A DNA stretch of 63,362 nucleotides, filler included, from Reclinomonas americana ATCC 50394 (Eukaryota), in the NCBI GenBank assembly GCA_048213135.1. It is 6 parts of 3 records of this genome, joined end to end, with 100 filler letters (N's around TTAATTAATTAA, not from the genome) between each part and the next. Parts side by side here need not be neighbours in the genome. Positions count along the whole stretch, not along the records: positions 50,203 to 58,191 come from PS015720.1; 5 more parts are not named here. One strand, 5' to 3'. The notes beneath the pieces were generated by a model. The model had not been told where the DNA came from. It saw nothing but the letters and a program-made list of their open reading frames with translations, and searched no databases. Each line of letters begins with the position of its first letter. Position 1 is the stretch's first letter. Below, in pieces: positions 1 to 63,362 of the stretch. Position numbers and translations under genes: made by a program.

Positions 1-3000
1 GTGTGTGTGAATGTGTGCACTCTCGCCGTCTCTTCACGCCATGCTCAACTATTCCTGCTGCCGATTGCAGTGCATCGCGTCGACGATCCGCAGTACAGCG
101 TCCGTTTGTGCAGGGCACTGGGCGCGGTGCATTCCAGCGCACATCCCGTGGTGAGTGTGTGAGACCATGTGCGTGGGATCGAGGCCGTGAACAAACACCT
201 GCATCTGCACAGGTACTCACCGACATGGTGTGCATCCCGACGCACGCTTGTCTCGCTGTGTGGGTGCGCTGGGCCATCGACACCGGCAATCTCTCACGAC
301 TTGCCGACCACATGGTGTCGGGATTGGAGTGGCCACGGCGTCGTGTGGTTTCTGCTGGTCAGTGTTTGTCTCTCTCTCGCCTGCTATGAGGACAGTGACT
401 GACACGACTCGCAATGCTTGCAGCACTGGCGATTATGTGCTCGGAGACGGCACGACAGTGGCGTGCGCATCGTGAGCGGCGACTGACAGCACTGCGCGAT
501 GTTGGAGTGCTGCTGGCATCTCGGTGCGTGTTTGTGTGGCCAGTCACTCTTGTTCGTCTGTTGATGTTGTGCTGGCTCACTTGTCCATCTCTCAGCATGT
601 CGTCGCCTGCTTCATGGAGCGCCATGCTGCAGTGCGTGCTGTGCGCGCTGGCGCAAGGCGATGATGAACAGGGACGACGCGTGGCGGCTGGATGGCGAGC
701 GACGCATCCACGCGTCGTCTCTCGATATCCGGCCATGCAACACGTGCTCGATGGTCTCTCTCGTCGCGCCGACATGCCGGCGTTGCGTGGACACGCACGA
801 CTAGGTCCATTTCGTTCCGACGAGGAGCACCCGGTGCGCTCCACTGCCGAGGCGCAATCCACTCGACGCCTCTTCTTGTCGAAGCAGCAGTCTGGTGTGT
901 GTGTGAATCGCCCTCGTGCACGTGTGGATTGTTTGTGGCTCATTTGCATGCAGATGTTTCCGGCCTGTTGCTCTCTGGTCGCGATCCAATGCTGCTGGCC
1001 ACCGCTTATGCACTCATGCGCACCAGAGCCCCAACCGTCACCGATGAACGGTGGATGCGTGACACGCGGGCACTGATGTCGCCGCATGAGTGGCTGCTGA
1101 AAACGCCAGAGAGCGCTGTCGATGAGTTCACAAAAGTTGTGTGTCCATAGTGTTTCGTCAACGACGACATTTTAACTCACGTGGGGACAGTTGCTGATCG
1201 AGGCGGGCAAAGCGCTACTCCCTACCGAACTCGAGCCGTGGAGTGTGCCACCCCCCATGTTTGGTGAGATAGTGTGTGGTGGTTCTTCATGCACAAGCCT
1301 CTCTCTGTGACTCACTCCACTTCGTGACCAGATCTCGCCTCTGCGATTCAAGCACCGGTGCTGCGGCGTCCGAACATGCAGGAAACAGGAACAGCCGACA
1401 GCTTTCTCAGTCACCTCCATGTTGCGTGACGTGCGCTTCCTGCTGCTGTTCCATTTGACTGACGTGTCTCTATGTGTTCAGTGGGTGTCAACAAGTCGAC
1501 TGGCGAGTCAGCTGCCGATACTGATGGCAGAAGAGCTGCACGAGTGGCAGGCCTATCGACAGAGTCGCCAGTGGCTGCTTCGTCCGAGCGCGTTCTTGTG
1601 GGCCGCAGTCGATGCTGCCGGAATCCGCTTTCGTGGAGGTGTGTGTGTGTGTCGTCGGAAGCAGCGAGATGTGACGCGAATGCGGAAACTTACGCACGAG
1701 TGTGCTTGCAGAGGTACTGTTCGAGGACGCTGTCGCGGCAGCGTCACAGCTGGAGCCTGCAGATGCACAGCGCGCTCGCGATTCGTTTACGGCCCACGTG
1801 GGAGAGACCGTGGCCGCTGTTGTAACGTACATGCATCATCCTCCCGACGCGTACACCGACGCACTGTTGTCCGAGATGTTGTTACAGGCATGCCGATTGC
1901 TGTGTGCTTTCACTCCCAACAATCTCCAATGCCTCGGTGGATCTCACCCTGCGCGATGCAGACGGGTGTGGTGCCGTTTTCGCTGGATGAATTGCTCCTG
2001 CAACGAGCCGCACGTTTGCAACGGATAATCGATGTCCACCTGCAGGTCCGACGTACATTGTTGCAGCAGTTATGCCACACTTTCTCTGCGTTTCAATATT
2101 TCGAGAGACTGACGCCTTCGGTTTTAGGTGGGTGGCCGACGATGTCGTCTGTGTGTGGCAATTGCCCGGAAGCACGCTCGCCACGCATGTGTCGCGCATG
2201 CTCCACACTGGTGTGTGTGTGCGCGTGTATGATGCCCTGTTCCGCGAATCTCTCTTTTCTCATGTTGGCGCGGTGCGGAATAGTGACGGATGCAACGATG
2301 CGGGAGTCTCTTGTCGAAGACTGGCGTTCGGCACTCCACGTCGCACAGCCGCTGCTGTGCCATGCGCGCTCCGCATTTGTTGAACCGCTTCGATCGTCGC
2401 CGCAGTTGCTGCTGCAAGGGTACGTTGGAGTTTGGATTCACCGCGCGAAGGTCTGACTCGCAAACTCATCGCCGAGCAGCACACTTGTACGCGTGCTGTC
2501 GGCCAAGTCTACGGCAATGGCTCGAATGGATCTGAGTGCGCTGCGATTTCCTGGATCGGCACTCGCTGAGCTGCGACGCAGTGGCGACATGCAAGATGAC
2601 GGTTTGTGTGCGGATGCATGTTGCCGTTCTTTTCCCCACTTCGCGTACTCACCGTCGCGCGGATGGCAGAGGTGTGTGAGTTTGTGGAACACTGGAGCTC
2701 GTGCGTGCAGTTGGCGATGGATGCCGTGGCCATTTTCCACCATCGATCGACCAAGACCTCTCGTCGGCACTGTGCATCTGTGGCGTGGGCAGGCGACTCA
2801 CTGCTGCAATTTGCACGCGAATGTGGTCGCAGTCACGGTTCGTTGCACTGATAGACAGTCACCACACAAGTTACATCGCACTGATACCTACATGGGTGCA
2901 CAGCAACGCTCAGCGGTCTGCGTCGAGTGGTGTGGCCAGAGAGCGACACGGAATCGTGGGTCTCCGACCTGTGGGCCACCATGTACAGTGTGTTGTACAA

Positions 3001-3372
3001 GCGACGATCCGTGGAGTGGCCGGCTCTAGTGCAAAAGGTGCGCATGGTTCTTCGTCCCAAACCTGTGTGCGTGTGTGTGCTGAACAATGTGACGCGCGCA
3101 GGAGCTGCTGTCGATTCTCGGTCTGGCCGAATTCTGGGGCATGGAGGAGACTGGCGAAGCAAATGTCAGCGAAGCCCGGCTTCCTCTCGTGGATTCAATT
3201 GTCGACGCAGTCATGGACGCTCTTCCGGGATATCGTCGATTGCACGAGATTGCAGGCGAGGCAGCGTACATGGCTCGGCAGCCACCATGAAACGCAACAA
3301 GAGGGAGAGTTACAAAAATTGAGTTCATTCGTGCAGGCAACGAAGCAGGGTACACACACAGAGAGAGAGTGA
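1..3372 (+). CDS. Large multi-exon protein of unknown function, 5'-truncated at the window edge
   Basis: Successive coding-like segments (EVLFEDAVAAASQLEPADAQ, VPFSLDELLLQRAARLQRII, WIQLSTQSWTLFRDIVD) are separated by ~60-80 nt introns. Stop near 3372. No recognisable domain. Confidence 0.5.
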
Positions 3373-3460
3373 GAGAGAGAGAGAGAGACAGAGAAATACA
3401 TAGAAAAAGGGGACGAGTCGTCGCGGCGCTAGTGGCGTCACGATAGACAGACCGCCACAA

Positions 3461-6182
3461 TTAGGTGGCTGGTCTGGAGGGTGCCGCTGCACACAGGGCC
3501 AGCATCTCACGCACGGCCGCTACCCACTTGTCTCGGTCCTCGGTGCTGGAGGCCAGAACATACACGGAATCCTTGGCTCCGTGTCCGTGTATCGTCACAC
3601 CCAGCGTGCGACCAGCATCACCGTGATCCTTGCCTGACGTATCCGAAATGCCGTCCTCCGTGTCACGCACCACCACTGCATCGCGAAGTCAGCAACGATG
3701 GGGACAGGGGGGAGTNNNNNNNNNNNNNNNNNNNNNNNNNNNNNNNNNNNNNNNNNNNNNNNNNNNNNNNNNNNNNNNNNNNNNNNNNNNNNNNNNNNNN
3801 NNNNNNNNNNNNNNNNNNNNNNNNNNNNNNNNNNNNNNNNNNNNNNNNNNNNNNNNNNNNNNNNNNNNNNNNNNNNNNNNNNNNNNNNNNNNNNNNNNNN
3901 NNNNNNNNNNNNNNNNNNNNNNNNNNNNNNNNNNNNNNNNNNNNNNNNNNNNNNNNNNNNNNNNNNNNNNNNNNNNNNNNNNNNNNNNNNNNNNNNNNNN
4001 NNNNNNNNNNNNNNNNNNNNNNNNNNNNNNNNNNNNNNNNNNNNNNNNNNNNNNNNNNNNNNNNNNNNNNNNNNNNNNNNNNNNNNNNNNNNNNNNNNNN
4101 NNNNNNNNNNNNNNNNNNNNNNNNNNNNNNNNNNNNNNNNNNNNNNNNNNNNNNNNNNNNNNNNNNNNNNNNNNNNNNNNNNNNNNNNNNNNNNNNNNNN
4201 NNNNNNNNNNNNNNNNNNNNNNNNNNNNNNNNNNNNNNNNNNNNNNNNNNNNNNNNNNNNNNNNNNNNNNNNNNNNNNNNNNNNNNNNNNNNNNNNNNNN
4301 NNNNNNNNNNNNNNNNNNNNNNNNNNNNNNNNNNNNNNNNNNNNNNNNNNNNNNNNNNNNNNNGCCAAGAGAGCGGAGGGAGGGAGGAAAGGCAAAGAAC
4401 GAGACAGGAAAGAGGGCGGAGAGAAAGAGAAAAAGGCCAAGAGAGAGAGAGAGAAAGAACAAGACAGAAAGAGAGTGGAGGGAGGGAGAAAACGGCAAAG
4501 ACAGAGGCAGGAAAGAAAGCGGAGGGAGGGAGAAAATGCCAAGAGAGAGAGAGAGAGGGAGAGAAAGAGAGCAGAGGGAGGGAGAAAGGCAAAGAAAGAG
4601 AGAGGAGAGAGAGAGAGAGAAAGAAAGAGCTGGGGAAGAGAGCGAGAAAGAGACACACCTCGTGAAAAGGAACTTGAGCTGCGACGAGAACGCCATTGGA
4701 CGGAGCACTCGGAAACGCATAGTGTGAAGTAGCGACCGTGTGGTGCACCGCGGCCGTCCTTGGTAAACTTCTTCAACACCGCTCCCTTTTCGCAGGCTTT
4801 GAGAGCCTGCACACGCACACACACAGTCGGTGAGCATAAAGAGAACCTCTCGTGCCCCACGATAAGCAAACCTCGCTCTTGGCGCTCTNNNNNNNNNNNN
4901 NNNNNNNNNNNNNNNNNNNNNNNNNNNNNNNNNNNNNNNNNNNNNNNNNNNNNNNNNNNNNNNNNNNNNNNNNNNNNNNNNNNNNNNNNNNNNNNNNNNN
5001 NNNNNNNNNNNNNNNNNNNNNNNNNNNNNNNNNNNNNNNNNNNNNNNNNNNNNNNNNNNNNNNNNNNNNNNNNNNNNNNNNNNNNNNNNNNNNNNNNNNN
5101 NNNNNNNNNNNNNNNNNNNNNNNNNNNNNNNNNNNNNNNNNNNNNNNNNNNNNNNNNNNNNNNNNNNNNNNNNNNNNNNNNNNNNNNNNNNNNNNNNNNN
5201 NNNNNNNNNNNNNNNNNNNNNNNNNNNNNNNNNNNNNNNNNNNNNNNNNNNNNNNNNNNNNNNNNNNNNNNNNNNNNNNNNNNNNNNNNNNNNNNNNNNN
5301 NNNNNNNNNNNNNNNNNNNNNNNNNNNNNNNNNNNNNNNNNNNNNNNNNNNNNNNNNNNNNNNNNNNNNNNNNNNNNNNNNNNNNNNNNNNNNNNNNNNN
5401 NNNNNNNNNNNNNNNNNNNNNNNNNNNNNNNNNNNNNNNNNNNNNNNNNNNNNNNNNNNNNNNNNNNNNNNNNNNNNNNNNNNNNNNNNNNNNNNNNNNN
5501 NNNNNNNNNNNNNNNNNNNNNNNNNNNNNNNNNNNNNNNNNNNNNNNNNNNNNNNNNNNNNNNNNNNNNNNNNNNNNNNNNNNNNNNNNNNNNNNNNNNN
5601 NNNNNNNNNNNNNNNNNNNNNNNNNNNNNNNNNNNNNNNNNNNNNNNNNNNNNNNNNNNNNNNNNNNNNNNNNNNNNNNNNNNNNNNNNNNNNNNNNNNN
5701 NNNNNNNNNNNNNNNNNNNNNNNNNNNNNNNNNNNGGTTCTTGCTCGCCGCCAGCAGCGCCGTCGGCGACAGCACCGGCTTCAGCACCGTCGGAGGAGGT
5801 GCCGCACCGAAATCCGACGGTGGCGAGTACACCACAGCGCTCTCCGGCTCCTCCTGCTCCCGCCACGATCACGATCGTCTCTCGTCAAAGACAGAGACTA
5901 TCTCTCACTCACCGACACATAATCCGGCGGAAATCGGCCTGCGCGACTGCCAAAGGCTGCGCCGCGCGGTCCCCGCGTCTTCATCTCCTTGGGACCGAGA
6001 CGCACGAGCACTGGGCGATGGCGATGCCGAGGCGAGCGCGCCGCAGTCGCTGCTCCAGCCGGCGATTGCGGAGACGCTGGCTGCTGCTTCTTCTGCTTCT
6101 CACCCGCACCAGCAGCAGCAGCAGCACCAGCCGACGGTGATCGCGACGACGAGGCCGGTGGCGACTGCACCTTGCTCGACAT
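3461..6182 (-). CDS. PH-domain protein, interrupted by two assembly gaps
   Basis: N-terminal half of a PH domain (KGAVLKKFTKDGRGAPHGRYFTL...VQWRS) at 4660-4810. C-terminal PH helix (VLASSTEDRDKWVAAVREML) at 3461-3600. Low-complexity N-terminus starts MSSKVQSPP. Confidence 0.7.
4364..4655. repeat. GA-rich low-complexity intronic repeat
   Basis: Repeated gagagcggagggagggagaaa-like units and (GA)n tracts next to a gap. Confidence 0.8.
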
Positions 6183-6448
6183 GACTGTGCGTGGGGGAGA
6201 GAGGGAGGAGAGTGTGTGAATGTCGCGCGTTTAGAAACCGACGCCCACGCGCACTCGCACATTCTCTGCTTCAAGGCACAAACGCACAACGCTCACTCGC
6301 ACCCCACTGACACAGAGACGGCAGGAGAAGAGAGACACGCGCAAACCTGACTGTGATTAGATCGATATTTCGGGGTTACCAAAGCGCAATTCCGTCCCTC
6401 GCAGCATACGGTGACCCGTTCATTGTTTTGTTTTTGGTGAAGAGAAAA

Positions 6449-7747
6449 ATGCTGCGTCGATTGTTGCATGCACCGGCAAGTGAGTCGTATCAGCGACAAG
6501 GCCGCGAGAAGGCACTGCATGAGCTGTCCGCGCTCAGTCGCAGCCCGGGACTGAGCACCGCCGAGCGTGCAAAGTACAGAGTTGCGTGCTTGTGGCACGT
6601 GCCCGCTGCTCACTCACCTCTCACTCTTTCTTGCTGCTCAACAGACGCACGTGGAGGAGCTGAAGACCATGTGGAAGGAGAACATTAGCTGCACCACGCG
6701 AGTGTTCCTGCTGGCGCCGCTCGTGCTGTCGCTGTTGGTGTTGGCGGTGTATGTGGCGCAACACAAGGTGGTGGCGCAAGAGGCACCGCTGCTGACTGCG
6801 CGCGAGGGCATGTGTGCCTCGTTGCCGTGGAGCTTCCTGCTCGCCGCGCTCTTGACCCTCGCCGTGCCCGTGCTCGCTGGCGCTCCACTCGGTACGTCAC
6901 GCACTGCTCTCTCTCTCACTTTCCCGCACTCCTCTATTCTCATGGCATTGCTGCAGCGTGGTTGCACCTGGCCAACTTTGTCGGCGGTCTGCTCAACACG
7001 GTGGCGGCGTCGTGCATTGGCGGCGTCGGTGTGCTGTGCTACGCCGGTCCGCTGCTGGCCGCACTCGCCGGCGGTCTCTACGGCAGCTCGCACTCGCTCT
7101 ACGACGAGTCGTACCTGACGACGGCGTTCAGCACTGGCTCGCTGACCGGCGCCATCCTGTCGGCGGTGGTGTTCCCGCAGTTTGGCTCGTTTGCCGAGCT
7201 GCTCACCGATCTCACCGGCACCAAGTTCTACATTAGCAACGCCTACGCTGCGTGGGAGTCGTACCCGGTCCCGGTGGCGCTGGCTGGCGCGCTGGTGGCC
7301 TCGGTGCTCATTATCTCCATTGCTGGCTCGTTCCGCTCGCTGGTGCCCGAGTTTATCGTGTCGCTGGCGTTTGTGTCGCTGCTGGCCTCGGTGCTGCTCA
7401 TTGGTCCGGCGCTGTTCTTCACCGACGCCCTGTCGCCGTGGACTCTGTCGCAATCGCTCGCTCGCCTGGCGCTGGTACCAGTGGCTAGGTTTGTTGCTCC
7501 TCCGTGTCTCTAGAACAAGGGCTTCTGATCTAACTGTGTGTATTATACATGCAGCTACGTAATCGAGGCTGTGCTGCGCTCGCTGCTCGCCCGCGACGCT
7601 CTGCGACGCAGTGTGGTGGCCTCGGCACTGCTGCTGTCGCTGGCTGGAGCGCTGGCGGTCCTCGCGTACCGCGTGTCGCCTGCCGTCGCCAGCAACGCCT
7701 GCGCAGCGTACCACCACCTGGTGTCGTTCCTCACCCGCTCCCAATAA
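6449..7747 (+). CDS. Multi-pass membrane protein of unknown family
   Basis: Spliced ORF with many hydrophobic stretches (VFLLAPLVLSLLVLAVYVA, VPVALAGALVASVLIISIAG, FIVSLAFVSLLASVLLIG). Ends FLTRSQ*. Confidence 0.65.
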
Positions 7748-7954
7748 TCCCGGAGTGCCGTCGCCCTGCATATTTTCTCTCTCCATGCATTTTTGTTGTT
7801 GTTTTCGCTTTACTGCCGACTCATTTTTTTACTTTCTCCTTTAAACTGGTAGTCATGAGTGTCCTTTTTTCCGCCTCCTTTTATGATTTGTATCAAAGTA
7901 GAGACAGAAAGAGATCCAGAGAGAGACACAGTGTACGATTTGATTTGTTCATCA

Positions 7955-10263
7955 TCACTTGCCAGTGACGGTGATCTCGGCCAGTGGCTCCAGATACTGT
8001 GCCGCCACGTCGGCCGGCACCGGCGACGACAGCAGTGCGTCGGCCGCCAAAAATGCACTGCCGAATGCGCACGGCGAGGTCGGTCTGAAGAGCGCCACGC
8101 TGAAGGGTGCCAGGTGTGCCAGTTGTTCGTTGAGGACCGTAGCCAGGCCGCTCTCCAGCAGCTGGAAGCTGCGCCACACTGAGCCGACGCAGGCGACCGA
8201 GACGCGGAGGGTGGGGAATTGGGTCTGCGAGGGGGGCGAGAGGAGAAGGGAGGATGTGAGGGAGCGAGACAGGATGCAAAAGAAAGGCTGAAGCGACAGG
8301 ATGGAAGATCGAGAACGGGATGCAGAGAAATGTGAAGGAAGGCAGACGGTATGTCAACAGGACAGATGCTCAAGGAGTGGAAGATTGAGAACGGCAATGA
8401 AGCAACAGAGATGTAACAAGCAGACGGGAAGCGAGACACGGATGCAGAAAAGAGGATGGTTGTAGACTGAAGGAAAAATCAAGAAAGGGATGCAGGGTGC
8501 GATATTCGAAGGATGCGAAGAGGCAGGCCGGGAAGCGAGACAGGTCTGTGCTCACGTGGATGGGAGATCGAGAGCAGGACGCAGGTAACTGTGAGGCAAG
8601 AGAGATGTGAAGAAAGGCAGACGGGAAGCGACATGGTATGAAAGATCTAGAACGGTCGTGAGGCAAGAGAGATGAGACAAGCGTGAAGTGACTCGAAGAG
8701 GATGCATGTGGTCACTTGGATAGTCAAGGGTCAAGGGATGCGGGAGTTGAGTGGAAGACGGATGTGAAGAGGGGCGGACGGGCAGTGAGAAGAGGATGGT
8801 CACGCACATGGACGGGAGAGTCGACAAAGAGATGCAGAAAATTTGTGAGATTAAAATGAGGCGACGAGAGGTGGATGAAAAGCGAGACAGGCTGCAGAAA
8901 AGAGAATGGACGATCGACAAGGGGACGCAGAGAGTCGCGAGACAAGAGAGATGATTGTGCTCATGATGGAAGGAGAAAAAGGGATGCAGGGAGATGTGAG
9001 GTCAGAAGACTGTGAATAGAGAGGCTGAAGCGACATGATGCAAGGTCGACAAAGGAAAACCAAGGATCTTGAAGAAGACGGATGCAAAGAGAGCGAGTTG
9101 AGATGCAGGAAAAGGATGGACGTGAATGGAAAGTCCAGCAAGCGATGCAGTGAAGCGCGAGTGACGAGACAGTCAGATGTGATGACCACCGCGGTGGGAC
9201 AGGGAACGAATGGACAGAGCACGCACAACAGTGCGAGAGCAGACAACACGCAACACTCCAATCCTCGGCTTTGATGCGTCGCAGCAGGGAGACCAGCATG
9301 CGACCGAGTTGCCGACCGGTTCGCTCGAAAATCTCCACGGCCAGGTGATCACCGTGGAAGGCCTCTGCGTGTGCGGCGTGAGAGACGTGCCCTGCACGCC
9401 CACACAAACATACACACAAAAGCATACATACCCTCTGCAACACACTTGCAGAACGACGCAATGTGTGACTTGGTGAAGCTGCGGTACAGCGGATCCAACA
9501 TCTGCTCACGCTTCGCAATGCCAAAGTGCGCCAGCATGCGATCGTGCAGACGAGTGGCGTCGCAGTCGGCGGCGTGGTCCATGGAGCGGAAAATGCGCTT
9601 CAGTGCTCGACTGGCCACCGCGTACGCCGAGCCCTCGTCGCCAATCAAATGGCCCCAGCCGCCCGTGCGCTGCGTCTGGTCGCTCTCGCCCGCCAGCCGC
9701 ATCATGCCGATCGAGCCCGTGCCCGAGATGAGCACAATGCTGGCTCCGGCACCGGTGATGGGTGCCAGCATGGACAGCGGAGCAAAGGCGTCGTTGCGGA
9801 TGATGAACTGGGCGGCCACAGCCGGGTCCAGTGCGCGGATGGCGGACTCCAGGTGTGCTTTTTCCTCGTCGCGATCGATTCCGCTCAGGCACAGGCCCTG
9901 TGATGAGTGAGTGAGACTTGAAGGAAAAGAGATTGGGGGGAGAGAATGCATGCACCACTGCGGCCAGTGGTTGATCGGCGGGGACTCCACATTGCTCCTT
10001 GCATTGTCGCAGCAGCTGCACCATGACGTGTGCGCAGGCGTCGATGCCGACCAGGAACTGGTTCGAGGCCATGCCAGTGACGGGGGCGGAGAGCACGGGA
10101 GCGCCAGTGTGGGCGTCGATCACCACGGCGATTGTTTGGGTGGCGCCACTGAAGGTACGGAGAGTGAGGAGGGGCGGGGTGGGAAGGGAGAGGGAGAGAG
10201 AGAGACGTGGTGATAGTGCAGTTACCCCTCGATGCCTGCAACCAGAACCCGCTCGCTGCTCAT
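7955..10263 (-). CDS. NAGK: N-acetylglucosamine kinase-like protein (BadF/BadG/BcrA/BcrD ATPase family)
   Basis: Motifs VAGIEG|GATQT, GLCLSG, IIRNDA, IVLISGTGS, GGWGHLIGDEGSAY and VACVGSVWRSFQLL, joined by GT-AG introns. Confidence 0.85.
8230..9250. repeat. ~1 kb intron of the NAGK-like gene filled with degenerate purine-rich repeats
   Basis: Recurrent gggaagcgagaca, gaagcgaca and caagagagatg units. The flanking exons join in frame (EDWS|TQFPTL). Confidence 0.6.
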
Positions 10264-10403
10264 TTGCTGTGATATGACGGACGGATATGATTTTCCGTTG
10301 AGGACACAAGGAAGTTGCATGTTCGACTTCGCAGCAGAGGTTCAAAACAAAGAAGCAAGCCATTCATTAAACATGCACACGCATCAGGATCGACATTATT
10401 ATA

Positions 10404-11496
10404 TCACTGAGCATGGCGAGTTGCGGCTGGCTGCGCGCGGGCGATATGGGCTGCCAAAAACTGGTCCATGCCGCGGCAACGTATGAGCTGAGGCACCTCA
10501 AGCGCCTCCCGGCACCAGGGACATCTCGAGTCTTGGCGGTTCTGCAGAAGCTGGTGATCCAAGCTCCTCTGCGGAAGTGCACTGCTTAAGAACAAGGCGA
10601 GGCAGACATATGTCTGCAGGTGCAAGCGCACACTCACCGCAAAGCAGCTGCCGCAGGCCATCGCCGAGCAGTGCGGACACATGTGCGTCTCGCGCAAAAG
10701 GTTGGTACACACAGAACACGAGAAGTGCTCTCCGACAAGGTCGGCAGCCGGTGCAGCGGCGCCGGCATGATCATGAGCGCGGTGTCTCTTCGGCCCGGCA
10801 GGGGCGCCGGCAGCGTTGGGCGCAGCGCGCTGTGGAGCTTGTTGGGCCGCTGGCGCAGCGGGACGCTGCGGTGGCTGCGGTGGCTGCGGAGGTGCCGCCC
10901 GCTGAAGAGCTGGAGCTGGTGCCAGTGGCTCGTCCTCATCATCATCCATCCACTCACAAATGAAGTTCCCGAACGCATCAGTGTCGAGTTGTGTGTCAAA
11001 TGCGCGTCTCTTCGCCTGGTCCTTGTTGGTTGTGGTCGGTGCACTGTCACCTGGGTTGAAGGCGAGACGCACGCCCTCTTGTCGAAGCAGCTGGGCAAAG
11101 GCGACGAGGCCCTGCATGATCAAACGTCAGTACAATTGCAAGTGTGATCACACAGACAACTCCTCTCCACGGACAAACCGGTCGCATGTAGCAGCGATAG
11201 GAGAAAGAGTATGGTGCCGCGTCGGCAGGCTTCTCGCACATGTACACCGCCAAGCCTCGCAGCAGGTGGAAGAATGAATCGCGGTTGGCGGCAAACTCTC
11301 GGCGGCATGCAGCATTCGCACGGGCGGTGTCTCCGAGAGTGCAGGGCGCAATGCAACTGCAGCCCGTCTCCTTCAGCAGGGAGGTGAGGCACTCGACGGT
11401 GTACTTGCACTCGTCCGCGCCAGCGATGAACTCGCGGCCCCACTTGACGAGGACGTCGACGGCCTTGCGGGTGTTGCGTGAGTGGTGTTGGTCCAT
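10404..11496 (-). CDS. RING-finger protein with a C-terminal TRIM37-type RING
   Basis: FSCSVCTNLLRETHMCPHCSAMACGSCFA|RSL...SRCPWCREAL...LIRCR matches the spacing of the TRIM37-family RING (CxxC...CPHC...CxxC...CPxCR). Confidence 0.75.
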
Positions 11497-11923
11497 GGAG
11501 AGGAAGTGGAGGAGAGAGGAGGGAGGAGGGAAGAGGAGGGAAGAGGAGAGAAGAGAAGGGGAGGAGGGGGGAGGGAGAGAAGAGCCCGCGCTCGCAAGAG
11601 ACAGAGAAACGATGAATGAACGTTACTTGTCGTGTTGCAAGTTTTATGGCGCGGATTTGTGGCGGATTTGGCGGATTTTATGTTGCCGGATCTCGCCGGA
11701 TTTCGCGGGGCAGGTCACTGTTGCGTAACGCTCCGCACTCTCCTGGGTAGTGTACTTGTGGGCGTGTGTGTGCGAAAGAGAGGAGTCTGGGAGAGACATT
11801 GAGAAGTGATGCATCGTCGTGATCACATTGGTGCGTGGCTGTCAAATTTGTGTCGAGTGTCAGTCACTCATCGCACAGGCACGCACGCACACGCAGTGTA
11901 GCCCATCTCCGCGACGGACTCCG

Positions 11924-14900
11924 ATGGTGATCCTTGCTCTCCTGTATACGTTCCTCGCCATCCTCGGCACTTGGTTCGCATTCAGGGTCTTCCTCCCTGT
12001 GCTACCGCAGCCTCCGCAGGCGGCGGCCGATGGCGCCTCAGCTGCTGATGCCAGAAGTAACAACAACAACAACAAGGGAAATGCCGACGCAGACAACACA
12101 TCGCCAGGTGACTCTTCTACTGCCGTACGAGCTGCCACTGCCGCTGCTGCCTCCACTGCCTCTGCCTCTCCTGCCGCTTCGGCTGCCGCCGCTGCTGCTG
12201 CCGCCAACGCCAGACGAGGGGCTGCCGGTGGTGCTGGCAATCGGAAGGTGCAGGGATGTGGGGGACGGAAAAATTTATTGAGTGCTGCCAAGTCGCCCAC
12301 TCTTGCATTCCACTCAGACTCCAGCAACAGCGGCTGCAGGCGAACCTGTGATTGCATCGACGTTCACTTTGCAGCATCGTGGAAGACAGAAGCAGGCGCC
12401 AGTGCTGCTGAGTGTGCGCGTGCGTAATGCAGTGGTGGCAGACCGTGTGTGCGGTTCGGTGGATCCGTTTTGCATGGTCGGTGTCGCAGCCAACCGGTCC
12501 CGTGCGGATCACCGTGTTGCGTCACCATTGTTACTACGACATGTTCCCCCGTGTGTGTGACTGAGCACTTCGTCAAACAGCGACCAATGCACATCATTTT
12601 TGTGATTGATCGAAGTGGCAGCATGCGGGACCCCGCACTGCATGCTTCTGGTGACATCGTAGTCAGCAAAACGATGCAGGTGCAGGAGACTCTTCGACAG
12701 TTGCTGCTCGTTCCACACTGCACTGGTAATGTGGTGTCGCCACAATGGTTCCCTTGCAGGCCATGTCTCCTCATATACATGCAATCGCCTGTAGAGGTGC
12801 TGTTGCCGCGGCGGGCGGAGTCCTCGGCAAACGCCGACGGTCATCATCTTGTCAGCTTGATCGCCTTCTCTAGCATCGTATCACAGCCACAGAACGCCAT
12901 CACTCGAGATGGTGATGTCTCCGGTGTGGTGGTAAACGACTTCCTCGACCACACACTGGCACGGAGCATCGGTGACACCTCTGCGTTCTTCACCGCACTG
13001 GAACGGGGTATTCACGAGTCGACACGTTAGTTCGCCCGTGAGGTGTTGCATCACAATCAAGCAGCCGACCCATTAACAACCGACGGTCTCCCTTTCTGTC
13101 ACTGCAGACACTCTCTCGACGCACACACCCTGTGTGGTCTTCCTCACCGACGGACTTCCGACTTTGTATGAGGGCGAGGTCGACGACGTAACAGATGCTT
13201 TCCTAGACCGGCACCAACGTTTCCATCGCGATTACAAGGGAGTCGACAGTGCCTACATTCGGTTGTGCATACTTGGCTACTTCGCCTCAAAGGAGGAGAG
13301 CACTGAGGGTGCGTGTATCTTTGCATGTTGTTGAGTTGATGAACGCTCACGAGCTCCTCTACACCTTCACAAAGGTGGTAACTTGCTCCGTCGTATCCGC
13401 AACCACTTCGATGGACACTATGTCGATGTGGCCAACTCTCCGAGTGTCGACCAGGCTGTGGGCCGCGCTCTGGACTGGATTCTTGCTGTGGTGTTGCCAC
13501 GCACAGAGCTCGTCATCGAAATTGCCACTGCAGCAGGTGAGTAGTTATTCACATGGAGGCTGTATTCTCCTTTCATCAACCTGGAATCTGTCTTGTAACC
13601 ACCACGCTCTCGCACTCAAAAGATCAAGATGGCGAATCCGACGTTGACGTCGATGGTGCCACTCAGCTGCCTGCGAGTGACTACGTTGATCAAGTCCTCG
13701 CCAGTTCGGTGTCAGTGCGACCAGACGAGTCGTCGTCGAATAGCATTCGAATTCGCCTCCCGCCAGTGTACTACGGTGCTGAGGTGCCTGTCGTTATGCG
13801 ACTGCGTATGCGTCAACGGGCCGGGGAAGGAGACGCCGAGGCCAGTCACGAAGGTGATTTCTACCAGTTTTGACCAGGCGCAGCAGTGGGGTGAAGGAAC
13901 CAACAGCGTCTATGGTGTGCAGGTCCCATTCAAGTGCGCTACAAATTGCTCGATGCGGAGAGTGGAGATCGCGTTCTCGGATGTGGCAGCTCGCGACCGC
14001 TTTTTGCAACGCAGGCGCCGGCTGCAGCTCCGCCGCCCGTTGGTGCGTGATGTACAATCTTAGATCGCAGTAGCAGTCGCCGTTTGACTCAGATGGTGTC
14101 TTTCAGTCGGTGACGTCCAGCAGCCAGCGACCGAGGACGAGGTAGCCATTCGCAGTGCTGTTTTGGAGTTCCGACTGCAGCAGATGCTTCATGAAGCAGT
14201 TGTGGATCGACATGTCATGTATCACCCGGGGAGTGTACGCCGGTATGTTCCTCGAGCTAACCTGCAGTGTGTCGTGACTCCTATAGTGACCCACATTGAC
14301 CTCGCATATGCGACAGAGAGACAACTATCGATGACGCTGTCCCACCCAGTGTGCCGACGGTTCCCGACCTTCCACCGCAGTTGCAACGGCGCAAGCAGGA
14401 GAGTGATCGCGCTTACAGAATGCGCATCCGCGACGTTGTCGAAGAAGAAGTCCACGACATATCGCAGCTGGAGCCACACGCCGCCGCTGACGATGAGCGA
14501 ATGCAGGACGCGGTCAGAGCGGTAACCAGTCGTTGAACTCCAGATCCTTCTCAGATAAGCAAAGTTGATGCCTTGTCTTGTTGTGCGCAGCGCCTTTGCG
14601 TCATCGACACGGTCACCACAATGTCGACACTGGCTGACTTCGAGTCGGACCAGTGCAAGCAGCGCTTGTTCGCGACGGATTCAGCACTGAGTGGATTGCA
14701 GGCGCGACTAAGCGATCTTCGTTGCGTGTGCGCGCGCTGCGGAAGCTCTTTTCACAACACACCCAAACAAGTCACCATTGCTGACCTGTGTTACAGGCTC
14801 CAACCGTGTGTGGAAAATCAAATTGGAGCAGGTATCCTTCTCTTGATTGCATCTGTTTTTGTAGTTGCAGGTGTTAACTTGCACATTGCTGCGTTCTACA

Positions 14901-16596
14901 TCTACAGATTGCACCACCATTCGACGCATCACGCATGTTGGCCGAAGGAGGCAATGCTGACGTTGTCGGCGCAGTGGTAGGCACAGTGGACGGTGAAGTA
15001 ACGTGCCGTCTCAGCGTGGAAGACTGGGCGGACCCTGCGCAACCCCAGCTGAATCCGATCGGTTGGACTGCCCAACTGGACGCCACCAGCTGTGTTTCCT
15101 GTGTGCCGGAGGTCGTGCAGTCGGCGGATGGAAGCCCGCAGATTCTGCGGATGCGACTGCCCACCAAGGTACACAACTTCCGGAGGTGGTCGTGGTGACT
15201 TGCTGACTCTGCTCTTACTTGCTGCTGCCTGCCTGTGCGTCGTCAGTCAATGTCGAGGAAACTGTGTGGACTCCGAGTGTCAATCAACGGTACCGATGAA
15301 TCGCAGCCCACACAAGAGCGTGTCGTATCCGTCTTGTTCGACGTGAAAGCCGGTAGGCGACTCTTGCATCGCTTCCTTGTTGTTTGTGATATCTGCTCAC
15401 AATGTTTCACCTGACAAAGCTGAGGTTGCCACTATCGCTCTGTTCAAACGGTCAGTGACTTCTCGCGCGTGCACTCTCTCATGAAACGCAGTCCATCGCT
15501 GAGACAAACTACTGCTTAATCGCAGAAATCCGACGAGCGGAATCACTCTTGGATTGAATCGCACAGCGGCAGATCACCCGTTGTCGAGGGCGATTAGAGT
15601 AGTGTTGCAAGACAAATATGGGAACATGCTCGGCATGGACTCGTTGTCGAACTGTGATTCACAGTCGTGCGTCACGTGTTTACTGTGAGCAGCATGGGTC
15701 GTACGTTTGTCTTCTAACTTGAACACGGTGCAGAGTGCGCTGCTTCTTCGAAGAACAAGGGGTTTGTTTGTACATGCTGTCTGTACGCACGGGGATTGAT
15801 AAACATCGGATCTGGTCTGATAACTGTGCTGAACACAGACGCAAGCAACAGAACCGCTGCTCGTCACCTACGGCGACGATGGCGACGACGATGATGCACG
15901 TGAACTCGAGAACGTTGCACTCATGAAAGTCGCCTTCCCAGACGACGGCTTGTTCCGCGCAGAGGAATACACGGACATTTCCCGCAAGTTCAAGAAAGTG
16001 CACGGAAAACTGGTGACCGAGTTGGACGGTGGACGGCGTCTTGAATCGGCCTCGTTTTTGGTCAGAGTGGAACAACGTTGCGAACCGAGTGTGTTTTCTC
16101 GCAAATTCCCACAGGATATTATTTCTCATCATGTATATGATGATCATCTGCATGCGCAGGCGAAAGGGCGGTTGTTGAGGTCAGTGGTTTGCGAGGCTCG
16201 CTGAAACCGATTGGTGCTCGGAGGTCGCCGGCACCAGTTTCTCCCTCTGTTCCTGTTTCCCCTGGACAATCATCACCGCAGCAGCTCGGCACTGTATTCG
16301 CGGTTACTGCTGTAGACGAGAAGGAGGAAGTGGCTTCCTTGCGAGGGAAGTTGAAACCGAGAGGGTCTCTCGGATCGACAGTCTCCTTACCCTCTGCACT
16401 CGACTCGTCGAGCTCTCCCGGCGCCGACTCCAGTGCTGGTGGACATGTATTACCACGCACCGCCGCTACTAGTATTGCTGCTGTTGCTGCTGCGCCGGCG
16501 ATTGATGTCGCAAGTCTGCGCGCGACGCTGAAACCGAGTGGCTCACTCGGGTCGCCAAGCTCTTCCCCAGCTGGCAGCGGAAGCCCCCCGCCATAA
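11924..16596 (+). CDS. N-terminally membrane-anchored vWA-domain protein with an Ig/filamin-like segment and C-terminal LRxxLKP repeats
   Basis: Transmembrane segment MVILALLYTFLAILGTWFAF, MIDAS motif IIFVIDRSGSM, VVFLTDG and VVLQDKYGN. Many GT-AG introns; exon structure is approximate. Confidence 0.7.
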
Positions 16597-16904
16597 ACAC
16601 TGCATGCGGCGAAACGTACGTGTAGTTTTATCGTGAGTCAACATCAGCAACTCAACAGCTGTTTCATCCGCATGATAAGCGTCGTTGAAGGAGGATGGTT
16701 TCGATATGTTCGTTCCCTTATGAGTGAGCCGAACCGTTCTTGGTGCGCCGCGTTGCTGACTTCTTTGCGTCTCGCAGCAACTTCAGCAAGGTGATAAACA
16801 CTTTAGTTCGATCGGGATAGTACAGCGTAGAAATCGCAGCGACGTGTGATAGGCGCGCGCGCGCCAGTTGCAATCGAAATCGATGTCGATATTGAGATAC
16901 AGGT

Positions 16905-17095
16905 TGTAACATTCGCCACGCCCCCCCTTTTTTCGTCATTTCCGAAAACACATATATCGGCCCCTGGTGACCGGGTGACGGGTTTCTCGACGGAGCACGG
17001 GTCAAGGGTCAAGGGTAAAGGGGTAGAGAACAACTAGAGAGTCACACTACAAGGGTATCAAAAGATAAGGTGGGGGGGGCGTGGGGTGCGTAACA
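16905..17095. mobile_element. 191-bp non-autonomous element (Ginger-like MITE or solo LTR)
   Basis: Begins TGTAAC and ends GTAACA. Imperfect terminal inverted repeats TGTAACATTCGCCACGCCCCCCC and GGGGGGGCGTGGGGTGCGTAACA. Flanked by the direct repeat AGGT at 16901-16904 and 17096-17099. Confidence 0.7.
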
Positions 17096-17302
17096 AGGTG
17101 ATACTGTAGTTGTAGCCTCGGTCTTCTTTTCCGCTTGATCGGTGATCTTGACGCTGCTGCGTATGCTTCTCTGATCAGTAGTTTGTTATAGTTGCATTCC
17201 CATGCAGATGAGCAAGCCTTCCAGCAAAAACTGGACCTTTAAATTTACTTCATCAGACGCCCGTTCAACGAAACTTGACAAACTCCCTATCTTCCTCGCA
17301 AC

Positions 17303-18181
17303 ATGGCCTCCGCAGGTGCACTCGATCCCCACCCACCCATCCACCCACCACCGCGCACCTCCCCAACTCACCCTCGTCCCACACCCCGCAGATGCATCAC
17401 CTCGCAGCACCTCCCCCATGATCCCCTTGTCTCCCGCGCAATCGTCGCCCGCCAACAACGCCTCACGCGCCGGTGTCGCCACGGCTGCCGCCACTCACAA
17501 CGATTTCGACGATGACGACGACGATGATGAGGGTGGTGGTGGTGGTGGCGACGAACATGACGACGGTGTTGGTCTCGGGAGTGGTGGTGGTCGTCGAACT
17601 CTGCCATTCTCATTGTTTCGTGTGTGTGTGATGTTCCTCTCTCTCTCTCTCTGTCGTTCACGCTGAGAGTGTGCGCGCAGAGATGCTTCGCGCGAGAACA
17701 GTCGCTCTGGCATCGACGAAGAGGATCACACACCGTTGCCGAGCGATGGGAGATTACGATTGCCGCCATTGCAGCGATGTTGCGCGCGTGTGCTCGCCAC
17801 GCGAGGAGAGAGATGCCATGCACTTACACACACTCTCTTTCTTCTTGCGCACAGCCGCGCTCGCCTCATCCGCCGCCTCGTCGACCCGATTGCAGCAAGC
17901 ACGATCGCACCCACTCGCTCATCTCGGATTGGACGAGGAAGACATTGTGGCACCGTCGCGACGGCGGCGAGGCCGTGGACCTCGCAACGAGTTCGACGTG
18001 GAAGGGAGTGCACCGGTGACGGTGGGCGACGGTGGTCAACGCACCCGCCGGAGGGAGCTCAAGTTTGTGGAGGGTGAGTTGTCTACGAAACATCGCTGCA
18101 CAGCCATCTCTCTCACGATTCCCCTGCTGTCGGTGTGTGCGTACACGCTGGCAGGTGAGACAGGTGGCTTTCGACAACTGC
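17303..18181 (+). CDS. Low-complexity protein of unknown function, 3'-truncated at the scaffold end
   Basis: MASA|DASPRSTSP, then an acidic/Gly tract and further spliced exons to RELKFVEG|ETGGFRQL. Confidence 0.5.
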
Positions 18182-18281
18182 NNNNNNNNNNNNNNNNNNN
18201 NNNNNNNNNNNNNNNNNNNNNNNNNTTAATTAATTAANNNNNNNNNNNNNNNNNNNNNNNNNNNNNNNNNNNNNNNNNNNN
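18182..18281. other. Artificial scaffold linker (N44-TTAATTAATTAA-N44)
   Basis: All-frame stop 12-mer at 18226-18237 embedded in Ns. The identical structure occurs five times in the window. Confidence 0.97.
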
Positions 18282-18282
18282 G

Positions 18283-18489
18283 GCAAGAGCAGGCACGCAC
18301 TTGCGACAGGATGAAGATGTTTTCCGAGATAAACAAGAGCTGCTGTTCGGAGAAGATAAAGTCGAGCAGGCTGAGAATGTTGTCCACGTCGAGACTGCCG
18401 ACCAGCGTCTTGAAGTCGACCTGCGTGACGATGACAGAGTTCATGTCAGCTTCTCCACATTCTCGCCATCTCCATGTGCTGCTTTGGTG

Positions 18490-18528
<39 letters not shown>

Positions 18529-19499
18529 TTCTCTTCTCTCTCTCCCTCTCTTTCTCTCTCTCTCTCCCTCTCCTTCTCTCCCTCTCTCTCCACGCACATC
18601 AGCAATCGGATAATCGTCTGCGCCAGGGCACGGGAACGCGATCTTGCTGATGCCGACCGAGATGGTGCGACCGGTCTTGCACGGGAAGGGGACAGACAGG
18701 GCGTGATAGATTTGCTCGCTGACACGCACTGCGCACACCCAAGACGTCAGACAGGGAGAGACCACAAAACACGCGCAGAGGATGCGTCGACGCACATCCA
18801 AACTTGGAACGCGGAGGCTGTGAGTTGAGGAACGCGCCAAAGAATCGGCCAAATCGCATAAAGTACTGCCAATGCGACACGATGCACAAGGCCACTGGCA
18901 CATACAACGCCCGGTAGCGCACACCACTGCACCACACAACGCGGTCAGTCGCCCCGTTGCAACCTCTCTCCCCCGTGCACACGCAGTCGCGCACCTGTCT
19001 CTCGCCGCCTCATTGACCGTGTTGATAAACTCGCGTGACATGCGCGAGTAGCGAATCAAGCAGAAGCCGTAGAAACGATGCCCATCCAGCTCCGTCATCA
19101 CAAAGCTATGGTACCGCGTCCCGAGGCGCCGATCCGTGAACGAGATGCCATTCTGAAAAAAAACTCATTGAGGCGCAGCAGACTACACAGCGAGAGAAGC
19201 ACATGATGTTGATCGCACCGGAAAGTTGAAGGCGTGGCTGAACTCGGGCAATGTGAAATCGGCGTGATCCGTGGACGGAACGCGGGCATTGATCTCGGGA
19301 TCAAAGGTCACAGCAGGATCCAGCAGCGTCGATGCGACTATTACACAAAGTAAGTTGCTGTTTTCGTGACCAAGAACAACACGCAGACTCGCACACGAGA
19401 GGGGGACTCACTCTCGGGCTTGCTCTTGAGCGAGTTGAAGAAGCTGTCGCCCAGGCCCACCGTGACTACATAGTCAACCAGGCGGTCTGCATATGTCAT
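18283..19499 (-). CDS. DENN-domain protein (Rab GEF family), 3'-truncated
   Basis: uDENN motifs RLVDYVVTVG and HSFVMTELDGHRFYGFCL. Core DENN motifs YVPVALCIVSHWQY and VDFKTLVGSLDVDNILSLLDFIFSEQQLLFISENIFILS. Start codon uncertain. Confidence 0.85.
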
Positions 19500-19825
19500 C
19501 CATGGATAAATTGAGCAAGCAGTATACCATCTCTCCTCTCTCTGCGTGTGTGCGTGTCAGTGCACTCCTCTCTCCTCGGTACTCTCCATCTGATGCACGC
19601 ATGCACACGAGATGGACGTGTGTCTGTCTGTTTTTCTCTCTCCTTCTAGTCATGAGCATCTCCGCGCACCTCGGCGCCCCCTCTCTCTCTTTCTCTCGCC
19701 TTCCCTTACTCCCTGTCGCTTAACAACACGCACCTGGTCGCGACCGAGAGCTCATTCTCCCTCTCTCTCGCTCTCTGTCACTCTCAAGCACACACAGGAC
19801 GACGATTGCCAATGCGACGTTCATT

Positions 19826-20900
19826 CTACCTCGGTGGCAGCTTGTGCACGAGACGAAGCCGTGCGGATCTGGCCGACGGATTCTCCGCCACCTCTGCATC
19901 ACGCGGTCTCTTCACCGGCAACACTTTGAAGGCGCCTTCGCTGTTGCTTTCGCGACAAACGTCGCACACGGTGCGATCCTCCAGCGAGTGGTACGTGACG
20001 ACAGCCAGCACACCGCCGGGAGCGAGGCATTCAAGAGCAGCCCGCGTGCCACGCTGCAGCTCGCCGAGCTCGTCGTTGACGTACATGCGCAGCGCCTGAA
20101 AGGTCCGCGTGGCCACATGCCGTCCGGTCTGCTGCGCACTGCGCGGCACCGCCACGCTCACCGCCTGTACGAGCTCCTGGGTGGTACGTAGCCGTCCATC
20201 CGGTGCCGCCTCTCGCGCCGTCACAATACTCCGAGCAATCGGCCAGGCGAACTTCTCCTCGCCCAGCTGTACATGGCGAGTGTGAGCGATTCACCTGCAG
20301 CTGTCTCACAAACGCGCGACTGCACACCTCACGAATGATGCGTGCCAGTTGCGCCGTGTCCAACGAGTTGACCACATCAGCCGCCGTGGCCTCGGCATCC
20401 GGTCCCATGCGCATATCGAGCGGTCCATCGCGCTCCCGCATGAACGAGAATCCGCGCTCCGCGTGCACCAGCTGCTGCGTGCTGACGCCCAGATCAAACA
20501 CCACAGCATCCACACTGCCGATGCCGACGCATCCTCGTGAGCACAAGACCTCGTACACAAAGACAGCGAGCGGGAGAGAGACGACGCACGTGTTTGGGGC
20601 ACAATGCGCGGCCAGACGACTGAACCGATCGTGCACGAGGCGGAAGCGATGGGCGCCAAACTCGGCCTCCACTGCCGCCCGCGCCACTTGCACCTCGGCA
20701 CTCCACGAGTCGCGATCAATGGCCAGCACCGATGCCTGCACCGACGCTGTCGACTGCAGCAGAGCGCGCGTGTATCCGCCACAGCCAAACGTGCAGTCGA
20801 CGATCAACGCTGCTCGGGGGTGGAAGTGGTGTTGACCGCTGCCTGTTACATAGCGCGACACAACAGAGACGACTTCGCCAAGAAGCACGGGGACGTGCAT
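19826..20900 (-). CDS. METTL15: rRNA small-subunit m4C methyltransferase (RsmH/MraW, METTL15 family)
   Basis: Motifs HVPVLLGEV, VDCTFGCGGYT, FDLGVSTQQL, RGFSF...DGPLDMRM, HVATRTFQALRMYVNDEL, YHSLEDR and ENPSARSARLR. May start at the upstream in-frame ATG at 21089. Confidence 0.93.
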
Positions 20901-20965
20901 GAATGAGACGGAGGCCGACGGACGACGGAGACAGACTCGCGCTCGTGACTGTCTGCTTTTTTGTG

Positions 20966-23900
20966 ATGGACGAGAGCGCCAGTGCGCTCGCCGCACACGC
21001 GGTGATGCACTTCCGGCAGCGCGACTATGTGCACGCGTTGGAGGCACTGCGGCGACTTGCGCGCGCCACCAGCACCACACTCTCCTCATCCTCCACGACA
21101 ACAACAACAACAACAAGTACGACAACAACAGGAACAGTGGCTTCTGCTGCTGCTGCTGCTGCTGCGCCAGTGTCGTCGAATGGTGCCAGTGGAGGGCAGT
21201 CGGCGGCAACGACTGCGGCGGCGGCGGCGGCGGCGGCGGCTGCGCGCGAGAGTGATCGCGTGGCGGGGGTCGACACCAAGATCGTGCACAATGCCGCTGG
21301 TTAGTGTCTCAGTGTGTGTCTATGAGAAACACACGCGCGCTCTCTCTTCTCTTCTCTATTCACTCACACGCGTGATTGATTGGATTCGCACACCAGTGTG
21401 CGAGTTCTATCGCGACGGGTGTCAGGAGACGAGCAAGTTGCTGACCAAGTTGCAGAAGCTCGTGGGGCGCACCTACAAGCGAGGTGTGTGTGTACATGTT
21501 GTCGCTCTGGCTTTGCTGTTTCTCTTGTTGTTGTTGTTGTTGTTGATTTGACCACGCAGAAACCGAGGGCATGTACGATGATCCGGAGCTGAGTGTGTTG
21601 CTGTACAACCTGGCGTGTCTGTACATGCAGCTCAAGCAGTACGCGGAGGCGGCGGCGGTGCTGGAGGCGCTGTTTCGGGCGACGCCGGGGGCGCTGAATG
21701 AGAGCATTCTGTTGCGGGTCGGTGCGCTGCTGCTTGACATGCTGCTGACCATGGCGGAGAATGTGTCGTGGTTTCGTGTGGCGGCGCTCTGCCGTCGTGT
21801 CCAACCGCTGCTCGATGCGCTGGAGAGCAGTGCGGCGACGTTGGATGTGGAGGTGTGTACTGTCATCCATTCGAGTCATGCGCTCCCTCACTCACACGAT
21901 CGCTCAGTCCAACTCGAGATCGAGTGCCGCTGCTCGGAACGGTGTGTTGAGCTGCCCTGCTGCCTCTCTCTCTCTCTTTGTGCTCTTTATGCTCACTATC
22001 GTCGGGGCTCGCCAGCGACTGCTGTCCGTGCCGTGTCGCCCACGCTGTCGACAGTCGCCTTTTCTGGCCCCGAATTGCGCTTCCTGCTGCACATGTGCCG
22101 CGCGCGGCTCCAGCTGCTGATGCGCGACGCGGCATCGGCGCGTGGTGAGCTGCAGCTGGCCAGCGGGCAACTCGGTGCACCATCGGATCCGTTGCATGCG
22201 CTGCACCGACACGCCACCGTGCTGCTGTCGGCACATGTGGAGTTTGTCAGCGGCAATCCACGCAATGCCCTCGCCATTCTCGCGCCTAACGGCTCACCGC
22301 TGTTGTCACCGCCAAGCGCGCTGCCGCCCTCCGATGTCGCTGGTGAGCGCCTTTCAACATGCCCCACGTGTCACAGCTGCTCATGCGTTGCGCTCCACAA
22401 CAGATGCCAATGCCTCGACGGCCTTGTCGGTCGTCTACCTCAATAATATTGGCTGCGTGCACTATGCGATGCGTGGTCCGCGCTCGGCTGCGCATTTCTT
22501 CCGCCAGGCACTCGAGCACTGGGACCGTCACGTGCATGGTACGCTGACAGTCGTTGGTGGCGGTCGGTCGGTCATCCTGCGTCATCCTCTGCTCACAACA
22601 TGGGCATTCACACGCACAGCCGGTGCCAGTATGGCCGTGGTCTCGTCGTTTACCCGCGACCGCAAATGTGAAATCATGTACAATTATGGCCTGCAGCTCT
22701 TGCTAATCGGCAAGGCACATGAGGTTGGTTTTTTTAGATTTCTCGTGGCGCAAGTGGATTGGTTCTGACAGGTGTGCTCGGCGCAGGCTTTCGAATGCTT
22801 GCAATTTTCTTCTCTGTTGCTCGGGAGGAGACCACGACTGTGGTTGAGATTAGCTGAATGCTGCATTGCGTTGCATGCAGCCAAGGTCAGAACATTCTCC
22901 CCTGCATTTCTCAGTTCCCTCTCTCCGTGTGCTCACACGGGTGTTGCAGGCCGAGGGGCAACGATCATCCAGGTCCGGCAAACTGTGGACCACGACCTTG
23001 TCTGTGCGAGGTCACGTCGCGCATTGCCTTCCACCGGCGTCTGTGGTGTCGGATGGCATTGTTGCGGACTCGGAGCCGCTGGTCGACGAGAGTGCACGCC
23101 CCGTGGTATTCAGGTGCGATCCTCTTCCATGCCACTCTTTTTGTTGTGGAGCTTCGTCACGAAACCCCTGGTTCGTCTGCAGAGCACGTGACGGCGCGGT
23201 GTTGAGCTTGCCGAAACCGTCCCTCGAATACGCCGCCTCGTGTCTGCAGACGTGCCTGGCACTGATCACGAGTCTCGAACAACAGCAGCAATACGTTTCG
23301 TAAGCTCGCTGTGGGTGGGCGTTGCTGCTGTTGCTGATTGTTCTGTTTGTTTAGGATCCGGAGACGGCGGCGAGTGTCGCCTCTGCCGCTGCGCTCGAGT
23401 CGCAGGAGCTTGCATTGGTGCAGACAGCATGTCTGCTGCGCTTGGTGTACATTGCCCTGTGTCAGCACGATCCGTCGGTGGCACTCGCACTGTGTCGTCG
23501 ACTGGTGGCCTCACCGCCCCCGGATGTCGACTCGAGGTGCTGTAAGCATGTGTTTCTTATTGGGCGCGCCAGTGATCGCTCACTCTTCTCGCGCAGAATA
23601 CTGGTGCATCTGTATGCCGCCGAAGCCCTTCTCATGCTTGAACAAGTCGATGCCGCACTGGGACTTTTGTATCCACTCCCGGAAGTTGCGTGTGCCTCGA
23701 AACGTGTGCACTCGCCGTGTGTCGTGCTCATCGGTTGTGGTTGCAGGCATTCGCTGCCGTGGTGCCGGCGGCCGCCGACGAGACATCACTCACCGTACGA
23801 CTGGCCACGTATTGCAATCTGGCCGCCGCATTCACAGAAAAGGTGTGTCAGCAATGCAGCAGATTCCACTGCGTCGACAGTCGCTCACGCTCCACAGGGA

Positions 23901-24130
23901 CAACTGGACGCCGCTCGACGATGTCTCACTGCGGCTCTGCGTCTCTCACCGTCCTACGCACCGGCTCTGCTCAGTCTCGTGCACGTTGAACTGCGAGCCG
24001 GTGTGTGTCCATGCTGTCGATCACACACAATTTCCGTCATCAAGTATCTCACACATTGTTTGTTGCAGAGAATCCCGCGGCAGCACTGCAAATCCTGCAG
24101 CAGCAACGACCGCCACCAACATCCTACTGA
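20966..24130 (+). CDS. CNOT10: CCR4-NOT complex subunit 10 (TPR protein)
   Basis: Motifs DTKIVHNAAVCEFY, LLYNLACLYMQLKQY, YLNNIGCVHY, EIMYNYGLQLL, RPRLWLRLAECCIA and HLYAAEALLML. Confidence 0.88.
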
Positions 24131-24306
24131 ACAGAGTGAACTCTTTCGTATGTGTGCACCACAGATTTTTCACATGTCCACTAATCAACTGCCTCACACA
24201 CAAACACACTAAAGAAAAAAAGAAACCCGCCTCCCCTCTCTCCCACTTTTCTCGCCAACAGCCTAGCTAGTGTCGTCACACTGGATTATGATGAGGTTGA
24301 GTGTGC

Positions 24307-26207
24307 CTATTTGAATCCCATTAGTGAGGGGTCAAGCTGTGCGCAGCGGCGGTAGGAAACGCCAGTGAGCACGTTGAAACCAGCAAACGGGCGAACGGCG
24401 TGCATCATACACACCTGCTTGCCCTTCTTGCCCTTCTTCTTGTTGCCGCCCTTCTTGTCGGTGGCGGCCGCGCTAAACCCGCTCAGATCGGAGCCTGCCG
24501 ACGAGCGTCCCGACTCGAATGCTCGGTGGGTAACAAACTGCAATGAATCGTGCGTGAGAAGACGATGCCGATCAACCAACATTAAAAGCAAGAGACAATA
24601 CCTCCTGTGCAAAGCTCTGCGCTCGTTGACTGTGTCCGAGGTACTGGCCGAGGTACTCGCGCACTTCGTTGTCGGTCGGCAGCGTGAGCAGGTAGCGTAC
24701 CAGAGTCAGATCTGCACCGGTGGAACGATCAGAAAGCGTGCACGCGATGTGTGCAGAAGGGGTGATGCAACGGTGCGCACCGTCAGAGCCATTAATGGCC
24801 TTCAGTTCCGTGCGGCACCATGCCTCGAATTGCGGAGACATGGACACAGCGGACTCTGCCTCTCCTCCACGGGCAGAAGCTGCTGGTCCGGCAGCCGCAC
24901 CCTGCTTTCCACTCTTGCCCTTCTTGGTCTCCATTTGCGGCAGTGACGGGAAATCGTCGGGCTCACTGCAGGCGAGAGTGCGTGTCAGCTGCAGTCACTC
25001 AAAAACAAATTCACACGCACTCCACTCATACCTGCGATTCGACGACTGCTTTGTCACCACCTCGGGGCTGGACGGCTCATCCTCCACGTCCCAGAACAGT
25101 TCCGAGTCCTCACTGTCATTCACATAAGCACAGCGCCACAAATGAGCGCACCAGCAACGGACGCAACGCTGGTGGCGGTGCGCCTCTGCCCTGAGCAGCA
25201 GGAGCACCGGCAGGGGCGTTCCAGCGGGCTTGTCGGCCAGTGGCGGCTTGCACCTTGACCTTGGGCGCCGACTGCGCCTGGTGTGGGGTGGGGAAGTTTT
25301 CCGATTCAGGTGCTGGCCGAGCGATGGCAGCCGGTGCACCATTGCCGCGACCGCGACCCATTGACGGCGCGGAAATCGACGCAGGTGCGGGGGAAGAGCT
25401 GCTGCTCCACACCGTGGAAACACCACCGCGAGCCGGCTGCACAATGTTGCGCTTCGCCTGCCTCTGCGCCTCCATGGCTCGTTCTTGCTCTTCGCGAATG
25501 GACGCGAGAGAAACGGCGGCCACCGGAGCAGTGGGCGCCTGCATGTGAGTGCCAGATCAGTACATTATCGGGACAGCAATGCACGGAGTGGCGCCACACG
25601 AACCGCGTTCCACGGGCCCTGACGCCGCGTCTGCATCAGTCGCTCCTGCTCCTCCGCCTGCAGGCGCAGCGCGCGTTGTCTCTCTGTCTCGAATTGCTCC
25701 ACTTCGGCGTTCTGCAGCTTCATGATCTCACGGAAAGACAACTCAGCTGGTACACACACACAAGTACACAGTGAGTCATCGGTGGTGGGAGGCGACGGAA
25801 CGAGACAAGCAAATGCATGCTCTGCGCACATTGCTTGGCACTGGCCGCTGGCGCAGCTGCGGGAGCCTTGGCGGCCGAGGCTGGCCGACGAGACTTGTCC
25901 TGCCGCTGAGGCACTGGTGCGGGCTCAGGCTCCTCCTCCTCCTCTGGCTCCTCCTCCGGTTCCTCCTCCTGTGGCAGCAGACGTGACTGCGTAGCCATAC
26001 CGACATGTCAGTACGAAACACCATCCAACAACAGGTTGCTTTCCTCGTCTCACCTTGGCAGCCGGCGGCAGCAAGTCGGCCAGCGAGTACACTGCCGGCG
26101 GTGCACGGCGCTCTGCCAGGGGAACGAGATCAATGCCAGTGGCCGACGGTGGCAACTTGACAGGTACCGGTGCCGGCTCCTCGACGGGAGCAGCGGCCTT
26201 CTGCTGA
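24307..26207 (-). CDS. C-terminal part of a GIGYF/Smy2-like GYF protein
   Basis: Motifs LSFREIMKLQ, SLASIREEQER, FEAWCRTEL, DLTLVRYLLTL...EVREYLGQYLG...AQSFAQEF and KKGKKGK...LDPSLMGF* resemble the GIGYF C-terminus. Confidence 0.75.
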
Positions 26208-26308
26208 AAGTAGAAGAGAATGAGCACACACGCAAACAGATCGCATCACGTGGATGCTGTGACAGCNNNNNNNNNNNNNNNNNNNNTTTTTTTGACGCTG
26301 GTGCACAG

Positions 26309-27209
26309 AATGGGGCCGAAGCATGTTGCCGGGTCGTCGACACAATGCACCGGGAGACGGATCGTCGCGTGGAGACGAGGCGCATCAGCAGCACGATGCA
26401 CCGCCGGCTTCGCAGACCGAATCGTTGAGTACTCGTCTCGGCGATGAAATGCAGAGTGTGGTTGTCCTGAAAGATGTGGGCGTGCAGGTTGTCGGCCTCG
26501 AAACCGGCGGGTGAGAGTGGAAAGCGAGTGGTGCTGGAGAGTGTCGCCGATGTGCAGGAGCCGGTGTGGCACTATCGTGGAACGCATGGGCAGGATGAGG
26601 GACCGTGCACGCTGGTGAACCTGCGCAGCTGGTACCAGGATGGTTTCCTGGCGCACGACACTCCGGTGTACAAGGCCGGCGGGGAGAAGATCCCCCTCGA
26701 TATGCTTATGCGCGCTGTGGATGAGGCTGTGGGTGGTGGTGGCGCACAACAGCACCAGCCGCAGCATGTGCTTCCGTCGCAGCCGAGTCTCCAGCAGCAG
26801 CAGCAGCAGCATCTTCGACAAGATGCCCCGCATGTTGGAGGTCTCGCATTGTCTGCGCTACGAAGAAGCACCTCACAATTGATCTCATTTCATCTGGTGC
26901 AGGTGGTGGTGTTGTCAAGGCAGAAAACCTGGAGCACATGCTTGGCTCCATGCACATGGACACTTCCTCACAGCAGCAGCAGCAGCAGCAGCCGATGATG
27001 GGTGGTGGCTTTGCGTTCATGGGAGGCATGCAACAGTTGTCTCCGATGGGTGGCATGCCGCCGCCGCCGATGCCGCAGCTTGGCGGCTTCCCGCATCCGG
27101 GACTCGCCGGTCCGGGAGGCATGCCCATGCCGCCACCTCCGTTTGGTCTCGGCCGGGATCTGGGAATGGTTGGCATGTCCGACGACTTTTTGCAACAGCA
27201 ACAGCAGCA
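26309..27209 (+). CDS. GYF-domain exons, probably the middle of the GIGYF-like gene on a flipped contig
   Basis: GYF pattern WHYRGTHGQDEGPCTLVNLRSWYQDGFL, followed by a Q/P/G/M-rich region. Confidence 0.75.
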
Positions 27210-27309
27210 NNNNNNNNNNNNNNNNNNNNNNNNNNNNNNNNNNNNNNNNNNNNTTAATTAATTAANNNNNNNNNNNNNNNNNNNNNNNNNNNNNNNNNNN
27301 NNNNNNNNN
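27210..27309. other. Artificial scaffold linker
   Basis: TTAATTAATTAA at 27254-27265 within Ns. Confidence 0.97.
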
Positions 27310-27433
<124 letters not shown>

Positions 27434-27655
27434 TTCTCTTCTTCTTCTTCTTCTTCTTCATCTCCTTCTCCTTCATCTCCTTCTTCTTGTTCTTCTTCGT
27501 TCTTGTCCTTCTCTCTTTGCCCTTTTTCTTCTTCTTCTTCTCTCTTCTTGTTGTTCTCTCCCTTGCCCTTCTTTTCCACCTCATTCTCCTCCTCTCCCTC
27601 CTCCTTCTCCCTCTCTCCTCATCGTCCTCACCCTCCCCCTTCCCCTCCACCACAG

Positions 27656-28580
27656 CAAGCACCGCTTCTACGTGGCCGACGCACGCCGCCTCGACGAGGC
27701 CAACCACGTCATCGGCAGCGTGATGCGCGAGTGCGGCCGCCTGGACGTGCTGGTCAACAACGCCGGCATGTACCCGCTGAACAAGCCGCTGGAGTGCACC
27801 GACGACGTGTGGGATCGTGTGATGGCTGTCAATGTCAAGGGGCTGAGTTACTGGTCCAAGGTGGCCGCCGAGGCCATGATCGAGCAGGCGAGGGCGACGC
27901 CAAGATCACAATGCACTTCTCATGCACTCACTTCCTCCCCTCCCTCCCTCCCTCCCAGAACCAAGGCGGCAGCATCATCAACATTGGGTCGGTGGTCTCG
28001 GAGCGCGCCAGTTGCAATCGCATGGCTGTTGCTGATGTCGCTTGCTGGTTGCTCACACCACAGTGAAACATACAGACAACCACATGACTGCGTACAGCGC
28101 CTCGAAAGCGGGTTGCGTTTCCACTGTCTTCCACTCCCTTCCCCCCTCGTTTCTCCATGCACTCACCGAGAACGCACAGCGGTGCTGTCGCTCACCGAGG
28201 TGACCGCGTGGCTTCTCGCGCCTTGCTCCTTTCCTCGTTTTCTCATCGCGCGGTCCCCTTCGTTTTGCAGTCATTTGCCCAGGCTCTCGGCAAGCACAAC
28301 ATTCGCGTCAATTGCGTCAAGACTGGAATCACGCTGACTCCCGGCTCGCAAGGCATTGCCGAGTTTGTGAAAAAGGTAAAGCATATCTTTGTATTGCCCG
28401 CTCCACGCATCTCCTCACTTTCTGATCCTTGCACAGGCCGGTCGACAGGGCACCATTCTCGGGCGCCACGGCGAGCCCGAGGACACGGCCAAGGTCGTGG
28501 CGTTCCTCGCCTCCCCAATGTCCGCGTTTATCACTGGCGAAGGCATTCGCTGTGACGGCGGTGCTCTGGCTCGCTTCTGA
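27656..28580 (+). CDS. Short-chain dehydrogenase/reductase, C-terminal part
   Basis: Motifs [20 protein letters not shown], catalytic [24 protein letters not shown] and [12 protein letters not shown]. Confidence 0.9.
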
Positions 28581-29344
28581 TGCAAACGAATGAGACTAGA
28601 GCGACACACACATTGTAGCCTTACACGTTTCGCTTTTACACAGTGTGGTGCCGTTGCCGACGAGCACCACGAATCGATTCTAGAACAGGAAGAGAAAAAN
28701 NNNNNNNNNNNNNNNNNNNNNNNNNNNNNNNNNNNNNNNNNNNNNNNNNNNNNNNNNNNNNNNNNNNNNNNNNNNNNNNNNNNNNNNNNNNNNNNNNNNN
28801 NNNNNNNNNNNNNNNNNNNNNNNNNNNNNNNNNNNNNNNNNNNNNNNNNNNNNNNNNNNNNNNNNNNNNNNNNNNNNNNNNNNNNNNNNNNNNNNNNNNN
28901 NNNNNNNNNNNNNNNNNNNNNNNNNNNNNNNNNNNNNNNNNNNNNNNNNNNNNNNNNNNNNNNNNNNNNNNNNNNNNNNNNNNNNNNNNNNNNNNNNNNN
29001 NNNNNNNNNNNNNNNNNNNNNNNNNNNNNNNNNNNNNNNNNNNNNNNNNNNNNNNNNNNNNNNNNNNNNNNNNNNNNNNNNNNNNNNNNNNNNNNNNNNN
29101 NNNNNNNNNNNNNNNNNNNNNNNNNNNNNNNNNNNNNNNNNNNNNNNNNNNNNNNNNNNNNNNNNNNNNNNNNNNNNNNNNNNNNNNNNNNNNNNNNNNN
29201 NNNNNNNNNNNNNNNNNNNNNNNNNNNNNNNNNNNNNNNNNNNNNNNNNNNNNNNNNNNNNNNNNNNNNNNNNNNNNNNNNNNNNNNNNNNNNNNNNNNN
29301 NNNNNNNNNNNNNNNNNNNNNNNNNNNNNNNNNNNNNNNNNNNN

Positions 29345-29520
29345 AGAAGAAGAAGAAGAAGAAGGAGGAGGAGGAGGAGGAGGAGGAGGAGAAGAAGAAG
29401 AAGAAGAAGGAGAAGGGAAGAGAGGGAGGAGGAGAGGAGGAGGAGGAGGAGGAGAAATAGAAGACAGAAGAAAGGGGCAAGAGAGAGAACAACAACAAGA
29501 AGAAGAGGAGGAGGAACAGG
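29345..29520. repeat. (GAA/GGA)n trinucleotide tract, intronic
   Basis: Directly visible triplet repeats beside a gap. Confidence 0.9.
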
Positions 29521-29566
29521 TGGTTGGCAGACAAGAGAGGTCGGTGTTCTCCTGCATGCAACTCAC

Positions 29567-29904
29567 CCCTCACTCGGCAGCGAGCGCAATGCATCCGTGC
29601 CGCACGCTTGATTCATGTCGACAATGACAACTGTGCAGCCGCATGCAGCCAGCTGCTTGGCACACGCCAGACCGATGCCTGAGCGACATCATGAGTAAGA
29701 CAGAACGAGAGTGGAAGAGAGAGAGAGACAAAGAGAGACCTTGCGCGCCACCAGTGACCACAGCGACCTGTGTGCAGTGTGCATTTTTCCGACAGTGAGA
29801 AACGGACTGTGTTGTGCACTGTGGAGAGACATGCAACCTACCTTGCCGTGGAGGCCGAGAAGCTCTTCGGGAGTGGGCGTGCTGGGGCTCGTGCTGGCGC
29901 TCAT
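29567..29904 (-). CDS. Short-chain dehydrogenase/reductase, N-terminal part (same gene as 27656-28580)
   Basis: Rossmann motif LHGK|VAVVTGGAQG|IGLACAKQLAACGCTVVIVD. Ends at a phase-2 GTGAG donor. Confidence 0.88.
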
Positions 29905-29952
29905 GTCTTGACAAGGAAACTTGATGCAGGACAAAACGTGCTGAAGTTGTCT

Positions 29953-31453
29953 TCACTGCCCCTTCAAGATGCTCTCCAGCCGATCGAGTGCGGCGTCAAA
30001 CGACAGAATGCCCTGATGTGAGGCTCCCTCGAACGCCCACTGCCGGACCGGCTGCGACTGCGCGGTCCACTCGTGCTTGGCGCGGTCCAGACTGCGCCCA
30101 CCCACGGTGCCGTCGCCATCCTCTTCAGTGGCCACCGACACGGGTGGTGCGGGGATCTGGTTGACCACAAAGTCGGTGGCGTACGTGAACGCCGATTCCG
30201 TCTTCACGCCGGTGCCGCGGAGGACGTTTACGGCCACGTTGGGTGGCTGGAACGGGCCGAGAGTCAGCGAGCGCAGGCCTGCCACGTCATACATGTCGGC
30301 GGCCTGCTGCAGACCGAGATCGAGGAAGAGTTGTCGAAAGTCGGCCACCGTGTACGACTTGGTCGGCGTCTTTACCAGCACCTCCGCGGGCGACCACAGC
30401 GAGGCCTGTGGAAAGAGCCACGGACCGCTGGCGCACGTGGACTGAATGGGCCGGAAGAAGTCCTGCAGTGTGTGGCAGTCAGCATCAGGGACTGAGCAAT
30501 CGAGGTACGCGCGCTGCGCAACTGCTGGCAACACCGACACGCCAAAGTTGTCACCCGAGACCATGGCCTTGACGGTGGACACGGCACCTCCGAACGGCGG
30601 TGAGATGGCCGTGAACGAGGCAATGTGGGCATCCTTCCACTCCTGCGACTGCTGATGCAAGAAGTGGAGCGCCACCGGTCCGCCCATGGAGTGCGTCACC
30701 AAGTGCGCGCGTCGTCCCCCGTTCCGTGCCACCGTTTGTTCCACGAGCTCACGAAGGGCGCTGTAGTAGGTCGTGCTGCAGAGAGAGATCGATGGTGAGA
30801 CGCTGCGGTGCAAAGAAGGTCGCGATGAGTAGGCGAACAAACCCTGCCGGTCGGCCCGGCAGCTGCATCCAACTGAGACCGTCGGCCGCCAGTCGCCAAT
30901 CGTAGGGAGCTCCGTGCAAGTTGACGCCGGCCTGGTAGCCCATGGTGCTCACCAGACGCTTCACCATCGGCTCAAAGTAGGCCGGTGCATGAATCGAGGG
31001 ATCCAAGTAGGCGAGACCGCCGACACCAGTGCCAAACTCCACCGAGCCGTCAATGTCGACGCCGGGCGTGTTGGAGTAGTGGCGAGTGGTGGCGTTGTAG
31101 TGCAGCTGGACGCGGTGGCGGAAGCAATCGGGCACCAGTGTGAGCTCCTCCAGACTCAGCCAGAGAGTGAACCAGTCGGTGGCGCCACCACCGCTGTGAT
31201 GAGTGCTGCGACTGCAGTAAAAGTGTGGCTCCATGGTGTTGTTCAGTCGAGCGTGTAATACGGAGCCACCGAGGCCGTTGATGAGTACCACTGGTGGGAG
31301 TGTGTCGTCACCGGGGACTGCAGGGAGAATGATCATGAGTGAGGAAGAAGAATAAGCAGGGGAGTGTTGTACTGGACCTGCTGCTTGTGCAGTTGTGATG
31401 CAGATGGCGAGGAGGAAGAGAAAGGCGAGGAGGGGAAGTGCAGCGCGACTCAT
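29953..31453 (-). CDS. Secreted LCAT / lysosomal phospholipase A2 (group XV)-like lipase
   Basis: Signal peptide, PVVLINGLGGS, WFTLWL, GAPYDWRL, nucleophile elbow THSMGG, DGDGTV and catalytic H in SHQGIL. Confidence 0.92.
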
Positions 31454-32022
31454 GATGCTGTCGCAGAGCTGCACAGCGTGTGCGCGCGCGAGAAAGCAAA
31501 CGGAGTTTCAGACAGGTTCTCTTTTGTTAGACGAAGCTCCGGTTTTCGAACGCCGTTGCCGTGGCCACCAAGCCAGCAACAACAACCCTGGCAGGCTGAT
31601 AGGCGATGTGCACATCCGAGGTCCGCTTCAACACTGATCGCGATCGATACACAATGATCGATCCGGCAAGATCGATATATCGCGGTACACATGTACATAT
31701 ATATATCGATCGCAATGCATGCAGCGTGCATGTACATGTATCACCATCGGAGGAGGCTGTCGCACATCACCAGCTGTCACGATTTATCTGTCAGCTTCTG
31801 CACGCAGCGGCCAGCAGATCGACATCCTTCGATATTCGAAATCGATATCTCGCGATCGCGATGCCCAGCGAGCGAAAGCGATGATGGCACCTCACGCAAG
31901 TTGCTACTCCGCCTGCCTCCTCCAACAGGAGCCCACAAGGTTGATCCCACAGCTGATGACAACTCGTGAACCGCCTCATTTTCTCAAAATACACTTCTTT
32001 TCCATCCTCTCCCGCCGCGTCA

Positions 32023-32412
32023 TCAATCTCGGTCAAAGCAAGTGACCATCTCCGTGCCCACCTCCACCCCACAGTCCGCACACTCAATGTGATACATGCC
32101 ATACATGCCCATGCTCTCCAGTCGCCAATGCCTGTCCACATGCCGACAAGTTCCGTCCGCGTTCTTCTTCATCGGCGGCTCTGCTGGTGCTGCCGGCACC
32201 ACTGGCGCTGGTGGTGCAGCGACCTGCCTCACAGGCTTGCCATGCCGCTGCACAAGCGCTTTGCACGCCTTGCACTCGGCGAAATCCAGTCGCTGCCGCA
32301 TCATCACCTGCGCGCGCATGCGATCGCGACGACATCAGCATCGACACTCAGCAACACAGCGCACACTGCTACTCACAGGCGCATCACACGAGGGGCACTT
32401 GAACTCGTCCAT
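32023..32412 (-). CDS. Small zinc-ribbon protein (~105 aa)
   Basis: MDEFKCPSCDAP|VMMRQRLDFAECKACKALV (CxxC...CxxC), a Pro/Ala linker, then CRH...HIECADCG. Confidence 0.65.
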
Positions 32413-32497
32413 GTTCCACTTTCTCTCGCACAAACAAACGAAAAACAGTCGACTGTCCATGCGCGCTCGCGATCGGATTTCTTCGCATTTGTCCGCG

Positions 32498-35400
32498 ATG
32501 AGTGAAAGTCGCGTCTTTTCGACCTCCTTCTCCTCTCTCTCCTCTCCTCTCTCGGCTCACACATTCCCTTGCAACACAGGGAGATTACTTGTACCACCAC
32601 TGCTGCTATTGCTGCTGTTGCTGCTGTCAGTGATCAGGTGTGCTGCTTGTCTTGCAAGAATCACATTGTCGTGTTTCTCACTTTCTCCTCACACCACACA
32701 CAGTCATGCGCAGTCAAGTGATGGTCTGCCTGCCTCACTCACCTTGTATAGTCACGCACGTTCTCACTCTTTCCGCAGTCTTGTCTCTGGAGGCCACGGA
32801 CGACGAGCTCTTTGTCGAGGACCTTGTCAAGGACATTGGCGCAGAGGCGACTCTGAGCATGGAGTGGGAGGTGCCGAGTGCAGCACTCTCTCTGTTGCTG
32901 CGGGAGCATGGCGGTGATCGATTCACTCTCCGCTGGTCTGCTTCTCTCTCGTGCTTTTCCGTCCCGTTGATCGTCATTTGGTGAAAGTCTCGTGGATGCC
33001 GCAGGATTGGCTCCGACGATGTGCTGGAGAGCCGTGGACGCGGTGGCGGTGATGTGCCTCTGGTACGGGTCTCTCGCGGCGATTGTCAGTCGTACAAGGC
33101 GGTGAGGAGTCAGGCGGCGCTGACGCAGTGGGCCAATGGTGGGTGCGCGATCCGCTTTCGCACTGGACCGCTGGTGTACAGCGATGCGCCGTCGTGGAAC
33201 AAGGTGCGACGGGAGATGCCTCTGTCTTGTCGGAAAGCGCTCGTTCTGATCGGTCGTGACCGCAGGTCAAGGTGTTTATGAGCAACACGGTGCGGGCTGC
33301 CATCAACGGCCTCGTCAGGGACACCAGCAACACCAAGGTGCACGTGGCACCAGTGAGCGGTTGCGTGCATGGATTGTGTGTTGGTGGTTGTGTTGCACGC
33401 GTGGGCGCCAACGCTGTTGTTTTGTGTGTGCAGCCATGATCCAGCACATGAACGAGTTGCGCATCGGCAGTGCTTCCGATATCTGCGATGCTTTGGTTGG
33501 TTGACTCGTTTTGGCGAGCGCAGTGCGGCTGGTGGCGATCGCGACTTGCAGGCGCAGCTTACTGGCTCCAAGCCCAATCATCCCGACCAGCCTCCGGTTT
33601 GTGCACTCTTCCTCTGATGATATTCTATCTCCCTCTCACTCCCTCTCTCGCCAGACTCGGAGACTCAGGAACCGCAAATACGTGCCTGTAGTGATGCGAT
33701 TGGCCTCTTCCCTCGGCGCACCGATATCCATCGATTGTCGTCCGCGAGTTGCGTGCAGTCACCCGTGCACCTACCAGCGGCCATCGTCTCACTCCCTGAA
33801 CTATCGCAGGTCACCTTTGTCGTCCAGCTGCGCAATCTTGTGAGATCCACGTTGCGTCTTTTGACGGCTTGCATCCAGTGATCCGCATTCTCACCATGTC
33901 GCGCGCGCAGTAATTTCAGCAACTCGTGGTGGTCCTTTGGTGGCGAAACGACGACGGTGCGGAAGTTGTCTCAACAACTCACCTGTGCAGCTGCTGACTT
34001 TGACACCAATGTGTATGCAGCCGCCGGTCTTCAACGGCAAGCTTGTGCAGACATTCCTCGCCAATGCTGGCACTAGTGCCAGCGACGTGACTGCACGCAG
34101 TGATGCACTGGCAGCCCTCCTCACCAGTGTGGGTTTCAGTGCGCCGTTCACCACCGACGAGGTGCGACCGAGGCCGCGTACGAATCTGCATGCCTTCTCA
34201 TCACCAACTCACACTCTGCTGTTGCAGGATTTTCAAGCCACCTGGCTCGTCCTCGGCGCCACTGTCGGCCACCTCTGTGCGTCTGTCGTCACTGTGTTGT
34301 TGCTGTATCGAGCTGCGCTAACTTCGTTGGTGTGTGCACACAGCGTTTGCGGTGTGGGCCACCAAGACAAATGCCAACGAGAACACAGACGTACGCTACG
34401 ACAGGCGCGACTGGATGTCGTCGGCGGTGATGGAGGGAGTTGCGTTGAAGCGCGTGTGACTGCTTGAAGCACCGGCTCACGCGAATCAACGCAGCGCTAC
34501 AATCGACCAATGTGGAACTTCTTGCCCAAGGCCCGTCTGCGTGACCTGGTGAAAGCCGTCGCACAGAAATCAACGAGCATGCACAGTTTGAAGCCGGGCT
34601 ACACCGGCACGGGCTGGACGACGCTGACCAAGCTCAAAAAGCGATTCATTTTCGGCCGCAAGCGAATGGTCGACGAGGACAAGATCAAGGCCATTGTCGA
34701 TGCCTTTTGGGGACCGGCACCCAGTTGCGTCACTCACTTGTTCAGCAACGGGGTGAGCACGACTGAAATCGCATTTGCACGACTATAGCGCAAGGCGAAA
34801 TCGACAGCATCACCGACAAGAGTCAGCAGGGAGTTGCGCTGCTCTGCCTGCATGCCTTTTCCTCCGCTTGCGTGCTGACAACTCTGCTCTCTTCCTCGCT
34901 CGCAGCTGCTGAAGATCCGACGTCGTGTGCGCCCCATTTTCGAACACATGCTCAGCGACGTGCTNNNNNNNNNNNNNNNNNNNNNNNNNNNNNNNNNNNN
35001 NNNNNNNNNNNNNNNNNNNNNNNNNNNNNNNNNNNNNNNNNNNNNNNNNNNNNNNNNNNNNNNNNNNNNNNNNNNNNNNNNNNNNNNNNNNNNNNNNNNN
35101 NNNNNNNNNNNNNNNNNNNNNNNNNNNNNNNNNNNNNNNNNNNNNNNNNNNNNNNNNNNNNNNNNNNNNNNNNNNNNNNNNNNNNNNNNNNNNNNNNNNN
35201 NNNNNNNNNNNNNNNNNNNNNNNNNNNNNNNNNNNNNNNNNNNNNNNNNNNNNNNNNNNNNNNNNNNNNNNNNNNNNNNNNNNNNNNNNNNNNNNNNNNN
35301 NNNNNNNNNNNNNNNNNNNNNNNNNNNNNNNNNNNNNNNNNNNNNNNNNNNNNNNNNNNNNNNNNNNNNNNNNNNNNNNNNNNNNNNNNNNNNNNNNNNN

Positions 35401-35816
35401 NNNNNNNNNNNNNNNNNNNNNNNNNNNNNNNNNNNNNNNNNNNNNNNNNNNNNNNNNNNNNNNNNNNNNNNNNNNNNNNNNNNNNNNNNNNNNNNNNNNN
35501 NNNNNNNNNNNNNNNNNNNNNNNNNNNNNNNNNNNNNNNNNNNNNNNNNNNNNNNNNNNNNNNNNNNNNNNNNNNNNNNNNNNNNNNNNNNNNNNNNNNN
35601 NNNNNNNNNNNNNNNNNNNNNNNNNNNNNNNNNNNNNNNNNNNNNNNNNNNNNNNNNNNNNNNNNNNNNNNNNNNNNNNNNNNNNNNNNNNNNNNNNNNN
35701 NNNNNNNNNNNNNNNNNNNNNNNNNNNNNNNNNNNNNNNNNNNNNNNNNNNNNNNNNNNNNNNNNNNNNNNNNNNNNNNNNNNNNNNNNNNNNNNNNNNN
35801 NNNGTTAGTAGTCTCT

Positions 35817-35875
<59 letters not shown>

Positions 35876-36014
35876 CATCTGTTTTTTTGATTCGCACAGT
35901 GGTGACCGCGATCTGAGCATCCGCATCGCCTCTGAGGGCACTGTCTCCTTTGCAGACGACGCTCTCGCTGAGAAGGCTCGAGCGCGATACGCGGAGACCA
36001 ATTCAATGCAATGA
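32498..36014 (+). CDS. Secreted multi-exon protein of unknown function (possible degenerate amidoligase fold), spanning a gap
   Basis: Spliced signal peptide MRRLLVPPLLLLLLLLLSVISHAQS. Exons contain TLSMEWE, IRFRTGP and MWNFLPK. The 3' end across the gap is uncertain. Confidence 0.55.
35819..35872. repeat. (GT)n microsatellite
   Basis: Perfect GT repeat. Confidence 0.95.
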
Positions 36015-36374
36015 ACCAACCTCAGTCTCTCATCCACTCATATCGACGTCGCTAGCGAGTCCATTGAGGCACAACACAGTCTCCCTCTCTCTGTGTGTGT
36101 ACGAGAGAGAAGGGGGGAGAGAAAGAGAGAGAGCACACGCGCGACCGTGCGTGCGTCTCCCTCCCTCTCTCTATCTGTCTGTCTCTCTGTGTGTGTGCGA
36201 GAGACAGTGTGTGGAGACGCGCTGGCCACACATTACACACACTCTCTCATTACCAGCGGTCTTCTCACTTGCGCGCACGTGAGGGGTGAGTGTGTGCGCA
36301 TATAGACACCATAATGTCGACTAGCCGTTTTCGTCACACATTGACACCCTCGTCTCTCACACACTCTCTCACAG

Positions 36375-38061
36375 ATGAGTAACCCATATGAGCTCCTCGT
36401 GCGACACTTGGCCTCTCAGCCAAGGTTCGTGCACTCACACACTCACTCACCAATCATTTCGCTCGTCCTCAATCAGTCAGTGTGACCACAACAGACACGC
36501 TGCGGTGTTGGCGCACACGTGCAAGCCGAGCGAGTCTGATGGACTTGCCCGCGCACTGCTCTCGTTTGCGTCGCAGCTGACCGGAGCTCCGCTTCTGCTT
36601 CTGCGGCATCTGTTGACGCAGGAGTTCCGCGCTCACGCTGCCACTGTGCCGCAAAAGATCCTCCGCTCCAACACCATCACCAGCAAGCTGCTGGGCTTGT
36701 ATGCACGCAAGCTGGGCTCGGATTACCTGCGCCTCGTGTTGCGTGGCTTGACCATGGAGCTCATGCAGAAGGAGACGGCGGTGAATCTGGAGTGCGATCC
36801 AGAGTTGCGCACCACCACCTCTCTCTCTCTCTCTCTTTCGTGTGCACCACCACTTGCCGACACCTCTTTCTCTGTGGTGTGTGTGTATGTGTACGCAGTC
36901 GGCTAAAGGACAGCAAGAAGCCGAAAAAGGCGGCACAGCAGGGTCTCAAGCAGCTGCGCGAGTGGACTGTCAAGTTTCTCGACACACTGACGGCCTCCGA
37001 CAATGTGGATCAGCTGCCACGTGAACTGCGCGCTGTTACGCACTACATTCGCCAGCTGGCGTTGGAGTATGACTTGGATGCGGCGCCAGGGTGCTCAGTC
37101 ACCGGGTGTATCGGCGGTTTTTTCATGCTTCGGTGAGTTTTACTGAGGCGGGAGAAGCGCACAATGTTGGCGCACGGGATATCGCATCATTTTCTCGTGC
37201 CTCTTCTTTCCGTGATTCATACGCGTGCGATCACTGTGCTTGGGCACTGCTTGGCCCCGATGCTTTCTCTCTCCCCATTTCCGTTTTCTTCTCCCCCGTT
37301 TCTCTTCGCCTTTTCTTCCCTCTTTCTCACCTCTTCTTCTCTCACCCCGCAGGTTCATCTGCCCGGCCGTCATGGTGCCCTCGTCTTTCGGCATTCTGCC
37401 CAACTCCTTCTCGCCCTCCGCGCACGTGCAACGTAACCTCACGCTGCTGGCCAAAGTGCTACAAAAGATGGCCAACGACGAGACGTTTGATCAGGAAGGG
37501 GAGCCTTATCTGGCCCCCATCAATGATTTGCTGCTGTCGAAACGCGTGCAACTGAAGCGCTTCCTCTTGCGACTGGCCGATGACCCGTACATTTATCGTT
37601 TCGTTAGACTTCTGCGCCTTGCTGTTGAGCGCCTGGCTGAATGGGTGTGGGTATTGTCCGTGCAGATGTTCCCGGTCGTGTGGCGTTCGGTGACCTGCGT
37701 CTGACATCGGCCCAGATTTCCAGCAGTCCGGAGGCTGTCATATTATCGCTGATTGACCGAAAGGACTTGCTGCTGCTGCATCGCATGGTCCACCGCAACA
37801 GTGACATGCTGATGACCATGTTGCACGATGAGATTCACGATGGTGTGCATCACCGCCGTTCTCTTCCCCCCTTTCTCTTGCCGCTCACTCCTGTTTCTTT
37901 TTTTGGCAGCCTCGATCAGCGGCGATGCGCCGGATGTCGACGCCCGCACAGCGGCCGATGCCATCTTCATGGAAATCGTTCACCAGCTCGGTCCACCACC
38001 CAAACCCGGCCACACGCACACAAGATCGGCACCCGGCTTCCAGCTCGACGAGGCCGACTTT
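36375..38061 (+). CDS. RasGAP-domain protein, 3'-truncated
   Basis: Arginine-finger motif ILRSNTITSKLL, plus GSDYLRLVL, GGFFMLR|FICPAVMVP and RNLTLLAKVLQKMAN. Confidence 0.9.
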
Positions 38062-38161
38062 NNNNNNNNNNNNNNNNNNNNNNNNNNNNNNNNNNNNNNN
38101 NNNNNTTAATTAATTAANNNNNNNNNNNNNNNNNNNNNNNNNNNNNNNNNNNNNNNNNNNN
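38062..38161. other. Artificial scaffold linker
   Basis: TTAATTAATTAA at 38106-38117 within Ns. Confidence 0.97.
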
Positions 38162-38538
38162 CCTGCAGCCGCCGTTCACCACACCGCCCACCAAACTGCC
38201 TGCAGGCACACGACACCGCCACACGGACAAACCAGTGCCGCACCAGAAAGAGCGCAGCGGTGGAGGCAGCACGGATATCCGAACTCGCTCGCGCATGGTC
38301 GCAAATGCATACTCGCGCGTGGATATCCACTTCCGAGCATTCTCTCATTTTTTCACATCGGTAAGCGAAGACCACCACCCCTCGCGGTCCCTCCTTCTGC
38401 GCGCTGTGCTGTCCTCGCTCCCCTTGTCTCTCGCTCTTTCTTCTCTCTGTGTGTGTGTGTGTGTGCAGTTGTCTCTCTCTTCTTTCTTTCCCCTCCTCGC
38501 ACACCCTCTTCTCACTCACCACCGCGTGCCATCACAGA

Positions 38539-39130
38539 ATGAAGAGCATTCTCATTACGTTGGCGCTCGCCGTACTGGTGGCGCTGATCGCCGCCGTGTC
38601 GACCACGGAAGCACGCCGCATGGTACGCTACACTCCTTCACTCTCATCTCCTTTCTCCTGCTCATCCCCTCCTCTCCACACGCTAGTCTCGCGACGAAGT
38701 GAAGGAGGTTCTGCGCGACCTCGACGCCCTCGGCTTCTTCGAGACCGAGGACGAGGACGAGGACGAGGAGGCGTACCCGGAGGGCGACGGCACGACCCAG
38801 GCGGCCGACCCGAATGCACCCCCGACAACCACCCCGCCTGCTGATCCCAACGCGACTCAGACACCGCCGCCGCCCCCGCCACCACCGCCACCACCACCAC
38901 CAGCGCCCAAGGTCGACGCCAATGGCGACCAGATGAGCGGCAATGTCTCCGACATGGTCAAGAAGTTTGGCGGCGGCAAGGACAAGAAAGACAAGAAGGC
39001 CAAGAAGAAGGCGAAGAAGGCGGCCAAGAAGGCCAAGAAGGCCAAGAAGAGCAAGCCGGTGGCCACCTACACCGCCATTGACGCCGACTTTGACGACGTT
39101 GACGAGGTCGACGACGAGTTCGACATTTGA
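38539..39130 (+). CDS. Secreted acidic/Pro-rich/Lys-rich protein, paralog 1 (175 aa)
   Basis: Exons 38539-38622 and 38687-39130. Signal peptide, then ARRM|SRDEVKEVLRDLDALGFFETEDEDE, poly-Pro, a KKAKKKAKK tract and an acidic tail. Confidence 0.8.
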
Positions 39131-39251
39131 GCAGATGAGGAGAGGATAACACGCAAGAATGAAGTACTCGTGTGAATAACAAAACAGACAATCAGAGAAC
39201 TGTGTGTGTGGTGTGTGCGTGTGCGAGTAGGAGAGGAAGGCACGTATTTCG

Positions 39252-39340
39252 CTGGTGCTCACTCTCAAGATGGCGATCATAATGCAGCTATGTGTTGCTG
39301 TTTGGATTAGTAAAGTTATCGTTGTCGTATTGTTGTTGTT
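39252..39340. repeat. Dispersed ~90-bp repeat, copy A
   Basis: ctggtgctcact...caagatggcgatcataatgcagct...gtgttgctgtttggattagtaaagtt is similar to the copies at 58371-58540. Confidence 0.8.
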
Positions 39341-39462
39341 GGTGGTGCGATAGCAAACACACATCATGGTCGTGAGGATATCTGGATTTCGCGAGCACGG
39401 CGCGCACTCTTTATCTACTGTGTTTTCGCTGCGCATTCGGGAGCAAGCACGCAAGACCGAGC

Positions 39463-40031
39463 ATGCGAGTTTCTGTCGCGGTAATCACCGCGCTCTTGAG
39501 CGTGTTGATGCTGGCGGCCACCATGAGTGACGCGCGACGCATGGTCTCTGTCAGCACTCTCTTCCCTTCTCGCAGTCTCTCTCTCTCTCTCACACACGCG
39601 CGCAGACTAAGTCCGAGGCACAGCGACTCGTGCACGAGCTCGACGCACTCGGCTTCTTCGAGACCGACGACGACGATGAGCAAGAAGAGCCCATGGAGGC
39701 GTTCCCCAAGGGCGGAGGCGGAGGCGGTGCCAAGGTGGCCTCGCAGCTCCTGAAGACCGGCCTCGAGAACTCTGCCACCGACTCTGCTGAGGGCAGCAGC
39801 TCTGGAGCCGATGGTGGAGCTGGCGTTGGTGGCCTTCCCACAGGCACAGGTGGTCTGCCGCTGGATCAGCTGCCAATGAACGCCGGAGGAGGAGGCTCGC
39901 CGATGGATCAGCTCTCCAAGATGAAGAAGCCAAAGATGCCAAAGATGCCCAAGCTGCCGTTTGGCGGTGGCAAGAAGAAGAAGAAGAAGGACAAGAAGAA
40001 GAAGGATAAGAAGCCCAAGCCTGTCATGTAA
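39463..40031 (+). CDS. Secreted acidic/Gly-rich/Lys-rich protein, paralog 2 (168 aa)
   Basis: Exons 39463-39543 and 39606-40031. Signal peptide, then ARRM|TKSEAQRLVHELDALGFFETDDDDE, and C-terminal FGGGKKKKKKDKKKKDKKPKPV. Confidence 0.8.
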
Positions 40032-40101
40032 GTCGACCAATATAGACTGACGTCTGGCGGTGGAAGTTGTCCCCCCTCGTCCACTCTTTTTCTTTGCGAC
40101 G

Positions 40102-40689
40102 ATGGACATCTTGAGAAAGGATGAGATGCGCGCCGAGTTGCGAGAAGAGGGCCGTGCACTGCAGCGTGAACTGGAGCGCTTGGTGGCGCATGCCAAGGCG
40201 CGGTGGCTGAGATCATGTTTCGTCTCTCGTTCTTCTCTCTCTCTTGCGCCCTCTCTCTCTTCTTTCGTCTCACACCACTGCGTTGACGCAGCCTCTGCCG
40301 CCGCACCACCACCACCGTCGTCATCATCAGAAGGGAGAACAGCGAGTGCGTGCGCATGTGTGATCCAGTCGCTCTCTCTCTCGCTCAATCTCTCATCTCC
40401 TCTCACACAGCTCAACATGTCGACCTGTCGACGAGAAAGCGTGCGAATGGTGCGCGCGTGCGCGTGTGTGTTGTCTGTTTTCCTCCATCATCGCCCACCG
40501 CGTGCTGCAGAGACAGAACCGGGACGTGCAGATGAAGACGAGGGAGCACAGCAGCGCAAGAGACCAGCACCTGCGCCTTCTTCTTCCTCTTCGTCGAGTG
40601 GTGGACGACAGGGACACATTGAGGAGTTCTTTGGTTCTGCGGCTTCGGGGTCTGGCAAGCCGCGACTGAAGCTGCAGTACCTGAAGTGA
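40102..40689 (+). CDS. Small protein with an N-terminal helix and a C-terminal PIP-box-like motif
   Basis: Four exons joined in frame by GT-AG introns. Reads MDILRKDEMRAEL...RKRP...QGHIEEFF...KLQYLK*. Confidence 0.6.
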   Translation: MDILRKDEMRAELREEGRALQRELERLVAHAKARWLRSCFVSRSSLSLAPSLSSFVSHHCVDAASAAAPPPPSSSSEGRTASACACVIQSLSLSLNLSSPLTQLNMSTCRRESVRMVRACACVLSVFLHHRPPRAAETEPGRADEDEGAQQRKRPAPAPSSSSSSSGGRQGHIEEFFGSAASGSGKPRLKLQYLK

Positions 40690-40710
40690 AGTGCAGAGAG
40701 TGTGTTCAAT

Positions 40711-40993
40711 TCATTCGTAGTGTCTGGGTCGGTGGCGCGGTGGCGAGTCACCCGTTGGACGGTGGTCGGGCGGTCTCTTGCCTGTCGCTGCCGGGTGGTG
40801 CTGTCCACTCGATGAGGCGTGATGCTGGTGGTGGTGGTGCGCCGGCGGAGGTGGCGGTGGAGGACGGGAGCCGGATGGCGGTGCCGGCCGATTCGCGCGC
40901 TCCACGCGCTTCTCGACCTCTGCGATGAGCGCGTCGCGACTCAGTGCCTGCGCCGCAGCCTGCATACATTCACACGCATCAGCCAGCGAAAAA

Positions 40994-41035
<42 letters not shown>

Positions 41036-42479
41036 AGGACTGTGCACGCTTGTACCTCCAGCGTGTCGATAATGGTGGTCGAGTAATTCGCCTTGTCCTT
41101 GTCGTGCCGACGCCGCTGGAGAACCCAGTCGCCACGCTCACTGTCATACGCACACTCCACAATCACACCATTCACGTCGTCACTCTGCAGCGGCGCGCAC
41201 GGGTGACTGACGCGAACAAGAACGATGCACGCAACAGAGGCGACCAACCTCCAGCCACTTGTGGCGCTGCGCCTCGGTCAAGTCCACCGAGCGATACCGA
41301 CTGGGTCTCTTCTCGGGCGCATTGCCCTGGTAGTACAAGTAGCAGCGTTTCTCGCCATCTGCCACCCCTCCCGCGGTAAGACAACCACACTCAGACCATG
41401 CACTGCACGCAGGCTCACCAGGCAGCGTCTCCACGTGCAGCTGAAAGTCGACCGAGTTCATCGACGGATACTTCCACTTGAGCAAGTCGACACACGTGTT
41501 GGGCACGTACGGCAGTTTCACTGGCGTAAACACCACGCCGTCGGTGACATGGTACATTCCACGGTCCTGCGACACAGCCACACTCGTCAGAGCCACATCA
41601 CCCAGTGTGCGCTTGCCAAGCGAGCAACTGACCGGATTCTGGTACACATAGGTCTCCGAATGACCCGACTCCTCGTCGCCGTGCTCCAGCTTGGAGATGC
41701 GCGAAAAGAGCTGGCGAATGTCGCTCACCTTCACCAGCTCCTTGGTCATGATGGGGAACGGCAGCGGGCGCTCAAAGCTGGCAAACATGTTGCAGATTTG
41801 CGCCGCCGGATCCATGCGCGTGTGAATGTTGTCGTGATGCTCCATGGGCACGCCCACCAGCCGAATGGCGTCGAACACCAAGAACGACCACTGGTGCGTC
41901 GAGTGGTTGCGGATGAGCTCACCATCCAACAGCGTCTCCACCGAGAGATTGGTGGTGTGCGGCAGCAGCGCCCGCCTCGCATCGTGCAGCGCATGCGCGG
42001 GAAAGTTGGGCACGACAAAGAACGAGAACGTGCGGTCAATCAGGTAGCACGGATGGTAGTCGCCCAGTGCATCCTCTCGCACATCGGGCCAGTAGAGAAA
42101 GTAGCGAGTGCCGTCGGTCTTCTCCAGCACCACATACTCGCGCATAACGACCTGTCACACACAGATGAGCCTTTCTTTCACACACTCTCTCTTCTGCATG
42201 CACACACACACACACACACAACTTGGTCCAGGTGACGCTTGCCAAAGGTGACTGCCATGGAGCCCGGGAACTGCCAGCTGCTTCCGCCTCCCTGCTGCCC
42301 ACGCACACACGTGATGACAGCCGCGCGCAGTTCTCCCTGTCGCGCCCACTCCGGATCGTTGCGCGACCTGGCGAGCTTGGACAGACCGAGCTCCATTCTC
42401 ACGCAACACACAGTCAGAGAGACCAGAGACGGGGTCGAGACGCACACAGGAGGTCGTCGAGGACAAGATTGACGTTCAT
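40711..42479 (-). CDS. mRNA capping enzyme, stand-alone guanylyltransferase
   Basis: FPGS plus motif I EKTDGTRY, III TLLDGEL, IIIa FLVFDAI, IV TDGVVFTP, V LLKWK and VI RRRHDKDKAN. Confidence 0.93.
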
Positions 42480-42486
42480 TGGACGT

Positions 42487-43274
42487 TCATTGTGTTGTCG
42501 ACGTCGGTGGCGCCATGCTAAAGGCGTCCATGAGAGCCTCCACGGCAATGGTCTCTGCCGAGTTGAGTCGCAGCAGAATGCCGCGTAACCTATCCACATC
42601 CGACGTCTCCTGCACATGCTGCTCCTTGCTCATGTCGTACACTAGTCGGAAAGCACAGGCAACGCGCAGCGGATCCACGACATCATTCGCCCGCAGCAGC
42701 GCATCTGACGCATCGACAAACACACACTGCTCAGAGTCCGCAGCAAGCAAGCCAACGATCAAACAAAAGGGCGCGCACCCTGCTCTCTCCCCTCGTGAGC
42801 CACCGGCGCACTCATCTCCACACACATGCTCTCCACCGCCACGCGTTTCCTGCGCGCCGCCTTGCCCAGATGCACCTCCGACAGCTCCCGCTCAAACAGC
42901 TCCCGCACAGCACGCACAAACTCGACACGCGAGGCGCGTCGAGGCAACTGCGCCACCACGCGCTGAAACTCGAGCGGATGCATCGCAAAGTACGACAAGT
43001 GGGCGCCGACAAACGCCAGGCTCTCACGAACACGTGATGCATCATCTCTCTCCTCGCCTCCCTCCTCCTCCTCTTCTCCTGTGCCTTCGCTGGAGGAGAC
43101 CAGTGCACCAGTCTCCTTCTCCAGCAGCTCAATGAGTCGCGCCAGACGTGCAAATCCCCCTCCGCCACTGCCACTGCCACCAGTGGATGCTGCAAAGAGG
43201 TCTGCGCGACTGTGCGTGTGAGGCATCTGAGAGAGACAGAGGCAGAGAAGCACGTCACCTTTCCACGCAGACAT
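42487..43274 (-). CDS. Helical protein of unknown function (~200 aa)
   Basis: Three exons reading MSAWK|DLFAAS...FARLARLIELLEK...DRLRGILLRLNSAETIAVEALMDAF...TTQ*. Confidence 0.6.
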
Positions 43275-43321
43275 GATTGATCGCTTGAGGAGACTGACAG
43301 CGCAGGACACAGCGATCATTC

Positions 43322-45100
43322 ATGGGCAAGTCGGTGAGCTGTGAGACGTGTTCCTCTTCTCTATGCGTGCGTGCTTCCTGTGTCTCATGCCTCGCTGCAG
43401 GCAGTAGAATGGGGCTCCGACGACACACCACCCGACTCGCAAGAGGAGGTGGTGTTTGAGGACGATGTGGCGCGTCGGAAGCGGCGTTTGAAGAGGTACG
43501 AGCAGTGCGACTAACTGCTCCGTGTTGGCATGCTCACCTGTGTGTGCGTGTGCGTGCAGTTTGCTGAACGTGGTCGTACTCGGATTGTCATTCTGCATTG
43601 TTTTCTCCGCATTTCAGCCGACACAGGTGCTGCCGGCTTCGTCTCTCTCTCTCCTGTGTCTGTGTGTGTGCTCACCACCACCACCACCACGCTAGGCATT
43701 CATGACGACGCTGAACAAGACGCTGGGATACATTGCGCTGGCGGTGTTGTACTTTGCATTTGCGGTGACCACCTTCCCGGCGCCACTCATTGTCAAGAAG
43801 CTCGGTGTGCGTCTGTCGCTGATTGTCGGCGGCGCCACCTATGTGCTCTTCGAGGCGGCGTCGATTGCCAGCACCCCTGACTTGCTCATTCCGGCGGCTG
43901 TGGTGATTGGAGTTGGTGCCGGTGTGCTGTGGACGGCGCAGGGCGAGTATGTGGCCCGCTGTGCCGACAAGGACAACCTCGGCATCCTCAATGGCGTGGT
44001 GCGTGTGTGTGTGTGTGTGCTGCAGTTGACGCTCATCCGTCGGCCGTGCGCTGAGGGATGTCTCTTTCGATGCAGTTCTTCGGCTTGTTCCAGATCAGCA
44101 GTCTCATCGGCAACGTCGGTGTCTCGGTGCTGATCAACAAGGGCACGAGCACGCGCCTCATCTTCACCGTGTTGACCATTGTGGCCGGCGGTGGCGTCGC
44201 TCTCATGATGCTGCTCGGCCGAGTCGACCCCAAGAAAGAGGTGCTCGCCAAGGGCGTTGCAGCTCCACCGCCGCTCACCATGTGGCAGGAGATCTCTGTC
44301 ACCGGGCAGGTCATCAGCACCAAGGAGTTTCTGTGTCTCACCGGCCTCATCTTTTACAGCGGCATCAGGTTTGTGTGTGTTTTTTCCCCCGTGTGCTGTC
44401 ACTGACAGTAGCAGTCGACCTCACCGGTGCCACACAGCCAAGCGTGGTTCAACGGCAAGTACCCGCCATTCTTGGGCGAGAACAATGTCGGCTGGTTCAT
44501 GGCGGCCGTGGGTGGCGCGGAGATCCTGGGCTCTGTGGGCCTCGGCAAGCTGGGAGATCGCGTCGGTCGCAACATTACAATTTTCCTCGCCATGTTCCTG
44601 TCGGCGGTGGCCATTGGCCTGTCGTACTTGACGTACTACAAGAACACGACGGTTGTGTTTCTCTTCACGGGCATCGCGTTCGGTTTCGGCGATGCCGGCC
44701 TCAACACGCAGGTGTACTCTCTCTTGGCGACGATTTACGAACGACGTCCTTCCGCCGCCTATGCCGGTTGCGTCGCATGCATTTTGGTCAAGGGAACATT
44801 TTTTCGGCATGTTGACACTCCTTGCCGCCAGGTTTCAAGTTTGTGCAGAGTCTGGCCATGTGTGTCACACTGGTGTGTGGCATCTGGGTCGAGTACATGG
44901 ACTATCTCATCATGGTGTCGAGCCTGTGGGGCGTGGCTCTCGCCCTCTACATCTTCATGGTACTGAAGGTCTACAACGCCGACAAGTTGAGCGCCGCCGC
45001 TGCGGCATCGTCTTCGGCGTCGCCCGATGTCGAGGAACGTGAGAAGCTGCTGCCGGCCGGCAACCGACCGCACAGCGTCAACGCTGGCAGTCGCGCCTGA
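43322..45100 (+). CDS. UNC-93-like MFS transporter
   Basis: Motifs NVVVLGLSFCIVFSAF, FPAPLIVKKLG, GAGVLWTAQGEYV, FGLFQISSLIGN, LGKLGDRVG and GFGDAGLNTQ. Confidence 0.88.
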
Positions 45101-45154
45101 AACACACAGACCCCCATAGCGCCCTAAGTAAACAACATCTCGTTCTTCATCACT

Positions 45155-45729
45155 TTACAAATAGTTCCACACGTACTCGGGCCGCGGTGGTCCACCACCG
45201 GCCGGAACAGGAGGGTGAGACGAAGGAGGAGGAAGGGAGGCGCCGGTCCCGCTCAGTCCGTTGGTGTCGGCGATATACTTCGGCGATCGACAGCGCAAGC
45301 CGTCGTCGGCGACATGATACCGTGTTTGTCGCGCCGGTGGCGCAACATTCGAGAGACGGTCCATTAGCACTTGTCGCACATGGTGCACGTCCGCATCCTT
45401 GCTGCCGGCGGCCACACCTGGCACATCGCGCACCGGTGGCGAGCTCGAGTACGCCACACGCGAAACACCGCCACCGCCTCGAGGAGCAGGTGCCACGTAA
45501 CGTGATCGCGCAGTAGGATCTGCTGGTGCTGTTGCATTTGCCGTCCTTGTCGTTGTTGTCGCCGTCGTCGTCGCCGTCGTCGCTACTGTCGACCTGGCCA
45601 CACTGTCCAAGTAGACGTACTGCACGTGCGCCGGTGCCGGTGCACGGCTTCCCGAGTGTCGGCCATGCACGTTTGCAGCAGCAGGCGCAAACTCCACCAC
45701 CTGACTGCCGCGCCTGCTACTTTTCGTGC

Positions 45730-45764
<35 letters not shown>

Positions 45765-48700
45765 CGAGCACCTTTCGTGGCCGCTCTCGTCGTCGGAGAT
45801 GACGGCAGTGGCCGCGCATCCTCACCACCTGCCAGACTCTGGTACTGCAGTGGTGGGGGCGCCGCAGCGTCTGTTCCCACTCGACGGTAATGATGATGCC
45901 TCTCTGCCAGCAGACGAGGAGGTGCAGCTTGTGGTGGTGGTGGTGGTGGTGGCTGTGGCGGAGGCGATGCCGGGTCTGGTGGCGTCCAGAGTGCAGAGGC
46001 CAGTGGTGTCGGTGAGCTCGGACGCGCCGAAACGGGTTCACTCATGCCGGCCGGCGATCGTCGATCGGCGTACTGCAATCAAGCAGACAGACACAGAATG
46101 CTCAATGAATGCACGTGCGAGACAACTCTCGAGAAACAGCTTGCTCACCTCCGGCGGTGAAAATGGTTGTCGCTGCTCGTGCGTGATGGTGCCGTCGAGG
46201 TCGACTGCACGCGCCTCCTGCAGCACTTGCAGCGCTCGCAGTTTCGCCTCCTTCTCCTCCAGCTTGCGTTGCAGCATGAGACGCGTGGACTGTCGCTTGC
46301 TTCGTCGTTGTTGACGTCTACAGACTGAGGGTGAGTCGTCGAATACATTCGACATCGAGGCAGGCACCATCACGCACGTGTCCTTGCGCTGTGTTATTCT
46401 GAGGAGCTCCAGCTCGGCTGACGTCAGGCTCTCTGGTACCACCTGCGAGTGGTGCGGTGAGATGGACGAGAAAAAACGCGGAGCGACAGAGAGGGAGAGA
46501 CACACACATACCCCGACATCCAACGCCGTTGATCCGTTCGACTCTGCGCTGCGATTGCGCATGCGCAGCAGCTCTTGCTCGGTGCTTGTCAACAGGCCGT
46601 CGAGACATGTATAGGGCACTGAAGACAGCTCCGCATCGTCTTCGGTTTCATGCACCACCGATGCGCGGCGTGCAGGCGACGCGTTTTCCCTTGAGCGATC
46701 TGCGAGGCCAGGTGGTGAGCGAGTGAACCGGATCATTGCGTGCGCACTGCAGACTCAACATGTCTGCCACGAGGGCGGCGGTGGAAGTGTGTGGATGGAT
46801 GCAGTCTCTCGCAGCTATACACAGGAGACGCATGAGTGAGAGATGTTATTGGGTAGCTCCAAAAACGCCATGCACGACGCACCACACGCGTTAGCCGATC
46901 GAGCTCGTGACTGATGGTTCGACATGTCTGCACGGAGGGTCAGCAGTCAGCGATCGCAGAGTCCTGCTACGCGCGCCTGCCTTGCTCACGAACCTCACTG
47001 AGAGCGCCGTCGGACGACGAGTGAGTAGCGCTGGTCACTGTTGTTTTTGTGGTGTGCGTGGAATAGTGATCGTGGTCGCGGTAGAGATCCTCGCGGTAAT
47101 GCATCCGACGCTCCTCGGCCTGGCGAAGCTGCTCTTGCGCTGTTGTTGTACTTGGCAGGTGAGCTTCAATCGCAAGAGACGTGATGAATTCGAGCGACCA
47201 CACCTTGCTGAATGGTCGTGTGGAACTGGTGAATGAGGGCACGTGTTTCCTCGCCATCGGACGAGCACTGCAGAGGTGTAACTGGTGGGATCCACTGTGG
47301 CCGCGAAGACACAGTGATCATTGTGAGACTAGCTCACCTCGCTGCACGGACTGCGGCGACTATCAAAGTGATCGCGGTGAGCGGGCGGCGATGGACTCCG
47401 GCTGTTTGCATGGGAACAGAAAGTGAGAAGAATCGCATGCACAGATTAATCGTGACGTGACAGCACCTGCTTGGCGCGTACCGCCGTTGATCGCCGATGG
47501 CCCATTGCTGCCAGCCACCAAACAATCAGTGAGTGACAGGTGGCGTGACACGCAACACCGTCCGCAGAAAACAACGCACCGCACGATCGTATGTCACGAA
47601 CGAGTTGCCGACCATCGCATCCCTTGTGCTCGGACTGCTGCTACTCGACGAGTCAGCGCAACTGTGACAACTCACCAAACAGTGCCAATCTTTCTCACCG
47701 TTGTTGCGGTGTGGGCTGGTCAGCGGTCTGTGAGGAGCGTGAAGCGCGCGGTGGTGGTGATCGCCTCTGTGTGTGGCGCACAACATTGATGTCAGAACGC
47801 TTGGCGGGCATGGATATGCTTGCGCGAAGTGTCCCCCTCACCGTAGGTGATGTGGCTGCTGTACGAAGGTCGCTGCGCATATCCTGCTCATGCAAATGCG
47901 CACTGTGAAAACGATTGGATGGAAAGCAACTCTGCTCCACCGCATCCTCCTCACCAGGGCAACTGCAGGGCTGCGCACGTCAATCAACAGTGGCGATGTG
48001 CCAACATCGGTACGTTTGCGTGGCGGCAGGGGCGGTGGAGGCGACGACGGAGGTGACAGAGAGGAGGACGATGAGAGTGGCGACAGCGGTGGAGCCTGCA
48101 GAGATTGCAAAGTGATGAGGTCGAGGTGTGTCGCGCGCTCTGTGTCTCTGTGTTCCTACCTGATGCTGCGGTCTTGCATCGAGTGCCATGACAGGATGCG
48201 GTTGCGCAAGAGGCGACCCAGCTGCGCGGACACTGGCGGTTGTTGCTGATCCAGAGGACGCAGTTGACGAATTCCCTGAAGAGGAGCCAGACAGCGATGA
48301 TGACGCCGACGACGATGCCAGTGGAACACGCTGCACAGGTCATGCCAAAATGAGTGCGATGCAGAACACAACAGCAGCCGGAGAAGCACAAACTCTCGAA
48401 GGCGACAGCGTGTGTGGCGTAGAGGGCAGTGCAGGTGGTGACGGAGCTCGCGGCTCACGACGCTGCGTGCACAGAATCACACAGCGCAGTAAGTAATCGA
48501 CTCACGCAGACACTGCGTCGCCATCACTCGTACCGTCTGCCCGTCACGCGCAACTGCCGGTGGCTGTGACGGCATGGTCCCAACTAGTGCGCTGTACATG
48601 TACGCCTGCCCACCCGAAAAAGGTGTTGGCGAGCAGCGATAAACCAAAATCACCCGTGCGATGGCATGCCGTACCTCGTCATGCACGGTGCGAGAGATGG

Positions 48701-50015
48701 CTGACAGTGGGATACGCTCTTCACGCGTCTCAGCAGAGGCTACGGTGACGCGCGTTGTCGTCTCAGTCGCTGCAGAGATGTTCGTCAACAAGCAATTGGT
48801 GATCAGAGTGCAGTCACTCAGGACGCAACTCTGCTGCAGCGTTTGATGTGCACTGCGAGAAACGGCAGTTCGGCTGCTGGGTAATACCGGAGACAGCGAC
48901 TGCAACGAGTCCAGCGACGAAGCCAGTCGTGTTCGCGGCGGCGTGTCCATGGCGGCCAGGCGAGCATACACGGACTGCAAGTTGGTCGAGTTGTCGTTGG
49001 TCGACACATCGTCGCTGTCGGCGAGCGTCGTCATGCGCTAAGCAAGCCAAGCAAGCGAGTTAGTTGCGCGTTTCCGGTGCACATAAACACCTGCAAAAGC
49101 AGCGACTCACCACCGGCGACCACTCGACCGACATGGAACGACTGGTGCTGGTGCGTGGCGACAAACTAGTGAGCGAGCGAACTGGCATCCCCTGGAGAGT
49201 GCACACGCATACACACCTGTCAGTTGTGCCACTGATACTGCCGCTGCTGCTGTTGATGCTGCTGCTGCTGCCATCGACAAGGGAGTCGGGGAATATCTGT
49301 GCGGGAATCTCCGGCTCTGGCATGTCGTCGGGCAGCACAAACTCGACCTGTCGTCGCCGAGCAACAGACGGCGGCGAAGCTCGTAACGTTGGCGCCTCGT
49401 CAACCTCCTGTGCGGCATATGGCGCAGATGCATCACGCGATTGCGAGTCCATCGCCTCGTGCGGAGAAGGTGCCGCCGCCAAGATGGAGTCCAGCGACCT
49501 GCGTGGTGCGCGTGTTGGCATCCACGCAAGCGTGGAGACACCCATTCGCACACGCACACATACCTCACACTATCTTCGATGGCTGCTGTGCGTGCTCGTA
49601 GTGTCTCCAACGTGGCCGCGTGCACACCGTCGACAGCATGCGAAGACTCCAGCTCTGCATGCACCCGCACAATCGAGAACGCAGACTGGGGAGTGGGTGT
49701 AAGCGTGTGCCCCAGAGAAGAAGACATGGCGTGCGACGCGGACAGGCCGACATCAGAGCGATTGGAAAATGTCGAGGGCGACAGCTCTGACGTCGGCATT
49801 GTGTCGTGCCTGCTGCTCATGGTTCTGCTGATGCTGCTGTTGCTGCTGCTGTGATGCGAGTGACTCGCCAAGAAATCCGCCGGTGGCGAGTGTGTGCCGC
49901 CGTCAATGTCCACTGGAAACGGTGAGGCGACGAGGTACTTGCCAATGTCGTCGTCATCGTTGGAGGGAGTCGGTGGTGTCAAGTCGGCTCCAGAGCGTCG
50001 TCGCCCTGCATCCAT
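45155..50015 (-). CDS. Large Ser/Pro/Thr-rich, mostly disordered protein (may be more than one gene)
   Basis: Chain of minus-strand exons joined by GT-AG introns (e.g. FSPPE|YADRR), with short helical islands. Ends PEYVWNYL*. Confidence 0.5.
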
Positions 50016-50102
50016 TCAAGTGAGTCGCTTTGCCCGCAACCTTGAGCGTGAAGCCGCGAGCTACTACTCAACACATGGGAGTGGCCTGCTGGCTGGAGGC
50101 GG

Positions 50103-50202
50103 NNNNNNNNNNNNNNNNNNNNNNNNNNNNNNNNNNNNNNNNNNNNTTAATTAATTAANNNNNNNNNNNNNNNNNNNNNNNNNNNNNNNNNNNNNNNNNN
50201 NN
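50103..50202. other. Artificial scaffold linker
   Basis: TTAATTAATTAA at 50147-50158 within Ns. Confidence 0.97.
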
Positions 50203-50754
50203 TCGCCAGGTTGCGGATGGGTCGGCTGCTGCGGTGTGACGACGCTGATGACGACAGAGACGAGGAGGACGACGATGGCGAGGGTGACATTCGCGATCGC
50301 GATCCATTCGACGGTGATGACGATGGCGGCTGCGATTGCGAATGGGTCGCGAAGGGTGAGAGGCGTGACCATCACACACACGCATACAGAGAGGGTGAGG
50401 AAGGATGAGAGCATTCGCATGCGCTTTGCGTACCGATCGACGACGCGATGACATGGCGCGAAATCGAATCGAGTTGGGACACCTTCGTTTCTCTCGACGG
50501 TGATCGATGGAAAACGCACACCCAGTGCAGCACCCAGTGATCGAGGATGGTGCTATCGAGTGGGTGAGATCGCAGCAGCAACAGCGCCTGCTACGTTTTG
50601 AGACGGAGCTTGAGGGGACGAAGCGCCAGGGACAACACGCAGATTGCTCGCTGCGACGTTCTCGTCGTACCTTATGGAACCATTCCCACTCCCCTCGGTT
50701 ACCACTACTCGGCACGCTTTACATTTGTTGTTTTCTCTCTTCTCTCTCATTTCC

Positions 50755-53700
50755 TTAGAAGCTCGTGCCGCTGACGCGCACAACATACACATTGTTTGCG
50801 CTGTCGGCGGCAGCAGACTGCACGCGAACATCGCCTTGCACCGCGGCGAGCCACTGAGCGCCGACAGAGTTGCTGACGTGGAAAACAATAAGCGAGATGG
50901 GATCGGCGCAGAGGGGCGACACGTTCTGTGGACCGAGGCCGACGATGGCCTTCTGCATGGCGGCGCGCAGGTCACTCTCCATCGACAAGATGTCCGCCAG
51001 CGTGAGGCGGTTGCCAGAGGCGTCGAATGTGGCGGCGCGGAACACGTCGATCACGCTGTCTCCGGCAGTCGGGTACAGCGCCTTCTGAGCGTCGACATTG
51101 GTGTCGATGCAGGCCACATCGACGCACGAGCCAAGCAGCGCCAGGTACATCAACTGCGCCTGTTCGGCTGGGGTGCGCGCGGTGATGACAATGGTGGCCG
51201 ATGCGCGACCGGCGACACGCAGCGCGTCCTTCACGACGTCAATGGCCGCACCGGAATTGGACGAGAAGACCAGCGGGTTGGCAGCCGGGCCGTAGACGAT
51301 GGAGACGTCGGAGAGAGCTCGTCGGTTGCTCAGGGTGCCGCATGATGCAGCCGTCAGCTCGACCGTCAAGTTGGGCTGCTGGCGGAGGAGGTTGGCGTCG
51401 GTGAACGTGAATACAGAGGTCGTGGAGACTGGCGCCGAGAACGACGCAATCGAGCTGGCGAGCGGATCGCGCAGCGTGCTGTAGAACACCTGGACGGGAA
51501 TCAGAGAGCCAGCAGGGTACTGGCTGTTGCTGGTCGCCGCCACCGTCAGACTGAAGCCTCCGAGAGCATTGTTCCAGCTGAAAGCACTCACAGTCGCCGG
51601 GCAGTTGACCTCCTCGATAAAGTCAATATCCACCCACGAATCGTACAGCCCGTCACCGACATTGGCCACCCCGACGTCGAGTTGCACCACGTCATTGGCC
51701 AGCACCGGCAGCTCCAGCGTCTTCCATCCCGTGTAACCCGCAATGAATCCACCGACAATCGTCACCGAGAACGCCGTCGGCCCCAGTCCGTTCATGCTGG
51801 TCGCATCGACCACCTCCTGGCCCGACAGCGACGAACGCAGGAGCACACGGTAGTAGTCGTTGAAGCGGGATCCGAGGAAAGCCGGGTACTCGTGGGTCGT
51901 GAAACGGTAACGCACTTGCACCGACTTGGTGCCTGCAGCGACTTGGAACGTGCGCGAGAGCGTGTGCTCGCCCTCGACCGGGGCCGTCATCAGCTGAATG
52001 TCAAAGTTGGTGATGGCGCTCACTACACGCGGCGTGAAGGTGCTCGTGCTGGGTGCTTGCGGTTCGGGGCGCTCACGGGGCCGCCGGGGTTGGTCGCTGC
52101 TGCCACTGCTGGCGCTGCCGGTGTTGCCGCTACCGATCGGCGGATACGTCTCCAAGTGGCCACTCACATTCACCGGCGTTGAAGAGACCCAGCCCGACGA
52201 GTCGCCCGTCGACAGATCGTTGTTGGCAACCGTGCTCGGCATCGCAAAGCCCGACATCAGAATCGTCACGGAATCTTTCGGCACGCCGCCGTAGAAACCG
52301 GTAATGGTCTTGTCCGACGCGGCCGTGGCCCGAATGCCGATGGTGGTGGTCGGGATGTTGTCCACCGACAACACACCCTCGTTGGTGGTGAAGGGGCCAG
52401 CAGACACGCCATCCGCATCCAGCAGCTCGACCGTGACAACCACCGGACTCGTAAACAGGGCGCCGGACTCCAGGTCGGTCACCAGGCGAATCTCCATCGT
52501 GCGGTCACCGGCCCACACTGTCACGGTGTGCGTCACTGGGCGACTGAACGAATCCAGCTGGTTGAAGACGAAGCGGTTCTTTCCGGCCACCAGCGCCGTC
52601 AAAAACTGGGACTCGGTCTCCGATTGCGAATCGGGGAAGGCAAATGAGTTGATGGCCGACGCATTCGACACTTTGGTGCCGTAGTTGAGGAGTGAGTAGC
52701 CGCCAGCGGGGCGAGCGGCGGGGACGGCAAACTTGCCGCCTGACGCCAAAAAGCGAAGCGGCGTGTCCACAGAGTAGAATGTGGGAGCGTCGACATTGGT
52801 GGTGATGGTCAGCAGCGCTGGAGGGACATCGGCAGGGTTGACGCGTGCGTCTACCGCAGCCACACACGAGGCGAGGTCCACGCATTGGTTGTTGGAAGAG
52901 TAGACACTGCAGATAGGAGGGTAAGTAATAAGAGTCAGTGACTTTCTTTGCAGGCCGTGCGAGCAGAGACGAGCGGACTCACTTCGGGAAGTTCTTGCAC
53001 TTGTTCGTGTCGGGGCGGCAGGAGCAGACGCGGCCACCGATGAGTGCATTGCTGCAAGTGCACTGGCGTGTGCTCTTGTTGCAGGTACCTGCGGTGGTCG
53101 TGCACGGTTAGACGGCGAAAGGAGGGGTGAAAAACACCGCCTCCATAAAAACCATACGGGTATCCGCAGTCGGCATTGGTGCGGCACACCTCGCCGTTGG
53201 ACTCGTCCAGCGGACGAGCGGCCGCCGGCAGCGTGCCGTTCTCAGTGTACGCCACGCACTCGCTCAGATCCGTGCAGAGGCCGGCAGTGGCATACACGTC
53301 GGGGAAGAGCGCGCAGTTGAGGTTGGCCACCGCGTTGGGCCGGCACTGGCAGAACTTGCCACCAATCAACGAGTTGCCGCACTGGCAGTTCCTGTGGTGC
53401 GCGAGGGTGAGGAAAGAGAAGAGAAGAAGAGGGAAAGAGAGTGAGTGCAGCGTACCCATTGACGCATGCACCCCACGGGCTGTTGCATTGCGCATTCGAG
53501 GTGCACGTTGGTGGGGGTGGAGGTGGCTGCGGAGTGTCGACGGCCGCAATGCAGGTCGGCAGGTCGACACACGATCCACTGGCACTGAGGTAGACCGCGG
53601 GGAACGAGCGGCACTTGTTGGTTGAATCTGGGCGGCAGGCGCACGTCGCACCTCCAATAAGCGCATTGCCGCACACGCAGGCGCCGTTCACACAGGTCCC

Positions 53701-53949
53701 TGCGTGTGAGTGTGAGTGAGTATGAGAGAGAGAGAGAGAAGAGCAGAGAGAGCTCAGCGTGTGATCAAACCATTCGGGGCATTGCACTGCGCATTGCTTG
53801 TGCACGGAGCTCCGGACGCCGCTGCGCACACAAGGTAAGTTCACTCACACACACACACGCAATGAGCGCCAGCAGCGAGATCACACGCAACAGTGCACGA
53901 TGCCTATTGCGGAAACCAGCAGCAGGAGGACGACGACAGCGAACTTCAT
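50755..53949 (-). CDS. Secreted mosaic protein: three Cys-rich repeats, a choice-of-anchor-L-like domain and a degenerate M15-peptidase-like domain
   Basis: Signal peptide MKFAVVVLLLLVSAIGIVHS, repeats CxxNAxC...NALIGG.xCxCRP, YRFTTHEYPAFLGSRFNDYY, VANVGDGLYDSWVDID and ITARTPAEQAQLMY. The last exon (50755-52906) has no intron. Confidence 0.8.
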
Positions 53950-54278
53950 CGTTATTAGTTGCAAGTCGTGGGTGGTTCGCTCTCGCAGGCGAACAGTGAG
54001 GGAGAAATATGAAAGGAGAAGGGAACCGCTGCGGTCGCTGGTTGTTCCGCCTGCGTCCGCTCTTTGTTGCGATCGGAGAAATGCATATGTGCTGTATCTT
54101 TTTATCGGATGCGCAGCAAAAGCACTGGCTTGAGCCGGCAACTCCCTTGTGTTGTCCTCTACCACTGCAATTCTCGGTGTCCACCTCTCGTGAATGCAAG
54201 AGTGTGAGTGGTTGTCTGTCGGAAATGGTGTGAAGTTGCTGGCCGTCCTGTGCAGTTTCTCTTGCAAGACGACCAAGA

Positions 54279-55383
54279 ATGAGCGCGGCTGCCAGTGAAC
54301 CTCCTCCCCGACGCCGTCGCATCCTCCTGCTGCGGCACGGCGAGCGCGAAGACGCGGTAAACCCTGAATGGAAAGCCACAGCCGAGTTCCCAGGTCACTC
54401 ACTGCCAACTCCGCTCTCTCTCTCTGCATCACTCACACTTCCCTGTCACACAGACGACCCACCGCTGACTCTGCGTGGCGAGGAGGCCAGTGGCGAGGCC
54501 GCACTGGACGTGCTGGACTACTTGGAGAGCACGAGCAGCGAGGTGCTGCGCATTGTCTCCAGTCCACTGCTGCGCACGCGACAGACCACCATGCGCGTGG
54601 TGCACATGTTGCGACAGCAGCTGGAGGCAGCTGCCACTGGCACTGGAGGCAGGAAAGCACGCTTGCAAATACACTGTCATGTGGCGCGTGGAGTGTGCGA
54701 GTGGCTGCGCCCGCACTGGTACCCGCGGGGTGACCCGTTTGAGCGACTCAACCCGGCCACTCCTGAGACAGAGGTCTATTCACGTGGATGCATTCTTCGT
54801 TGTTCATTGCGCCGCTGGCTGAAAGGTGATGGAAAGCACAGTATGGCATCGAGTGGGAGCCTCTGGAGGATCGGGTTGACTCGTTGGCCAACGTGCATCG
54901 CTTTCCCGAGACGCTGGCGGCCGAGTTTTATGCACGGACGGCGTTGACAGTGCGGACGCTGGTGGAGGCGTATCCGGGTACGCAGTGTGCGATGATCGTG
55001 GGGTTCGTGCTTCTTCTTATACACCCTTGTGGCAGATGACAACTTGCTGTTTATCACGCACGGAGCATGCTTGGATGGCCTGGCGCATGGCTTGGTGTCG
55101 AGTTGTGTGCGCGCACACGAGAGAAGGAAGATGATGATTGTACTCATTCCATCCCCGCTGCAGATCTGGTGCCGGCACACTTGTACTGGGGACCGTTGCG
55201 TTGCATGTCGATCGTCGACCTGTGCTCATGTCGCCCAGTCACTCACCGCCGCACGAACACAGCTACAATGCCATTGCGGTCATTGACTTTGACGGGGAGC
55301 AGCATACGCTTACGCACCCCGAGGAGCCGTTCGTGCGGACCTTGATGCCGCACGAGAAGGAGAAGCCGAACCCGTGGAAGTGA
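54279..55383 (+). CDS. Histidine phosphatase (phosphoglycerate mutase superfamily)
   Basis: Motifs LLRHGERED, DPPLT, SSPLLRTRQT, GVCEW and LFITHG. Confidence 0.9.
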
Positions 55384-55723
55384 CCATGTCGTTTGCGTCT
55401 GCTTGTTGATGCACCTTGCATAGAAGTACATCGCCCCTCTGCACGTCATCGAAGTCTCACACACGCACTGATACATTTCACGACTCATCATCACTTTTCT
55501 TTCGATCTGTCAACAACATTTCTTACAGGCATTGGATTGCGGGAGATCCAGAGCCACGCACGCGTCACCGACGCGGCTTCACAGCGCAAGATACTCTCTC
55601 GCACTGCGGCTCCCCTTATGATCACCTACTCTGGAACTACGTACAGACACATACACATACACAAACACAAACTCTCTCCATCTACCACCACCATCACACT
55701 ATTTTTTCTCGTCACCCTCGGCA

Positions 55724-57862
55724 TCACGGCTCCCAGTGGCGATCGTCAACGGAGCTCTCCAGAGTCATGCGACCGAGTTCCTTGTGGAGCGCCCCGAGCG
55801 ATCGTGGACCGAGTTCACTGCACAATCGCAGGATGGCGCTGACAATGTTGACGTCGCGCGACTCGCACTTGACCACGCGCTCTTCCGTGTCGGCCGAATC
55901 CATGTTGTGGTAGTACTCGCGATCCAGTGACATGTGCTGCGCCCGCCGGGAGGCCGCCGACGGTGACGAGAGCGATGCTGAAGGGGAGGAGGAGAGGGGT
56001 ACTCGGGCACCGGCGCCCGAGCCGCCGCCGTAGGCCGACACAATCGCCGCAATTGGTGCTGGCGGCACGGGTGGCGACGGCGGCAGCGACGGATCGCGAC
56101 GGTGCTTTGATGATCTGGAGGAGGGGCTTCGGGTGCTGTGCTTGCGCGCGGTCGGCGACCGCACATGAGCCGGAGGTTGTGGGATGGAGGCCAGCGGAGG
56201 TGGCGAAGGGGTGGAGGAGCGCGACGATCGTGACGAGCGCGACGAGTGTCCGAAACTGTTGTGTGTGGCATCGGGTGATATCGGCGGCGAGGTGTGCGAC
56301 TGCAAGGGAGAGAGAGAGAGAGAGAGAGNNNNNNNNNNNNNNNNNNNNNNNNNNNNNNNNNNNNNNNNNNNNNNNNNNNNNNNNNNNNNNNNNNNNNNNN
56401 NNNNNNNNNNNNNNNNNNNNNNNNNNNNNNNNNNNNNNNNNNNNNNNNNNNNNNNNNNNNNNNNNNNNNNNNNNNNNNNNNNNNNNNNNNNNNNNNNNNN
56501 NNNNNNNNNNNNNNNNNNNNNNNNNNNNNNNNNNNNNNNNNNNNNNNNNNNNNNNNNNNNNNNNNNNNNNNNNNNNNNNNNNNNNNNNNNNNNNNNNNNN
56601 NNNNNNNNNNNNNNNNNNNNNNNNNNNNNNNNNNNNNNNNNNNNNNNNNNNNNNNNNNNNNNNNNNNNNNNNNNNNNNNNNNNNNNNNNNNNNNNNNNNN
56701 NNNNNNNNNNNNNNNNNNNNNNNNNNNNNNNNNNNNNNNNNNNNNNNNNNNNNNNNNNNNNNNNNNNNNNNNNNNNNNNNNNNNNNNNNNNNNNNNNNNN
56801 NNNNNNNNNNNNNNNNNNNNNNNNNNNNNNNNNNNNNNNNNNNNNNNNNNNNNNNNNNNNNNNNNNNNNNNNNNNNNNNNNNNNNNNNNNNNNNNNNNNN
56901 NNNNNNNNNNNNNNNNNNNNNNNNNNNNNNNNNNNNNNNNNNNNNNNNNNNNNNNNNNNNNNNNNNNNNNNNNNNNNNNNNNNNNNNNNNNNNNNNNNNN
57001 NNNNNNNNNNNNNNNNNNNNNNNNNNNNNNNNNNNNNNNNNNNNNNNNNNNNNNNNNNNNNNNNNNNNNNNNNNNNNNNNNNNNNNNNNNNNNNNNNNNN
57101 NNNNNNNNNNNNNNNNNNNNNNNNNNNNNNNNNNNNNNNNNNNNNNNNNNNNNNNNNNNNNNNNNNNNNNNNNNNNNNNNNNNNNNNNNNNNNNNNNNNN
57201 NNNNNNNNNNNNNNNNNNNNNNNNNNNNNNNNNNNNNNNNNNNNNNNNNNNNNNNNNNNNNNNNNNNNNNNNNNNNNNNNNNNNNNNNNNNNNNNNNNGA
57301 GGGCACACTATATACAAGAGAGAGAGACGCACCACAAGACGCGCAGTCGCGGCAAGCTGACCAAGTGCTGCAGTTCATCCAAATCACTGATATTGTTCCT
57401 ATGGGAGGTGAAGATGTCAGATGATGATGATCATCACCACAAGCAGCGATCTACTCTCTCTCACACTCACCGACGCAAGTAGAGCTCACACAAGTTGGTG
57501 CAGGCGGAAAGCGCATGCAACGAGTGAATGTTGTTGACACTGAGACTGAGAATCTCAATGTTGCTGCACTCCTGCAGCACATCCATCTGCGGACGAAGAA
57601 AGAGAGAGAGAGAAGGGGCAAAGAGAGACAGAGAGAAGAGAGCACATCACATCACGTCACATGGTAAGTGTTCGATTCACACAGTCTGTCACGAGAAGAG
57701 AGCAGTTTGTGGGATTCACTCTCTCACCTCAGAGATGCCAACTCCCCACGCGTTGAGGCGCTTCACATCGCGCAGAGTGGACGACTTGGTGCGGTCAAGC
57801 ACCAGCTCACGCGACAGCTGCAGCCCACCACCAGCGGGCATCGGACTTGCGAGAGTCGCCAT
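55724..57862 (-). CDS. CFAP410: Cilia- and flagella-associated LRR protein CFAP410 (C21orf2)-like, spanning a gap
   Basis: LSRELVLDRTK...VKRLNAWG, ILSLSVNNIHSL and ELYLRR|NNISDLDELQHLVSLPRLRVL. C-terminal NIVSAILRLCSEL matches the family's small C-terminal domain. Confidence 0.85.
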
Positions 57863-58191
57863 GAGAGAGACAAGCCACACAAGAGAGAGAGAGCAAGTAA
57901 AAAAAGGAGTGAATCACACGAAAGGCAAGACAGACTGTGTGTAGAGCGCGAGTGTGTGGAACGTGCAAAAGGGAGACAGCAAGTCAAGCACGAGTGGTCT
58001 AAGAAGGTGTCGCGTTTCTCTCTCCACTCTCTATGAAGATCTAAGTATGTGACAATGAGAGATGACGACATTGTCTTCCTCTGTCCACTGCTTGCATTGC
58101 GATGATTGAGAGGCTGCGCAGTCGACCACTGCTGCTCGTTCTATGCACGGGCGTGGTGCTTGTGATGGTGCTGTTCATGGCCAGCTCATCG

Positions 58192-58291
58192 NNNNNNNNN
58201 NNNNNNNNNNNNNNNNNNNNNNNNNNNNNNNNNNNTTAATTAATTAANNNNNNNNNNNNNNNNNNNNNNNNNNNNNNNNNNNNNNNNNNNN
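58192..58291. other. Artificial scaffold linker
   Basis: TTAATTAATTAA at 58236-58247 within Ns. Confidence 0.97.
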
Positions 58292-58328
58292 AAATTTTTT
58301 TTATTTTTTTTTTTTAATCTTATAACAC

Positions 58329-58576
58329 GAGCCGTGGCTTCATTTGCAGAAATGCCAGTGTTCCTGCATTCTCACTCAAGATGATGATCATCATGCAGCT
58401 GTGTTGCTGTTTGAGTTGGTAAAGTTTTTCTTTTTCTCGCTTTTCTCGTGATGTCTGAGTTTCTGGTGCTCACTCATGATCAAGATGGTGATCATCATGC
58501 AGCTGTGTTGCTGTTTGAGTTAGTAAAGTTGTTGTTGTTGTCGAGCCGTGGCTTCACTTGCAGAAACGCCAGCGTT
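58329..58576. repeat. Tandem copies (B, C) of the dispersed repeat
   Basis: caagatg(a/g)tgatcatcatgcagctgtgttgctgtttgagtt(g/a)gtaaagtt occurs twice. gagccgtggcttca(t/c)ttgcagaaa occurs at 58329 and 58543. Confidence 0.85.
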
Positions 58577-58675
58577 ATCTTGCCTTCCCCTCCCCCCTCC
58601 CCCTTTCCCTTCCCTCCCCCCTCCTCCCAAAACACCATACTTACAATACTACCCCCTTTCCATCCACCGCCTCTC

Positions 58676-61600
58676 ACCGCAACGACAAGCTCTGCCTCAA
58701 CCGCGCCTTCTCCTCCTGCGTCGAGCGCACTCGGGTGGCCAGATCGTCGCGTCGGTTCGACAAGCGGCGCAATGCTGCACGCTGACTGTCCGTCTCGCGA
58801 CTGGCCGCCGTGGTGGGTCGCCGCGACGCGGCCGACGACGCCTCGATATGCACAGGACTGCCCGACAGTTCCAGTGACTCTCGCGCTGCATCTCCACCGC
58901 ATGAGCTCTACGTTTTCTACTCGCTCCAGCATGGAGACAGAGACGCACCTGCTTCCAACCTCTCGCGTCCGGAAAGCACGACCGGCGGCTCCGGCTCAGG
59001 ATCCAACATGCCCGTTCCCGTCAGCAACAACTCGCGACGCAGGCGCTGCTTGGTGCGACTGACGCCGGAGCTGTGGGCGGCCGCTGTGGAGGAGGAGGAG
59101 GAACTGGCCGTGCGCGCTGCCGCTGTCGTCATGGTGGTGGTGGTTGTGGTGGTGGAGCCGTTGCCGTGACCCGGCGAACGGCTGCGGCGCCGAGACGAAC
59201 CGTCGCCATGCGCAATGTCGTCGAGTGCGAGCGACTGCATCTCCTGCCGAAGAACGCGGTTCTGCGCCTCCAGATCTCGCATCGCCGACTCGACGTTGCG
59301 GATCTTGGACTCGTACTCGTGACTCATGCGGGAGCGCGCGTCGAGAGCCGACGACGCTGCGGCTGCTGTTGTCGCAAAGGCCACATCCGACGACCGCACA
59401 CCCGACGCGCCCACGCCCGACTGATGTGAGGCGCGCGCGTCCATCATCAGCGAGTTAAGATCGGCCTTGAGTTGACTGCTAATGTCCAGCAGCTTCTCCC
59501 GCTCCGACATGAGTCGCTTCAGGTCGCCCGCCGCCTCGCGAAGCTACACAGAGGTGGCCAGAAGTTACCTACCAAGCACGCACCGCCGTCGACAAGAGGA
59601 AAGATGGTGCAAGTACCTTGGCGCGCAACAGCTTGTTCTCCTTCTTGTGGGCCGACGCGTCGGCCAGCACTTTCTGGTACGCAGATTGTCGCTGCGCCAA
59701 CTCGGTGCGCAGATCCGACACCTCGTTGTCCACGCGCTCCAGCAGTGGAGCCGATGCTGCGACACGCAACAAGAGCACGGACGCTCAATGAACCTAGTGT
59801 AGACGCAAACGGCAAGCAAGGGGATGTCAACTAACCTAGCACCACCGTGCTCTCCGGCAGTGGCGACGGGCGATCCAGGCGCGGTTGCAGCGGATCATCG
59901 GCCAGCGATGTCATGCTGTTCAACTCCTGTCGCAGCATTCGCACCTGCTGCTCCAGGTGCCGCAAGACGCCCAGGTCCACGTTGCTGGACGTACATCAAT
60001 GAGAAACAAACTGCAATCACCCTTCCCCTTATCTTAGGCACACCTGCCGGATGTCGCGCCTGTTGATCGCCCACCAGCTGTCTCCGCTTCCAGCTCGTGT
60101 AGCCGTCGCTGCCGCTCCACGAATCGCATCTCCAGCGTGTCGTAGTTGTTGCGTGCCATCAGCAAGTCGTTTCGCAGTCGCTCGTTCTGATCGCCATCCA
60201 CGTGCGGTGAGCGCGGGCGGTTCAAGAGCAAGCACCAAAACAAATCGCTTACCTCCTTTCTTGTCTGCGCCAACTCGTCGTTCACTCGTCGCAGAGACTC
60301 GTTGAGGTCGGCCACAGTCGACCGCAACCGTGTCAACTCGGCATGGTCTGCCTCAAACCCGACGCTGGCCATGGCGTCGCCGCGCCGCCGCAGCGACTCG
60401 TTCTGAGTGCGCAGCACGCGGATTTCCTCTTGCAGTACGCGCTGTGGCACGCGAGTCAACATCAGCTCTCCAGTGCTCATTCTCACTCATTCTCAGATTC
60501 TCTGACGTAAATACAATCATTCTCGCTTCGTAGCACTTCAGACCCCCGGTCCACATTCCCTCCGCTGAACTCCATTACTTGACCGCGTCTCTCTATCTTT
60601 CCTTTATTCCCTCTTTCCTTCCCCTGCACTTTGACTCTCTCCCCTTCATGCCGTCTTCCCCTTCCCTTCATACGCTCTCCCCTTTCTCCTGCACTCTTTT
60701 ATTCCTGCCCTCCCCCTCTCCTTCACTTTCTCGCTTCCCCACTTTTCCTCCCCTGCACTTGCTCTCTCTCTCTCTCGCTAATGCCGTCTTCCCCTTCCCT
60801 TCATACTCCGTCTCCTCTTATTCTTCATTCCTCTCCTTTACTCCTTCATTCCTTCTCCCCCTCCTTCACAATCTCTCTCCTCCTCTCCTTCATTCCCTCT
60901 TCTCCTTCTCTTCAATCCCTCTCCCCTTCTCTCCTTCATTCCTTCTCCCTCTCTTCACTCTCTCTCCTCCTCCTTCATTCCCTTTTCTCCCTCTCCTTCA
61001 TTCCCTTTTCTCCCTCTCCTTCATTCCCTCTCCCCTCCCCTTCGTTCCCTCTCCCCCTCCCCTTCTCTCCTTCTCCACCCTACCCCTTCCCTTCTCTCCC
61101 TCCCTTCCCATCGACTCACCTTCTCTTGCTCGGCGCTCGGTGACATCCCATCACTCGCCAACGCCTGCTGCTGCAGCGACTCCATCTCCATCCGCATCTG
61201 GCGAATCACGTCGCGAATGCGGGCATTCTGCGACTCCAGCTCCTTGATGCGGCTCTCGTAGCGCTCACGTTCTGCCGCGTCCATTCCCATGGCGGCGACG
61301 CCAGGGAAGCTGCCGACCGAGGACCGCAGTCCACCAGAGGCGCGCAGTGCGTCCGTCTGTGCGCGAGGCAACACAATGAGCCTGAGCATATTTTGGCACA
61401 CACGCCAACAAAAAAAAGCTCACCGGCGCCAGATGCTGACGAGTGCCAAATGCCGGACTGGCCGGCCACGGTGGCAGTGGCGAAGGGGGTGGCATGGAGT
61501 CTGTGTTAGATTGACAAAAAGTGAGTGCCATTGGAGACCTCCCTGCGACACCCACAGATGCTCACCAGAGTACTGCGACCGCGCGGTTACGAGCACTGAG

Positions 61601-62895
61601 GGCTGGCCGGGTGCGGCTGACGGTGGTCTGCGACTCAAGTCGTCCACCAGTCGTCGCTCCACTTGCTGCTGCTCCAACAGCTCCATCTCCAATCGCTCGG
61701 CGCGCTTGCGTTGCGCGTCGGCCTGCCGCCGCAGCTCCAGCAACTCACGCTGCATGTCAAGCATGCGCTCACTGGCCGCAAAGTCGCGATCACGCACATC
61801 GGTGGTCTCACGATGCTGTCGCTCCGTCAGGCGACGCTCGGCGTGCACGGCACGCAGCTCAGTCTCATCCATCCGCGCTTGCAAGTGGACTCGCTCCTTG
61901 TCCCATCGGTCGACCTGAAGCACGCAAGAGTGGAAACATATTCAGTAAAAGATGCAAGAAGACACCGCCCTCCTCTCCTCTCCTCTCCTCTCCTCTCCTC
62001 TCCTCTCCTCTCACACATGCACATACATACGTGCACAAACACAAGCATGCACTCATCTATTTTGCAAACAACACAAATAAAACCAACAACAATACAACAA
62101 ACACTCCCCCCTCTCGCTCTACTCCCCTCCCCTTTCCCGCACCTGATCCTTCACCCGCAGCAACTCCTCATTCCGCCGATGCACCTCGGCCTCTGCCTTG
62201 TACAACAGCTCGGACAGTCCACGTGACCTCTCGCGCTCAGCAACCAGCTCGTCGGTGAGGGCCTGCTCACGACCATCCCGATTGGCCGATTGCAGGCGCG
62301 TGGCCAGGCGTACCTCGCTCTCCAGCCGCGAGATCTCCATCTCGCGCTTTCGCGCTTGCGATTCCCACTGTCGCGCAGACTCCACAGTCTCCTCCAGCTG
62401 TCGTCGCAAGTCGTCTTTCTCCAGCTGCCAATTGCGAATCCATGCCTCGTGCCGGTCCTTGACGTCGCGCACACTCTCCGTCGTGCGCATCTGTTCCCGC
62501 TGCATCTCTGCCAGCAGGTCGTCGTAACGCTTGCGCGCGGCAGTAAGCTCCTGTCGCAGCTGATCCTCGCGGTGCTTGTAGTCATTAATAATCGCCTCCC
62601 ACTCGTCGGCGTCGCTGGCACGACCGTCGCGCCGCGCGCTGCTCGGAGCCGAACTACCGCCACCACCATCGTCGCCGCCGCCATCTACTCGTGGTGTGAG
62701 CAGCGACGTTAGCGGGTCACTCGGGGCACGTGAGGGTGGACGGGAGGCTGACGACGAGGAGCGCGAGGCTTCAGCCTGCGCCAGCTGGCGAGACACTTCG
62801 CTGAGCCGCGTAGTCACTCGATCGAGTTCGCGTTGCGACGACTCGGCGCGAGCGCGGTGCGTTGACACGGCCTCCTCCACCAGCCGCCGCAGTTC
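58676..62895 (-). CDS. Long coiled-coil protein, CCDC57-like; both ends uncertain
   Basis: Extended heptad exons. LESQNARIRDVIRQMRMEMESL and EREKLLDISSQLKADL resemble conserved CCDC57 segments as I recall them. Confidence 0.6.
60590..61115. repeat. Pyrimidine-rich intronic minisatellite
   Basis: Repeated ctccttcattcc and cttctctcc units. Confidence 0.8.
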
Positions 62896-63362
62896 CTCTG
62901 TGGCGATTCATAAAAAGGTGAGTATTCCCTCTTCATCGTTCTCTGTTATTTGTCTTCTTGCAGTCGCTCCTCTCATAGGAATGGAGAGCAGAGAGAGAGA
63001 GAGAGGGGAACGCTAAAGAACGAGCCTGAAGAGCTGACAAGTACGTGTGGGAATATGGGGATCACAAAAGACGAAGAGGCAAGACACTCGCAACAAGCGA
63101 CAAGATCGCTACGAGAGGGGCAATTTCTTTCCACTCCCTCTTCCCTACCTACATCCTCACTCCCACCTCTCGCCCGCCCGGTATTCTGCTCGTTCCCTAT
63201 TTCTCGCCCTTTTCTTGCTGCTCTCTTACCCCTCTGTGCATCTCTCTCTCTTTTTCTTCTCTCCCTCCTCTCTCTCTCTCTTTCCTATCACCGCCCACCT
63301 TCCCCATTTCTCGCCTTTTCCCCTTCAGCTCTTTTCCTCTCATCCCCCTTCCCCACCCCCCC

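What the first reader, a model, noticed from the sequence alone, without database searches (positions are those of the whole stretch)
50755..52906. Intronless, bacterial-looking module (choice-of-anchor-L-like plus inactivated M15-like domain) grafted onto a eukaryotic secreted protein
Seen: a 2.15-kb exon with no intron, in a genome where exons are typically 100-400 nt, fused downstream of small spliced Cys-rich exons. Knowledge: YRFTTHEYPAFLGSRFNDYY and VANVGDGLYDSWVDID resemble the bacterial choice-of-anchor L surface domain (F.SEEYP...FND; ADxGD..YDS). ITARTPAEQAQLMY resembles the TS.xRxxxxQ motif of M15/DD-peptidase-fold cell-wall hydrolases. The positions where Zn ligands are expected (SxH, D, HxE) read SPLC, VFHV and NNVYVV. 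Inference: a horizontally acquired module kept as a catalytically dead, possibly peptidoglycan-binding secreted protein, for example for recognising bacterial prey.
Basis: partly seen in the sequence, partly recalled or inferred. Interest (0 to 1): 0.75.

Follow-up and report, generated by a model that had tools for sequence, protein, structure and literature searches.

The report
Bacterial surface-protein module in protist gene
An intron-bearing eukaryotic gene for a secreted cysteine-rich protein ends in one long exon that is a diverged copy of a whole multi-domain bacterial surface protein, and its last domain has lost the histidine and aspartate residues that almost all bacterial relatives keep.

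Summary
Window 52906-50755 (minus strand) is one uninterrupted 2,152-nt terminal exon. It follows five small GT..AG-spliced exons that encode a signal peptide and three 10-Cys repeats. Intron 5 cuts through repeat 3, so the fusion can be read from the DNA itself.

The 716-aa exon product is 36-39% identical over 81-91% of its length to bacterial proteins (Micromonospora, Acidobacteriota; E 1e-91). It belongs to a large unnamed family: 2,384 representatives, and all 28 named genomic loci are bacterial. In a tree it lies inside the bacterial clade on a long branch, with no donor resolved.

The choice-of-anchor-L resemblance is real but borderline (NCBIfam 27.0 bits against a cut-off of 27).

Best reading: a domesticated bacterial module that is now a non-catalytic binding protein. 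This is a new variant of a known kind (compare rusticalin). No RNA data were found and the organism was not identified.

The parts
53892..53949 (-). Exon 1: start codon and a hydrophobic signal-peptide-like N-terminus (MKFAVVVLLLLVSAIGIVH...)
   Evidence: The exon 1/2 junction uses a weak GTTGCG donor and is the least certain junction of the model.
53771..53821 (-). Exon 2: start of Cys-rich repeat 1
   Evidence: GT..AG introns of 70 and 71 nt flank it.
53456..53699 (-). Exon 3: rest of repeat 1, a proline run, and the start of repeat 2
   Evidence: No Pfam match. No homologue found.
53153..53391 (-). Exon 4: rest of repeat 2, a linker, and the start of repeat 3
52983..53088 (-). Exon 5: middle of repeat 3, ending at a consensus GTGAGT donor
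50755..52906 (-). Exon 6: intronless 2,152-nt terminal exon. It holds the last ~19 residues of Cys-rich repeat 3, then the bacterial-type five-domain module and the stop codon.
52849..52906 (-). Tail of Cys-rich repeat 3 (VYSSNNQCVDLASCVAAVD). It aligns with the tails of repeats 1 and 2.
   Evidence: MAFFT alignment of the three repeats. Homology to the bacterial proteins begins just after it, at NPADVP.
52606..52848 (-). First beta-rich (Ig-like) domain of the module, exon residues 20-100
   Evidence: Aligns to the bacterial homologues. They give weak Big_13 / tandem-95 matches there. Fold not predicted here.
52261..52605 (-). CarboxypepD_reg / DUF7382-like beta-sandwich, exon residues 101-215
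   Evidence: Pfam matches in bacterial homologues. 10 of 10 columns that are at least 90% conserved are kept in the window.
51610..52260 (-). Choice-of-anchor-L-like domain, exon residues 216-432. The NF038133 match covers residues 319-425, which is 51631-51951.
   Evidence: 27.0 bits, cut-off 27, E 2.7e-6. 15 of 57 scanned family members match at E<=0.01. 37 of 40 conserved columns are kept.
51286..51609 (-). Ig-like / FnIII-like beta-sandwich, exon residues 433-540
50758..51285 (-). C-terminal alpha/beta domain ('type C'), exon residues 541-716. It has no named family and is a possible LAS/M15-like metallopeptidase fold with a helical insert.
   Evidence: Model pLDDT 92.6. Fold searches. No sequence-family match.
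50911..50913 (-). Leu665, at a column where 54 of 57 family members have His (motif S-R/K-H-C)
50878..50880 (-). His676, at a column where 55 of 57 have Asp
50776..50784 (-). Val708-Val709-Arg710, where the family has H-[LIF]-E (His in 55 of 57, Glu in 44 of 57)

Best explanation
Claim. A eukaryote acquired a complete bacterial extracellular multi-domain protein gene by horizontal transfer. It lost the bacterial signal peptide and dockerin-like head. It was then joined in frame to host exons that encode a signal peptide and three 10-Cys repeats.

Module layout. The transferred module reads Ig-like, then a CarboxypepD_reg-like sandwich, then a choice-of-anchor-L-like domain, then Ig-like, then a C-terminal alpha/beta domain.

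What is shown:
- bacterial ancestry of the module;
- the fusion to the host exons;
- intactness of the 949-codon frame;
- replacement of the family's near-invariant H, D, H and E in the last domain, while the upstream domains keep almost all conserved positions.

What is inferred. In bacteria the last domain is a metal-dependent, LAS/M15-like cell-wall peptidase, aimed by the upstream binding domains. The eukaryotic copy is a secreted pseudo-enzyme that still binds the old ligand (bacterial envelope or peptidoglycan) without cutting it. It would then act as a recognition or adhesion factor, for example for prey or microbe sensing.
For: Bacterial ancestry
- Only 3 word-index hits were returned. 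The one that carries a name is bacterial (Micromonospora); the other two are unnamed. They show 35-38% identity over 81-91% of the query.
- A HMMER profile search finds 2,384 representatives at E<=1e-3.
- None of the 153 aligned proteins exceeds 37.6% identity to the window.
- All 28 of 28 confirmed loci in named genomes are bacterial. They come from Actinomycetota, Acidobacteriota, Planctomycetota, Pseudomonadota, Bacteroidota and others.
- None of 18 candidate stretches in viral contigs was confirmed.
- In the tree (68 rows, 790 columns) the window lies inside the 'type C' clade, which is separated from the outgroup with SH-aLRT 99.

Genuinely eukaryotic and fused
- Five GT..AG introns of 64-76 nt give one open 949-codon frame.
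- The third Cys repeat is split by intron 5 and ends inside the big exon.
- There is no assembly gap between 50203 and 56328.
- Neighbouring frames carry DENN, mRNA-capping-enzyme and LCAT domains.
- GC3 of the big exon is 0.79, against 0.64-0.77 in host frames.

Loss of the site
- H665L, D676H and H708V fall in columns held by 54, 55 and 55 of 57 members. E710R falls in a column held by 44 of 57.
- Conserved columns kept: 48 of 51 in the three upstream domains, against 14 of 21 in the last domain.
- Window-to-bacteria identity, relative to identity between bacterial clades, is 0.93-1.02 for the CPD-reg-like and CAL-like domains. It is 0.59-0.76 for the two C-terminal domains.

Peptidase and cell-wall link (weak, but several lines point the same way)
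- Relatives that share the same upstream domains end instead in a Peptidase_M74 domain. Three of the 12 scanned score above Pfam's cut-off: L016 30.1, L011 27.3, L020 26.4 bits.
- Other relatives end in a domain with the motif S-R-H-x6-D ... P-H-W.
- hhalign of type C against that second type gives E 0.0094 and aligns the T-x-R-x-P-x-x-Q-A, S-x-H and D blocks.
- VIA-align lists 7 DD-peptidase, L-Ala-D-Glu peptidase, VanXYg or Hedgehog entries among its 50 rows.
- One homologue (P0050) carries a Phage_lysozyme domain after the type C domain, at 23.8 bits against a cut-off of 22.3.
- The only named Atlas neighbours of the Micromonospora C-domain are VanY/M15_4 clusters at score 0.81. This is a lead only.
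Against: - No Pfam, NCBIfam or PDB-sequence match ties the last domain to any peptidase.
- Foldseek gives nothing at E<=0.001 against PDB.
- hhalign probabilities are 1% and 4.4%.
- The H-to-D spacing in type C is 10 residues, not the 6 that I recall for M15.
- I had no access to model coordinates, so I could not test whether the three positions meet in space.
- No ligand, expression or localisation data exist.
- The window sits on a long branch (1.95 against a median of 0.74). Its placement inside the clade is therefore unresolved, and the donor is unknown.
- Several unnamed metagenomic homologues look eukaryotic by eye. Transfer through another eukaryote is therefore not excluded.
Confidence: 0.55

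Rival explanations
1. The transfer and fusion are the same, but the protein has nothing to do with peptidoglycan. It would be an extracellular adhesion or matrix protein whose working part is the conserved choice-of-anchor-L-like and beta-sandwich region. The last domain was never a peptidase, or is now only a structural cap.
For: - The best-conserved part is the CAL-like domain: 45% mean identity to bacteria and 37 of 40 conserved columns kept.
- Peptidase membership of the last domain is unproven.
- Eukaryotes are reported to have recruited other choice-of-anchor domains from bacteria for adhesion. Diatom Trailins with a choice-of-anchor-A domain are one case (abstract and passages of 10.1101/2023.03.06.531300).
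- Bacterial homologues carry dockerin-like, He_PIG and other adhesin-type heads.
Against: - Sister architectures put bona fide M74 peptidase domains in the same position.
- One homologue adds a lysozyme domain.
- The near-invariant H/D/H/E pattern in the bacterial domain looks like a catalytic or metal site, not a cap.
Confidence: 0.27
2. The exon is a decaying relic. The fusion is real, but the gene is no longer under selection, and the lost residues are simply early decay.
For: - The branch is long (1.95 against a median of 0.74).
- No RNA run was listed.
- No orthologue or paralogue is available for a selection test.
Against: - The 949-codon frame is uninterrupted, with all five splice sites intact.
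- 48 of 51 conserved columns are retained in the upstream domains, and 14 of 21 even in the last domain.
- AlphaFold models are confident, with pLDDT 95.7 and 92.6.
- Changes are concentrated at the candidate active site rather than spread evenly.
Confidence: 0.08
3. The finding is an artefact. Bacterial contamination was joined to eukaryotic DNA by the assembler or scaffolder.
For: - The scaffold has 16 N runs, and one pair lies about 550 nt downstream of the stop, at 50103-50202.
- The exon has no intron, and its best hits are bacterial.
Against: - There is no gap between 50203 and 56328.
- Cys-rich repeat 3 begins in spliced exons 4 and 5 and ends inside the big exon, in frame.
- Identity to any bacterium is at most 38% among about 15 billion proteins.
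- The bacterial signal peptide and head are missing.
- GC3 is close to that of the host frames.
Confidence: 0.03

Closest known systems
Unnamed bacterial 'type C' exoproteins, for example Micromonospora viridifaciens GA0074695_3587 (P0002) and homologues in Acidobacteriota, Gemmataceae, Henriciella and Myceligenerans
   Same: The domain order is collinear over exon residues ~20-716, at 30-39% identity. All motifs of the CAL-like domain are shared, as is the T-A-R-T-P-x-x-Q-A motif of the last domain.
   Different: - The bacterial proteins have their own signal peptide and a dockerin-like or other head in place of the Cys-rich repeats.
- They keep H, D, H and E in the last domain.
- None has been characterised. 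The only source names seen are 'hypothetical protein', 'Ig-like domain (Group' (truncated in the listing) and 'tandem-95 repeat protein'.
Rusticalin and rusticalin-like proteins of ascidians, amphioxus, corals and placozoans (PMC6339383; abstract and section 11 read)
   Same: - A secreted eukaryotic protein built from N-terminal cysteine-rich repeats plus a C-terminal bacterial peptidoglycan-peptidase-type (clan MD) domain, attributed to horizontal transfer.
- The S. rustica copy is reported to lack part of the active site and is suggested to be non-enzymatic.
   Different: - Rusticalin carries a single small L-Ala-D-Glu peptidase domain that Pfam recognises, with sites conserved in most members.
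- Here a five-domain module of about 700 residues was taken over, and its last domain matches no named family.
- No sequence comparison with rusticalin was made.
Choice-of-anchor L domain proteins (NCBIfam NF038133)
   Same: The window scores 27.0 bits, E 2.7e-6, over profile positions 88-212 of 219.
   Different: - The score is exactly at the cut-off and the match is partial.
- The nearest bacterial homologues score below it, at 13.7 and 18.9 bits.
- By eye, there is no C-terminal sorting signal.
- The phrase 'choice-of-anchor L' occurs in 0 papers of the library.
LAS / clan MD zinc peptidases (M15 DD-peptidases, VanX/VanY, phage L-Ala-D-Glu peptidases, M74 MepA, Hedgehog N-domain)
   Same: - The order of motifs is the same.
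- The domain occupies the same position as the M74 domains in sister architectures.
   Different: - There is no HMM match.
- There is a long helical insert, model residues ~58-123.
- The H-to-D spacing is 10.
- In the window all three candidate ligands are gone.
Domesticated bacterial cell-wall enzymes of animals (tick Dae2; 10.1101/2020.04.10.036376, listing and start of abstract only) and non-catalytic PGRP receptors (recalled)
   Same: A bacterial envelope-targeting gene kept by a eukaryote for dealing with bacteria. PGRPs show how an enzyme of this kind can become a receptor once its catalytic residues are lost.
   Different: The folds and families are different. Dae2 is reported to be active. 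No function has been tested here.

Membership tests
Bacterial 'type C' multi-domain exoprotein family (unnamed) | Full-length collinear homology across all five domains | tested here: met
   E 1.4e-91, 38% identity, 91% coverage. Alignment A1. The window lies inside the type C clade in the tree.
Bacterial 'type C' multi-domain exoprotein family (unnamed) | Near-invariant H, D, H and E of the C-terminal domain | tested here: not met
   The window has L, H, V and R where 54, 55, 55 and 44 of 57 members have H, D, H and E.
Choice-of-anchor L (NF038133) | Score at or above NCBIfam's curated cut-off | tested here: met
   27.0 bits against a cut-off of 27, so exactly at threshold. The match is partial (profile 88-212 of 219). 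15 of 57 scanned relatives match at E<=0.01.
Choice-of-anchor L (NF038133) | Paired with a C-terminal surface-anchor or sorting signal (PEP-CTERM, LPXTG, T9SS). This meaning of 'choice-of-anchor' is taken from a passage of 10.1101/2023.03.06.531300. | tested here: not met
   The protein ends ...VRVSGTSF, with no hydrophobic or sorting tail. This was judged by eye; no predictor was run.
Clan MD / LAS zinc peptidases (M15, M74, Hedgehog-N) | Match to a family HMM (Pfam Peptidase_M15*, VanY, Peptidase_M74) | tested here: not met
   No such match for the window or for 56 type C relatives at E<=0.1. None for isolated C-domains at E<=1. A PDB profile search found none.
Clan MD / LAS zinc peptidases (M15, M74, Hedgehog-N) | Hedgehog/DD-peptidase fold | tested here: inconclusive
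Clan MD / LAS zinc peptidases (M15, M74, Hedgehog-N) | H-x(n)-D plus a distal H as zinc ligands | tested here: not met
   Candidate ligands are present in the bacterial relatives, though with H-x10-D spacing. In the window they are replaced by L, H and V. Their spatial clustering could not be tested because no coordinates were available.
Horizontally acquired gene in a eukaryote | Physically continuous with intron-bearing host sequence | tested here: met
   Five GT..AG introns. Repeat 3 spans intron 5. There is no gap between 50203 and 56328.
Horizontally acquired gene in a eukaryote | Nested within a bacterial clade, with no broad eukaryotic distribution | tested here: inconclusive
   The window is inside the type C clade (99 against the outgroup), but on a long branch in an unresolved polytomy. 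No starred set holds it. All 28 of 28 named loci are bacterial. Most relatives are unnamed metagenomic proteins, and a few look eukaryotic by eye.
Rusticalin-like proteins | Sequence homology of the peptidase domain to phage A500-type L-Ala-D-Glu peptidase | not tested
   No rusticalin sequence was at hand. The resemblance is one of architecture only (PMC6339383).

The most novel reading that the evidence does not exclude
A protist of an unsampled lineage domesticated an entire five-domain bacterial cell-wall-targeting exoprotein. It disabled the metal site and mounted the module on its own cysteine-rich stalk, to serve as a secreted or surface pattern-recognition receptor (opsonin) for bacteria. 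This would be an independent, protist-side parallel to the way animals turned PGRP amidases and the Hedgehog/DD-peptidase fold into non-catalytic recognition or signalling proteins. As a by-product it brings to light a large uncharacterised bacterial family, in which one targeting cassette is combined with three interchangeable LAS-type peptidase heads (M74-like, M15-like and the unnamed 'type C').
Probability: 0.3. Interest if true: 0.72.

Novelty: new variant of a known kind. Interest (0 to 1): 0.55.

Why it matters
Cases in which a eukaryote takes over a bacterial envelope-active protein are few, and they teach how innate recognition systems arise. Here the fusion point, the host-derived stalk and the specific loss of conserved residues can all be read directly from the DNA. 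That gives a clean, testable example of an enzyme turned into a binder after horizontal transfer.

The finding also brings to light a sizeable bacterial family: 2,384 representatives, with no Pfam model for its last domain. Its modular swap of C-terminal peptidase-like domains suggests a shared substrate-targeting cassette that is worth characterising in its own right.

Tried and rejected
- **Whole genome.** Not held.
- **Sequencing runs.** No run could be listed for 50300-54100, DNA or RNA; 'none was listed'. Read laying was therefore never used.
- **Organism identity.** A search with the RsmH-like frame (20031-21308) returned only 35-45% identical hits. Every hit that carries an organism name is alphaproteobacterial; most are unnamed. 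Rfam found 0 matches and ARAGORN found 0 tRNAs. The organism stays unidentified.
- **Cys-rich repeats.** No Pfam match. No homologue among 88 word-sharing candidates.
- **ESM Atlas.** No usable hit with the window's C-domain.
- **Fold searches, 284-residue model.** Only the Ig-like half was matched.
- **Fold searches, C-domain alone.**
  - Foldseek PDB found nothing at E<=0.001.
  - BFVD gave one unnamed 174-aa viral protein (E 1.8e-4, TM 0.54), which is uninformative.
  - The pdb_via second look showed no DD-peptidase or Hedgehog-type entry among the 50 rows displayed, out of 956 chains aligned.
- **hhalign.** Type C against the M74-like tails gave probability 1%.
- **PDB profile searches.** Only ubiquitin or designed-protein noise.
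- **Viral contigs.** None of 18 candidates was confirmed.
- **Bacterial gene neighbourhoods.** 30 flanking frames of 8 loci showed nothing shared. One locus has a PG_binding_1 neighbour.
- **Earlier findings of this scan.** Nothing by place, sequence or words.
- **Paralogues in the window.** None.
Full report
**1. What is in the sequence**

The minus strand holds an 828-codon stop-to-stop frame at 50755..53241. It is the longest N-free frame in the 63-kb window; the next is 425 codons.

Upstream, three reading frames each carry pieces of a cysteine-rich repeat, separated by short CT-rich stretches bounded by GT and AG.

A six-exon model joins them:
- Exons: 53949-53892, 53821-53771, 53699-53456, 53391-53153, 53088-52983 and 52906-50755.
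- Introns: 70, 71, 64, 64 and 76 nt, all GT..AG.
- Product: one 949-codon frame with its only stop at the end.

The product has three parts:
- a hydrophobic signal-peptide-like start;
- three repeats of about 65 residues, with 10 cysteines each, which align well with one another;
- the 716-residue product of the last exon.

Intron 5 lies inside repeat 3. The last ~19 residues of that repeat are the first residues of the big exon, and similarity to bacterial proteins starts immediately after them.

The exon 1/2 junction uses a weak donor (GTTGCG) and is the least certain part of the model.

**2. Is it eukaryotic DNA, and is it contiguous?**

- Other frames in the window carry uDENN/DENN, mRNA-capping-enzyme, LCAT and TPR domains.
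- The scaffold has 16 N runs, but none lies between 50203 and 56328. The big exon, the five introns and the small exons are therefore on one uninterrupted stretch.
- GC3 of the big exon is 0.79. Four host frames and exon 3 give 0.64-0.77.
- I rate contamination or a chimeric join at about 3%.

**3. Relatives**

*Family size and identity*
- The word-index search over 5.8 billion clusters gave 3 hits. The best is a Micromonospora viridifaciens hypothetical protein, at E 1.4e-91, 38% identity and 91% coverage.
- A HMMER profile of these four sequences against 1.84 billion representatives gave 2,384 proteins at E<=1e-3 and 423 at E<=1e-30.
- By BLASTP, none of the 153 retrieved proteins is more than 37.6% identical to the window. 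No close relative, eukaryotic or otherwise, is therefore in these collections.

*Who carries it*
- In one-genome-per-species bacterial and archaeal contigs, 28 of 56 pattern matches were confirmed, and all 28 are bacterial.
- Eleven of these cover the query to about residue 670-711: Micromonospora (2), Acidobacteriota (6), Gemmataceae, Henriciella and Myceligenerans.
- The other 17 share only residues ~85-432.
- IMG/VR gave no confirmed locus.
- Of the 20 representatives looked up, only one carries an informative name ('tandem-95 repeat protein', Planctomycetales).

**4. Tree**

*Rows used*
- the window;
- 49 proteins that I picked because they reach the family's C-terminal end;
- 10 full-length named loci;
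- 8 outgroup loci with other C-terminal domains.

This makes 68 rows and 790 columns, run with the IQ-TREE quick search. I left out about 100 representatives that are fragments or share only the N-terminal part, and 10 of the 28 loci.

*Result*
- The 'type C' clade, including the window, is separated from the outgroup at SH-aLRT 99.
- Inside that clade the window sits in an open polytomy with the Micromonospora and Acidobacteriota groups, at a node with support 85.
- No starred set holds the window.
- Its terminal branch is 1.95, against a median of 0.74.

The direction bacteria to eukaryote is well supported by distribution. The donor lineage is not resolved.

Five unnamed metagenomic proteins that look eukaryotic by eye (low-complexity Thr/Pro or Lys-rich heads) do not group with the window. 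That label is my own guess, and nothing verifies it.

**5. Domain anatomy**

*Bacterial heads.* The bacterial relatives have their own signal peptide and a dockerin-type-I-like or other head. The window lacks these and has the Cys-rich repeats instead.

*The shared module, by exon residue*
- **~20-100.** An Ig-like stretch.
- **101-215.** A CarboxypepD_reg/DUF7382-like sandwich, seen as Pfam matches in relatives.
- **216-432.** A domain that matches NCBIfam choice_anch_L at 27.0 bits, cut-off 27, E 2.7e-6, profile 88-212 of 219.
- **541-716.** An alpha/beta domain (model pLDDT 92.6).

*The choice-of-anchor-L link.* It is real but distant. The two nearest bacterial proteins score 13.7 and 18.9 bits. 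Among the 57 scanned members, 15 match at E<=0.01. The phrase 'choice-of-anchor L' occurs in none of the papers searched.

**6. The C-terminal domain**

*Sequence and fold searches*
- By sequence it belongs to no named family: Pfam on the window and 56 relatives, on isolated domains, and PDB profile searches.
- Foldseek against PDB finds nothing.

*Peptidase-type rows in the VIA-align list.* Among its 50 rows, 7 are entries of this kind:

|---|---|---|---|---|
| 1lbu | Streptomyces Zn DD-peptidase | 5.9 | 3.0 | 79 |
| 8p3a | phage T5 L-Ala-D-Glu peptidase | 5.0 | 3.3 | 101 |
| 23ri | phage RB49 L-Ala-D-Glu peptidase | 4.6 | 4.2 | 81 |
| 4muq | VanXYg | 4.5 | 4.2 | 103 |
| three entries | Hedgehog | 4.7-4.9 | | |

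- That these proteins share one fold is established knowledge. It is also the subject of PMC6027127, of which I saw only the listing.
- These rows are tied with unrelated two-layer sandwiches and lie below the tool's own noise guide, so I call the fold test inconclusive.

*Indirect support*
- Relatives with the same upstream domains end in a Peptidase_M74 domain. Of the 12 scanned, 3 score above Pfam's cut-off and 3 more score below it.
- Others end in a domain with S-R-H-x6-D ... P-H-W.
- hhalign of type C against that second type gives E 0.0094 (probability 4.4%). It aligns the T-x-R-x-P-x-x-Q-A block and the S-x-H...D block, with a 4-residue insertion in type C.
- One homologue carries a Phage_lysozyme domain behind its type C domain.
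- The only named Atlas neighbours of the Micromonospora domain are VanY/M15_4 clusters, at a low score of 0.81.

*C-terminal tail types.* A crude motif sort of 181 C-terminal tails (153 proteins plus 28 loci) gave 36 M74-like, 12 of the second type, 61 type C and 72 unsorted. The unsorted ones are fragments, T9SS tails and variants.

**7. Loss of conserved residues**

The alignment holds 57 sequences that reach the C-terminal end: the window plus 56 chosen from the 153.

| Family residue | Members that hold it | Window residue |
|---|---|---|
| H in S-x-H-C | 54 of 57 | L665 |
| D | 55 of 57 | H676 |
| H in H-x-E | 55 of 57 | V708 |
| E in H-x-E | 44 of 57 | R710 |

*Conserved columns kept.* The count covers columns at least 90% conserved among the other sequences.
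- Ig1: 1 of 1 kept.
- CPD-reg-like domain: 10 of 10 kept.
- CAL-like domain: 37 of 40 kept; the three changes are all glycines.
- Second Ig-like domain: 8 of 10 kept.
- Last domain: 14 of 21 kept.

*Identity ratios.* Mean identity of the window to nine named bacterial proteins, divided by identity between bacterial clades, is 0.81, 1.02, 0.93, 0.59 and 0.76 for the five domains in order.

The upstream binding-type domains are thus as well kept as in bacteria. The C-terminal half has diverged more and has lost precisely the candidate metal and catalytic residues. This pattern, together with the intact 949-codon frame, argues against simple decay.

**8. Mechanism proposed**

*Shown*
- bacterial ancestry;
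- in-frame fusion to host signal-peptide and Cys-rich exons;
- loss of the bacterial head;
- an intact frame;
- site-specific loss in the last domain.

*Inferred*
- The bacterial proteins are secreted cell-wall-active enzymes whose upstream domains aim a LAS-like peptidase.
- The eukaryotic protein is secreted.
- It still binds the ancestral ligand without cutting it, and serves recognition or adhesion to bacteria.

I put about 0.9 on the 'shown' block. I put about 0.6 on the last domain being LAS-related, and about 0.35-0.4 on a peptidoglycan or bacterial-surface-binding role. The composite comes to 0.55.

**9. Comparison with the known**

- **Rusticalin.** This is the nearest published parallel (PMC6339383; abstract and section 11 read). 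It has Cys-rich repeats plus a horizontally acquired clan-MD peptidase domain in ascidians and other animals. One copy lacks part of the active site and is suggested to be non-enzymatic.
- **Recruitment of 'choice-of-anchor' domains.** This is reported for the A type in diatom Trailins (10.1101/2023.03.06.531300; abstract and passages read). Titles and abstract openings in the listing point to the same for Acanthamoeba cyst-wall lectins and for msp130.
- **Tick Dae2.** It shows a domesticated bacterial wall enzyme that stayed active (10.1101/2020.04.10.036376; listing only).

The present case differs in three ways: the size of the captured module, the unnamed family of its last domain, and the clean loss of the conserved residues. 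It is a new variant of a known kind, not a new kind.

**10. Limits**

- No RNA evidence.
- The organism is unknown.
- There is no orthologue for selection tests.
- No coordinates were available to test whether the three residues cluster in space.
- The N-terminal 440 residues were not folded.
- Supplementary files of the cited papers were not opened.

Noticed in passing
P0039 (unnamed metagenomic protein, 779 aa): A second family member has independently lost all three candidate ligands: S-R-Y for S-R-H, N for D, and F-Y-L for Y-H-L. It has a Thr/Pro-rich head that looks eukaryotic by eye. Catalytic loss in this family may therefore be recurrent.
   Followed up: partly
P0050 (893 aa) and P0046 (1289 aa), unnamed metagenomic proteins: Both carry extra C-terminal regions behind an intact type C domain. 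P0050 has a Phage_lysozyme domain (23.8 bits, cut-off 22.3). The P0046 tail looks chitinase/GH19-like by eye but gave no Pfam match.
   Followed up: partly
L009-L028 and P0054-P0154 (bacterial relatives): The same Ig / CPD-reg-like / CAL-like cassette is combined with at least three different C-terminal domains: M74-like, an S-R-H-x6-D...P-H-W type without a Pfam match, and type C. Some also carry T9SS tails. This looks like a modular family of uncharacterised exoproteins.
   Followed up: partly
window 20031-21308 (-): A 425-codon frame with an MraW/RsmH methyltransferase domain (118.8 bits). Its best hits are 35-45% identical proteins, and those that carry a name are alphaproteobacterial RsmH. 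No closer eukaryotic protein appears in the collection. It is probably a mitochondrial-type rRNA methyltransferase gene.
   Followed up: partly
window 18182-18281, 27210-27309, 38062-38161, 50103-50202, 58192-58291: There are five pairs of 44-N runs, each pair separated by 12 bases. There are also five long N runs of 645-970 nt and one 20-nt run. The regular pairs look like a scaffolder's signature rather than biology.
   Followed up: no
window 52983-53821 (-): The ~65-residue 10-Cys repeat has the pattern C-x2-N-A-x-C ... C-x-C-x-N-x-L-I-G-G-x2-C-x-C-R-P ... F-P-x-V-Y ... C-x-D-L-x2-C. It matches no Pfam family and no protein in the collection searched. It may be a lineage-specific extracellular module.
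   Followed up: partly
window 54234-54947 (+): The neighbouring frame on the opposite strand has a weak histidine-phosphatase (His_Phos_1) match (E 9.9e-4, below the cut-off). It starts about 285 nt upstream of the gene's start codon, so the two genes may share a divergent promoter region.
   Followed up: no
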